A stretch of 64,000 bases of DNA from Podarcis cretensis (Eukaryota). The translations under genes were made by a program, and so were the position numbers. Positions 1 to 64,000 of this stretch are shown piece by piece; the first letter of the stretch is position 1, and the number at the start of each line of letters is the position of its first letter. The stretch lies in NCBI GenBank assembly GCA_951804945.1, contig OX638149.1, forward strand, positions 77,934,001 through 77,998,000. Reading direction: 5' to 3'. The notes below the pieces were generated by a model. It ran no database searches, had not been told where the DNA came from, and was given only the letters and a program-made list of their open reading frames with translations.

Positions 1-506
1 GTTATATGTCCACCAGCTTAATTTGCTTTTATAACCTCTCTGCTTCTTTCTCTTTGTTTAGTACTTTGATAAGAGAGATAAAAATAAAGATACAACTAAA
101 CAAAATGAGCAAGTAATAAAGCCAAGATAAAAGCAACAAGAAGAGTAAAAATAGCACTGCAACAAATAAAACAGCGCAGATAAAATCTGAAATTTAAAAG
201 CAGCAGCAAACGCCCTCACCTCCTGCAATATGCCACAATAAAATACCTGAGTAAATAAAACCATTTTTACTTGGCACCAAAAACCCATAAGAGGGGTGCC
301 AGGAGTACAGTTCCAGGGAGGGCCCTGCATAGAAAGAGAATGCATTGCTTTTTTTCAAATTTGCCAAGATGTTTGTTCTGTTACTTACCCATTGAATCAT
401 CTACCCATCTATTCATCTGTTTCTTGACCTTATCCATTTTGCCTTTCTTATGAGTATATCTGATAGATACAAGGAAATAACTGAGACAGTTTATGGGTAG
501 ACTTAC

Positions 507-578
507 ATGTTATAACTGGTGTTGTTGTCAATGGTGGGATGATGGTAACCTTTCCCGATTCACCTTCTGCACTAGAAG
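507..578 (-). CDS. MUC5B: MUC5B-like exon 3 (ASSAEGESGKVTIIPPLTTTPVIT), immediately before the VWD1 exon (outside the window)
   Basis: 72 bp, CTTTGTTTGTAG acceptor, GTAAGT donor, phase 1->1; VTIIPP resembles the V(S/T)F(V/I)PP motif that precedes NPAHNG in MUC5-type mucins. Confidence 0.75.
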
Positions 579-794
579 CTACAAACAAAGGGAACAGAAA
601 AACCATAATTTGTATGTATGTTCATTTGTGTGCATTCTTTAAACAGTTAAAGCCATAATCTCAGCTTTCAGGGCCTGGTAAATGCTATGATTGTGCTTTT
701 GCACCAGTGTGCAGAAAGCCCATGGTGGAAGATAGCAATCCAAAAGTTGGCAATCGAAAAGCAGTGTGTGAAACTCTTATAAGAGCACACTCAC

Positions 795-851
795 CACGAA
801 GTGTAGAATATGCATGACTGAGATTGGTGGATACTCTAACTATATCAGCTG
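795..851 (-). CDS. MUC5B: MUC5B-like exon 2 (AADIVRVSTNLSHAYSTLR); tandem CAGCAG acceptor (851 or 848)
   Basis: 57 bp, phase 1->1, G|GTGAGT donor, open in frame; pyrimidine tract is weak. Confidence 0.6.
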
Positions 852-1461
852 CTGACAGTGGTTCTCAATTTCAGTGAAATTATAAATATGTATTTTCCTT
901 TAAGTTTGTATATCAAACTAACAGATATTGTGAATGGGCACAATCCAGCCAAAGTTAATCAATCTTTCAAATCTTTATCATCCAAAATATTGATGGGCTC
1001 TGACACATCTTGGCTCTGGAGGATGTTACTGCAACAGGTATTATTAGATACATTGCCATCCACTGCTCTAAAACTTCCAAGAGTCCAGGAGAGGACACAA
1101 TTAATGGTTTGGGTTTGGCCAATGAGGAATGCCTGATCTGGCCGATTGCTGTTGCTGGGCCTGCCTTCAGTGTCTTCAGATGGAAGGTTTGGGGCACAAT
1201 CTAACTAAAGATAGTTTGCCATACATCTCACAGATATCTGTGGGGGTTTAATTGATGGTACAAAATTTGGCAAACATAGATAAAAACCCAAAGAAAGAGT
1301 CCCTCATTGAAGGTAAATGGAAAATTGTACTGTGATAAGAGGCTTTGGCTATAATAAAAAGGAGTGAACCTGGCACAAGATCTCTAAATACCCAGCACTC
1401 AAGTCCTACTGATAGCAAGCGCTATTGATTTTAATGGAATCTGCTTCCAAAATAATGCTCT

Positions 1462-1463
<2 letters not shown>

Positions 1464-1494
<31 letters not shown>

Positions 1495-1507
1495 GTAGTG
1501 ATGATGA
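1464..1507. repeat. (GAT)n microsatellite
   Basis: Read directly. Confidence 0.95.
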
Positions 1508-1814
1508 CCTAAAATGTTAATCCCTGCCTAGAAATCTCACACCTGCCCTGAAAAAGCCTTACCCCTCATTTATGTCAGCTGGGTTGGTTGAGATTCAACA
1601 CCATTTGTCATTTCTTCTTCATTCCTATTTCACATTTTCCAGTGCTGAACTTTGGCATTGAATACAGGTTTCGGCTTAAATCCTAGTAAGGAACTGTACC
1701 AATCAACCGCATCCCAGGATGCAATTCACATGGCATCAGTAATGCTTCCTGATTCAAATGAGACTCTAGTACCCTTTAACATACAATGAGACCAATAACA
1801 TTTGGTACTATTTG

Positions 1815-2074
1815 GACCTGACATCTTTCCGCAGGGCCTGCAAGACAGAGTTGTTCCACCAGGCCTTTGGTCAGGGCGCAGCCTGACTCCCTCCTCTGGC
1901 AACCTGCACAGAATTTTGCTTAATGGTTGCCATCAATTTGATTTTAATTAATTTTTATAATGAAATGTTTTTAGAATGTTGGATTATTTGATTGTTTGAT
2001 TATTTGATTGTTGTTAGCCGCCCTGAGCCCGGCTTTGGCTGGGGAGGGCGGGATATAAATAAAAATTGTTGTTG

Positions 2075-2113
<39 letters not shown>
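1815..2113 (+). mobile_element. L2 LINE 3' end with (TTG)(TTA)n tail
   Basis: FRRACKTELFHQAFG end of ORF2; GCCGCCCTGAG...GGGCGGGATATAAAT terminus. Confidence 0.85.
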
Positions 2114-2114
<1 letters not shown>

Positions 2115-2498
2115 TAAGCAAGAGTTTTAATTCTTCTCCCCAGCTGCCCTGTATAGAGGGAATTTTTGTTCCTTTTCTGTCCTGCCTCTTAGCCAATGTA
2201 GTTCAGGAAACAGAATGAGGGACCTGATTAAAAGATAAGCTCAGGCCTGAAGACTTGTGGGTCTTCAGTAAGCAACTCCCAGACTTGTTTGTAAATTAGG
2301 GATCACCTCAATGCTTTTTTTCTGGGGTGGTAACATTTGGATTTTGCATTTGGGAGCTACTTCGTTGAAAAATAACACATACACACACTAGAATTTACAC
2401 ATCAGATACATTCATATGAACAAGGCTATGGAGGGATAATGCAAAGTGATGCGCCCCCCTTGTCTATCTTCTTTGGAGTTTAGCTGCTGTCCATACTT

Positions 2499-2677
2499 CC
2501 GTATTTACTAGAGTCTAATGCACCATCGAATCTAATGCAAACTCAATTTTCAGAACCTTGAAACCCAAAAAAGTATTTGCTGTCGAATGTAAATGTGCCA
2601 TCAAATCTAATGCACACCTTCATTTTCACAACATAATTTGGCCCAAAAAGGTGAGCAATAGATTCAAGTGAATACAG
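2499..2677. mobile_element. Tc1/mariner-type MITE (decayed)
   Basis: CCGTATTTAC ... GTGAATACAG termini; internal duplicated ATCTAATGCA. Confidence 0.6.
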
Positions 2678-3049
2678 TAATATGCAACTTTAAAATGTTA
2701 GTATGTTAGTATTCTGACAGACTTCTAACCAGGAAACATGCATTTCATACTTTATAACTTTTCAAGGAGAGGCCCAAATCGTACTTTTCTATTTGATCCC
2801 CATTCAATCCACATTAAGATGTCACTAAATGTTTTCACTTCAGGAAGTACAATATTAAAATACCCCAGTTTATTCGAAATTGTTAAACATTTAACTGAAA
2901 CAGTATTAAAAGGGTGAAAAACTCTTTGAAATTCAAACATTTGCATGACTCACAAAATAGAATGAGGAATAATTTTGAAAGTGAATTGAGATATTCAATT
3001 GCATTGGTACTTTTTTCTTGTAAAAGAAGCAAAGGAAATGAGTTTTTAC

Positions 3050-3122
3050 CTTTCTGTTGGATGCTGCAGATCATGAATGCTAGGGCCCATAATGGCACCC
3101 TCATCCCTCTACCAAACCCCAT
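3050..3122 (-). CDS. MUC5B: MUC5B-like mucin exon 1 (signal peptide MGFGRGMRVPLWALAFMICSIQQK)
   Basis: ATG about 77 nt downstream of TATATAA, in AGTATGG Kozak context; basic N-region plus hydrophobic core; phase-1 donor G|GTAAAA; position downstream of MUC5AC. Confidence 0.75.
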
Positions 3123-3169
3123 ACTGGATGGAGTTCGGTGTTAAGGTACTCAGCCCGCTTCTGGCCAGA

Positions 3170-3345
3170 AGGACTAGTTCACTTGCACTCTCAGAGGCTT
3201 ATATAGCAGGAGGTTCTGTCTATTTTCCCAGCTTGTTTGACATGGTCTAACAAGGTGGGGCTGTGAGGATCTTAGCAGATACAGGGGTAAATAGAGGATG
3301 CGCTTTCAGTTCCTTGATGACTGGCCGAGCATGTTTGCCTTTTGG
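3170..3345 (-). promoter_or_regulatory. MUC5B-like core promoter: TATA box (TATATAA 3205-3199) with upstream forkhead-like motifs (TGTTTGAC 3234-3241, TGTTTGC 3332-3338)
   Basis: TATA spacing to the signal-peptide ATG fits a short 5' UTR; motif function is inferred only. Confidence 0.65.
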
Positions 3346-3644
3346 GAGGTATATTTTTTTTTTGTCAAGGTTCCATCTAATAAAGGAAATTAGAAATGAA
3401 TAGCAAAAAGGTAATATTTCTTCCCCAGCAAATGCCATTGAAGATCCTGGAAAAAAAATCAAGGAGCTTTTGAGTCAATCTGTGGTTTTCTGAGTGACAG
3501 GCAGGTCACTGTTTAATATTCTGGTTACTGTGTTAAGTGATGCCCATCTAGTGTGGCAAACGCCTCTTATTTCCTTGTTAGTGCTGAGAAGGAGTGAAAG
3601 CTTTTTGAGGTATGAAAAACTATGATAATTTGAGACCTTCTATT

Positions 3645-3875
3645 CCGAACATACAATGAGACTGGTGAATCAGACCAATGGCCCACCTTAATCCATCATC
3701 TTGTTCTCATAGTGGCTGACCAGATGCCTGTGGGAAGCCTGCAGGATCCAAGCACAATAGCACTCTCCCCTCCTGCAGTTTCCAACAACAAGTATTAAGA
3801 GGCATACCACATCTAACAGTGGGTGTTGAACATAACTATCATGGCTAGCAGCCATTGTGCTTCTGGGTAAATCCT
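3645..3875 (-). mobile_element. CR1-type 3' UTR remnant
   Basis: Complement of the 17345-17501 family. Confidence 0.6.
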
Positions 3876-3944
3876 CTGTAAGGGGCTGATAGCAAGAGGA
3901 GAGCCAGAAGTGACTCTCGAAACAGTGAACCCGAAGTGTGCTTG

Positions 3945-4498
3945 CAAATGGTTCCTTGACATCCTGGAAAAAAGTGACAAGTGGGGTGCTGCATGGTTCT
4001 GTTCTGGGCCTGGTATTGTTCGATATCCTTGCAAATGACTTGGATGAAGGAACTGAGGTGGACCTTCCTATCAAATTTAGGTAGATAATACCTCAAGACA
4101 TAGAATCAGGATTCAATATGACCTTAACAGATTGGAGAACTGGAGCAAAACTAACAAAATGTAGGGACAAATGTAAGGTTCTGCACTTAGGCAGGAATAA
4201 CCAGATGCACAAATATAGGATCGGTGATGCCCAACTTGGCAATAATACATGTGAAAAGGATGGTCTTAGTAGACCATAAGCATAGCATGAGTCAGCAGTG
4301 CAATGCAGCAGCCAAAAAGTTGATGCTATTTTACACTGCATCAACAGAGGTATAGTGTCCAGATCAAGGAAAATAATAGTACTGCTCTATTCTTCCTTGG
4401 TCAGACCCCACCTGCAGTCCTGTGGCCAGTTCTGGGCACCACAGTTTAAGAAGGATACTGACAAGCTGGAACGTGTGCAGAGGAGAATGACCAGGATC
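3945..4498 (+). mobile_element. CR1 LINE RT fragment
   Basis: SGV..GSVLG, KCKVLHLG, LVRPHL..C.QFWAP..KKD.DKLERVQRR motifs. Confidence 0.9.
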
Positions 4499-4921
4499 AG
4501 TGCAGTGTGGCCATTGTGGCTGCAGCATTGAATTGGCTCTGTCATTGTTCATGCTGCCCATGTCTCACCCATCCTCTTCTTCAAAAAAATGGTGTCAGGA
4601 AATCAGGTGTGTGATACTGTACTGCCTGTGCTTCCTGCCAATCACTGCTGACACCTCCCAATGTATTATTCTGTGATGCCACCGATGCAAGTGGAACGGG
4701 ATAGCTTACAATCCATACCCCACAAGGATGGCTTGATCATTTTTCAGTGTCAATGTTTTTCTGTTTGGTGATGTGAAGTAGGAGAATGTTCCTGAGAATG
4801 TCTGATCAAGGCACAGTTAAATAGTCATTGCCTAATGTTGTTTTCTGACTGGAGGTAAGCAAAGTTTGCCTACAAGTAGACCTTTCAGAAGCAGGACTTG
4901 TTTGTTGCACTAAAATGGAGA

Positions 4922-5104
4922 AGGGTCACAGTTTGGTTATAGAGCCCACGTTTTGCATGCAGAAGGTCCCAAGTTCATCCCTGGTATCTCCAGTTGGGGG
5001 AGGGGGGCAGAATCCTGGCTGAAACTCTGGATGACAGCTGCCAGTCAGTGTAGAAAATATTGAGCTAGAATAGGCTAGTGGTCTAAGGCAGCTTCCTATG
5101 TCCT
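4922..5104 (+). mobile_element. tRNA-derived SINE (same family as 24569-24766)
   Basis: TTTGCATGCAGAAGGTCCC...GCAGCTTCCTATG. Confidence 0.75.
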
Positions 5105-5193
5105 GCAATGTATGCTGTATTGTTTTTAACACTCAACTGGAAGCTGCCCAGAGTGGCTGGGGAAACTCAGCCAGATGGGCGGCATATAAATAA

Positions 5194-5243
<50 letters not shown>
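5105..5243 (+). mobile_element. L2 3' end with (TTA)n tail (same family as the 62.4-kb L2)
   Basis: CCCAGAGTGGCTGGGG...CCAGATGGGCGG motif. Confidence 0.8.
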
Positions 5244-5246
<3 letters not shown>

Positions 5247-6501
5247 CAGATACTTGTCTGCTTTGTGTCCTAGCAGGACTGAAATTTCTAAGAAATTATT
5301 TTCTTTACTCAATATGAAAGCAAATATCAGAACGCACTATCATAAGAGATGATGAGGATGAGGGCTTCTACACATCTGCACACCAGCTATTTCTCAAATG
5401 CTCTCCAAAATTCATAGCCAAGTAGAAAAACCAAATAATACTATCTGAAAATGGAGGTGTTTGAGAATAAAGGCATTTGAGCAAACAGACCTATTTGCTC
5501 AAATACTTTTGGGAGCCTGGTATTATGTATTGACTGTTCTAGAAATTGGTTATTTTCAGCTCAGCTGTGAAATTCATTGTTGTCTGAGAATCAATTGCTG
5601 TCTTTTGAGAGCGTACTTTCTCTCCCACACACCTTTTAGGCACTTCCCCCCTTTTTTCTTTGAATATCTTTTCAGAACTCACAAGCAATATTGCTTTATG
5701 GATTAATGAGATCAAAAGGATTGCTGTGCCTTACAAAGAAGCCTCCTTAAGTAAATAAAAATGGTTTCTTGTTCTCCTTAAAGCACCAGCAGGGTCCGTC
5801 CCCCCTTCTAAAAGCTATTTAACTATGACTACTTCAGGTCGTTACTCCTCTTGTCCTGAGCAACGGGCAATGAACTATCCACCTGCCTACCTAACTATCT
5901 ATCTAAATTGCAGCTACAGTATCAGGGTTTACCATATATGCCCTAACTACAACAAGCATGGCCAATAGTCAGGGATGCAGAGAATTAAAGTTCAACATCT
6001 GAAGGGCCACATGTTCCCCATGCCTGCCATAAAGGCTTTGAACATTTCTAAAGAATAGGAAGACCACTTATGCATTGCCAAAAAAAGAGGACAAAGAGGT
6101 GCTTATTTGCTAGCAAACAGGCCAAGAAAAGTTTGCTCCTGACATCTGGTACTAAGGTTCAAACTACATGGGAGTCACCAGGGAGATCTATGACTGCAGT
6201 GTCTTGTATAATCTCCCCTGCCCCCCAAGCAGTCATAGGGACTTGATTTCGACTGGGCAGTTGTGCAGCGGGGAAGGGGGATTAAATCCTAAAGAGGCTA
6301 TGTGGGAAGGGAGTGGAAAATTTAATTTTTAAAAAACTTACTGTTCATCTGGTGTGCTGTGAGCCAATTTGGCACCATTTGGGCACCATTTTGTCAAAAA
6401 GTGACATACAAATAAAAAGAGGAAGAGGAGGTGGAAATGTCCCCAATGCAAATGCAGAACAGCATGTGTAGCCCTTTAGGACCCAGTCACAGACTTTATG
6501 T

Positions 6502-6706
6502 CAGAGCTTTCCAAACTGTGTGTCACGACACATTACTGTGTCAGCTGCAGTGTGTAGCTATGTCACACAAATGCTCCTGCGCTTCTCCCAGGGCTGGAAA
6601 GGAGTCATTGTAACCTCCGGTTTGCTAGTAAAACTAAATAATTGTGTCACAAAATGATGCATGTCTAAAAAATGTGTCACCAACATGAAAGGTTTGGAAA
6701 GCTCTG
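6502..6706. mobile_element. hAT MITE, 15-bp TIR CAGAGCTTTCCAAAC
   Basis: Perfect TIRs; degenerate 8-bp TSD CTTTATGT/CTATATGC. Confidence 0.85.
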
Positions 6707-7390
6707 CTATATGCCATGCTATATGTTTCATTAAACAAAAAGAAATACTTTAAGGTGAAATAGAAATATATCAAAAGTTATTTTCTTATTAACTTATTTA
6801 TTAATAAATTGGTAAGTCCCAAACTTTGATTTTTAAGAATCCTTGTTCTCAGATATCTCAGCTTTTTGCTTCTCCCCTCTCTCTATATTTAGTCAGTATA
6901 GCAGCATTTGGGCTATATTCACAATTTTTAAATGATCATATTTATTTTGTGAGATGAAGCAATACTGGGGGAAAGGAAAGGAAATTCAAGAAGGCACAAC
7001 ACCCCTTCTATGCTTTTGGACAGATACAACAAAAATCCTAGTAAATCCTGTATCCCATTAAGTTCTGGACCACAAGTAATCTCAACATGCATGAAGCCAA
7101 TGATTACACCCATGCTGTACTATTTACTTTCCAGAGGGACAATATGAATGTAATTCTTATCATCTATAGTATTTATATCTTCTGAACTTGTACGCCAGTA
7201 GGGAACTGTTCTTGTAAAGTTCTTGGTGTGGCAACATAGATACTTATCACTTGCTGAAAAGAATATTGACATTGTATGCATATTTGTCACTCCAATTACT
7301 ACCAGCATGTACTGCTGTTTCCTGGAAGTTTCCAGTGATGACTGTGTATGTGGCTATAGGCCTGTGTGGAAAGCAACACAGCTCTGACGT

Positions 7391-7415
7391 GGTTGGTTGG
7401 TTGGTTGGTTGGTTG
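7391..7415. repeat. (GGTT)n microsatellite
   Basis: Read directly. Confidence 0.9.
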
Positions 7416-8014
7416 GAAGGTTAAAGAAAGGCACATGAACTGAAGCTGAATCCTACCAAGATGGAGGCACTTGGTTTGTTGGTTCGCAGGTTGGTGTTCT
7501 GGATGCGCTTGTTTTTTTAAAAAACAATTTGCAAAAGAAACTTTATGGAATGAAACAAAAGATATATAATTCCAAACACTAGAAGAAACAAATTCCCAGG
7601 ACCACTTATTATGATTAATCATAACTACAAATATTAGTAAAAGAGAGATTATATGTCTAGTCCTTCACAGAAACATATAATAAATCATAACTCATTGTGA
7701 ACATCAAATATATCCAGACTCTGAAGAGAAGATGCAATTATTGGTTCTGTATAAGTGTATACCATGCTGGTATTCTGTTCAGATCTTCTAATTTTGCTGT
7801 ATAATTGAGAAAATCAGACAAATAGTGTAAAATTTGGTCCTTTTTTATTTCCCCCCTAAATAATTTCGCTTCAATGGTCAGCTTCTCTGAAACCACCTAG
7901 GACCACAACATTTCATACCATGCCTCTATAGAGATTCATTGTATTTCCTTGAATGAGCAGGTGTGCAACAATTAGAGTAGTCCTTGAGCATGTCAAAGAC
8001 AAGAGTTCAATCTA

Positions 8015-8465
8015 CCGTATTTTTCGCTGTATAAGACACACTTTTTCCCTCCTAAAAAGTAAGGGGAAATGTGTGTGCGTCTTATGGAGTGAATGCAGGC
8101 TGCGCAGCTATCCCAGAAGCCAGAACAGCAAGAGGGATTGCTGCGCAGTGCTCCCTCTTGCTGTTCTAGCTTCTGGCTTAGCCCCTTTTTCCCTTCCCCC
8201 ACCTCCTGGAAAAGCCTGCAAGAAGGGCAGCCCGTGTGTGGGGGGGGGGCTTTTCCCCGAGGAGGGAACTGATGGGCTGCCCTTCTCCCTCCTCCGGGAA
8301 AAGCCCGCAAGCGCCGTACACACGCTCCATGCTGCTCGTGAAAGGGAGCGCTGAGCAGAGCTTGGGATGCATACAGGCTCTGCTCAGTGCTCCCTTTAAA
8401 GATTTTTTTCCCCTTTCATTCCCCCTCTAAAAACTAGGTGCAACTTATGGAGTGAAAAAATACGG
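8015..8465. mobile_element. Tc1/mariner-type non-autonomous element, TIR CCGTATTTTT, TA TSD
   Basis: TA-CCGTATTTTTCGCT ... AGTGAAAAAATACGG-TA. Confidence 0.85.
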
Positions 8466-9237
8466 TATCTTTTTCTGTGTGCGCTAAGGTGGTTGCTGCT
8501 GCTGCTTTTGAAGGGAGCAGGGAGCCATTCAAACACGAAGCATGCCCCCTCAGCACAAAATGGTACAGTCCGGGAAAAACTTTTCCATTACTTTCTGCTA
8601 AAAGTCTAAACTGTCTTGGAGTCTCACTGAAGTGATTGGGCCTTGAAGCAATGATCCGATTACATCATCAGATTTCAATTAGATTCCTCTGAAAACCCCA
8701 GCCTGCGATGATAAATTGAGACGCTCTCTCTCAGATCATAATGTTTTCTTTTGTATAACACCCCTTCTGACATAAGCTATAATACTGCATCTTGTCTCCA
8801 TTTTACACTCCATTAAAGGCCATTATTACCTTTCCCCCCCACTTACAACATTACTTGTAACCTTGTAATTGATGGTGCCGAATTTGGTACTGAATTTTGT
8901 TACTGCTTTCAAATCAATAGGATCCAAATAACATTTTCCATTTTGCTTCAGATGCCCTTTTTTAAAAAGTCAAATTCTGACTGGCAGCTGAATCCTCAGC
9001 TGAATCCGAGCCTTTCAGATTCGATGTGAGGCATAACATGTTGGTGGGTTGTTGCTTTTTACTCTTCTGCATGTTTCAAGTGTAGGTTTTCTTAACACAT
9101 GCTGTGTGCCATCCTCCTAGCTTTTTCACTTTCCTCCCCATTTATGATATCTATCTTGCTAGTCATGTTATCTGTTCTATTTGATTTTCAGTCTCCAAAT
9201 GCACACTGAAAAACAATAGATTACTGCCCATTTTCTG

Positions 9238-9486
9238 AAGAGCCAGTGTGGTGTAGTGGTTAAGAGCGGTAGTCTCGTAATCCGGGTTCGCGTCTCTGCT
9301 CCTCCACATGCAGCTGCTGGGTGACCTTGGGCCAGTCACACTTCTTTGAAATCTCTCAGCCCCACTCACCTCACAGAGTGTTTGTTGTGGGGGAGGAAGG
9401 GAAAGGAGAATGTTAGGCGCTTTGAGACTCCTTAAAGGGAGTGAAAGGCGGGATATCAAATCCAAACTCTTCTTCTTCTTCTTCTT
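9238..9486 (+). mobile_element. Squam3-like (MIR/Ther-derived) SINE with (CTT)n tail
   Basis: GAGCCAGTGTGGTGTAGTGGTTAAG head, GTGACCTTGGGCCAGTCAC core, L2-like 3' end. Confidence 0.85.
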
Positions 9487-9991
9487 GAGGGATTTATTTT
9501 CAATACAGTCTTTTTGCACATTTAGGGCCAAACCACAACAGATGCTAAATACATGGTTTCATGTTATGTGTATATATAAACTATTAGTAGCAGCTGCTCA
9601 GATGCCAAATCAGGATTGTGGTGAATGAGCAGAGGGAGTTTAATGCAGAAGCGGATTTAGGGGAGCACAACCAGTTTGGTTGCACTGGGCGCAGAGCCCC
9701 AGGAGTGCTAATGGGGACATTGCATCTTTGATTTAGAAAGAAGCGCAAGAGGCAGAAGGGCACTAAATTTTGGCGTTGCAGAGGGCACCACTGAAATTTG
9801 AGACCCCAAGATCCTCCATGGTTTAATTCTTCTCTCCCAATGCTCCCATGATAACACAAGAAATAGGACCCAAACTGAGTATTCCCTTGAAAATGGTGGA
9901 GTGCAAATGAGATTGGGAGAATGTTTTTTGTTGTTTCTCAGGAGCAAGGGCTATGCTTACCCTATTTTGCTGTATGTGGTAGCTGGGGTAG

Positions 9992-10267
9992 AGGGGATAT
10001 TTTTATTTCCACATTGTGTACATAAAAAGCAAGTAAAATCTTGTTCACACACATTCACAGCAGCCCACATCTCTATCTTTGCTGACTACCAGCCCAGCAA
10101 CACCTCCTGGGGTGCCTGTGTGACTAAATGCTGTTGCGTAGTAGTGACATAGGTATTCCAGGAAGTGCTGCTGGGCTGGAAGCCAGCATGGAGACAGCTT
10201 TGTACTGCTTTGAGCACACACACAGGACTTTTACTTACACAGTGTTTAAAGAATTATAAAAATCCCT
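9992..10267. repeat. Long imperfect inverted repeat (foldback, probably an old MITE)
   Basis: CCAGCCCAGCAACACCTCCTGGGGTGCCTGTGTGACTA pairs with TAGTGACATAGGTATTCCAGGAAGTGCTGCTGGGCTGG; weaker pairing extends outward. Confidence 0.75.
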
Positions 10268-11107
10268 GAGCCACCTTGATCAGTAAAATAAGGCAAATGC
10301 AGCCCCCTACCCCCAATTTTTCTCTTCCTCCCTGCAGTTCTCACTGTATCATAGAAAACTGCAGGCAGTCACTCTCCAATTACAAGGAGATGCAGGGTAT
10401 TGCAAAGTGGAAGGCAAATTTTGGCCCAGCTCTCATATAGATTAGTCCTTTCAGGGTTCCCCACAACCAAACATGCTTTTTTTCAGGTTAGTCATTTCCC
10501 TTTCCCACCCATTTATACCAACAGTCTGCATATAAGGTCATAGTCAGAATAGACCCACTAAAATTAATAGACTTAGTCTATTGATTTGGTTGGATCTTTT
10601 ATCACCCTAAGTGCCCACTAAGCATGCTTAACTCTCACTGGCCTGTTATCCCCATTCCTTATATTTCCCTCCCTAATTTTTGTTTTTGTATTTTTTTGTG
10701 ACCCTTGGTACTTTGCTCCTAGTCTCCCACTTATGCACAGAGGGACTGTTTTGATTGTTTCCAAATTCAAAGAATTAGTTCACTATTACTTACAGAATAC
10801 AGATAGTAAGATTTGTTTTATATCAGATCACTCCATTCTTGCTTCTATAACGCTCCTTCTCTAAAAGCATAAGTTACAATTAAGGAATTACTTAAGGATA
10901 TCAAGGGTATTATCACTTGTCTGCACGAGTATCTGTAATGTTTCATGCTTTATCTTGCTTTGCAGGCTCATTAAAAATGTAAATATTTGTTTATGTTTAT
11001 GTTTTATTTTTAATAATGTTTATTAATTTCAAAAAAAGCTTATGCAAAATTCTGCAAAACATAGTGCTATCAAACAAGATCTGATGACAATATACATTAG
11101 TCCATAT

Positions 11108-11242
11108 CATGGGCATAGCCAGGATTTGTGTCAGGAGGGCAGGCTTTTTGTTGGGGAGGGCAGAACCTCAGTTAGTTAAGTATTTTTATAGATTTACTTG
11201 ATTGGGGAGAAGCTGCCCCCTCCCCCCGCAGCAACACCCATG
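11108..11242. mobile_element. hAT MITE with exact 8-bp TSD GTCCATAT
   Basis: CATGGGC...ACCCATG termini; TSD at 11100-07 and 11243-50. Confidence 0.85.
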
Positions 11243-14200
11243 GTCCATATAAAATTATAGATCACTGTCTAACAGGCATAAAATAAAACCGAAATAAATA
11301 AAGCACAGGTATGTTAATGCATGGAACTATTTACAGCATAGACATAATGGTTAAATAAGACAGGACTACAAAGCATGGACCTTATTATACCAAGGGAATG
11401 TAATTAAGTATTCAAATTCCCTGATTCACTGTATCAGCCATATTCATACATAGGCCAAGGGGGTGGGGTCCTTTTCATTTTATTGCTGATGCTTTAATGA
11501 GATGCAAATGTTTTTCAGTTATGATGTTAAGAAAATTTATAAATTATATTACATGTCTGAAGGTTAATACATTTCTTATCTTTGACCTGAAATGCAGTAG
11601 TGTTGTTGACCTTTGAATAAATCTGTTCCGTATTCTTTGACTGGTTGCTCTTAAGCTACACTGAGTTTGGAAGCAACGTTCTTGCTGGTCTAAATGTATA
11701 GCTAAATCTGAGGTGCTTAATCAGTAGGTCAATACATTTGCCTTCTTATTATACAATGTTATGTGAACCTTTTCAAGCAGTCCAGGATGTTTGATGAAGC
11801 TACTTTATCTGAATCAGTGGTTAGCTGTTTGCACACCCCAAGTTTACATCTTCACGGTTCATAAAACCTGGAAAATAGAATGGAGAACAGAAAAAGAGCA
11901 GGGCTTCCTGCCGAGAAACTGTGTGCATGTGTACCAGCAACTTAAATGGAATGCAAATACCTCTGTACATGAAAAGCACACGTGGCACCTCAGTATCCAA
12001 ACTCCTGAAATGAGCAAAAATGTTTTAAAAAAATATCATTGCACATCACTCCAATCTTTGAGAGGTGAAAGATTCCCGGGGTTCCAGACACTTTACCCAA
12101 GGTTTATGTTTCCTTTTGGAAATTAGGCACAGTGGAGACTGTTGTGTCTTTATGATATATGGTTTATTTACACATATATACAACCTGACCCTACAATGGA
12201 GGGGTTCACAGCACTCCAAGATAGTATTGCTTCTCCCATAGCTGCAACTGTGGATTCAAACAAACATCAGCCATGGCTCAGGTCCTCTTTCCAGCTTGCC
12301 ACGTTTACCAGGCTGCAACCTTTTTCTTCTAGGTCACATCCCAACCAATTCTAAAACTCTGCCTCAAAACTCTGGCATTATCTTCTAAATCAGAGCTGGG
12401 TGAGGAGCCCGTCCCACTTGCAATCTGGTACAGAGCTTTTGCCTTTATAATGGCTTTCTTAAGGGCTCACCACCTTCCTTTTGTACTCTTAATTGCCCAT
12501 CACCCCAGGCGATTTCCTGATAAGGAAACAGGGCTGGCTTATATTTTAACATTTCTGAACCCAGAAATTTTTGGGGAATCTGATACCCACAAACTCTTAA
12601 CAATATATTTGATATGCTTGTTTAGCTAAGTATTTAAGTAAATGACAGGATGACAAAATAGATAGCCAGTAACAACTGAAGTCATACTATAGCCAAGTAC
12701 AGAAGGGTAGTGATAGAGCATCTTCCTCTGCATGCAGGGGCTCCCAGGATATTCACTTGCCAGGGCAATCTGACTGTCCCTCAACATATTGGGCTATTTG
12801 CACACTGGAAGGAGTTCCCAAATATTGCTATGTAAATATTAGCAAAGTTCAAGCTCATCCCTTCTCAGAGATGGGATGAAACCAGATTATCCTGTTTAAG
12901 CTGGTTGTCATCTTAGATTTAATGTTTTCAACTGAGATAACTTGAAACAAAGTCAAGCATGCATTGGATTGTACTGCCTAGTGCTCAGTGCTCCTGAGAG
13001 CCAATTCCAGGAGGCACATTCCTACCTTTTGGAATGTGGACAATATTCTATAGCTACTGCTATGCTTGTCTCTCATGTTACAGGAAAGACCTGCAACTTT
13101 TTCATCTCTCAACTTCTCATTTTCCCCATCTTAAATTCAATTATCCACGTTTCTGCAGCAGTTTATGATTTTTTTATTTAAAAAAACCCTCACAAAGATT
13201 TGCCAGCATTTAAGTATGAATTTCTCCCAATAAAGACAGTTTTGCATTTATGCAGTTTTGACTAATGTACTAAATTGGCAAGTTGTTTCCTCTAATTAAA
13301 TGCATTTTTATGTGCTATTTTCACTAATATATGCATTTGTACACACAGTCTCTCCCCAAAGATGTACATTTTTGCAAACATTGGTTGGCTAGGGAGCTGC
13401 ATCACCAAGCTTTTTTTTTGAGGAATAAAGCAATTGGTAGCTGGCAGCTCTGTGTACTGTACATCTCTAGATCAGTTCCCAGGACAATAGAGAAGCATCA
13501 TATGAGACACATTTCAGGGCATATCACTCACAGGAAAATAGATGAGAACTGGAAAATATAAGATATTGAGCATTAGTGCCTTATGAACACAGAAGCAGAA
13601 CCAGCACCAGAGGCTTATATTGTTGGGCACCTGCTGAGGCCCACACTCCAGCAAGGAGCCTACTGTCAACCCTAAAGACCTCTGACCCTGCCTGTGCTTC
13701 TCATTGTCTCCTGTTCACCTGCCCTATTCCAGCAATTGAGCACATTTCAATATATGGGTACAACAACAAAATTCACACATACATATATGTTTATTCATTT
13801 TATAATATCAAAATTCATGTTAACAAGCTAACAAACATTACAATTAACATTTCTGTAAACAGATGGAAGATATCCATGGATGAAAAACATTTCTTCCATA
13901 ATAAAAAAATATCCACTTTTAGCCAACAAACCTTTTTCAATTGAATCCAAGTTGCTAAGATATCAATCACAGAAAGCACATGGATATAGAAATGTTGTCG
14001 TTTTCATACCAATTAAATTAGAATCAAAGTAGCAGCATTGCAAGAAGGCAGCCCAAAGCACACGTGCATTAATCTCTATCAATACCACCAGCAGTTCTTC
14101 CTGTAACATGCACCAGCAACAGCCTTTGAGCTGGAGATTGTGGGGTTCTTACCCTTCCAGTTCAGGCAGAGATGAGCCAGACTTAAAAGTTGGACCCAGC

Positions 14201-15494
14201 TCTTGCAAATCTCATAGCTAGATGCCAGGTACAAAACAGAATGTCAGACTTTTGCCCACAAACAACAGAATGAGAGAGGGTGTGACAGGAACAGAGGTAG
14301 AATGAACAGAAGAAAGGATAGTATGTAGACCTCGTCAGTTTTCTTCTGCCCAGGCTGCTGTAATAAAGTACAGATCTGTTAATCGGTGAATTGTTCAGAC
14401 TTCTTACTGTGTGTGTATTATATTATGGATGACCTGACTTCCTATTCCAACCAAGATTTATGGTACCTCAAGGAACAGCTTGACCTTAACACTCCCTGGG
14501 GATATATTTGCCTTGAGGTCAATAAATCTTGATCCTCATTTCAGTAGAAGTTAATTATCCTCACAATATCATTTCTTTAAAAGGAGGAGTGGCCTTAATA
14601 ATTCACCAAAGAAGAACATTTTCCAAAACTACAAAATTTGCACTTAAACAATATTTTAGGAAGGGGGAAGTTTATCCATGGGGTCCAAAATGGTTTCTAT
14701 TAATGTATGAATTTTAGTTATTTAGGGGACAGGGCCTGAAACATGGCACTTCCTTCCTCACAACTAAGAGCTTGCCTTTAGAATAGAAAGGAAGGATATT
14801 GCTCTCCCATCATCATAGCCCCAAAGATACTAAGCCACCCACTCTCAGTGGGTGGGGCATGTTTTGCTCCCACTGTAACATTCTGAAGTGCAACATTCCC
14901 CCACAGGAAGAAAAGGCAACCATTCATTGGAATTGGAGATCCCAGCAGTTCAAAATCAAACTTGTACCCACCCACATAGTCAAATTGTGGGTTGTGTTGC
15001 TTGGTCACCCTGAAGTGTGACAAAATGTTGGGTGACTGACACAGAGAATTGTTGGTAATTATGTAAGAGTGACCAAGAACCATATAGAGAAGCGCCTTTC
15101 TCCCGATGATGCCTTTGTCTTTCTCTGCAACTCTGCTTACAAGTTTAGCTGTTGGCTGGTATGCCCAGTTGAGGGACAGAAAGTAAATGTTTTATTATCA
15201 TCTCCTGTCAGTGGAATGCATGTGACAAACTGAAGATTTTCTTAATGTTAATTCAGTATTAAGGGAGCATCCGGCACACCCTTGTTGCCTAGCTTCCCAC
15301 TGTTGTTCTTGACTGCTGTTGCTTACATTCCCATACATTCCCAATCTTGCCTTCTCCCAACCCATACACCTGCAGTGGGATCTAAGGATTAGGAAAACCT
15401 TCAAGACTGGCCTGCATATTAGATAATCACAGGATAGACACCAGTCTCTCAGGAGCACTCCCATTGGATAGCCCCTTTCAGGAATCCTATAGCC

Positions 15495-15626
15495 CAGGCA
15501 TAGGCAACCTCGGCCCTCCAGATCGGCCCTCCAACTCCCACGATCCCTAGCTAACAGGACCAGTGGTCAGGGATGATGGGAGTTGTAGTCCCAAAACATC
15601 TGGAGGGCCGAGATTGCCTATGCCTC
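15495..15626. mobile_element. hAT MITE with long TIRs (CAGGCATAGGCAACCTCGGCCCTCCAGAT) and 8-bp TSD CTATAGCC
   Basis: TIRs and TSD read directly. Confidence 0.9.
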
Positions 15627-15797
15627 CTATAGCCCATGGTCATGGTGCCTCAGCCAGTCTTTGAATTGTTGTTGGCTAAGCTAGCACCATAACAACATTG
15701 CACAAAGCTGTTACACAGCACCTGAAGCATTCAGGACATAGTCAGGCCACTATTACTTACTTCAGTGATAACATTTGGCATTCATATGTGGTAGGAG

Positions 15798-15901
15798 CAG
15801 GGCTTTTTTTTTCAGCTGGTGGGTGCCATAGCCATTCTGAGAGAATGAGGGAGGTGTTCATGTTGAGTTCCGGCACCTCTTTTTCTAGAAAAATAGCACT
15901 G
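15798..15901. mobile_element. hAT MITE with exact 8-bp TSD GGTAGGAG
   Basis: TSD at 15790-97 and 15902-09. Confidence 0.85.
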
Positions 15902-16143
15902 GGTAGGAGCCTGTTAAAATATCGCTGACATATTCATTGCAGCAGTTTGCAGACTTGCACAGTTTGTCTGGCTGCTGTGTCGGCACATTTATTTAATTTG
16001 TTTTTTACAACCCATCCCAGTCTGAGAATAGGTAACAAAATTATAAAACAAATATTAAAATTTGACATTAGGGTTCAGCTGGACCACTAAAAATAGCATA
16101 AACACAGCGGCAAATACATCACTCAGTGCAATGCTCTACAATC

Positions 16144-16382
16144 ATTATTATTGTTATTATTACCCAGGCCCTACAGAAGCTTACAGCAACATAGAAAAAC
16201 ATAATTAAAATCAGTTAAAACAGGAGCAGTTAAAATAATAGGATGGCCCTTAAAAGTATATATCTTGGGTTTCAAAGGCCAGAGTGAAGAGGTTTGTCTT
16301 CGGCATATGATGAAAGCTATACAATGAAGGTGCCAGACGTGCCTCTGTAAGGAGGAAATTCGACAGTTTAGGGCTGCCAAAG
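16144..16382 (-). mobile_element. Degenerate L2 3' end
   Basis: (ATT)n tail followed by decayed KT.LF..AF end of ORF2. Confidence 0.55.
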
Positions 16383-17344
16383 TAGGTGGGTGCACAGGAT
16401 GCATCCATGGATGAGGCCTTTTCCCCTGAGTTCACTGGGAGTCATCCATATCTTTGCACTGGTATATAATAGTCAATCTTAGCATCAGTGTCGGCCCTTT
16501 TCTTGACCCTAATGCCCACCTCTAGGAACAGTTTCAGCAATTCAGCAAGAACAGGTGGGATCTGATATTTCCAGGCACAAAATGTTCTAAGGTCAGCACT
16601 GGTCCTATACTGCATCTGTCTGCCACATGGACAATCATGGAACAACCCATGCTGAAACATAGATTTGGGGTTTAGGGTTTGGAAGTCCTGTGGCAATGAG
16701 TCTGATACCCGGAAATATTCATAGTTCATTTTGAGTGGAGATAGACAGACAGATGGACTTGTACCTGGGACATATCTGAGTCCCATGCTTGATACAAACT
16801 AACTAATCTTGGACCTGTCACTTTCTCTCATTTTCAGTATTTTATCAATAAATGGAATGGTAGTGCCTTAACAGGGTTGCTTTGGGGACAAATAAATGCT
16901 ACCCAGTAAGTTAAAATGCTATGTTAATTATAAATATTAATGTGTATAAATAGAATGAACACACTGTTTTCAGACTCAAGGGCGTCAAAAAGGGTTACAG
17001 GATGAACCCTGTCCATCTCTAAACCAGTACCCTATTTATAATAGTGTGGGCAACAAAGTGTCTATAGAAAAAACACAGTCAGCACCTGAAAGGAAGGGTC
17101 ACATTCATTCTTTGTCCCCAGCACCTGGTATGTAGAAGTATACTGCTTCTGAGCATGGAGGTTCTATTCTATTAAGGCTGGTGCTTTAGACAGCTGACTT
17201 TAAAACAGGATAATTCTATGGCCCTGCTCATCAGTTATTTCTATGTAGGGCATTCACACACAGAAGCAGCAGGGCCAGTTTGCTGTCCCTACCCCTGATG
17301 GACTGAATCTGCCACTTCAGTTGGCAGCAGCAATGTTTCTGAAT

Positions 17345-17501
17345 ACCACTTGCTAGAAACCACAGGAGGGGAGAGTGCTCTTCTACCTGAATCCTGCTTC
17401 CTGGTTTCTCATAGGAATCTGCTTGCCACTATGAGTACAGGATGCTGGACTAGATGGGCCATTTTGGCCTGATCCAGTGGGCTCTTCTTAGGTTCTTATG
17501 T
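17345..17501 (+). mobile_element. CR1-type 3' UTR
   Basis: CAGGATGCTGGACTAGATGGGCC...TTCTTAGGTTCTTATG. Confidence 0.75.
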
Positions 17502-17516
17502 CCCTCAGCATCTGTA

Positions 17517-17880
17517 TATGACATAATTCCTATGGAGTACTCTGATTCAGACCAGGAGCAGCATGCACTTGAAGAATGGGAGGCAGAGGGCATGAGACAA
17601 CAGAGTAGAGTCCAGTTGATAGAACCTCCCTCCCACCAACCTCTGGATGTGCCAAGCTCTACTGTTGAAGAAGGAATCCCAGATGCTTCCTCTTCCATGC
17701 CTATGGAGAGGCGACTGCCAGAGACTGTGGCAGATGCTTCCCCACCAGGGGGCAGGGATGACTCCAGGGTGTGGTCTGATGTGCCACAGTGGGAGGATTT
17801 GGAGGTGGAGACACTCCCGGCGTTCTCTCAGGGAGAAGAGAAAAGAGGATATGTGACCCCCCCAAGACTTACAACCCTAT
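17517..17880 (+). mobile_element. LTR-like fragment with acidic small ORF
   Basis: Composition and ORF character resemble the solo LTR at 30518-30924; termini not resolved. Confidence 0.4.
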
Positions 17881-17963
17881 ATCTTGTAGGAGTCCCTGTA
17901 CTGTATTTGGCTCTTTCCATGCCACTGAATCTGCTGTAATAAGTATCCCTTACTTATATGTAA

Positions 17964-18160
17964 CGACGTTTCCGTGTGCGGCTCTGGCTCTGGCTCTGGC
18001 TCTGGCCAGAGCAGCGATGTCACGCTGGCCACGTGACCCGGAAGTGTCTCTGGACAGCGCTGGCCCCTGGCCTCTTAAGTGAGATGGGCGCACAACCCCA
18101 GAGTCTGTCAAGACTGGCCCGTACGGGCAGGGGTACCTTTACCTTTACCTTTTACCTTTA
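17964..18160 (+). mobile_element. Sauria SINE 3' half with (ACCTTT)n tail and internal (GGCTCT)n
   Basis: GGCCACGTGACCCGGAAG core and GGGGTACCTTTACCTTT end. Confidence 0.85.
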
Positions 18161-18862
18161 CTTATATGTAATGCACCTGCTGTCATGTTTTGGGTGGGAG
18201 CCAAGACAGTATGTTGTATCTGGACATTTGAAGAGGAACTTCTGGGTCCTAATCTCAGGGAATCCCCGATTTGTGAACAGCTGCTCGTCTGAAGGGGTTC
18301 CTTTACAAATGTGCATGCTCAACATCCAAAAATTATGTGGCTAAGAAGGCCACATAGCGTCAGCGTGGTGCCAATGGTGTGGCCCCAATCCTTCTTTACC
18401 CCTTTACCTTACTACATATGGGTAGCACAATGATAGAGCTTTAGAGAACTCATATTATTGTTGGAGCACTACAGCCCCCTGCGTTATACATGCATACACT
18501 TATAAAACCATTGCTAACTATGGAGTGGACTTTTGAATGGAGATGCCATTATTATTCCAGTGGAAAGAAGGTACAGAGCAACCATGTCTTTCAGTGTATT
18601 AACATGCTTCTGTTTTCTTTCAAAGTCTGTTAGAATGTCAACAGGATCTCACGCGACCAAGTTTTGCTTTTGGGTGGAACTATAAACTACCCTTTAATCT
18701 ATCTAATATTTGCTCACCATAACCTTTCTTTATGTGTATGCATATAAATGCTGCTGTATTAGTATAACCAGAAGTGATTGTATTACAAACCACAGGAACA
18801 AATAATCCTAGCTGTTGGGGGATTGCTTTTTCACTTTGATTTTCATGTTTGTTAACATAGAA

Positions 18863-19103
18863 CAGGGGTCAGCAAACTTTTTCAGCAGGGGGCTGGTCCA
18901 CTGTCCCTCAGACCTGGACTATATATTTTTTTTTGGGGGGAGAACAAATTCCTATGGCCCACAAATAACCCAGAGATGCATTTTAAATAAAAGGAAACAT
19001 TCTACTCATGTAAAAACATACTGATTCCCAGACCGTCCACGGGCCAGATTTAGAAGGCATTTGGGCCAGATCCCGCCCCCGGGCCTTAGTTTGCCTACCC
19101 ATG
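18863..19103. mobile_element. hAT MITE with exact 8-bp TSD ACATAGAA, inserted into the CR1 tail
   Basis: CAGGGGTCAGCAAAC...GTTTGCCTACCCATG; TSD at 18855-62 and 19104-11. Confidence 0.85.
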
Positions 19104-19760
19104 ACATAGAATCATAGAGCAGGAGGGGTGTTTGTAAACCATCTATCCTGCCTGCCCACCCTGCTGAGTGCCAGAAATCCAGGGCTAGTAGACCCCCCAG
19201 AAAAGAGATGTCCACTGCATCCCCAGGCAATTGGTTCCATTCTTCAATTGGAACTCTTTAGAACTTCTATTCTTGAAACAAAATCTATCCTCCTGTCACT
19301 TGGAACTAGTCATGCTCCCTGGGGCAGCTGAAAGTGAATCTTTGCCTTCTTCTACATGACAGTTCTTCAGGTATTTAGAGAGCGCCATCATATCCTCCTT
19401 TAATAGTCTTTTCTCCAGATTAAGCCATTTCTAGCAACATTTCCTCATAGGTCTTTTTTCCTTACTGCTGATCATGTTGAGTGCAGTTTTCCAATCAGCT
19501 GTGGCTCTGCCTGATGGAATTATCCTCTAACCTACAATTAACCAGTTTCCTTAACCAAAATACCACAGGGAACGTTCTCAAATGGTTTGCTGAAATCAAG
19601 TGAAATTACGTCCAAAGCATTCCAACAGCCCACTAAGCTAGTAATAAAGAAAGAAATAAGAATAGTCTGGCAGAATTTGTTCTTGGCAAATCCATGCTGG
19701 CTTCTACTAATCACTGGGATGTTAACAAGATGCTGGCAAACTGACTCTTTTATAATTTGC
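19104..19760 (-). mobile_element. CR1 LINE 3' portion (tail plus RT fragments)
   Basis: CATAGAATCATAGA tail complement; QHGFAKNKFCQTILI motif near 19660-19700. Confidence 0.75.
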
Positions 19761-20413
19761 TATGCTATGAAAGACTTTGCAGTATAAACAGTGACACAAA
19801 TTCAGTTCTCAGATCTGCTAGTGAAATTCCATTAAAGCAATCAACAGTTCAATATGCTAATGACAGGCAAGAGAATTCTATATAAAACCAGTATCTCCAT
19901 CTTGATGCTGCAAGGGTTAACAAAGTCCTCCCTAACTTTGCCTTCCCCAATCCCCAATGTCTGCTGAAATACAACATGAGGCAGAAAGAAGGGGAGACAG
20001 CAGGAGAGGAAACTACTAATATATGTTTTATCCAACTCTAATTCTTTTGTCCACCCATGTCCATTATACTGCAGCTGGGTTTACAGTATCCTGAACATCA
20101 TTCCAGATTGGAATTATGGCCTCTTAAAATTATGTCTTAATGGAATGCACATGCAATTTATAATTTTTGGGTGTTGGGGGCAGAATATAGCATTTAGAAG
20201 AACCTTGTCGCCTGGTGAAACATTCTTTGGGGTGTAACCATTCAGTTAGCATCATTTTAGCTAATATTTGCACATTAAGGGGGAAAGAATGGAATGGGTG
20301 TGCATGTATGTATGTTGCTTTGTTTGCTCTGCCTTGTAGGATTAGGTAGCTATTCAATAGTGTAGATAAATGTTCCAGGGTAACATTGCTAATAATGCCT
20401 AGATTCTCCAGCT

Positions 20414-20544
20414 CAGGGGTGGGGAACTTGTGGCCCTCCAGAAGTTGTTGGACTTCAACTTCCATCAGCCTGAGGCAGCATGGTTATGAAAGATGAGCAT
20501 TATAGTCCAACAGCACCTGGAGAGTCACAGATTGCTCATCTCTG
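20414..20544. mobile_element. hAT-type MITE
   Basis: CAGGGGTGGGGAACTTGTGGCCCTCCAGA arm and its decayed complement. Confidence 0.65.
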
Positions 20545-21329
20545 CCCTACATGAGTGCACCTCAGCCTAAATGCAACAAATCAAGGATTACATCAACTTC
20601 ACTGCAGTGGGATCCATTTTGTGGCTTTAGTTCATAGCATGTACAGAATGTTTTTCTGCCAGCTATAATCCAGAGTAGTATGTACACCTTCTCTTGGACA
20701 AGCATTTGAAATAACCTGGAATCCATGCCAAGATAAGAAGATGCAACTCATTCACTCAGAGGGTTTACCTGTGAATTGTTACCTGGGGAGATCAGTCTCA
20801 AGCCCCCTACATACAGGTGGACTCTTACGAATTCCAGATGATAGCCAAGGTGTGCCAGTTTTGCATGTTAGCTTGGTATTGCGGATATTTTTAAAAATGC
20901 TTTTTGTCAGAGGATCTTGGAAGACTGGCATCCTGAAGACAGGGAGCAGATATTGATGTGCCAACTTCCTCCTTGCACAAGAAAGGATTAGCTACCCGGA
21001 TATAGAGCAATAGTTACAAAACTATTCAACATTTTTGGTAACTGTAGTTGAATTAACTTCACTGATATTAAATGATCGATTAATAGATAGTTTGCTTTGT
21101 ATTAAAGAATAAATAAAATCATGCCTGCTGTTGATTAGAATTTGGAAGGGTATGCTACAAAAAAAGTTTTGTAGTGAAATATTAGGCTGCCTTTGTTGGC
21201 AAGAAGTAAGTTACTTAAGTCCATTGAATTTAATGGTTCTACTCTCTCAAGGGTTGAAGAGACCTGACAGAGGAATACAAGGTAATATGTTCTTGGTAGT
21301 AATCTGGTCCCAGGTTTTTCAGGACATCA

Positions 21330-21680
21330 CATGACAATAGTATGATCTTTACCTTGGCCCAGTAAAATATCAGCAGCCAATGAACTTCTTTCAATGCAGG
21401 TGTTACGCATGGTCAATAAGAAAACCCCTTTAACAGCCTTGCTGTGGCATTCTGTATTCGCTGCATCTTCCAGACCAATCTTAAAGGGAAAGCTCACATA
21501 CAGCTCATTGCAGTAATCCAATTTGGAGATTACCAATGCCTGGGCTACCATGCCCAATCCTCCTGCACATGTTACTTGCAAGAAGGGGGCATCATCTGGT
21601 TGCCAGGGGATGAGGCCTCACTCCTTGCTCCACCCCTATCATTGGGCACAATGACTGATCCTAATCTGTAGATCTCCACA
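21330..21680 (-). mobile_element. Degenerate L2 RT fragment
   Basis: VAQALVISKLDYCNELY. Confidence 0.75.
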
Positions 21681-22377
21681 GGTGAACATACATTTCAGGG
21701 AGTTGGACTGGAAGACCCCAAGGATCTAGTTCAGCTCTACCATTCTATAATTCTGTGAACATGTTGTCTGCAGTGAAGAAGCCTATATGTTGACATCCTC
21801 AAAGGGCAAACTGCTAGTATTGGGCAGTGTGTAATTTTACTCCTGGCAAGCTATAACAAAGCATTTCCATAAACTCCACTTTGCTGTAAAATATAGCATG
21901 TGGATAATAAGATAATTGCCATAAAGAATGCCCAGTGTAATCATTTGTGCAGAGCACCTTGTTTCATGTGGAGTTGTGTGAAACTAAGTCTGCTTATATC
22001 CTCCCCTTCTTTGAAGAATTTGTTCTGTATCACTGTGCTGGGAAGGCTGTGAAAAATAAAATGTCACGCAGGCGGATTTTATTTATCTTGGAGGCGGTGT
22101 GCTGACATCCTTGTATCTCAGAGACACTTTTGAAGTGACATTTCTTGATCATTGCTGGTGGCTAAAATAATGATTCCATTTACAATTGGAATTCTTCTCT
22201 CTTGATCCCCGCCAAGCCTGAAGAAAGGTATCTTTCCTAGGAATCATGACAGGGAAGGGATCAAAGACAAGTTGCTTGGGGAGCCCTTCAGCCAGGAACA
22301 ATACTTGAAAATACAGAAGTTTGATGGGAAATGCCCACTCAAGGCCACCCCCTGCATGACTTTTTTGTACATGTGTT

Positions 22378-22380
<3 letters not shown>

Positions 22381-22415
<35 letters not shown>

Positions 22416-22580
22416 AATTTTATTTATACCCCGCCCTTCCTGGTTCAGAAAACCGGGCTCAGGATGGAAAACAACAAATTTAAAACACTTAATTGTAATA
22501 CAATATAGAAGCAGCATAAAATACAGTATAAAAGCATGAATAACAATAAAACTCAAAGTTCAAAAATCAATATGGGGGAA
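22381..22580 (-). mobile_element. L2 3' end with (TTA)n tail
   Basis: TTTATACCCCGCCCTTCC...GGGCTCAGG terminal motif. Confidence 0.75.
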
Positions 22581-23039
22581 ATGTGATGTGAGGGGAAGAG
22601 AAGTCTTGAATGTGCAGCAGGGCTGGCCTTTTCCATAGGAATTTTCCCAGGCTTTCCTCATGCCTTCACCTTCCACAGTGCTTATTTGTTTTTTGTTTTT
22701 GTTTTTAAAAATCTATCTTGCCTTTCTGCCTCAATAAGAGGCACTCTAGGCAGCTCCTAAGTGAACCATAACAAACAAACAAACAAGCAAAAATTAAAAA
22801 TACATTCAAGCCAAAATGGGGTGGGGGAATCAAAGCAGAAAAAAACTACCCATACTCAAGCTTTTTCTGCTTTTTTTTTAAGGAACCGTTTTACGTTTTT
22901 ATTGTAATGTATTATTTTGATCTGTGCTGTAGATAAAGTGTGAGTCACTTGAAGACTTTTGTGTGCAGCATGCAATAAATATAGAAATAGTTGATATAAA
23001 CCAAAGAGTAATGTTGGAGCAAGCAAAGAAGTCAGGAGT

Positions 23040-23330
23040 AAAACCAAAAGACTTGTGGTTACAAATAACATCAGATTGGGAAATAGGGGTTCAACCTGTT
23101 TCAGAGGGAGTCACTCCATTTGAGGACTCGGATTTGCAACTTGAGGGTACCTCTTGGATTCAGCCCTGAACCCAGATGCGTAGGTTTCAGCAGCGGCCAG
23201 GAGTACTTTGGAACAGTTGAGGTTTGCTGCCGGTGCACCAAGCACTGTACTCCTGTTCCTGGCGATGTCAGACCTGACCATGATGACACACACTTTACTT
23301 ATAATAGAGGCAGCTTCTGCCACTGAGCCT
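23040..23330 (+). mobile_element. Degenerate L2 RT fragment
   Basis: Decayed similarity to the GVT.PLK.QV.SLGV.LD region of the L2 at 62.4-63.4 kb. Confidence 0.5.
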
Positions 23331-24568
23331 AGTCTCTAGTGAAGCACTGTGACTGCATCTATGTCACAGTGAGAGGTTAGAACCAAAGAGGGTCCTACTT
23401 CAGAGAAGCTGTAAAGTGCAAGTATTTTCTTATCTGACCTTACGAGGCAGCAACTGAGAAGGAATCTTTACTAATTGGTAATGCTGTATAAAGGAACACT
23501 GTTATTGCAAAGGCAAGGGGATAAGATGACATGAAGAATGAATTCATTATCACACAATCTCTGTTAGTGAGCATTTCAAGTTTCATTTCATGGCCATGGT
23601 CTCAATTTAAAAATAAAAATAAAAAGTGGGTAAAATACAGGACCATAAGAGCTAATATGAATCTTGCCATTCAGTGGGACATTGCTTGCATCCTGGGACT
23701 CTGACTGCTACCAAAGTGTGAGGAATAAAGTTCGGTGCCTGATTTATTGCTCCCCCTCCTCTTCTGCCCATGGTTGCCACATATAGCTCGTTTCCATAGC
23801 TCATCTCATAATCTTTTCACCTGACAGTCGTATTTTGAGAAGGATTTCATGTGGATCCTGGCTGACGCACTCAGCCTTGGTAACATGGCCAGTGTACAAG
23901 CACGTCACACTGTGATGCAGCCAGCGCCACACCTCAAATAGGCTGGTAGGCCTGAGGCAGGAGGTCTGTCTGCTTCTTTTGTGTGATTTCTGTTTGCCCA
24001 GTTTACTGATACCTAGTCAAGCTGAAGTTGATTAAAGAATTTCAATGTAAAGAGAAGCTGATGTTTCTCTTGGCTTCTAGATAATGAAAGGAAGGATAAA
24101 GTTGTCATCCAGGGGTGCCTGGTACCCACCAGGACTGGTAGGGCGAAAGGCAGGGAGATCAACAGTGGGTGGAGCCAGGGCTAACTACAGGCAGATCCAG
24201 CTAATTCTGGTTTTGTCTGCATCCTCCTCCCTGCTGAGTTCTACATGGGCAAAACTGAGACTAGGGAGGAGGAAGCTATCAGCCTGGTTATAAGTAAGAA
24301 GTCAGGCAAGAGGGACTAGTTAGAGCAGACTGAGGTTGGTGGAGCAGTGCCCCATTTGCTCTAACTGACCAGTCTCTGTTACTGGTAATTGTGGTCCACT
24401 GGTCCATTGCTCCATTACTGAATAGGTTTTCACCCACATTCTGACATGTTGCTGAGATTTGCAAGGGATTTCATAGCAACAAGATACTCAACTCCCATAG
24501 AATTTGTATGCTTCCCTTTTCCTTCAAGACTACACCCACTCAGAATTTGTTTTGTTTTTTCAAAACAA

Positions 24569-24766
24569 GGGCCATAACTCAGTGGCTGAGCATCTGTTTT
24601 GCATGCAAAAGATCTCAGGTTCAATTCCTGGCATCTCCAGACGGGACTGGGAGCCTGAGAGAAACCCCTGTCTGAAATCCTGGAGAGCTACTGCTAGTTA
24701 GAGTAGACAGTACTGACCTAGAAAAACTAATGATCTGACTAAGTATAAGGCAGTTTCCTATGTTCA
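24569..24766 (+). mobile_element. tRNA-derived SINE with CR1-like tail (Squam2/Anolis-SINE2-like; family name tentative)
   Basis: A-box TAACTCAGTGG, B-box GGTTCAATTCC, tail TTCCTATGTTC. Confidence 0.8.
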
Positions 24767-25543
24767 TCAGACTAAGGGTGAGGCATCTAATCATAAGCCT
24801 GCATTTTTATCAAAGCTTATATGTTTAATCAGGGCTTGTATTTTAAAAATGAGCTTAAAGATCTTCAAATGTTTCATGCCAGGCAGAAGAGCAGCTGCCT
24901 AAGAACCTTGGCAAAATGTTTTTACTCCTAGACAAGGGGGCCCCCTGATTTATAGCAGAAAACAATTCTCAAAGTCGTAAAAAGGGAATTACAGGCTGAG
25001 AGCCAAGGTTACACTGACCCTACATATTAAGGGTGGATAAATAGTAAAATGAGCCATATCTTCTTCCTAAGGTTAAAAAGGTCAAGAGCAGTGAAAAAGC
25101 AACTGGTCTGGCTGGCAGAAACAGAACATTTTTGGGAAGTCTTTTCTAAAGCTGTTTCTTTCTTAAACTAAGATCCTTTTAAGATTTCTTTTCCTTTTAA
25201 AAGGTTATTTATGTATTAAATATATTAGCTTAAATATAATTATGCAAAGGATTTAAGAAATGCTAGATTCTTATTTCATATAGTTGGAAGAGATCACAGG
25301 GGCCATCAGCCACCAGCCCCCCCTTGCCAGACAGGAGACGCCATCGAGCACTCCTGATATATGCTTGTCAGGCCTTTTGTTTAGAAACCTTCAAATGAAG
25401 GAGATCTCTCAATGTTGATGTGAACTCAAAATCCTTGACATATGTTTAAGATAAAAATTCAAGATTAACCATCTGTTTTGGAAGGCAATAGGGCAAGGAG
25501 GGCAAGAGGTGAGCTGGTAATTAAGATTCCTTGTTGAGACACA

Positions 25544-25899
25544 TGTAAGATATATTACTACTTATTTGTCATTTATAGATAGAAGAATATATAGCTTTTT
25601 GATTCCCATAAAAGGGCAAGAGGAAATGGGTGTATCTTTTGCGATTGGTTCTAGCAAACAGCCAATAGGAATTTCAACCAGGCTGATTGGACAGAGGCAG
25701 CCACAGGAGGAGCAAGGGGGCTGGATTAAGGAAATATAAGTGCTGGCCAGAATGGCAGGAGGCCAGGCCAGAGCTTGGTAACCATATACCACTGTGCCTC
25801 ATATTTATTTGTCTGACAAATAAATTACTATTTTAATTTCTCTATTGCTGCGTTGAATATTTCATTCCAGCTAAGCGTTAACCACAAGCAGGGTGCTAC
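25544..25899 (+). mobile_element. Possible old solo LTR
   Basis: TGTAA...CTACA ends, CCAAT-like boxes, ATATAA, AATAAA; no TSD found. Confidence 0.35.
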
Positions 25900-26339
25900 A
25901 AGGGTAGATTTATGCTGCTGTTTTTTCATGGTGAGCAGACATAATTTCTCAGTTTGGCCACAAGTGAACTGTGTGGCATGTTGAGCTATTCATAGGACCT
26001 CAATCTGGCTGGAACTTTGCCAGAATACTATGGGGAAAAATGATCATACAAATTCACTTTCAACAGTGGTTCTCTGGGGAGTAGAATCGTATCACACAGT
26101 CATGCCCTTCAACATGCTGAGTCCCCAAACAGGGATACACATCTTCCTGTCCGGGCTCCTGTGTGAGTTGTATGCCCCGTGTTAGGTGACAGAGCCCAGA
26201 AGATGCACTTTTGTCAGCACTGTGCTCTCACAATGTCCCAAAACTTGCATTCTGGTGCACCATGTGAGATTGTGGCCCTGAAAAAAGTGTGTTGTTTTTT
26301 TCCTGGGCAAAATCTTGGCACAAAATCACGAGAGATCCA

Positions 26340-26473
26340 GACCCTCCAAGTCTCCCTATTTTCCAGGGACAGTCCTGGATTTACAGAAGCCATCCTGGTT
26401 TTTTATTTGATTCTGGAATGTCCCACTTTTCCTTAATACGTCCCTATTTTCATCGGTGAAATGTTGGAGGGTA
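26340..26473. mobile_element. MITE with TIR ACCCTCCAA...TTGGAGGGT
   Basis: Inverted termini. Confidence 0.65.
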
Positions 26474-27480
26474 CGGAGATCACGTTGCCCAAAATGACCG
26501 TTGTTCTCTAGTGGGGGGGGGGACAGGGTGCCTCGTTTTTTTCCAGGACACTTGTGGGGTATGCATAGTACTGGCTGATGGGGCAGTGTGAGTGAGCCAC
26601 CCTTTCTCACTATGAGTCACTGCCAGTTACGAAGAGGAAGAGGGGTGAAGTAGCAGGCAGGTCAGTGTGGTGCTGGGGCTTAGAGACAACCCACTGCTCC
26701 TGCTGCTGCGCCGGCACTGTGTCAAACTCCCTGTAACTGGCCACAGTGCACAATATTAAGAAGCCAGGTGGGCAGTGCCACAATGGCGGCCTCTGCTTGT
26801 ATCACAGGAAGCATATTCAATGTAAACCAGCTCTTAGTGACAGACGGCTGGAAAAAGGAGAGCTGTACTGATTCAATGCCAATATTGTAGCAAAACTCCC
26901 TAAAATTTGAGGGGTGGCAGTCTCCAGAAGGATCCCGGTAACACTTTGCAGCTAATGAAGGTGCTTTTGTCAGCCCTCCCAGTAAAAAGAGCAACAGGTA
27001 GAAACAACAAAGTTGGAACTGAGCACTTTGTATTACATGAATGGTCTCTTTTGTTAAGTAATACATAGTACCTAGCAATAGATTGTGGACTGGATGCCAG
27101 GGAATAGGTTTTGGATGGCTACATGGCACTGCTGTCCTATAATTGTAAGCAATGTGAAATCCTTGGGGAAGGTAATTCAGGGTTATTTTAACTAGGGTTT
27201 CAATTTAATGGGTGGGGGTGAACATTCAGAGCACACATCTGTTGTTCCAGCTATAGTAGTTCTGACCACTAACTGTGATACCTAATAAAAATAAAACATT
27301 GTCACAATGGGCCCTTTCTTCTGACAAAGATTAGCAACAATTTTCATTTAATTAGTAGTAACTACCAACAATACCTCAAAAAGGCATGTCTCTTAAAGTC
27401 TTGGTAATGTACAAATTTAATCTATTAATGAACTGATCAGTTTATTAAAAGGCGGATTATTAATCAACCTTTTTTAAAAC

Positions 27481-28410
27481 CAATCAATCAAACCTTTATT
27501 GCATTAGCATACAGCCATAGCAGGATAAAACAACAATGCTATAGACAAGCAACCAAACAAAATTCAAAGCGATATTACTGGGGTTATGACATTTAAATTA
27601 CCCTTAGACAATAATGTAAAGATTTAGTTGCCGGCGCCGGGAATCTAGAATGTGGATGTATATAAAGCATATAATGGCCCCAAAATAGGCTCGGCACATT
27701 AGGTTAAAAAGGTAATGAAAGAATTAAAACAGGTCCAGGTCTAGGACACACTACCCAGTCAGAGTAGCCCTGAGTTTCAAGGCCTGCACTATAAAGATTG
27801 CCACCCCACGTGAAACTTGGGGATTTGCGTCTACAAGAAGCGATTTCAAACAGTCTTCCTTAGATGTGATGGTGGACGGGATCAAGCGGAGGAGCTTAGT
27901 TCTTATTGGCTCATAAATAGGGCACTAGAAAAAGAAATGTATGAAGTCCTCTACTTCATTCATTATGCATGGACATAGACGCTGAGTAATAGGGGTCTTA
28001 GAGTAAATCCCCTGCAGGAAGGCCGTGGGTATAGAATGGAAACGGGCCATGGTAAACGCTCTTCTCAAATTGGGCTCCGTCAGGTCTATCAAGTAGTTGG
28101 CAAGTGATCTTACCACTTTCACTTTAGGGAGCCACATGGAGAGGCAAGCTGTGGTGGACTGTGCCCGGTCCATGGCCTCGTCTCTTGTAAGAATCCAGGC
28201 CCGGATTTTATGTTGATCCCAAGCTGACAGCGTGTCAAGATCTGGGAGGGAGTAGCGTGCAGTAATAGTCTCCATGGCCTTCGACCATTTATTGCTATGA
28301 GAACAAGTTAAAAAGGCTTGCCTGGCTAAAAGGGAACCTGGGGCTTTGATTAATTTACAATAAAAACTGATAATTCTAATGTGGGCTCTCGCAACAACAG
28401 CATAATTTTC
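27481..28410 (-). mobile_element. Non-LTR retrotransposon 3' end (RTE-X-like), C-terminal CCHC region, AATAAA plus (TGAT)n tail
   Basis: RRAFTMARF...RLCPC...EDFIHF..*CP; clade assignment tentative. Confidence 0.75.
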
Positions 28411-30179
28411 TGCAATAATACAAGTGGTGTCAAATCTCATTATATTTACAGATATTTCGCTCTCATATTAGTTATATCTCTTACTTACAGGTGGTTCTAA
28501 GTTGTTGCCGAATATCTGACAGGAGGGAATTCTACAGGGCAGCTACCACCACACAAAAAGACCATTTTCTCTATCACACGAAACAGACTTCTCAATAAGG
28601 TGGTATCTGCAGGAAGCTCTCTTCTGCAGGGGGCAGCTATCACTTGGGTGTCTGAAAGGGGAATGATCTTTTAGGTGGTTGTTACCTGAAGTAGACACCT
28701 TCATTTCTCCTAATCCAGGATCACTTCTCCACCATCCATTTAAAGCACCCTTAAACAACTTTAACAGCCATGGCTTTCCCCCAAAAGAATCCTGAGACCT
28801 GTACTTTGTTAAGGGTGCTGGGAATTGCACCCTCCAGATGTTGTGGACTACAACTCTCATCATCCATGACCATTGTCCGTGCTGGCTGGGGCTGATGGGA
28901 GTTGTAGTCCAAACTTCTGGAGGGCACTACATTGGGTATTTCTGTCCTAATAGTTTCAGTTTCTTGGGCTGCTAGAACAAAGATCTTTTATGAGTTTTCT
29001 GACAGATATATTAAATGTCACAAGAAACTTCATACTGATGTAAATACTGATACAGGAGCTGGTCACACACCTGTTTTAATTCTTTTCCAATGTCATGGAA
29101 AAGAAATCTGAGAAATAATCATTTGGGTAAGCAGTAGCTTTTAAACTGATTGCTAAAGCAAACAAATTGCAACACCATGAAAAGGAAACAGGTGGTTTTA
29201 TTGTGCAATATTGGAATGGTAAGTTAAAGCACGACAGTGCCAATGCTCATGGTACTATTGCCACCTCGGGGAGATATTCCCTTTTGAAAGGCCAACAAAT
29301 ATATATATATATTGCATACTCATACATTCCAAGTGTTAGAAATGCTCTGTGTCCGTGTCCTGATGTTAACTTGTCAGGTGACTGTGTATTTGATGGCAGT
29401 GTTCATCTTAATGTTGCCAGCAGTGATCAACAACTATCTAGTTTTGTCAGTGTTGATCTGCACTTTTGGAAGGAGAGTTCACTCATATAAGAAAGCCAGT
29501 GGCCCTTCTAGTCCAGCATCCTGTTCTCCCAATAGGATTTTAAAGCAGCAAGGACTATAAATCAACCTTATTATTATATTTCTCATTCAAGAAACCAAAG
29601 AAAATGAGCTTTATCCCATTGTTATTTTTTGTTATTATTTTTGCTTCCTTTCCCTAGCCTTAATAATACCTTATGAGTTGTGTTACTTGTTATTGAAATG
29701 ATAATAATAAAATAAATTGGGGCTGCAAACACTTCCTTGAGAGTAAGCTCCCAGTGGGGCTTACTTCTGAGTAAATGTGCATAGGATTATGCTCCACACT
29801 GTTTGTTTCTTTTCCAAAGAAAAGCAACATGACACATGGTTTTAGCCGTCTTAATTTCCTGAGAATAGAGTACTATCAACCCACACTTTCCTTATTTTGC
29901 AGAGAGCGTGTTTTTTTCTTTGTAGATGGCTTCTCCATTTTATAGAAAATCTAGGCCAAAAACAGAGTAAGGCTACATATAACGAATGTTACAGGACAAC
30001 CTTATCCCTCGATGGCTGGATGAGTGGGGTAAGATGATGTACAATTACCTCTCTGTTGTCCTATGCTGGTGGAGAGGAGTGCTGCTGGTGTGTGTATGTT
30101 TGTGTGGAAGAGGAGTGGGTTCTGCACAGGCAAGCAATAAACTACCACTAGTTGCCTCACACATAAAATCAACGACTTG

Positions 30180-30400
30180 TAGAGTTGGAAGGGGCACCAA
30201 GGGTCATCTAGTCCAACCCCCTGCAGTGCAGGAATTTCAACTACGGCATCCATGACAGGTGGCCATCCAACCTCTGCTTAAAAACCTCCAAGGAAGGAGA
30301 GTTCACAGCCTCCTGAGTGAGTCTGTTCCTGAGTTGAACAGAAAGTTCTTCCTGATGTTAAGTTGGAACCTCCTTTCTTATTACTTGAATCCATTGGTTC
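30180..30400 (-). mobile_element. CR1 LINE 3' end
   Basis: AGAGTTGGAAGGG...GGTCATCTAGTCCAACCCC CR1 terminal hairpin complement. Confidence 0.75.
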
Positions 30401-30517
30401 ACTGTCTGCCTGTTCACCTGCATCTCCCCAATGTACCAGTGTAACCAGAGCACAAACTTTTCTTTTTTAAAAAAATGAATTCGCTCCAATCCACATAGTG
30501 TGTCAGGAAATAGGTAT

Positions 30518-30924
30518 TGTCAGGGAACTGCCATAGGAAGAACAGGTGGTGGAAAGGCTCCCGGAGAATACCAGAGACACTGCAGCAGAAGAGGGAACCA
30601 GTAGGGGGGGAGCAGGAGCTCCAAGGGAAAGGGAGTCGGAGGGGAGGCTCTGGGATACTTCCAGTGAGAACAGTGAAGAGGTATCAGGACCCCCTTTAGG
30701 GACCCCCGTCCCTCGCCGGAAACTGTCACGCAGAGAATCCAGGAGACGCGTTTCCGTTAAACAGCTTTTATGTTGGAAACGTTTCCGCAAACGCCCACTG
30801 TCAGATTCTACCAGCGACTGACGGAGCCATGCCAAAGGGCTCCGCTCAAGGCAGAGATTTACTACACTGAGTAATCTCTGAGGGATCAAGCTTTTACGCA
30901 CAAGCAGCTCATTATCCCATCACA
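30518..30924. mobile_element. Solo LTR (407 bp, TG...CA, 5-bp TSD GGTAT; Gypsy-like)
   Basis: GGTAT at 30513-17 and 30925-29; CpG-rich interior suggests a young insertion. Confidence 0.8.
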
Positions 30925-31319
30925 GGTATCTACATGCCCATAATAATATGTAATATTTTGCCTTCTAGTGTTTGCTCTGCATAAGTACAATTGGTTAATA
31001 GTAAGCTGACAGGTAAATCATAGTTGTTGCATATACCATTGTGCTACTTGAACTAAAACTTCCATGATTAAGTTGGTTCTCCCCCCACAAAGAGGAATCA
31101 GATAATATTCAGAGAGCTGCTGCCTGTTTCAGATACCTATCTGTAAAAATGAATACACAGCTTATGAGAAATCATGGGTAGCTGCAGAATCTTTATATAA
31201 AAGCCTTGAGCATGAGATTCAGTTGTGCTCAGTCACAAGACCAATGTGGCTTAAAAACAAAGCTTTTATCCCACTACATTCACATACTTCCTTTTTGCCA
31301 AAAAAGTCAAGGTAGCCTC

Positions 31320-31500
31320 TACAACTTTCCCTGCCCCCATTTTATCATCATAACCTTGTGAGTTGAGTTGGGTTGGGTTGGGTTGGGTTGGGTTGGGAGA
31401 TAGTGGCTGGTCCAAGGTCACCCAGCTTCATGACTGAGTGGGAATTTGAACCCAGGTCTCCCAGCTCCTAATCCAAACTGCAACCATTGCACAACACCAG
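31320..31500 (-). mobile_element. MIR/Ther-like SINE remnant with internal (GGGTT)n expansion
   Basis: CCAAGGTCACCCAG core and ATTTGAACCC B-box complement. Confidence 0.65.
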
Positions 31501-31996
31501 CTACAATGTGGAACACAATTTAGAACTACTGTTAAATCAATTTCTTTGGCGATAATTGAGTTGTTCTGGGTATCTGCTAGTGTAATGAGATTATGTCTGT
31601 TTAGAATATAATTATTTTGCCTAGTAAACCATTGGTTTTGAAATCTTGGCCCTGTTTTTTTGCTGATCTCCCTCAAATGGCTGTTCAGTACCGAGGATTA
31701 CACTGAGAAGATATATGTGCTGTCTGGAATAGACCTTTTCTATCAGACTTTGGTTTATTAAGTTTAATATATAATTGAATCATAAAGCGGTCCGCTTTCA
31801 GACAATTCTTTTTGAAATGTGACACTGTGGTAAATTGTGTATGCACTGCCCTCTAGTGCCCTTCCACCAGCATGTGATGGAAACATCTTTTGGAATTTTT
31901 TTGCTTGATATGTACAATGCACTAACGGTATTGCTAACTCCTTTCACCAGAACAGCTCAAGAGCTGTTTGTTAAAAACAAAATGTACATTTAAAAC

Positions 31997-33027
31997 TTTT
32001 TTTTAAAAAATATTCAAAATTATAACAAGACATATTATCCAAAAACATATCATCCTTGTCCCCCCCCCAATTTTCCTCCCTCCCCCCCAAAAAACCCACC
32101 CACCCCCACCCCACCCCCATCTTCCCTCAGTTCCAGTCTTTGGTTTCTCTAAGAATGCGGTTTTCTGCATGTTACAAAGTTGTATAGATACTCAAACTAT
32201 TCAGCTGATTATTATCAATAAAAAGTTTGTGAATGTTTACTCAAAACCTGACAAGGAGTCCAGTTCGCTTTGTTGTGTCTTCAGATACTTTGTAAAGGGT
32301 TCCCATTCATCCTTAAAGTCACAGTTATCCTTGTCCCATAGCTTATATGTCAGTTTTGCCAGTTCTGCATAGTCCATCAATTTTTCTTGCCATGATTCTT
32401 TAGTTGGGGTTTCTTCAGTCTTCCATCCATGTGCTACCAGAACTCTCGTGGCCGTTGTTGCATACATGAAGATGTTTTTCAACTTTTTTGGCAGGTCTTT
32501 CCCTACAATCCCCAACAAAAATGCTTCGGGTTTTTTTTAACAAATATTAAATGGAACATTTTCTTCAATTCATTGTATATCATTTCCCCAAAATTTTTAA
32601 TTACCTTACAATCCCACCACATATGATAAAATGTTCCCTCCTTTTCCTTACACTTCCAACATATATTTGAACTAGTTTTGTACATTTCCCCTAACTGCAC
32701 TGGTGTTATGTACCACCTGTACATCATCTCCGCGTAATTCTCCTTCAATAGGGAACAATCTGTAAACTTTAAGTCAGTTTTCCATAATTTAACCCAATCT
32801 TCCATCATAATGTTGTGACCTATATCTTGTGCCCATTTAATCATAACTGATTTTACCTCTTCCTCTTTCGTCTCCCATTCTAATAGTATGCTGTATGCGG
32901 CCTTCAGTAGTCTCACTTTCCCTTCAATCACTTCCATTTGAAACCTAGATCTAGTATAACTAAATCCTTTCTTGCTGTCTTCTTTATGTGTTTCATATAG
33001 TTGTCAATAATGCAACCAACTCTGAGA
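31997..33027 (-). mobile_element. L1-clade LINE 3' end (ORF2 C-terminus plus 3' UTR and A-rich tail), frameshifted
   Basis: YRWYITP...CWKC..EGTFYHMWWDC Cys-rich motif; probable TSD GTACATTTAAAAC (31984-96) / GTACACTTAAAAC (33028-40). Confidence 0.88.
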
Positions 33028-33734
33028 GTACACTTAAAACATTTAATGCATTTCTTCCTACAACTGTATCTGGATTGACATCTGGTCTGTGTTGCCTAAA
33101 CCTGAGACACCTTGCTTGTGACTAAGGACGCATCAAGGCTGTCACGGATTTGGCACTATTTCACATCAATTCTGCTTCCCAAAAATGTTGGTCTTTTTGC
33201 AGTAAGGAAAGTGAAAGGAAAATGCTTTGGAAACTGTGCGATAATAATGGCTTGCTGGGATGCTTCATAACCTCCACAGAAACAAATGAGAATGAATCCT
33301 AATGCTGCATAAACTCCATAAGAACTTTGTGCAAGCAAATCAGGATGGATGCTCAATAAACAGAATGTTTGGAAATCAGCAAGAACTCAGCAGCAGACAG
33401 TATGTACTCCAAATAAACTTCTTAACTTTCAGTATAATATGCAAGCTTCATCAGTTCACAAAGATCTTTAGTTGTTTTGGTGTGGTCTTTTTTTTAATGC
33501 AGTGGCTTTTAAATTGCTATATTTGGGTGAGCCGTGACCAACATGCGAACTGGTCCAGTTGACATCTGAGCTATGGGGGTCTGGCATAACAGCTATGGCA
33601 AAATTGTGATCACGTGTACTGCTATGCCAGGATTGTGGTCATTATACTTCTGAGGGAAAACAGTGGCTGCTGGTCAAACTGAATGACACATTGAATTGGT
33701 GTACATCACAAAGGCAGATCAGAGTAGTAAAAAA

Positions 33735-33778
33735 ATAAACTGAATGACACAACAAGTGCAAAATGCTAAAATTTTATT
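33735..33778 (-). terminator. Probable MUC5AC poly(A) signal (AATAAA at 33778-33773) with downstream GU/U-rich element; 3' UTR about 1.05 kb
   Basis: Minus strand reads AATAAAATTTTAGCATTTTGCACTTGTTGTGTCATTCAGTTTATTTTTTT. Confidence 0.65.
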
Positions 33779-34816
33779 AATCATTGAAACTGTTCTCTTT
33801 AAGAAACAAATAAAAACAGCAAAAGGTAAAGATATCCCTCAACCAGGCATCATTTGACAGATGGTGCTAATACAGAAGAAAATAGTCTATTTTCCAGAAA
33901 CAAATAAATAGTAATGGTACAACATTAAAAAATAATTCATTGTCCTAGAACAGAATTTATATTATTGATATTTACTACTTTGGTTTAAAAAGTTCTTCAT
34001 ATGACAATTCGGCAAATATATCTATATATCTTATGTTCATTTTGTAAACATTTATATTTTAAAAAATCCAGATCTTCATACAATTAATATGCTGATGATA
34101 TCATGTAAACAGTCTTCTTCAGCAGCAGCCATACTTCATGGGGAGTTTTTTTGTACAAAAATAGATCTACAAATAATATCTGAGTATTATAGCCCCACAG
34201 CCTTTGAGAGGTTGAAGTTTGTAGAAAAAGGAACTTGGGGAAAAAACACAAAAAAGGCTGACCAAGTTATGAAAGTGAGATCTAACTTTTGCAAAGGTGA
34301 TAGAGAACAGACCATGTTGACCAATGGAACTGTAATGGAACTGGACACTATGAGTAGCTCTTTCTGCTCCAAAGTTATGGCTGGCTTGTGCTACTTGGTG
34401 GAGGAAATTCTTCTGGCTGTATTAGAAATGCCAGTGTCTGTACCAATGCTTTGTTAATATTGGCATCATAACTTCACAAGAGTTCAAGCTAAAATCCTTT
34501 TTTTGTCTCCCACCCTAACCTTTTATCATGCCAAATACTTTCCTCTCCAAGTTTTGTAACTGCACAGTGTAGTCTCACAAAGGCCTTGCCCCAAGAAAAG
34601 TGTCACCTAGAATTTCTAATTGTTTGGCACCCCAAAGAAAAGAAAATACTTTTCTGCCAAGAGTAGATTTAAAAGAAGAGAAATTCATCTGTATGTTCAA
34701 GTTGCTGCCTTGGATACTTTTTATTTCAAAACAGCAAGATTCATTTTAATTTATCTTCTGTTAATTATTGGTGTTGGTCATTTAAAAAATGTCTAGGTCA
34801 GTCCTGGCTCCTGTTT

Positions 34817-34843
34817 TTATTTCTGGCCAAGCTGCTGTTCTTC

Positions 34844-34878
<35 letters not shown>

Positions 34879-35111
34879 CCTGCTGCTGTTGCTGCTGTTC
34901 TTCCTGCTGCTGCTGCTGTTCTTGCTCTCCTGGTGTTGGGCTGGGCTTCACATCACATTGATTGCTCACACACTCACATGAGTCAACATGGATGTATGAA
35001 TATTCAATGGTGGAGCGATCAGGGCACATCAGTGTCACTTGCCTCTTGCTGGTTTTGCTTTCCTTACAGCATGCACATGTGTGATCCAATGTGTTAGCCT
35101 CAGAAGAGTAT
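34817..35111 (-). CDS. MUC5AC: MUC5AC last coding exon: second half of the cystine knot plus poly-Q/E tail, TAA stop
   Basis: TAG acceptor at 35112-14; YSSEANTLDHTCACCKE...CPD...VDSCEC; 11 Cys in total across the two CK exons. Confidence 0.94.
34832..34927 (-). repeat. Coding CAG/CAA/GAA repeat (EQEQ5EEQ6EEQ10EEQQ)
   Basis: Read directly; in frame with the CK domain. Confidence 0.95.
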
Positions 35112-35359
35112 CTAAGAGAAAACAAAGAAGGCTTTAGCTGTTGCAGAATCAAGTCCACCACTCACACCAACCCACAGTGCCATCATTCTGCTTTTGTTTG
35201 TATTGGAAACAATCAGTCTGACATGGTTCATTTAGAATAGATTGAGTACTGGTGTCCACTTAATTCTATTGCCTGCTGTCACACCTAAGTTTGCATTAGA
35301 GATAAATTGAGTTTTTGGGGAAGAATTTTTAAATACTGGGCCTAAAAGTACCATTTTTT

Positions 35360-35775
35360 GAGTAAACAACCACTCTCAATATTATGGCCCACCTCAAACT
35401 CCACAACAAACTTATATACAAATGGTAAGATCACAATATAATCTATCACACTGCCTCCATGCTTTGAAAAGTGGGTATATTTCCTGGGCCAATCTCCCTC
35501 TATCATACCATTTAATATTAACAATTCCCTCTGCCTTACAACATGGGCTAAACAAAGCTCTGAATAATTACATCTATGATCTTTAGACAGACGGGAGGTA
35601 CCTCTGGCTAAGAAAATATCTGGTTCCAGAATCTGATTGTAATGGGTGTACAAATTTACATCGTTTACTCCCATATGTGCGTTAAAATCCCCTGCAATGA
35701 TAGACACTGCAGTAGGATATAGTGATTCCAAAGATTCTATATAGTTCTCTAGGTCTATCCAGATAGTATTTACAG
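35360..35775 (-). mobile_element. Non-LTR retrotransposon AP-endonuclease fragment (RTE-X/CR1-like) in the last MUC5AC intron
   Basis: IIAGDFNA, ILNG, SVIDY endonuclease motifs. Confidence 0.8.
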
Positions 35776-36001
35776 TAGTTTTTGTTGTTGTTGTTGTTGT
35801 TTTGACAAGAAAGTGAATTGCCTGATGTCACCTGTCAAATGAGTACATAATTGAGCTCAAAAATGAAGTGTTCTGCTTCCCAGCACAATTTTCCATGTCT
35901 TGCTAACCTGGACTTCAACTGAATGACCCCTGGACTATTCATTGGGTTTTAGAGTTTTAGAGTTCCCCGGGGGAGGCAGCAATGCCCACTTTTCTACTTA
36001 C

Positions 36002-36113
36002 ATTGAAGAACTGCCACAGTGGCCTTCGCAGTACCGTAATTCGACAGGTTCAGTAGCTTCACATCCATTATGTCTGATGAGACTTGTGATGTTCTTTGGA
36101 ATACAATCTCCCG
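36002..36113 (-). CDS. MUC5AC: MUC5AC cystine-knot exon 1 (GDCIPKN...GCEATEPVELRYCEGHCGSSS)
   Basis: 112 bp, phase 1->2; CxGxC knot motif. Confidence 0.94.
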
Positions 36114-36262
36114 CTGTGAGAGGGGAGAACAACCAAAAACAAAAACCATCATAACTGTGTGCTCACAAATACTGCCTAACAGAAGACTGAGTAGGGTAAG
36201 GTGGTGTGTGAGTGCACATGTGCAAACTGTCGAAACTGGCAAGGAAAAATGAATTGTAGGTC

Positions 36263-36399
36263 CAGGGCTTTTTTTCCAGCTGGAACTCACTGGAACTCAG
36301 TTCTTGCACCTCTCAGGTGGGCACCATTGCCATTATAAGAGAACAAGGGAGGCATTCAGGCTGAGTTCTGGCACCTCTTTTTCTAGAAAAATAGCACTG
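36263..36399. mobile_element. hAT MITE (same family as 15798-15901), TSD TGTAGGTC/GGTAGGTC
   Basis: CAGGGCTTTTT...AAAATAGCACTG termini. Confidence 0.8.
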
Positions 36400-37056
36400 G
36401 GTAGGTCCATCATAATAAGAACCCACTTCTTGATGCACTGGAAAGTCAGGATGGGAGGAAAGAACATGATAAACTCCTGTACTGATCTAGCCTAATGCCA
36501 CTAGCATGTTTTGACAAAGAAGCCTGTGCTATACATTTGACCACAAAGACTTCTCGCTCCACAGTACTAGTCTCGATGTTCACACCTATGCTGCAAAGGT
36601 GCAGAGGAAAATCTTAGCACTTTCTCTCTGCACAGATAATTTATTGGCTCACTTCCTGCCTGACCGTAGCAAATATAGGCAAAAACACAGTCTACTGCAG
36701 GGGTGTGGAACTTTTTGTAGAGGGCCTTTTCCCCTCAAGCATAATCTGTTGGAACTACATATTGGTGGTAGTGGGCCAGAGTCAAAAGTGGGTAGGGCTT
36801 GAGACAAAGGTAAGGGAGGGGCACAGCTTTCCCTCTCTTTCTAACACACTTTTCATTCTCTCTCTCTCTCCCTTAAACCCTTTCCCCTATTTTTCTCCTC
36901 CTTGCTACCCATGTGAAATTAAGTTATGGACCACATGAAATAAGGACGTGCACAGGTAGTGCCACAGATTGCCCACCCCCTGCTCTCGTACATTGTGGGT
37001 TTTTTGTTTTTTTTTTTGGTGTGCAGGCTTATTTTAACAATTTTGTCATAACTTAC

Positions 37057-37108
37057 GTGGAGGTCCGCACACCTTGCAGCAGCCATCTTCACTCAGTCTC
37101 ACATTCTC
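37057..37108 (-). CDS. MUC5AC: MUC5AC exon (ENVRLSEDGCCKVCGPP)
   Basis: 52 bp, phase 0->1, GTAAGT donor. Confidence 0.92.
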
Positions 37109-38317
37109 CTGAAAAACCAAAATGGGTTAGATGAATTTACAGATAACCTAAACGATTATTATTCTCTGAACAAATGCAGTTTCTTTGTGGCCATGAGAGA
37201 CCTTCACCATTGCCAGGACTTCCTGGAAAAGTGTGCACAAAGACAGGTAAACAATATTTGGGCCCATAGACTCCAAAGCACATTGTCTCCCACAATACAG
37301 TTAATACCTTCTATTAATTTTAAGCACTGTAATTGGGATGCTTGAAGATTTTTACTGGGCTGCATTTTTAAGCACTAATACAAAGATTAGAACACAGATA
37401 GCATTCTTTTTTTTTTTGCAGTTTTCTGAATTGTGATGCATTTCTGCACTTAAAAACCATGTAAAATGTATATTTCAGGTTAGAATATGTACAAAAATGT
37501 TTATGTGCACATTTGGGGTAAACTAATCTCTCAATGAATAATTCATACCTGTTTATTAGAAGTTATACCTTAAATTTCTTACTGTACACAGCATTGCCAA
37601 CTATTATACAATTCTGTGTAGTAGTGCTCCTACTCTCTCCTGCTTGGTATTTTGCTTCATCTTATTTACTATCCTTAGTCTGTCTAGGTTCCTTTAGTTT
37701 TGATTTATTGTTGTATTATGGTATCATTGAAAATTAATATTTTTTTATGAAATGCATACAAAAGTATGTATTTTAAGGGGAAATGTATACAATATTTTGT
37801 GGGGAAAATGTATATTTGCATGTGTTTAATAATGATGATAATGATAACAACAACAATAATAATCCACTTTTTAAAAAATTCCCTCCCCGCAATAATAATC
37901 CACTTGATACAGAATCAGGATGAAACACTTATTAAGGAATACATTTGAAACTGACATGGACCAAAATTAGACTATTTATACAGCCCTAAACAACAATTAT
38001 ATAACTACACAAGCATTTCATTTAGCATTTACAGTATCTAGTGAATGACACTTCTCAGATTGCATTAAATAAAGTAGGGAACTGAAGAGATATATGAACA
38101 GGAACTTGATACGGGCCCAAGTCTGACTCTGTTAATTTAGGCTTGGTTTAGGACCCTTGCCTATCATAATAATTCCAAACTACCGAAACAAACCCATATG
38201 ATTTATGCATTTTTTTAAAAAAACATACCCTCATCCAGCTTTCTTAGATAAACCCTGATCTCACTGAGTAGATAATCTAACAGACACAAAGACTTTTGAT
38301 CATATTGGTAAACTTAC

Positions 38318-38437
38318 AGGTGGGCAGTTAAGTGGAGCGCAGGGTCTTTTGGTAGGGACAGGAATATACTGGTCCTCAACCAATTCACATTCATAAGTTG
38401 TGCAGTTGTTTCCTGGATGATGCCAAATCTCCCCAGG
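38318..38437 (-). CDS. MUC5AC: MUC5AC exon (PGEIWHHPGNNCTTYECE...CAPLNCPP)
   Basis: 120 bp, phase 0->0, GTAAGT donor. Confidence 0.93.
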
Positions 38438-39887
38438 CTGAAAAAAGTCAGAGTTATAGTTATGTTATTAGAAGCTGACACGGGATTTTTATGTCCTTCA
38501 AAGGGCTTTGATTGTATCACTAAGATAATACAGATAGGGTAAAAAAGCAAAGAAAATTTATGATAAATTTACTATAATAAGGAAAGGTCATTATGAAAAC
38601 TATGTGGGAAAGAATATAGCTTTCATATTCACAGCTAGGTTTGCTTGCCTCCACTCAGCTCTACTGAGCTACCTTTATCAAACTCTAACAGACCATGTCC
38701 TCTGCTTTTGCCATCTGTTTTCATATTACACAGTTGTGCATATTACACAGATGAAGGAAGGAAGAAACCCCATGTGGATTTGTTGATACAATTGAGTGCC
38801 TTATTTCATTGCTTCATGGTCTCTGGTTGTCTCAAATGCACAAATACACACATTCTCTCTCCATGCCTATCTTCATGACAAACTGCACTGTGAAACAGTT
38901 TGGCATCACTTTGCTAAATGTGACTTCATTGGCCTCCCTGACACAAGGATTTGACCATATATAAACCCTTTAGCTCAGGCACGTGGAGTCGGAATTCTGC
39001 CCCCAGATACTCATGACTGCGTTCTATCAAGAGAAACAGATTGTGTGATCAAATATCTGAAGGCATAGCTTGGTCACATGTGGCATCTTACTTTCAAGCA
39101 TTCTCTCTGGAGTGGGATGGGTTCAATTGGTGGATGACCACATGCTTCCCACACTTTATGGACAGGGTGGTAGGTCAGTGGCAGAGCTTCAGCCACAGAC
39201 TCAATCCCATGCATCTCCAAGTAGGGCTGAGGGAGAGCCCTGCTTGAAAATTTGGGGGGTTTTCCCCTTAAGAAGGTTGGGAGAGAACATAGGCTGAGTG
39301 GTACTGAAAAAGGAAAAGAAATTCTGGAGAGCTAGTGAGTTTAGACAGTTCTGAGCTAGACTCGGTCAGACTCGGTAGAAGGCAGTAGAAGTCTCCAGGT
39401 TCAATTGCTGGCACCTCTCAGGGATTTCAGGTTGCAAGTCTAAGACTTAGGAGAGTCCTTTCTAATCAGACTAGGCAACACTAGGCTATATTCATTAATA
39501 AAGCTACAATAAAAACTACACTTCAAATTAAAATAAGGGATTGGTATCTCCTTCACAGAATGTGGGGAGTTAACGCAACATTGGCTATATGGGCCAACCA
39601 TCTGATAGGGCAGCTTCTTTTTTCTCCCTTTTTACTATTTTTATATAGCACAAAGTTTCACAAGCCAAAAAGATTTATACTAAAGTTTTGCACTCAAAAC
39701 ATCCAATGGAGCAGAAAAAGGCAATGGTAGGAAAAGATAACTATGGGAATTTAAATGCAGATCTATTAATTATTGCTTCAGTTAATATCATTCATGGCCT
39801 CTAGTAAGCTTCCACTCCAAGCATGAGAAACACAAGTATGACAGAACATGAGATTGCATGTATGGGTATTCATAAAACATTAGCTAC

Positions 39888-39983
39888 CTTGATAACCTGA
39901 ACACTGGATCCCTCTTTTATAACACATGCTACCGCTGAGCATTTACCACAGCATTGTCCAGGGATTTCCTTGTATTCTTGGGC
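39888..39983 (-). CDS. MUC5AC: MUC5AC exon (AQEYKEIPGQCCGKCSAVACVIKEGSSVQVIK)
   Basis: 96 bp, phase 0->0, AAG|GTAGCT donor. Confidence 0.9.
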
Positions 39984-40102
39984 CTGTATATGAGAAAATA
40001 TGGAAAGAGATTCATAAGATCAAGGAGGTGAAATAGCTAGGTTTGCAGATAAATTCCTGAAAAGCCAGCTATTTACAAAAACAGTTTGTAACACTAACTT
40101 AC

Positions 40103-40225
40103 CACTGGGCAGTTTTTGTCACATGCTTGTGACACACATTCCACCGTGTTTATTTGGCTTTCTGGATCTTGCTCAACAGAACATCTGCACGTTTCACAGA
40201 GGCCTCTTGGAACAACTGCTCCAGG
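40103..40225 (-). CDS. MUC5AC: MUC5AC VWC exon (PGAVVPRGLCETCRCSVE...CDKNCPV)
   Basis: 123 bp, phase 0->0, GTAAGT donor. Confidence 0.93.
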
Positions 40226-41475
40226 CTAAAGAAGGGCAGAGGAGAAATGGTCCTAAATAATTCTAAACTGTTTTCATAAATCAGAAATATCACAAATGTA
40301 TGCAACTGGTCTTCCTCCACCAACAGAAAGCCCATTGACCCAGCATAGGCTTCCATAAGTGTCATGAGCACGGAAGTGATTCAGTGATTCTCTCCTGCTA
40401 TAGCTTCCTGCACCACCTGCCATGTTGTTCTGTGGGGTTCCCCAACCCTTTGAAGCATATTTGGGGCTTGGGAGGGGGGCAAGTGACACACTAGGAGGGG
40501 TAAAAACTGTAATTTGCTTTTCTTTCTGTTCTGCTGACAGAAGCACCCACTGGATCATAGAGCTTTCTGTCAGTGAAGGATCACCAATTGGATGCAGCTT
40601 CTTCATTTAATCTTGAGTATACAAGCTCATTTAATTCTAAGAATGCTTGAAAATGTGTGGATTGTCTTGCTTCATCTAGCTCAGGATTCTTTGAAAGAAC
40701 CACAGCAACTGGCAGGCCTCTTTTCAACTTATGAACCAAGGTGGTTTTTTCTTTCTACCGGGATGCATAAATGTTTCCATGAAAGGGGTATATTTATCTA
40801 TGGGTTGTGGAATGGATTTGGAATTGTTAATCTGGGATGAAAAAGAAATGTAGGGTTTCTAGTCCCTTCCTTTTGATCTGAACTGATAGGCAACTTATTT
40901 AAAGGGGGGGAAATTCTGCACCTTAATGCAGGATACACTGAGAATTCTCTTGGATGCTAAAGTATTTCTGTTGTGAAAGCTTATAATTCATAGTTTGAAT
41001 CAAAGGAAGATATGCAGGGTTTTTCCAGTAACATCATAACTTCTAAAAGCTTTTCATGGAGGGCTAAACACACTCACTATTAATCCACATCAATCAGAGG
41101 CACCATCTTCTGAAGCACGTTGAGGGCAAAGATGCAATGTCCTGACATTGCAAGCACAACATCACACAACATGCCGACATTGTTTCATGCCCAACTCCAC
41201 CAATATGGGGACCCGGCCCCCTCAACAAAAAGACACCGAGGGGCCCCACAGTGCCTATGACATCAACCATTTTTGTGTAGATCATTTTCTTAATAAATAA
41301 TTTTATTTTATTTTTAAAATAATGCTTTATGTATATTTCTTTTTTTATTGGTTTGTGTAATCTAGTTTTGCTTTATTCAGACGTGGACTGTTTTTGTGAG
41401 CAAGTGATTTATATGTTTACCAAACAAACAAACAAATTATTGCTTCTAGCATTCATTATTATAAAATGTACTTAC

Positions 41476-41516
41476 TTTGTAGAATATGTCTTTGTCAATA
41501 CAGCCGGGTATTTTCA
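41476..41516 (-). CDS. MUC5AC: MUC5AC micro-exon (VKIPGCIDKDIFYK)
   Basis: 41 bp, CAG acceptor, GTAAGT donor, phase 1->0; required to restore the frame. Confidence 0.87.
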
Positions 41517-41597
41517 CTGTAAAACAGAAAGGTGCAATGGAATGAATCTTAAAATTTTATTTTCAGTGATAAGAATGGAATATTGCTGTGTATGCTA

Positions 41598-41680
41598 CAG
41601 AGTATGCATTTTAAATGCATTCTCAGAGTATGCATTTTAAAACACATTCTCAGAGTATGCATTTTAAAACACATTCTCAG
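41598..41680. repeat. Three tandem copies of a ~27-bp unit CAGAGTATGCATTTTAAAACACATTCT
   Basis: Read directly. Confidence 0.9.
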
Positions 41681-42687
41681 CCACAGGCTCAAATAATTCT
41701 GGAAATGGTAATTTGCCAAGGATTCTGGGAATTGTAGCTCTGTGAGAGGTAAACTAATGTTACCAGGATATATAGTGTGTCCAGAACCTTTGAAGGCAAA
41801 CAAGGAAGTACCAATATAGCTGTGATTCAAATGGTTTCTTGATGAGTGTGCAATGGGTTCTTCCTGTAGAGTTGTTTGAGGAATTCAGTCTTTTAGGAAG
41901 TCCAATACAAACTAACCTGATGTGCACCACTCATACTAATGCACAGATCAGAATTTAACTATCCACCAGATTTCAAACTTCACTGAAAGCCACAATGCAG
42001 TTCTCAGTAATTTGAATATTTCAAAAGATACATTTAAATACGGTACATATTTTGAGAGAAATATATATCCTAAATAATATATGGTTTGGGGGAAAATTTG
42101 TTTAGTAAATGTAAGCAGGTATTTAAATTTGAACATTCATGGTGATTTCATCTGCAAATGCAGGTCAGCATGGAAATGGGATGGTATGGGTTTATGGGTA
42201 CACACATGTGAAAGTGATGTGGACAGGAAGTGGATGGGTCCACCCTAATGTCTACTCCTAGTAACCATGCCAGGATCAAGTACACAAGCAGTAAGGATTC
42301 AGCTTGAGGTTCTGCAAACCCTGCCTTATGCAGGTTTGAAGAAATGTGTGTATATGTTACAAAATATCCTCTCCCAAAAGATAATCTTACAAAATACCCC
42401 TATTGCAAAAGAAGCCCCAACGAAACTGGGACTTGCCAGCAGCAGCTTAATTGACCAGCTTCTCAGCAGATATGAGATATATAACAAATTAAGCATTTGC
42501 TTCTTCAGAACAATTTCAGGATTCTTGCAACAGGAAATAAAAACAGTTGAAGAGGCAAAATGGCCACTGGAATGCCAGCTCATAGCATGGGAGGGTGGGG
42601 AGTTGAAGAGAGAGAGGAAGAGAGAGGGAAGGGGGAGGGGAGAGAAGTTTCAAATACTCCTGAGAAATGTCATGTTTCAGTTCTTAC

Positions 42688-42792
42688 CACAAGTGGCTTT
42701 AATGCAGCAATCTCCTGGCAGCTTTTGTTGTTTTAATTCATATCCTACTGGACAGGTCTCAACGGATTCAGGACAGTAACTAGTGTTGCATA
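42688..42792 (-). CDS. MUC5AC: MUC5AC exon (VCNTSYCPESVETCPVGYELKQQKLPGDCCIKATC)
   Basis: 105 bp, phase 1->1, GTAAGA donor. Confidence 0.92.
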
Positions 42793-43419
42793 CTATATAA
42801 GACAAAAAAAAAAAGCCATAAAAGAAAGTCAGTATATTTTCATTAGAACAAGAACATACAGGGCATTTTTCAACACTCCAGTTATGTCCAGAGAAACATC
42901 TGCTTCCATTATAACAAGAACATTATAACAAGAACAAGAATGTCTGAAGAAGAGGTGTGAATCTCTACAGGATGTTTTCAGGCTCCAACTCCTAGCCCCT
43001 GTGGCCAATGGAGATGCAGTCTAATAACAGCTGGAGGGCCACAGGTTGCCCAACTCTGCCCACCAGCACTCATGTAGTATGGATAGATTAACCACTATGC
43101 CACATGATTTGTGGCACAGGGCTTCAGTCCAATTGTAAGACCTCCTGTGGTGTAACTAATGGGAATTTACCTAAGTGGAAAAGGTACTCATTTGGAAGTG
43201 GTTGCTTTGAGCTATTCACAATGGATTGCAACCGATATTGCAGAAGCAGAAGGAAATTAAGCATAATGGACCTTTCCCTTTTGCCTCCTCCCTCTTCAAT
43301 CCCCTGTACCCACACAAGCCTCTTAAGCCAACAGGCTGAGAAGTGATAGCCTCTTCTACTAGACAGCATGGGATATGTGGGGTAGTCACCTTGAAACTCA
43401 CCAGGGGGAAAGGACAGGG

Positions 43420-43453
43420 TATGTATGTATGTATGTATGTATGTATGTATGTA
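43420..43453. repeat. (TATG)n microsatellite
   Basis: Read directly. Confidence 0.95.
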
Positions 43454-43764
43454 TAAAGAAGATTATGTCATTTGCAGTTTCAGTAGGAGGAAAGACTCAC
43501 CCAAAAATGGGCAGAGAAAACTAACATTGGTACAAGATTTCTCCAACTGATTCTGGGCATTTCCACCCTCTCACTCAGATAACATTTCCCATAGTATTTA
43601 GCAGTCCCCCCACCATCAGCCCCGGAAAAAGGCTTTTTAGGAGGATGCAGGAGGTAGAAAGGAAGGGAAAGGGAAGATCGGTCGTGTGAGCTGTCTTCCG
43701 CTCATGCAGCACCGGATTGAAGCATGATATATTTTGTTTCAAACAGGCAAGAGATTGTACTTAC

Positions 43765-43942
43765 CACATTTCATCTGAGGACAGCATTTATCTTCAGGTG
43801 TTGTGACACTGACAGGCACAAAGCCTTCAAATTCACAGTGTTCTGGGACAGGTGTTGCACATATCTTTGGTGTACACTGCACTTTAAGAGTATATTTTTC
43901 ACAAGTACACTCCTGGCAGTTGCTGATCCAGCTTGCTCCAGG
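43765..43942 (-). CDS. MUC5AC: MUC5AC VWC-like exon (PGASWISNCQECTC...DKCCPQMKC)
   Basis: 178 bp, phase 0->1, GTAAGT donor. Confidence 0.94.
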
Positions 43943-44392
43943 CTGCAAAAAAAAATTTTAAAAATTGTATTTAAAAGAAAATAAGATACATCATCCCTAA
44001 ATTTGCCTTGTCAGAGATCATGTCAGAAAGAGTGCCATCAACATATATCAAGGCTGTAAATACTTAGCTGAATAATCAGTTTAATTACTTACTCAATTAT
44101 TTTTTTACAAAAAGGGTGCCTCCAATTAATCGGCTGATTAAAGCCATAATAATTACTGTACAATCGGGGGGGGGGATGACAGGACCATAGATGCATCTTA
44201 AAAGAGGCACTCTGTACTGGGTGAGACCCCTCACCTTCTGTTCTACTCAATTCACTACATCATAGTTGTAGCGCCCCCTAGGCTTGGCACCCAGCCCAGG
44301 GGAACCAGTTGTGCTGCCCTGAATTGGCCTCTGCTCCCAACACCTTCTGAGGTGACCCATCCACATTTCATGAAGTACATATTTTTAGTTAC

Positions 44393-44424
44393 CTCTTTGG
44401 GCATCCCGTCTGGTCCAGTACAAC
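44393..44424 (-). CDS. MUC5AC: MUC5AC micro-exon (GCTGPDGMPKE)
   Basis: 32 bp, phase 1->0, GTAACT donor. Confidence 0.9.
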
Positions 44425-45213
44425 CTGAAAGAAATGTAATAACAGAGATTTTTTGCACTGCTGTTCCTCAAGAGTCCTGGAGCAAATTTAGCTACCTGAG
44501 CAAACAGGCCACAGCGCCATCTGGCATTGTTATCTGGGTCAAAGTGCAATGGAAAGCTGCTGGGACTGTGAGGTGCTGCCGAGACTGAACTGTACCAGAA
44601 AGAACAACAAAAGTTCTTGTGGTGCCTTAAAGACTAAACAACTCTGTGGGAGGAATTCAACATAGTGCTAGTTAAGTCAGCATAAGCATTTCTTGACTCC
44701 TTCAGAGCCAGATGCAGGGTTGCATGGAGGGAGGAGAAACAGGGAATGCCTTGCTGCATTGGTGGAAGATCTTGTGCAGGCTTCTGCTAGCATGGCTCAT
44801 TCGTTGAATCCTGCCTGTCATTTATAATTATTTAAGCTGCTGCAAGATTCTTCGGCTATTTTTGTTGCAACAGACTAACATGACTATCCCTCTAGAAGTT
44901 GTGGGCATGAAAGCCAGGGATGTCATCTTTGAAGGATACATGGAAATTCCTCATTGTATCAAGACTCCATTTCCTTCTGAAACTCGTGCAAGGTGACCAC
45001 TGATCACATAGCATTCTCTTGAGTGATTATTACTGCTTCTTGAGTTACTCCTGTTGTTTCTGGAAATCACTTTCTCTTGGGTTTCTAAGGGTGCTTCTGT
45101 CTCCCTGCTGAGGCTACCTAGATTAGGCTGACCTGAATTGCAGCTGAGGAACCCTCCATATAGTGTTGCTGTAGTGTGGTACTCTCTCCTGTCCTTGAAA
45201 CAAAAATACTCAC

Positions 45214-45317
45214 CACACTGTTGTACACAGATATCATTGTAGGAGTTGAAGAGCTTGGTTCCAGGAGCACAGAAGCAACCTTCAACTATGCCAGTGCCAT
45301 TATGCTGACTAGCCCTG
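45214..45317 (-). CDS. MUC5AC: MUC5AC TIL exon (ASQHNGTGIVEGCFCAPGTKLFNSYNDICVQQC); tandem CAGCAG acceptor, start at 45317 or 45314
   Basis: Phase 2->1, GTGAGT donor; EGCFC motif. Confidence 0.92.
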
Positions 45318-45518
45318 CTGCAGAAAGAAAGCATGGGTTACGGTCATACAGCACCCTTTTGCATTGTGAAAATTCAGTCTATGCCTTGAATCATCAGCAC
45401 GGTTAAGAGCGTGATGACTCTGAACTGAGTTCAAATCCAGCATGCTATTGACTACATAACACTGGCTCCAACAACTGGAGTGAAACAGACCTAAACAGAG
45501 ATTCCGTTCTTTCCTTAC

Positions 45519-45588
45519 CTATTATCACATGTGGGAGGGTTGATAGGGCCACATGGGTCATATACTTTGCCTTCAGGACAGCTGTATG
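45519..45588 (-). CDS. MUC5AC: MUC5AC TIL exon (YSCPEGKVYDPCGPINPPTCDN)
   Basis: 70 bp, phase 1->2, GTAAGG donor. Confidence 0.92.
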
Positions 45589-46166
45589 CTAAACATGGTG
45601 AGAAAAATAAACCAAGGTGAACATAAAGACATACTTTGATACACTTTACATTTACAGCTACTGCAACTACAGTATGACTTTCCCCACACTCTTTCTCTCC
45701 TTTTACTGGTAGTTAATGGCATGGGAGGGTCTCTTTGTTAAAAAGAAGCAAACAGAAACCAACACCCTAAAATTCTAGCCACATTTCAACATGTTTAGTT
45801 GCCATATATTCTGCTTCTATTCATATAATTGTTTTTATTAGATATGCTTCCTGTGAACATGATGGCACATTCCTGTGATCCTAAAGACAGAACACTATAC
45901 TTAAATGAACCAGAAGGGCCCAGACTCTAGATCTCATTTGGACATCTGCCCTCTTAAAGCCTCAGTAAATGTATAGCTGAAGAGGTTCTCAAAGGCTGAG
46001 AATGTCCTCTCATCTTTCTGTATTTTAGTCATTAAACTACAATTCCCTAAGATGGATCTATTTACAAAAATAAAACTGACACATGCAAAGTATTTAATGA
46101 ACAAGGCTCCCATGGCTGTATAATTTGTGGAGAAACTGTGGCATTGATTAACACTCCAGTACTTAC

Positions 46167-46345
46167 GGCATGAACCATTAGTCTTCGCTCTCCAGTCAAT
46201 GCAAACACCTTTAGAGGCACAGAGTGAAGCATATATCTCTAAGCCTGAACACTGCATGGTGGTATTGACTATGTGGCAAGAATCAAAGGAGCAACCTTGG
46301 TGGAAGGGCTTTGGAGGTATGATTTGATGGCAATCAGAGAAGACT
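46167..46345 (-). CDS. MUC5AC: MUC5AC C8 domain exon (VFSDCHQIIPP...CIDWRAKTNGSC)
   Basis: 179 bp, phase 2->1, GTAAGT donor. Confidence 0.94.
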
Positions 46346-46765
46346 CTGTAAAAAAAAAATCACAAAGACATGATAATCAGGGAAGACTCCGTAAAAGATA
46401 TCATAAACACTTGACATGAACATACATTTTTGAATATGACTATTTTCACTTCTGGGATTTGAAGAGCTGGAAAACAGGATTTTTAAAAAAGGTTTCTCAG
46501 GACTGAATGTTCATCATGGTATAGAATTTCACGCACATGAAATTCAGCTTTCACTAATTTCAATTATATTCACAACAGAATTGTAGCTTTCTGGAAGAAA
46601 GATGTGGTATGGTGCAAAACAAGTCTGCTTTAAATGCACAGCAAATGAGTTGATTGCATCAAAGGTCTCCCAGGAGCCTTTAAAAAAAAGGGTTGTCGCA
46701 AACTAACTTTCAAACAAAGTTTCACAAGCCAAATTTCCAATAACAGCAACAAGAATATTATAACT

Positions 46766-46862
46766 TAGGGTTGCCATACACCCGGAATTTCCCGGATATA
46801 GCTGGGATTCGGTCAACAACATTTGTATCCAAATTTTCACATTTTGAAATATGGCAACCCTA
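46766..46862. mobile_element. hAT MITE with TIR TAGGGTTGCCATA and exact 8-bp TSD TTATAACT
   Basis: TIRs and TSD read directly. Confidence 0.88.
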
Positions 46863-47207
46863 TTATAACTGTAAATTGATTTTTTCAGTGAATTTGTGGG
46901 TTTGATATGCAGGCTTGAAGAAATGTGAAGCTAGATGTGTTAAGACACCTTCCGCCCCGCAGACCTTTATAGTAAGAGGTAGGGCTGTCTAGAACTTGAG
47001 CTAAAGGGCCTTTTATATAGCTGTGCTCTTGTACAGAGAAATCCTATGCATGTTGGCTCAGAACTACATCCCACTCTATTCAGTAGAGCTGACCCCGAGA
47101 AAGTTGTGCATCAGACTTTAACATTATTTCCCCTTCTCCTTCCATAGGATACTTTTATTATATTATCTAAGCAGGAAAGCATACATTAGAACAATTTTCC
47201 AACGTAC

Positions 47208-47403
47208 TCGCTCAGAATTATATCGCAAACAGGGGAAGGTTTGCAAGGTACTGCTGGTGTTGGTGTGACAGGAAGTACTGTTTTGTTTTTGCAGTAGTTC
47301 TTCTTCTCATCATCGACTTTCCAATGGGGAGCCATGTAGGGACAACTAGTTATCTCGCCAGTTGGTAAGCGACATTCATCTTTTCTGTCATTTGTACAGG
47401 TAC
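47208..47403 (-). CDS. MUC5AC: MUC5AC exon (GTCTNDRKDECRLP...PCKPSPVCDIILS)
   Basis: 196 bp, phase 1->2, GTACGT donor. Confidence 0.93.
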
Positions 47404-47852
47404 CTGGGGGAAAACAAAACAGAATCAGAACAGAACTGAAGGTAGAGAGCTTTATATATTTGCAACAAACTACGCAGTGTTTTGCATTCAGTGTGATGCT
47501 AGAATCACTGAAATACATAACATTTAAATCATGCTATTGATTGAAGAAACATTCTCCTTTCTTTTGAAGCAAATGTTGTGCTATTCCATTCTGAGTTTTC
47601 TCCTTCTCAAAATTTTCAGCAGTATCCAGGATACCTGGCATCCAGGATTTGGGGGGAAATAAATGAGATTTTGAGGAGGAGGGGCAGTCAAACAGAGAAA
47701 CCAAGGTGCTTTTTGAAAACAACAAAAGTGAAACTAAAATGAAAAACATGGTTCTGACTTAACTTTAAATTGGTAATTGGTTCCAAAGAGTGAACCAATG
47801 GTTGACAGAACAACATGGATTTTCATGGGAGTAAAGCATTATTTTCCCTTAC

Positions 47853-48036
47853 CACACTGTCCTTCGGTGTTGTTGCCAAATTTGCTATATGGAAGTTTTA
47901 TTGAGAAGATCAAACCGCTGAAGGTGATGACAGCCCCAAGCTCAGGAATCTCAACTACCATGTTGACACCAACCATGGAGACAAAAATGCCATCTTTCTG
48001 GAAGCCTGGGTTGACAATCTTACCATCGAAGTAGAT
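47853..48036 (-). CDS. MUC5AC: MUC5AC VWD4 exon (IYFDGKIVNPGFQKDGI...FGNNTEGQC)
   Basis: 184 bp, phase 0->1, GTAAGG donor. Confidence 0.95.
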
Positions 48037-48978
48037 CTGTAAATGAGATTAATGTTGCAACAATGAGGAATTATCTTTGCTTTGCTATGCTTTTTTAAAA
48101 AGTAATTTATCTACTTTTGTAGATATGTTGTTAAATTATTTATTATGGAATTTATATTCCACTTGCTCTACAAAAATAAACTTAAAGTATATGAATTGAA
48201 TCTACACAAACAGCACTTCTGCATCCACATAAGATGTTTGACAATTTCCCCTTCTTGTGATAGCCTACTGTGTCTCAAGGAATACCACTGCACAGGGTCC
48301 CCTGAATATCTAAGAAGGAAAAGAGGAGTGTGATTGTGTTAGGAATTGTGAGACTGAAAATCACTTTGAATCCCAGTCTTGCTGTGCTATTTAATATGTA
48401 CAATGCTGCTTTTCACTGCTGACACACAGTTCAGATTTTTGTTCACAAAACGTGTTGTTCACATTTTATCTGACTCCTTGTGTCCCTAAACTAATCTAAT
48501 GTAAGTGAGTTGACTTGCACATAGCCTTTTTACAGTTGGCCATAAGTAATCTAGGAGAGATTTCACTCTGTTGAAGATCAATAACATTTTCTAATAAGAA
48601 TGAGACAGCAATGTTTTAACTTCAGAAATCTACATTTCTGATCTTGCAGTAAATTTCTGATTTCTCAGATGGGGGTAGAAATATAGGACAGGCTTACCCA
48701 TGCATGTTCATCATCTGAAGACTCAGTCCTCATGTAACCCAGGGACTATAACCCCCATCAACCTCAGGCAGGACCAGATGAGTGAAGGCTGCTATACAGT
48801 ACACCTACTGAAAATTCTAAAACATAGCTAATCATTTTCTCTTGAGTGTGGGCTTTGTCTTGGGTTTCCCTTTACTCACTAAAGTAAATATGCCTAGCTC
48901 CTTCAGTCCTGTTGCATTTTCTATAAAATAATACATCAAAAGAAGCAATTCAAGTAGTGTACATATTTTTTTTTTTAC

Positions 48979-49229
48979 CTTGTTAGCTTCCACACCATCA
49001 AAGAGTTTGCGGGTTAGCACTACCACTGAAGTTTTGTAGTAAACAATGATAGACTGAGGGCATGAAAGTCCATCTTCAGCATCACAGAAGTAATTATCAA
49101 TTAGAATCCTGAAGTTGTCGTATTTAGGTGTAATCTGCTGCACCAACACATATGTGCAGTTGTCCAGGAAAGTGTAGTACGTTCCATCAAATGTGATATA
49201 GTGAGGATCACCCCAGCCGCTACAAACAC
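48979..49229 (-). CDS. MUC5AC: MUC5AC VWD4 exon containing the GDPH autocleavage motif (49201-49212)
   Basis: 251 bp, phase 1->0; [31 protein letters not shown]...[14 protein letters not shown]. Confidence 0.96.
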
Positions 49230-49378
49230 CTGATAAATTAGAGGGGGAGATGTTAACCATTAGGACTTAAGTTAAGGAAAAGCATAAACAATGACTCAAA
49301 CAAGAGTATGTTTGAGGTAATGTTTGCACCATGAAAACGGAGTCATGAGTGCTTCTTTAGAGATTTATTTTCACTCAC

Positions 49379-49550
49379 ATTCGCATTCATAGTGATAACA
49401 GCAGCCATCTTCATTGAAGACTTTGATTGGTGGGTACCCATTTTCACAAACAATATTCCTCACTGGTGGACACTGTACTTGCTTTACAGAAATTTTATTG
49501 TTTCCCTCACAAGTTGATACGGTGCAGTTCGATACCCATTTGTCGCCAGT
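49379..49550 (-). CDS. MUC5AC: MUC5AC exon (TGDKWVSNCTVSTCEG...GCCYHYECE)
   Basis: CAG acceptor, GTGAGT donor; 172 bp, phase 0->1. Confidence 0.93.
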
Positions 49551-49776
49551 CTGTGAAGAGAAAGACATTGTTGCCACTGACACATAAAGTTAGGCCCAGC
49601 TAAGCTTTATGTACAGTTTTATATATAACTGATAGGCACTTCTTCTTTGGTTCCTGCTTATTTATACTATTTATACATGTACAAGTGAATGCATCCTACT
49701 TCAGAAATCTCCTGGTATCTAGTTTTCTTCAGCACCAACCAATCAGAGGTTAACCATAGAAGCTTTGCATCTACAT

Positions 49777-49908
49777 CAAGGATGGGGAACCTGTGGCTCT
49801 CAAGATGTTGCTGGACTCCATCTCCCATCAGCTAGCATGGTCAATGGTCAGGGATGGTTGCAGTTGTAGCCCAATAGAATCTGGAGGGCTAAAGGTCTCC
49901 AGCACTTG
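49777..49908. mobile_element. Degenerate hAT-type MITE
   Basis: GGGGAACCTGTGGCTCTCAAGATGTTG...CTGGAGGGC arms, as in the other copies. Confidence 0.55.
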
Positions 49909-51448
49909 GTCATTCTGATGCTGCCAGCTGTCAAATATTGTCTGGTACTAAACACTATTGCCTATTATTGAACTATCATTATCAAATATTTGTGGTGGTA
50001 TCCAATGCACGTGTTCCATGAGTGAAAGGATTTCTACTTGCACACACTCCCCCCCCCTCATCCCATGGTCACCTTCCCCAAATCCCTCCAGGTCGGCAGG
50101 TAGGGGTATGGCAAGAGAAGAGGGAGGGAAAGTACTGTTGTGCAGCCAAAAGTCATTGCACTGGCAGAATGAGTGTGCTGAATACTGCCCTTTACACCAC
50201 TGGAATGACAGTTATTGAATATTATTAATAAAACACATTGGGTTGTATCCAATTAAACTTTAGAGTAGTCCCATTGAAATTAATGGACCTATATTAGTCA
50301 TATCTATGAATTTTGGCATGTGTAGTCTGGGTGTACTATGCAAAACTCCTTAATCCTGCTATATTTTTTGTTGAATTACTTACGTTCTATGTACAAAGTC
50401 ATAAATAATTTCTGGTTCCTTGGTTTATTCCACCTGTCTTAGTTTGTTTTTGTTTCATTTAACATCTCCTCCAAGGCTGTATCAAGTGATTTTAACACAG
50501 GCTACTGCACATACCTTTTCTGCCCCATTGGCCCCCAGCAAATACTGTTAAATATTAAATACTATTGCATATCAGCTACCGCGGCACAGTTAAATAACAA
50601 ATATAGTTTGGTGAATATTCAGCAAATTTCCAAGAATACCCTGTTAATAATAATAACAACAACGTAGTCCTGTAAATGCCTCTTTGGAAGTAAGTCCCAC
50701 CGAAACACATTTCCAGCTATGTGTGGACTGGATTATCGTCTAAGTGACATTAAGATTTGCAGAGCCACTCAAGGCCACAGAGTCTGGGCATTCCCCTGCT
50801 AAAGTATTCTTGTGAGGTCCAAGCACTTCCAGGCACCTGGTTATGAAGCCTCAGCCTATGTATCTCCTCAGCCCGACAACCGCTTGTCACATGACAGATA
50901 TTAAAATACCTGGATAGTCACTGGGCAACCTAGGCAACCCATTTACTGGATTTCCCAAGAGCACCTCTGCCTTGGACTTTTTGAATGCACATGCTAAACC
51001 CTCATCATGCGGGGTGGGAACACCTTAGCAAATATTATATTAAAAGCCCCCAAAATTATGACATGTGGGGGAATCATGCAGAACTGATCTAGAGGCAATT
51101 TCTTCCTACACAATAAAGAGAGAAAATCCACCACTATTCCCACACCTGTACTGCACAAATAAGAGGGCTCACTTGATACAAAGTTTGAAAATGTCCCCAC
51201 CCCCAGGACTGGAGCACTCAGGTTTGGAGCTGGTAAGACTTCATGGATAACTGGAGTTACACCCCTACACAGCATTCAGGTGAATGCAAACCTAACCACG
51301 AACCAGCCAAGAGATAAGCACTGCAAAGAAGTAAGGCTAATCCCTGTTGCCCTATTGAGTATTTCCAGGTACCCAACCTGTAGCTTTCTGTGCATCAACT
51401 TCCAAATGGAAAACATTATTTCAAATCAAGATGAAAAGAGATTGGTAC

Positions 51449-51669
51449 CTGTAAGGGTGGTTTAGCATCTGGGCATCCAGGTTGCTCAGTGGTGGTAGTT
51501 GTAGTGGCAATGGTAGTAGTGGGGGTGGGGGTTGTGACAACAACTGTCGGAATGGGTTTTGGTGTTGTTAGTTTGCATGGACCTTTGGATCTCTCAACAG
51601 AACATGTTTTACTACAAACAGCGGTGAAAAGGCAACCATCACTGTCTGTTTTATTGTAAATCGTTTCAC
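51449..51669 (-). CDS. MUC5AC: MUC5AC exon (GETIYNKTDSDGCLFTAVCSKTCSVER...GCPDAKPPLQ)
   Basis: TAG acceptor, CAG|GTACCA donor; 221 bp, phase 1->0. Confidence 0.9.
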
Positions 51670-51890
51670 CTACAAAAGGGAATCAAAGAGTTAGACTGTA
51701 AATATTTCTAACATACAAAGTAGTAGCACAAAATAATGAAAGAATAATGAACAATGGGCTGTATTAAAGAAAGGAGGGTTTAGCAAAAATGTGGAAAAAA
51801 TATGCAAATGAATCCATAAGCAATATTATTTTTCTAATTTTAAGTAAAAATGATGTGCAAAGTCCATAGAAATCTACATTGGTTACTTAC

Positions 51891-54800
51891 CACGTCTGTA
51901 AATGGTTTCATTAATCTTGCAGAAACAGGCAGTTGGTGTTACTGGTACTGTCGTGGTTGGTTTGGGAGTGGTGGTGGTTGGGCTGGTTGTAGGTGGGCAA
52001 CGTGGGTTTACTTCACAGCACAACACCCGTATCTCATAATTCAAGCACTGCCTGAATTTCCCAATTTGCTCATCATTCTTGCAAACCAGTCCAGAATCAA
52101 CATTACACTCAACTTTCTGACCAAGCTGGTCAAGGCGGAGGTCAGGGTGATTTTCAGCCCTGCACTGGATGTTTGATGGCTTGGCACAGATTTTCCCTCC
52201 TACAGCCCGGATTTTGTTATACGTCTCAATGTCACCCCCGTTAGGTCCAGATGTGGGATAGTCAACATCAAACCAGTTGGTCCAGTGACATATAGGTCCA
52301 CAAGTTGTTGTTTCTGGAGAGGTGGAAGTTGTCTCGGTAGTGGTGGTGGTGACTGGCACAGTGGTTGTGGGCAAGGTGGTTGTGCTGACTGGCCGAGGTG
52401 TGGTGGTTGTCGTTGTTGGTTGTGTTGTGGTGGTTTTGGGTACTGTAGTTGTTAATGGTGTTGTGGTTGTTGTTTCTGGAGCTGTAGTGGTGGGTTTGGG
52501 AGTGGTGGTGGTTGTCGTTGTTGGTTGTGTTGTGGTGGTTTTTGGTGCTGTAGTTGTTACTGGTGTGGTGGTTGTTGTTTCTGGAGCTGTCGTGGTTGGT
52601 TTGGGAGTGGTGGTGGTTGGGATGGTTGTAGGTGGGCAACGTGGGTTTTCTTCACAGCACAACACCCGTATCTCATAATTCAAGCACTGCTTAAATTTCC
52701 CAATTTGCTCATCATTCTTGCACACCAGTCCAGAATCAACATTACACTCGACAACTTGACCAACCTGGTCAAGGCGGAGGTCAGGGTCATTTTCAGCCCT
52801 GCACTGGATGTTTGATGGTTTGGCACAGATCTTCTCTCCTGCATCACGGATCTTGTTATATGTCTCAATGTCACCCCCGTTTGGTCCGGAAGTGGGATAG
52901 TCAACATCAAACCAGTCGGTCCAGTGACATATAGGTCCACAAGTTGTTGTTTCTGGAGAGGTGGTAGTCGTCTCGGTAGTTGTGGTGGTGACTGGCACAG
53001 TGGTTGTGGGCAAGGTGGTTGTACTTACTGGCCGAGGTGTGGTGGTGGTGGTGGTGGTGGTTGTCGTTGTTGGTTGTGTTGTGGTGGTTTTTGGTGCTGT
53101 AGTTGTTACTGGTGTGGTGGTGGTTGTTTCTGGAGCTGTCGTGGTTGGTTTGGGAGTGGTGGTGGTTGGGATGGTTGTAGGTGGGCAACGTGGGTTTTCT
53201 TCACAGCACAACACCCGTATCTCATAATTCAAGCACTGCTTAAATTTCCCAATTTGCTCATCATTCTTGCACACCAGCCCAGAATCAACATTACACTTGA
53301 CAACTTGACCAACCTGGTCAAGGCGGAGGTCAGGGTCATTTTCAGCCCTGCACTGGATGTTTGATGGTTTGGCACAGATCTTCTCTCCTGCATCACGGAT
53401 CTTGTTATATGTCTCAATGTCACCCCCGTTTGGTCCGGAAGTGGGATAGTCAACATCAAACCAGTCGGTCCAGTGACATATAGGTCCACAAGTTGTTGTT
53501 TCTGGAGAGGTGGTAGTCGTCTCAGTAGTTGTGGTGGTGATTGGCACAGTGGTTGTGGGCAAGGTGGTTGTACTTACTGGCCGAGGTGTGGTGGTGGTGG
53601 TGGTGGTGGTCGTTGTTGGTTGTGTTGTGGTGGTTTTTGGTGCTGTAGTTGTTACTGGTGTGGTGGTGGTTGTTTCTGGAGCTGTCGTGGTTGGTTTGGG
53701 AGTGGTGGTGGTTGGGCTGGTTGTAGTTGGGCAACGTGGGTTTTCTTCACAGCACAACACCCGTATCTCATAATTCAAGCACTGCCTGATTTTCCCAATT
53801 TGCTCATCATTCTTGCAAACCAGTCCAGAATCAACATTACACTCAACTTTCTGACCAACCTGGTCAAGGCTGAGGCCAGGGTGATTTTCAGCCCTGCACT
53901 GGATGTTTGATGGCTTGGCACAGATCTTCCCTCCTGCAGCACGGATCTTGTTATATGTCTCAATGTCACCCCCGTTTGGTCCAGAAGTCGGATAGTCAAC
54001 ATCAAACCAGTCGGTCCACTGACATATAGGTCCACAGGTTGTTGTTTCTGGAGAGGTGGTAGTCGTCTCGGTAGTTGTGGTGGTGATTGGTACAGTGGTC
54101 GTGGGCAAGGTGGTTGTGCTTACTGGCCGAGGTGTAGTGGTGGTGGTGGTGGTTGTTTTTGGTTGCGTTGTGGTTGTTTTGGGTGCTGTAGTTGTTACTG
54201 GTGTGGTGGTGGTTGTTTCTGGAGATGTAGTGGTTGGTTTCGGAGTGGTGGTGGTGGTGGTTGTCGTCGTTGGCTGTGTTGTGGTGGTTTTGGGTGCTGT
54301 AGTTGTTACTGGTGTCGTGGTGGTTGTTTCTGGAGCTGTAGTGGTGGGTTTGGGAGTGGTGGTGGTTGTCGTTGTTGGTTGTGTTGTGGTGGTTTTGGGT
54401 GCAGTAGTTGTTACTGGTGTGGTGGTGGTTGTTTCTGGAGCAGTAGTGGTTGGTTTGGGAGTGGTGGTGGTTGGGATGGTTGTAGGTGGGCAACGTGGGT
54501 TTACTTCACAGCACAACACCCGTATCTCATAATTCAAGCACTGCCTGATTTTCCCAATTTGCTCATCATTCTTGCAAACCAGTCCAGAATCAACATTACA
54601 CTCAACTTTCTGACCAACCTGGTCAAGGCTGAGGCCAGGGTGATTTTCAGCCCTGCACTGGATGTTTGATGGCTTGGCACAGATCTTGCCACCTGCATCT
54701 CGGATGTTGTTATATGTCTCAATGTCACCCCCGTTTGGTCCGGAAGTGGGATAGTCAACATCAAACCAGTCGGTCCACTGACATATAGGTCCACAGGTTG

Positions 54801-57800
54801 TTGTTTCTGGAGAGGTGGTAGTCGTCTCGGTAGTTGTGGTGGTGATTGGTACAGTGGTCGTGGGCAAGGTGGTTGTGCTTACTGGCCGAGGTGTAGTGGT
54901 GGTGGTGGTTGTTGTTGTTGGTTGCGTTGTGGTTGTTTTGGGTGCTGTAGTTGTTACTGGTGTGGTGGTGGTTGTTTCTGGAGCTGTAGTGGTTGGTTTC
55001 GGAGTGGTGGTGGTGGTGGTTGTCGTCATTGGCTGTGTTGTGGTGGTTTTGGGTGCTGTAGTTGTTACTGGTGTCGTGGTGGTTGTTTCTGGAGCTGTAG
55101 CGGTGGGTTTGGGAGTGGTGGTGGTTGTCGTTGTTGGTTGTGTTGTGGTGGTTTTGGGTGCAGTAGTTGTTACTGGTGTGGTGGTGGTTGTTTCTGGAGC
55201 AGTAGTGGTTGGTTTGGGAGTGGTGGTGGTTGGGATGGTTGTAGGTGGGCAACGTGGGTTTACTTCACAGCACAACACCCGTATCTCATAATTCAAGCAC
55301 TGCCTGATTTTCCCAATTTGCTCATCATTCTTGCAAACCAGTCCAGAATCAACATTACACTCAACTTTCTGACCAACCTGGTCAAGGCTGAGGCCAGGGT
55401 GATTTTCAGCCCTGCACTGGATGTTTGATGGCTTGGCACAGATCTTCCCTCCTGCAGCACGGATCTTGTTATATGTCTCAATGTCACCCCCGTTAGGTCC
55501 AGATGTGGGATAGTCAACATCAAACCAGTCAGTCCAGTGACATATAGGTCCACAGGTTGTTGTTTCTGGAGAGGTGGTAGTCGTCTCAGTTGTTGTGGTA
55601 GTGACTGGCACAGTGGTTGTGGGCAAGGTGGTTGTGCTTACTGGTCGAGGTGTGGTGGTGGTGGTTGTCGTTGTTGGTTGTGTTGTGGTGGTTTTTGGTG
55701 CTGTAGTTGTTACTAGTGTTGTGGTTGTTGTTTCTGGAGCAGTAGTGGTTTGTTTAGGAGTGGTGGTGGTTGTTGTTGTTGGTTGCGTTGTGATGGTTTT
55801 GGGTGCTGTAGTTGTTACTGGTGTGGTGGTGGTTGTTTCTGGAGCTGTAGTGGTTGGTTTGGGAGTGGTGGTGGTTGTCGTTGTTGGTTGTGTTGTGGTG
55901 GTTTTGGGTGCAGTAGTTGTTACTGGTGTGGTGGTGGTTGTTTCTGGAGCAGTAGTGGTTGGTTTGGGAGTGGTGGTGGTTGGGATGGTTGTAGGTGGGC
56001 AACGTGGGTTTACTTCACAGCACAACACCCGTATCTCATAATTCAAGCACTGCTTGAATTCCCCAATTTGTTCATTATTCCTGCAAACTAGTCCAGAGTC
56101 AACATTACACTCTACTATCTGATCGAGTTGGTCAAGGCTGAGGTCAGGGTGATTTTCAGCCCTGCACTGGATGTTTGATGGCTTGGCACAGATCTTGCCA
56201 CCTGCATCTCGGATGTTGTTATATGTCTCAATGTCACCCCCATTAGGTCCAGAAGTGGGATAGTCAACATCAAACCAGTTGGTCCACTGACATATAGGTC
56301 CACAAGTTGTTGTTTCTGGAGAGGTGGTAGTCGTCTCGGTAGTTGTTGTGGTGACTGGTACAGTGGTCGTGGGCAAGGTGGTTGTGCTTACTGGCCGAGG
56401 TGTGGTGGTTGGTGTCGTTGTTGGCTGTTTTGTAGTGGTTTTGGGTTCTGTAGTTGTTACTGGTGTGGTGGTGGTCGTTTCTGGAGCTGTAGTTGTTGGT
56501 TTGGGAGTGGTGGTGGCACTGGTTGTTGTCACCATTGTAGTCCTTTCTGGTGTCATTCTAGGCAAAGTCGTGCTTACTACCACAGGTGTGGTGGTTGCTT
56601 TTGTTGTTGTGATGACACTGGTGGTTGTTTCCGTTGTCTGTGTTGTGGTGGTTTGCAATTTCGTAGTTGTTGCTGGCTTCGTTGTTGTAACTTCAGTTGT
56701 CGGCTTAGTTTTCGGTGTTTCAGGTTTTGTACTAATTAATGGTGTTGTCCTTGTTGTGACTTTTGTTGTTTGTAGAGGTTTAGTTGTGATTGATGTTGTT
56801 CCATTTAGTAGCGGTGCTTTTGATGGCTGTGTAGTTGTCTGAGTTCGTGTAATAATAGTCTTTTCTTTGGTAGTAGTTATTGGTGTTGATGCTATTGTGG
56901 TTGTTTTGCTGGTGGTTGTTGTTTGTGAGGTTGTAGTTAAAGGCTTTGTAGTTGTTAGTGGTCTGGTTGTTGGACATGGTACAATTATTTTTTCACAGCA
57001 TTCAATTCTTATCTCATAATTATAGCAAATTGGTGGAAGTTGTTCTTTGTTGTAACATATGAGTCCTTCTGTTTTACTACAAGTAACTTTTTGCTCTAAT
57101 TCATTTAGTGGTGTATCAGGATATCTTTCTGCTCTGCATTCAACATTTTTTGGTGCCTTACAGACTTTGTATCCTTTGGCTCGTATATTCTTAAATGTAT
57201 CAAAATCTCCATCATCTGGTGCGGATCCTGGGTAACTTATATCATACCACTGTGACCATTCACAAACTTCCTTAGTGCATTGTTCAGGTGTCGAAGGGAC
57301 TGTTGTTGAAATTGTTGTCGTTTCTAAACTTTTTGTTGTCTCTGGAACAGTTGTCACTGTTGTTGGTGACTGTGTTGTAGTTGGAGGTGTTGTGGTTAGT
57401 GTTGTTGCTTCAGAAGTAGTTGACACTATGGTTGTACCTTTTGTTGTAATTTGTGAGGTTGTTGATGTAGTTGTTGACACAGTTGGATGTGTTGTTTTTT
57501 TTGTTGTGGGTGTGGTTATAATTTTAGTTGTAGAAGGTGTTGTTTCAGTTGTAGTTTCTGGAATTGTAGTGGATGTTGTGGCTGTAGTAGTTGTGGTTGT
57601 AGATTTAGTAGTAGAAGGTGTGGTTGTGACTGTTGTTGTTTTTGGCTTAGTTGTCACTATTGATGTAGATGTTGTTTCTGGAGTTGTACTAGTAACTGTG
57701 GTAGTTACTGAAACAGTACTTGTGCTTGCTGTTGTAGTTTCTGGAGTGGTGGTTAAGCAGTCAGTATAACAGCAGTATACTTTGATCTGATAGTTATAAC

Positions 57801-58553
57801 ACATCTGCAAGATTCCTGACTGTTCCTCATTTTTGCAGACAAAGCCAAATGTCACATTGCACTGAACAGTTTGTCCAATTTCATCAATAGATTTCTCTGG
57901 ATATTTCTCTGCCCTGCATTCTATACGTTCAGGTTTTTGGCATATATCTTTTCCTGCAGCCTTAATGATGTCGTATGTTTCAAAATCCCCTTTGTTGTCC
58001 AAAGTGGGAAAGTGCACATCGTACCATTCAGTCCATTTACATGTGAGTTTACAAGGTGTTGACCGTGGTATTTCTGTTGTGGTTGCTGGGGTTGTAGTTG
58101 AGATGCTAGTTGTTTCGGTTACTACAGTTGTGGTAGGTGGTAGCTTTGGTGTTGTTACAGGAGTAGGAGTTGTTACAGGAAGAGTAGTTGGTGTTGTTGT
58201 GTGCGTAGTCCCAGGTGTCGATGCAGTAATGCCACATGGTTCAAAGCTACAACACTGGATTTTGATTTGATAATTGTGGCAGCTCATTGGATGCTGATCC
58301 TTGTTGTAACAGATTAGCCCCACTGTTTTACTGCATTCTACTTTCTGGCCCAGTTCACTTAATGGAGTATTGGGAAATTTCTCAGCTCTGCAGGCAACGG
58401 CCCTTGGAGCTCTGCAGACTTTATATCCTTCTGCTCGTAGTTTTTCAAAAGTATCAAAATCTCCATCATCATCTCCAGAGCCAGGCTGGCTCACATCATA
58501 CCACTGTGACCACTGGCATACTTCCTGAACACAAACGGATGTTGTTACAGGCA
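51891..58553 (-). CDS. MUC5AC: MUC5AC large central exon: 10 CysD (WxxW) domains interspersed with Thr/Pro-rich PTS domains
   Basis: Uninterrupted 6,663-bp ORF, CAG acceptor at 58554-56, GTAAGT donor; CysD signature CxWxxW.D...GD.ET...C.....CRA...C....GL.C.N..Q...C.NY.I...CC seen 10 times. Confidence 0.97.
51940..56515 (-). repeat. Higher-order coding tandem array: 7 near-identical CysD domains separated by 1-3 copies of a ~35-aa Thr-rich unit (PKPTTTAPETTTTTPVTTTAPKTTTTQPT(n))
   Basis: Spacing between successive CGPIC motifs: 750, 759, 759, 546, 549, 639 bp. Confidence 0.95.
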
Positions 58554-59820
58554 CTGTGAGGGTAAAAAGATAAAATGGCACATTAGTATTTTCATGCTTA
58601 TTTAAACTTTTAAATGTTAAGCATGTACAGTAGAAGCTGTGTGTAAGAAGGAAGTTTCCTTGAGGCTCTTCTAGACTGCCACCATTTCCAGGCGGGATTC
58701 AGTCACATACCAGCAAATTCATTTGGTGCAATTGATTTGGTGCTCTTGAGCAACAAACTCACTCCCTTCTAAAACTGAGTTACTTGCAAATGAGACTGGG
58801 AAATGCCCTGGAAAAGGGTGGGATAACATTGGCTCGAAACCGTGTTATCTAACCTCCCTGGCAAACAAATCAGAATGGATGCTCAAGAAACAGGTGGTTT
58901 GGAAGCAACCTTTGAGGGTTTAACTAAATCAGTTCATCCGAGCCATCTGGACTGAACCAATCCATTGGACCCCTCTGGAACTAGTTGCTGAGTAACACAG
59001 GCTTTTAAATATCTCTATTTCCTTTTGTAAGAACAAAATGTAAAATGAAAATGTTCGAGTGAGGAAATGAGAAGGAAAAGTGATATGGGCTGCTGGGACT
59101 GGAGCTCCTCAGAGACCTGAATCAAGAAACTGGGTAGCAGCTGATTGAGATGGGAGGAAAACTGAATGAAGCACATATGAGATGGGTGGGAGCACTATGA
59201 ATAAACAGGGTACTGCAAGTTGCCCAGAAATTAGTCAAGGAGAACCTGGAGTGAAGCACCTCCATTTTTCTCCTCAGCTCTTTGGGAGATTGGAAACACA
59301 TCACAGGAGGGACCACAGCTTATTGGCTTACTTAAAAGTATCCTATATACATTTACTTACAAGTAGTTCTTCACACCAGTAAAAAATGCTTATTGTTTTC
59401 CAAAACATTTCATTGAAAGATTTAAACTACAGAGGCACAGGTCATATTTTGCATTGCTGGAGCTGGAGAGGTAGCCCTCTCATCCGGGCTTCCCAGAAAA
59501 CACCCATCCCTTCCTAGATTGATTGGAATGGCTGGTATTCATTTCCACCAGCTCAGAAAATGCTAAGGGTAAAAACGCCCATGCAGTACCATTCCAGGAG
59601 TACCATTCCAGGAGGCAGTACTATGTCTCCGCCATAGCAATGTACCATACAGCTATGCAAAAGGTGGTAAAGAAACTACAGAAATCCACAGACAACGTTG
59701 AAGGGTAATGCTCTTGAAATTTATACTCTACTACTAATTCCAATGTGCTGGAGATGGGTTTCACTGAACAGGGTAGGGAGGGAGTGAACCATATGATTGC
59801 ACTATCATCAGAGTTTTTAC

Positions 59821-60051
59821 CTGCAGTAGTGGTTGCTGGTGAAGAGGTACTGGAAAAGTTAAAGACGGTAGTGGTTGGTGCAGTGGTGGTGGTGGTGGTT
59901 GTGGTGGGTGTTGTTGTGCATGGGAAGATATTCCTCTCTATTGTTCCATTCTTACTGCAAATCGCAGTGATGCACCCTCCAATGCCATCTGTTGTGTTGT
60001 AGATGACATCCCCCGGCTTGCTAATCTTCCCTTCATAGATGCAGTGGCATT
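59821..60051 (-). CDS. MUC5AC: MUC5AC exon (ECHCIYEGK...NTTDGIGGCITAICSKNGTIER..., first Thr-rich stretch)
   Basis: CAG acceptor, GTAAAA donor; 231 bp, phase 1->1. Confidence 0.92.
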
Positions 60052-60152
60052 CTGTCATTCAAAAGAAATTGTCAGCATTAAACTTCTTAAAATGTAAAAG
60101 GCTGTTCCAAATCACTCACAATTCGTATTAAAACTTAGCACTGAAAACATAC

Positions 60153-60199
60153 CAAGTTCATCGTATCGACACTCTGGTTTGCCAGCCATGGAACAATAG
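60153..60199 (-). CDS. MUC5AC: MUC5AC small exon (CYCSMAGKPECRYDEL)
   Basis: TAG acceptor, GTATG donor; 47 bp, phase 2->1, joins both neighbours in frame. Confidence 0.88.
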
Positions 60200-60475
60200 C
60201 TAAAAGGAAAGAAAATACATTTGAAGATAGTTAATTTTCTTTAGTGAGCAAAGAAGACACTATCAGCCCTCCTTATATTAGTTGTTGGCATCCGTCTGCC
60301 TCAAGAGACAATGGAGTGTGCCCTCAGGGGCATATACAACCAGTATAAAAGAATGTCTATGGAGGTGAAATTCTGAATAAACTACTACACTTGGATTGAG
60401 AAAGCAATTTTAGGCTTTGACTCTAATTGGTTTTACTCATTTACTCAGAACTAAATTCCATGACATCCAGTAGCA

Positions 60476-60685
60476 GATTGTGATCTACTGGTAGATCATT
60501 GAACGTCTGTGGTAGATCACTGTCAGATCACAGGCTCCCCCCAAAAGAAGCTCCCCTAAAGAAAGCGTTCCTCCTCCCTAAAAAAGCTCAACAACTTAGA
60601 CTAGAACCCCCCAAAAGGTGGTAGATCACTGCCGGTTTCTAACTCTGAGAGTAGATCACAGTCTCTCGGGAGTTGGCCATCCCGG
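60476..60685. mobile_element. Non-autonomous DNA transposon fragment (hAT-like) with repeated GTAGATCAC subterminal motifs
   Basis: Several copies of GTAGATCA(C/T); right end GTTGGCCATCCCGG. Confidence 0.55.
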
Positions 60686-61788
60686 CAGTAGAGCTTCCAT
60701 TTTCCAGGTGAGTGTGTGAAAGACTGCATCTTACTTGCTGTTGGAAGGAAGTTCCATTGAAATAAATGGACTGCACTTCAAAGTAAATGGAATTAAAATT
60801 GAATCATTTATCTTTTTGGTTCCACAGGGAACATCCAATGATTAACTCTAATTTTCTTTTTGTAAAAGCAGATACCCCCTTCCCCCCAACAATTGGTATA
60901 TTGGCTGTTGTTTAGAAGGTGGGGCTAACTGATGATTCCCAGGTAAGGTCCTCCCCCTATTGTGTGGGCAGGTGGTCCCTCCCCCTACTTGGCCTGATCA
61001 CCTTGGCAACGCCTCCCCAGGCGGGATTGGGCAACTGGCTGAGGTAGGCGGAGACCTCCAGGTATCCCACCTGGAGAAGGCGAAGCCAAGCCTGTGCTAA
61101 TGGTGCCACATAGGGTCCAGGGGGCTGCGCGCGACCACACAAAGGGCTTACTTAATGTGGGGAGCGGTCATTCCTAAAGCTGATTTGGTTGGTTATTCAT
61201 TCTACTAATCAGCATGGACAATGGCTGTGTATATAACAAACATTTAAAGCAAATCTCCCCCTGAAAGAATCTTGGGAACTGTGGTTTACCCCCAGAACTA
61301 AAATTCCCAGCACACTTAACAAACTACAGATCCCACGAATCTTTGGGGTTGGGAATGTGCTTTCAATGTGCTTTCAATGTATGGTGTGTACACAGCCCTA
61401 AATATCAGAATCTGTCCCTATATAAAAGGAAGAAGTACAGTACGTAGGATAGTAGAGAATCCTCACCAGAACCTACAGAAGAGGAGAAACAAATTAGCTG
61501 AGTGAAAGTGAAGAAAAGAGCAGTAGTAATTTCACTAGAGCCTTCAGGCAAACTTTCTTTCTACCGCAGTAGAAGTTCAAAAAGAGGTGGGCAGGAGAGA
61601 AGAATGGAACCCATATTATAATGTAGTAAGACATGCTGGAGCAGATTAATCCTAAGGAGAACATTTCCAAACTTTGCCTTCTCAAACCTGTTTCTGCAGT
61701 ATGAAATAGAGCATGCTATGCCTCTGCACAACTTTAAACAATTTTACATTCACATTCTCATTCTCATCATTTGAAAGACAAGCATTAC

Positions 61789-61939
61789 CATGATTCACAG
61801 CTCTTTTGTGAAGGCATTTTTTCTCCTGGTTTATAGTGGTTTCCTTTGCCATCAAAGCAGCCGCATGCTGGAAGATCAACACACTGCATCTCATCTTCAT
61901 CAAAATAGGGCTTATCAGCTGGACACTTTGGATAGCAGC
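61789..61939 (-). CDS. MUC5AC: MUC5AC exon (end of D3 assembly: GCYPKCPADKPYFDEDEMQCVDLPACGCFDGKGNHYKPGEKMPSQKSCES)
   Basis: CAG acceptor at 61940-42, GTAATG donor; 151 bp, phase 1->2; Cys pattern typical of mucin E3 region. Confidence 0.92.
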
Positions 61940-62027
61940 CTGTGGTAAGAAAGAGAGCTTTTATCATACCCTGTACAAATGTTAGCCTTTAAGCTGATTT
62001 TGTGTATGGTGCTGTCACACCATAAAC

Positions 62028-62164
62028 CAGGGATGAGGAAGCTTTGGCCTCCATACATTGCTGGACTCAAGCTCCCATCAGTCATAGCCAGCATGGCCAA
62101 GGGTCAGGAATGATGGGAACTGTAGTTCAACAACATCTGGAGGGCCACAGGCTGCCCATCCCTG
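62028..62164. mobile_element. hAT-type MITE
   Basis: CAGGGATG...CATCCCTG termini with internal GGCCTCCA/TGGAGGGCC inverted arms; same family as 15495-15626. Confidence 0.7.
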
Positions 62165-62432
62165 CCATATCTTGATCTCAAGCAACTGTCATTTAGCAAG
62201 GCTGGGGCTCAGGAGAAGAGGCCATGGATGCAGAGGGAATCTCTTGACCAAAAGGAAGATTGACCTCAGAACCAGCTTTAGACATTCCTGCCTCCTTGGG
62301 TGTTCTAGCATCAAAAGAGCACATGATGCCTGCACCTCTCCACCTTGAAGAAGTTGCCTTGTCTTCCTCGAACTCTGGTCTCCAGCTTAGAGGCAAGAAC
62401 TGAACCTTGGTCTCCCCCAAGCTTCCAAAGTG

Positions 62433-63400
62433 AATAATAATAATAATAATAATTTATTATTTATACCCCGCCCATCTGGCTGGGCCTCCCCAGCCACTCT
62501 GGGCGGCTTCCATAGAAAGCAAAAATACAATAAAATATCACACGTTAAAAACTTCCCTGAACTGCCTTAAGATGTCTTAAGAATGTCAGGTAGTTGTTTA
62601 TCGCTTTGACATCTGCTGGAAGGGCATTCCACAGGGCGGGCGCCACTACCAAGAAGGCCCTCTGCCTGGTTCCCTGTAGCTTTACTTCTCGCAATGAGGG
62701 AACCGTCAGAAGGCCCTCGGTGCTAGACCTCAGCGTCCGGGCAGAATGATGGGGGTGGAGACGCTCCTTCAGGTATACTGGACTGAGGCCGTTTAGGGCT
62801 TTAAAGGTCAGCACCAACACTTTGAATTGTGCTCGGAAACGTACTGGGAGCCAATGTAGGTCTTTCAAGACCGGTGTTATATGGTCTCGGCGGCTGCCCC
62901 CAGTCACCAGTCTAGCTGCCGTATTCTGGATTAGTTGTAGTTTCCGAGTCACCTTCAAAGGTAGCCCCACGTAGAGTGCATTGCAGTAGTCCAAGCGGGA
63001 GATAACCAGAGCATGCACCACTCTGGCGAGACAGTCCGCAGGCAGATAGGGTTTCAGCCTACGTACCAGATGGAGCTGGTAAACAGCTGCCCTGGACACT
63101 GATTTGACCTGTGCCTCCATGGACAGCTGTGAGTCCAAAATGACTCCCAGGCTGCGCACCTGGTCCTTCAGGGGCACCGTTACCCCATTCAGGACCAGGG
63201 AATCCTCCACACCTGCCCACCTCCTGTCCCCCCAAAACAGCACTTCTGTCTTGTCAGGATTCAACCTCAATCTGTTAGCCGTCATCCATCCTCCAACCGC
63301 CTCCAGACACTCACACAGGACCTTCACCGCCTTCACTGGTTCTGATTTAAAAGAGAGGTAGAGCTGGGTATCATCCGCATACTGATGAACACCCAGCCCA
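62433..63400 (-). mobile_element. L2-clade LINE, 5'-truncated, relatively young (RT C-terminal half largely open), (TTA)n tail
   Basis: YADDTQLY at about 63360-63381; ORF with LNPDKTE, RSLGVILD, SRLDYCN, LHWLP motifs. Confidence 0.92.
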
Positions 63401-63708
63401 CCTAGTGGCTGGGCCTCTTTTAACTGTAAGGGATCTATGCATCAGGGAAGAAGTTAGCTTCCCAAACAAAGCAACAATCCTACTTAAGGCTCAGTCCAGG
63501 ATAGTTGGGTGCTGGAACAACAGTCCAGCCTAGATTTCACTTGGAGCTAACTAGGGTTTTACTACTATGTTTATTTGCTCATCTGCCTTTTTGGACCCCA
63601 ACCACTGCTTTACTTGACTCTGTTTATCTGGACCTACTCTCTACTTTGCTGGAATGACCTCAGTGGAACCTGATCTGTGTTTTACTTTGCCTGACCCCGA
63701 TCATCAGA

Positions 63709-63740
63709 ATACTTACCTGGCAGGGGAGACACCTTGATCA
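63709..63740 (+). pseudogene. RNU1: 3'-truncated U1 snRNA retro-fragment (nt 1-32) with 12-bp target-site duplication
   Basis: ATACTTACCTGGCAGGGGAGACACCTTGATCA matches the U1 5' end; flanked by GATCATCAGAAT at 63699-63710 and 63736-63747. Confidence 0.9.
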
Positions 63741-64000
63741 TCAGAATCTGACCTTGCCTGGCTGAAACCCAATCTCTGCTTGATCTGGCTTTGCTTCTGG
63801 ATCCCAGACAGGGACGAGCAGTATGTGACCTTGAATTTTCTGTGTAGCACATGTATCCACTGGGCTAGATCCTGTCCCCTTGACTGGGACAAAACAGTAA
63901 CTTCCCTTTCCCTAAACCAAACTTCCCATATTCACAAAGCATCAAGCATTTTGTTTTGGGCAACCACAGTTTTTATAACAATTAATATAAAATGAAGCTT

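Follow-up and report, generated by a model that had tools for sequence, protein, structure and literature searches.

The window, by which we mean the whole stretch of 64,000 nt analyzed here, carries on its minus strand a gel-forming mucin gene of the MUC5 type. The first-pass annotation had labelled this gene MUC5AC; the MUC5 type stands, and the exon and CysD matches are split between MUC5AC and MUC5B. The exon below the insertion described here matches MUC5B best (E = 1e-11, vs 3e-7 for MUC5AC), and the CysD domains match MUC5AC best (4e-35, vs 2e-31 for MUC5B). That next real mucin exon spans 61789–61939 (minus strand) and is entered in phase 1, and the exon upstream lies beyond 64000. Further along the gene, a large exon (51891–58553, minus strand) contains an open frame of ∼2220 codons, in which about ten CysD domains alternate with threonine-rich repeats, the later CysD-containing units being near-identical tandem units.

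The intron upstream of exon 61789–61939 has a nested repeat structure. A host repeat at 62187–63896 (no strand assigned) has TG...CA ends and 5-nt flanks that agree at four of five positions; it is likely a solo LTR. It encloses a 5′-truncated LINE (62433–63399, minus strand), presumably L2-like. This is a 3′ fragment that ends in (AAT)n and keeps a 298-aa frame open, and the frame gives a weak RVT_1 match (E = 1e-5) under the Pfam cut-off. Outside the host repeat, a short palindromic repeat at 62028–62169 has six or more relatives within the window. An Rfam search of 60000–64000 returned 12 weak matches, among them one to mir-5408 at 62055–62136 (34.5 bits against a cut-off of 90); this match was set aside because the sequence recurs several times in the window, and the element is likely a MITE or SINE rather than a microRNA.

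Near the end of the host repeat lies the insertion that concerns us. Positions 63709–63740 (plus strand, antisense to the mucin gene) correspond to nt 1–32 of U1 snRNA, without a poly(A) tail, and are flanked by an exact 12-nt direct repeat. The left copy (63699–63710) shares its last 2 nt with U1 nt 1–2, and the right copy (63736–63747) shares its first 5 nt with U1 nt 28–32; neither side can be extended, and the 12-mer occurs at these two sites only in the window. The identity, the repeat and both overlaps had been proposed from inspection of the letters, and all were borne out.

As reference for U1 we used six metagenome loci retrieved with a 25-nt pattern from the window, whose first 32 nt are the same in all six; Rfam recognizes four of them as full-length U1 (163–165 bits), one ends with its contig, and one is truncated. 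Against the full-length locus L002 the insert matches at 31 of 32 positions, the sole mismatch being nt 26, and past nt 32 the sequence departs from U1. On the insert itself Rfam gives 15 bits (E = 0.036), recognizing no more than nt 1–12. According to the Rfam structure line, nt 32 falls inside the loop of stem-loop I. The window holds no further U1 parts beyond chance matches of 10–12 nt.

A chance match is ruled out, since the next-best match to U1 nt 1–32 in the window reaches 19/32 and the best over 100 shuffles 22/32. Exact 12-mers spaced 30–45 nt apart occur outside the mucin repeat exon at four places (31 seed hits); three are clusters of overlapping hits resembling simple repeats, and the fourth, a single hit, is the repeat around the insert. 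A local tandem duplication that merely looks like U1 is ruled out by the 31/32 identity together with the empty site described below.

We compared the locus (63375–64000) with contig sets from four of 24 runs, none of them RNA: X2 and X3 are further samples of the species itself, here species A, while X5 is from sister species B and X6 from sister species C. The RNA data among the 24 runs all come from species other than A: four raw RNA runs and three of six RNA-like rows belong to species C, whose site is empty, and the other three rows to species D–F; the small shares of these six rows (0.13–0.15) may reflect the LINE. The first-pass annotation had called for an empty site in related lizards, and all four runs show one, with the repeat in a single copy and the insert missing, which supports retro-insertion. 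In each of X2, X3, and X5 one long contig leaves out precisely 37 nt, and 12, 12, and 11 letters, respectively, fit both sides; in X6 a contig passes the left repeat and leads from 63710 to 63762 through 13 letters that start as the right flank does. The single repeat copy at the empty site identifies the 12-nt repeat as a true target-site duplication.

No contig in any of the four runs carries a junction of the filled allele, a result to be read in light of the fact that contigs can lose rare alleles. Read depth points the same way: in bins 63669–63689 and 63753–63773 it equals, in all four runs, the empty-site contig plus the listed paralog pieces (for X2, 78.4 + 67.2 × 17/21 = 132.8 and 78.4 + 77.1 = 155.5), and bin depths that are thus fully explained leave no room for a filled junction. 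Since neither the two further species A samples nor either sister species carries the insert, it postdates the separation of the species and does not qualify as a conserved regulatory element. It is recent and likely unfixed, and its frequency is presumably low, judging from the two other same-species samples compared; the filled allele is known from the window assembly alone. Its absence in other individuals is equally compatible with a young neutral allele and with a harmful one.

The LINE is present in both species A runs and absent at the site in B and C, where the X5 and X6 contigs start at 63399. The order of insertion is host repeat, then LINE, then U1 piece. Diverged paralog pieces of the host repeat occur in the relatives (63673–63710, 63746–63793, 63797–63831, and 63861–63897). 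A fixed U1-derived component of the host repeat is ruled out, as the orthologous host copies in B and C are empty.

These features place the insert in the known class of tailless retropseudogenes, of which it is a young and clean lizard example. The screen of Noll 2015 (PMC5322556) admits copies with at most 5 nt missing at the 5′ end, a 3′ truncation of at least 10 nt, a length of at least 30 nt, an identity above 69%, and a duplication of 8–35 nt. The present copy starts at U1 nt 1, spans 32 of the 164 nt of U1 at 31/32 identity, and has an exact 12-nt duplication that is single at the empty site in four of four runs. It is also tailless, ends at a single-stranded position, and shows complementarity at the 3′ junction, where the repeat abuts the insert with an overlap of 5 nt. 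This combination of 5′ completeness, truncation in a loop, duplication, and junction complementarity without a tail is shared with the copies described by Noll et al. 2015 (PMC5322556) and Doucet et al. 2015 (PMC4476161). The L1 endonuclease target TT/AAAA (TT/WAAAAWW), in contrast, is absent at the insertion nick, where the context reads CCCC|GATCATCAGAAT (CCCC|GATC). Because of this context, and because lizards have several LINE systems, we do not claim L1 as the enzyme.

The published model has reverse transcription primed internally in single-stranded loops with complementarity at the junction (PMC5322556). Applied here, a LINE reverse transcriptase at a staggered break would prime in the unpaired loop of U1 stem-loop I, and the 5 nt that target and U1 have in common at the 3′ junction would be the putative priming microhomology; target-primed reverse transcription and the LINE enzyme are steps that we infer. 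The origin of the copy is supported directly by its identity as U1, the lack of a tail, the end in the loop, the exact 12-nt duplication, the 5-nt junction match, the empty site, and the other U1 pieces reported below. We hold with high confidence that this is a recent tailless copy of U1 nt 1–32, likely made along these lines.

Within its class the copy has some features of its own. Human tailless U1 copies (PMC5322556) number 13 (against 666 for U2), are each 35–41 nt long, and end in the same loop; the present copy ends 3–9 nt earlier, at nt 32, on a 5-nt match that is not A-rich. Its target is unlike TT/AAAA, and its empty site exists within the species. The anole figures comprise 63 U2 and eight 5S tailless copies, with U1 unlisted (PMC5322556), and 25 3′-truncated U6 copies (PMC4476161).

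Two other kinds of U1-associated element were considered and rejected. The crocodilian SINEU (Kojima 2015, PMC4494074), a self-amplifying family built from a U1 or U2 head and a shared body or tail, has in common with the insert a U1-derived 5′ part, a reptilian host, and a position inside another repeat. The insert, in contrast, lacks body and tail, measures 37 nt in all including one repeat copy, and shows no sign of self-copying, and the flanks of other U1 copies are unrelated (agreement ∼0.5–0.6 among the rows listed). An snRNA gene split by a site-specific element of the Keno type, which would have the rest of the gene beyond a large insert, was rejected because here the inserted sequence is the U1 piece and no remainder of U1 lies in the window. 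Dada and Utopia are further site-specific elements that interrupt snRNA genes.

Each of the four runs contains further U1 5′ pieces in unrelated flanks, stopping at ∼nt 32–36. Among the 32 pieces listed of 188, at least 14 span only 63706/63711 to 63740/63746, with one to three differing letters, and nearly all of these lie in long contigs; part-aligned records number 16–19 per run. Loose ends behind 63740–63743 occur, among the 24 rows listed of 62, in at least 10, 8, 9, and 9 contigs of the four runs, and their agreement with the flank (0.47–0.67 among the rows listed) marks these flanks as unrelated. Several loose ends start with CGAA or GAA, and human U1 stem-loop I continues in a CGAA/GAA-like way past nt 32 (PMC10404622). 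Because these ends begin as human U1 goes on, the likely end point of many copies is near nt 36, and a few may extend further.

Summed depth over the U1 stretch is 130–415 times that of a single-copy contig, a value to which real U1 genes contribute and which hence gives no copy number. Set against the human figures of 13 U1 and 666 U2 copies (PMC5322556), U1-type pieces look numerous in these genomes, where tailless U1 may be much more abundant than in human. Separately, one of the metagenome contigs (L005, positions 9–55) follows U1 for ∼47 nt and then turns into unrelated sequence, another truncated or interrupted U1.

At 63734 (U1 nt 26) the insert has T where all six fetched U1 loci have A, a position that base pairs in stem-loop I. 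The change may reflect a local U1 with a compensating change at nt 39, or copies made from a variant U1. Because most aligned records in the relatives are at least 99% alike (60/77, 27/39, 19/35, and 20/33, with differences at contig ends unlisted) and no alternative letter is listed at this position, T is probably the form that U1 takes locally.

On the mucin strand the insert reads as a splice donor, CAG|GTAAGTAT (63709–63719, minus strand), with the exon ending at 63717 and an AG|GT core of the shape of a recursive site. The claim that the minus-strand letters CCAG|GTAAGTAT fully complement the U1 5′ end proved correct, with 11 of 11 positions paired. At −14.0 kcal/mol against U1 nt 1–11 it is the strongest donor in the gene (14 real donors: −3.2 to −10.7) and ranks first against 1163 non-mapped GT sites; in the empty allele, the best donor within 300 nt of the candidate acceptor reaches −6.1. 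Splice scores here and below come from a home-made model trained on hand-mapped sites (15 acceptors, 14 donors) against a background that holds some unmapped real exons, and are rough. The perfect donor needs no explanation of its own, since any antisense U1 5′ end necessarily reads as one. It is likely an unselected by-product that would have little effect on most transcripts.

Upstream on the mucin strand, the first-pass annotation had paired this donor with an acceptor whose AG lies at 63885–84, defining a 167-nt pseudo-exon with TGATGA in the incoming phase-1 frame. The positions are as claimed: the candidate exon (63717–63883, minus strand) shifts the frame and carries stops in the incoming frame (TGATGA at 63743–63738). 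The proposed acceptor (63884–63900, minus strand), antisense of the end of the host repeat and already there in the empty allele, has eight pyrimidines among the ten letters adjoining its AG, is borderline in score, and lacks a branch-point motif. Its score of 0.9 stands at the level of the weakest of the 15 real acceptors (0.7–8.7, leave-one-out). Among the other, non-mapped AGs, 91 of 1386 score as high, which puts it in the top 7%. YTNAY is the branch-point consensus; none occurs within 60 nt of the candidate acceptor, and 13 of the 15 real acceptors carry one. The AG-free zone measures 15 nt, against 16 to 38 or more in real acceptors, and the sequence upstream is rich in purines. The pyrimidine tract lies in a 7-bp stem of the minimum-energy fold, which is ordinary overall (z = −0.14). 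At the candidate's thresholds the gene offers 37 latent acceptor–donor pairs, namely the candidate, nine that overlap probable real exons, and 27 others. In B and C the sequence near the acceptor varies freely, with changes at 63881, 63882, and 63890. Elsewhere in the gene, the real minus-strand acceptor at 60051 has a very poor pyrimidine tract and a score of 0.7; because it is used at that score, the candidate's 0.9 does not preclude use.

One reading built on these elements is that the new donor recruits the acceptor at 63885–84 (or a weaker one at 63798–97), so that part of the transcripts from carriers would include the 167-nt stop-bearing exon. Such transcripts would likely be removed by NMD, making the insertion mildly harmful rather than regulatory. 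The gain in donor strength over the empty allele, the exon length, the in-frame stops, and the rank and pyrimidine content of the acceptor all speak for this reading, and the literature offers precedents. Among 359 catalogued mutations behind human pseudoexons, gains of a donor form the largest group with 210 (PMC8819188), and nested repeats are a known source of exons (PMC7951965). With the deep-intronic pseudoexons and repeat-derived exons of these two sources, the locus shares a strong new donor 167 nt below a latent acceptor, a repeat setting, and premature stops. It differs from them in that the donor was delivered whole by a U1 copy, pairs over up to 32 rather than 11 nt, and has an inclusion that is predicted. 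Against the reading stand the level of the acceptor, its short AG-free zone, the purine-rich upstream sequence, the missing YTNAY, and the stem that holds the tract; in addition, strong cryptic sites often go unused (PMC7951965). On balance we consider accidental inclusion of the exon rather unlikely, yet a serious possibility.

The complementarity extends well past the 11 nt of a donor. For naked full-length U1 (three loci, proteins ignored), the predicted net binding is −15.3 kcal/mol when 11 nt pair, −41 to −43 when 25 nt do, and −48 to −51 when all 32 do. A 21-nt part of the insert's minus strand occurs verbatim in the text of 33 papers, and a 25-nt antisense oligo to this U1 end blocks binding of U1-70K (PMC10404622); we infer that the 21-nt string found in the papers belongs to that oligo. 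The mucin pre-mRNA would thus carry the complement of the U1 end targeted by the 25-nt morpholino (PMC10404622), with the difference that the insert's strand is natural RNA, acts in cis in one copy per transcript, and has an effect that is predicted.

From this pairing one could imagine the insert as an antisense trap for U1 in cis, in which 25–32 nt of pairing would open stem-loop I and leave the snRNP stalled or disarmed, or as a recursive site of zero length, with AG|GT as a stepping stone and a branch point supplied by the duplicated target. The predicted energies and the blocking of U1-70K would suit the trap, and a branch-like CTGAT in the right repeat (minus strand, A at 63741), at −25 from the insert's AG, would suit recursive use. 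The energies ignore proteins, however, and U1 is so abundant that one site per transcript cannot titrate its pool, which counts against a trap. Recursive use is opposed by the insert's own AG, whose score of −2.1 lies below all 15 real acceptors, and by the weak donors downstream of it (best −6.1 within 300 nt; −8.7 at 63402). On whether extended pairing with U1 helps or hinders splicing, published results conflict (PMC9311317). We regard either function as quite improbable.

It is more improbable still that the 37 letters are an assembly artefact or arrived by another route, such as repair capture of a U1 cDNA or template switching during LTR copying. Such explanations draw on a target off the L1 consensus, the position of the insert inside an LTR-like repeat, and the restriction of the filled allele to one assembly. 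An artefact, however, would not yield a clean start at nt 1, an end in the loop, and an exact duplication of a proven empty site, and the empty orthologous host copy in B and C dates the insert to long after the host repeat, which speaks against the other routes. An evolved regulatory element under selection, whether poison exon or U1-loading site, is the least credible reading, favored only by the ideal donor and the in-frame stops, both of which follow necessarily from the insert's origin, and opposed by its absence in all four runs, two of the same species, and by the variable acceptor letters in B and C.

We lean towards reading the locus as a recent, likely unfixed, tailless U1 copy whose perfect donor would be an unselected, near-neutral by-product. 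The weak acceptor, the missing branch motif, and the 27 other latent pairs in the gene favor near-neutrality; what counts against it is that no other donor in the gene is as strong and that donor gains are the top trigger of human pseudoexons. Given an origin as a retrocopy, the absence of a material effect on splicing seems to us somewhat probable. In the literature searched, which included few subscription papers, we found no antisense U1 retrocopies acting as splice donors.

A broader view would have tailless U1 5′ copies still spreading, with tens or more per genome, the antisense intronic ones acting as splice mutagens that are purged relative to sense and U2 copies. Each of these would combine a perfect donor, a recursive AG|GT, and a natural antisense strand to U1, and the mucin allele would be a segregating example that adds a poison exon or traps U1. 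We think this unlikely. If true, such copies would form a natural test of whether over-long pairing with U1 promotes or blocks splicing.

The insert is usable as a presence/absence marker and is a sign that tailless retroposition, off the L1 consensus, is still active in this lizard. The LINE offers a second such marker at the species level, and the nested triple provides a three-step marker for dating. If the effect on splicing were real, U1 would be seeding introns with the very sequence it recognizes, thereby giving rise to new exons and damaging splicing, and the numerous copies that have both an empty and a filled allele could test pairing beyond 11 nt.
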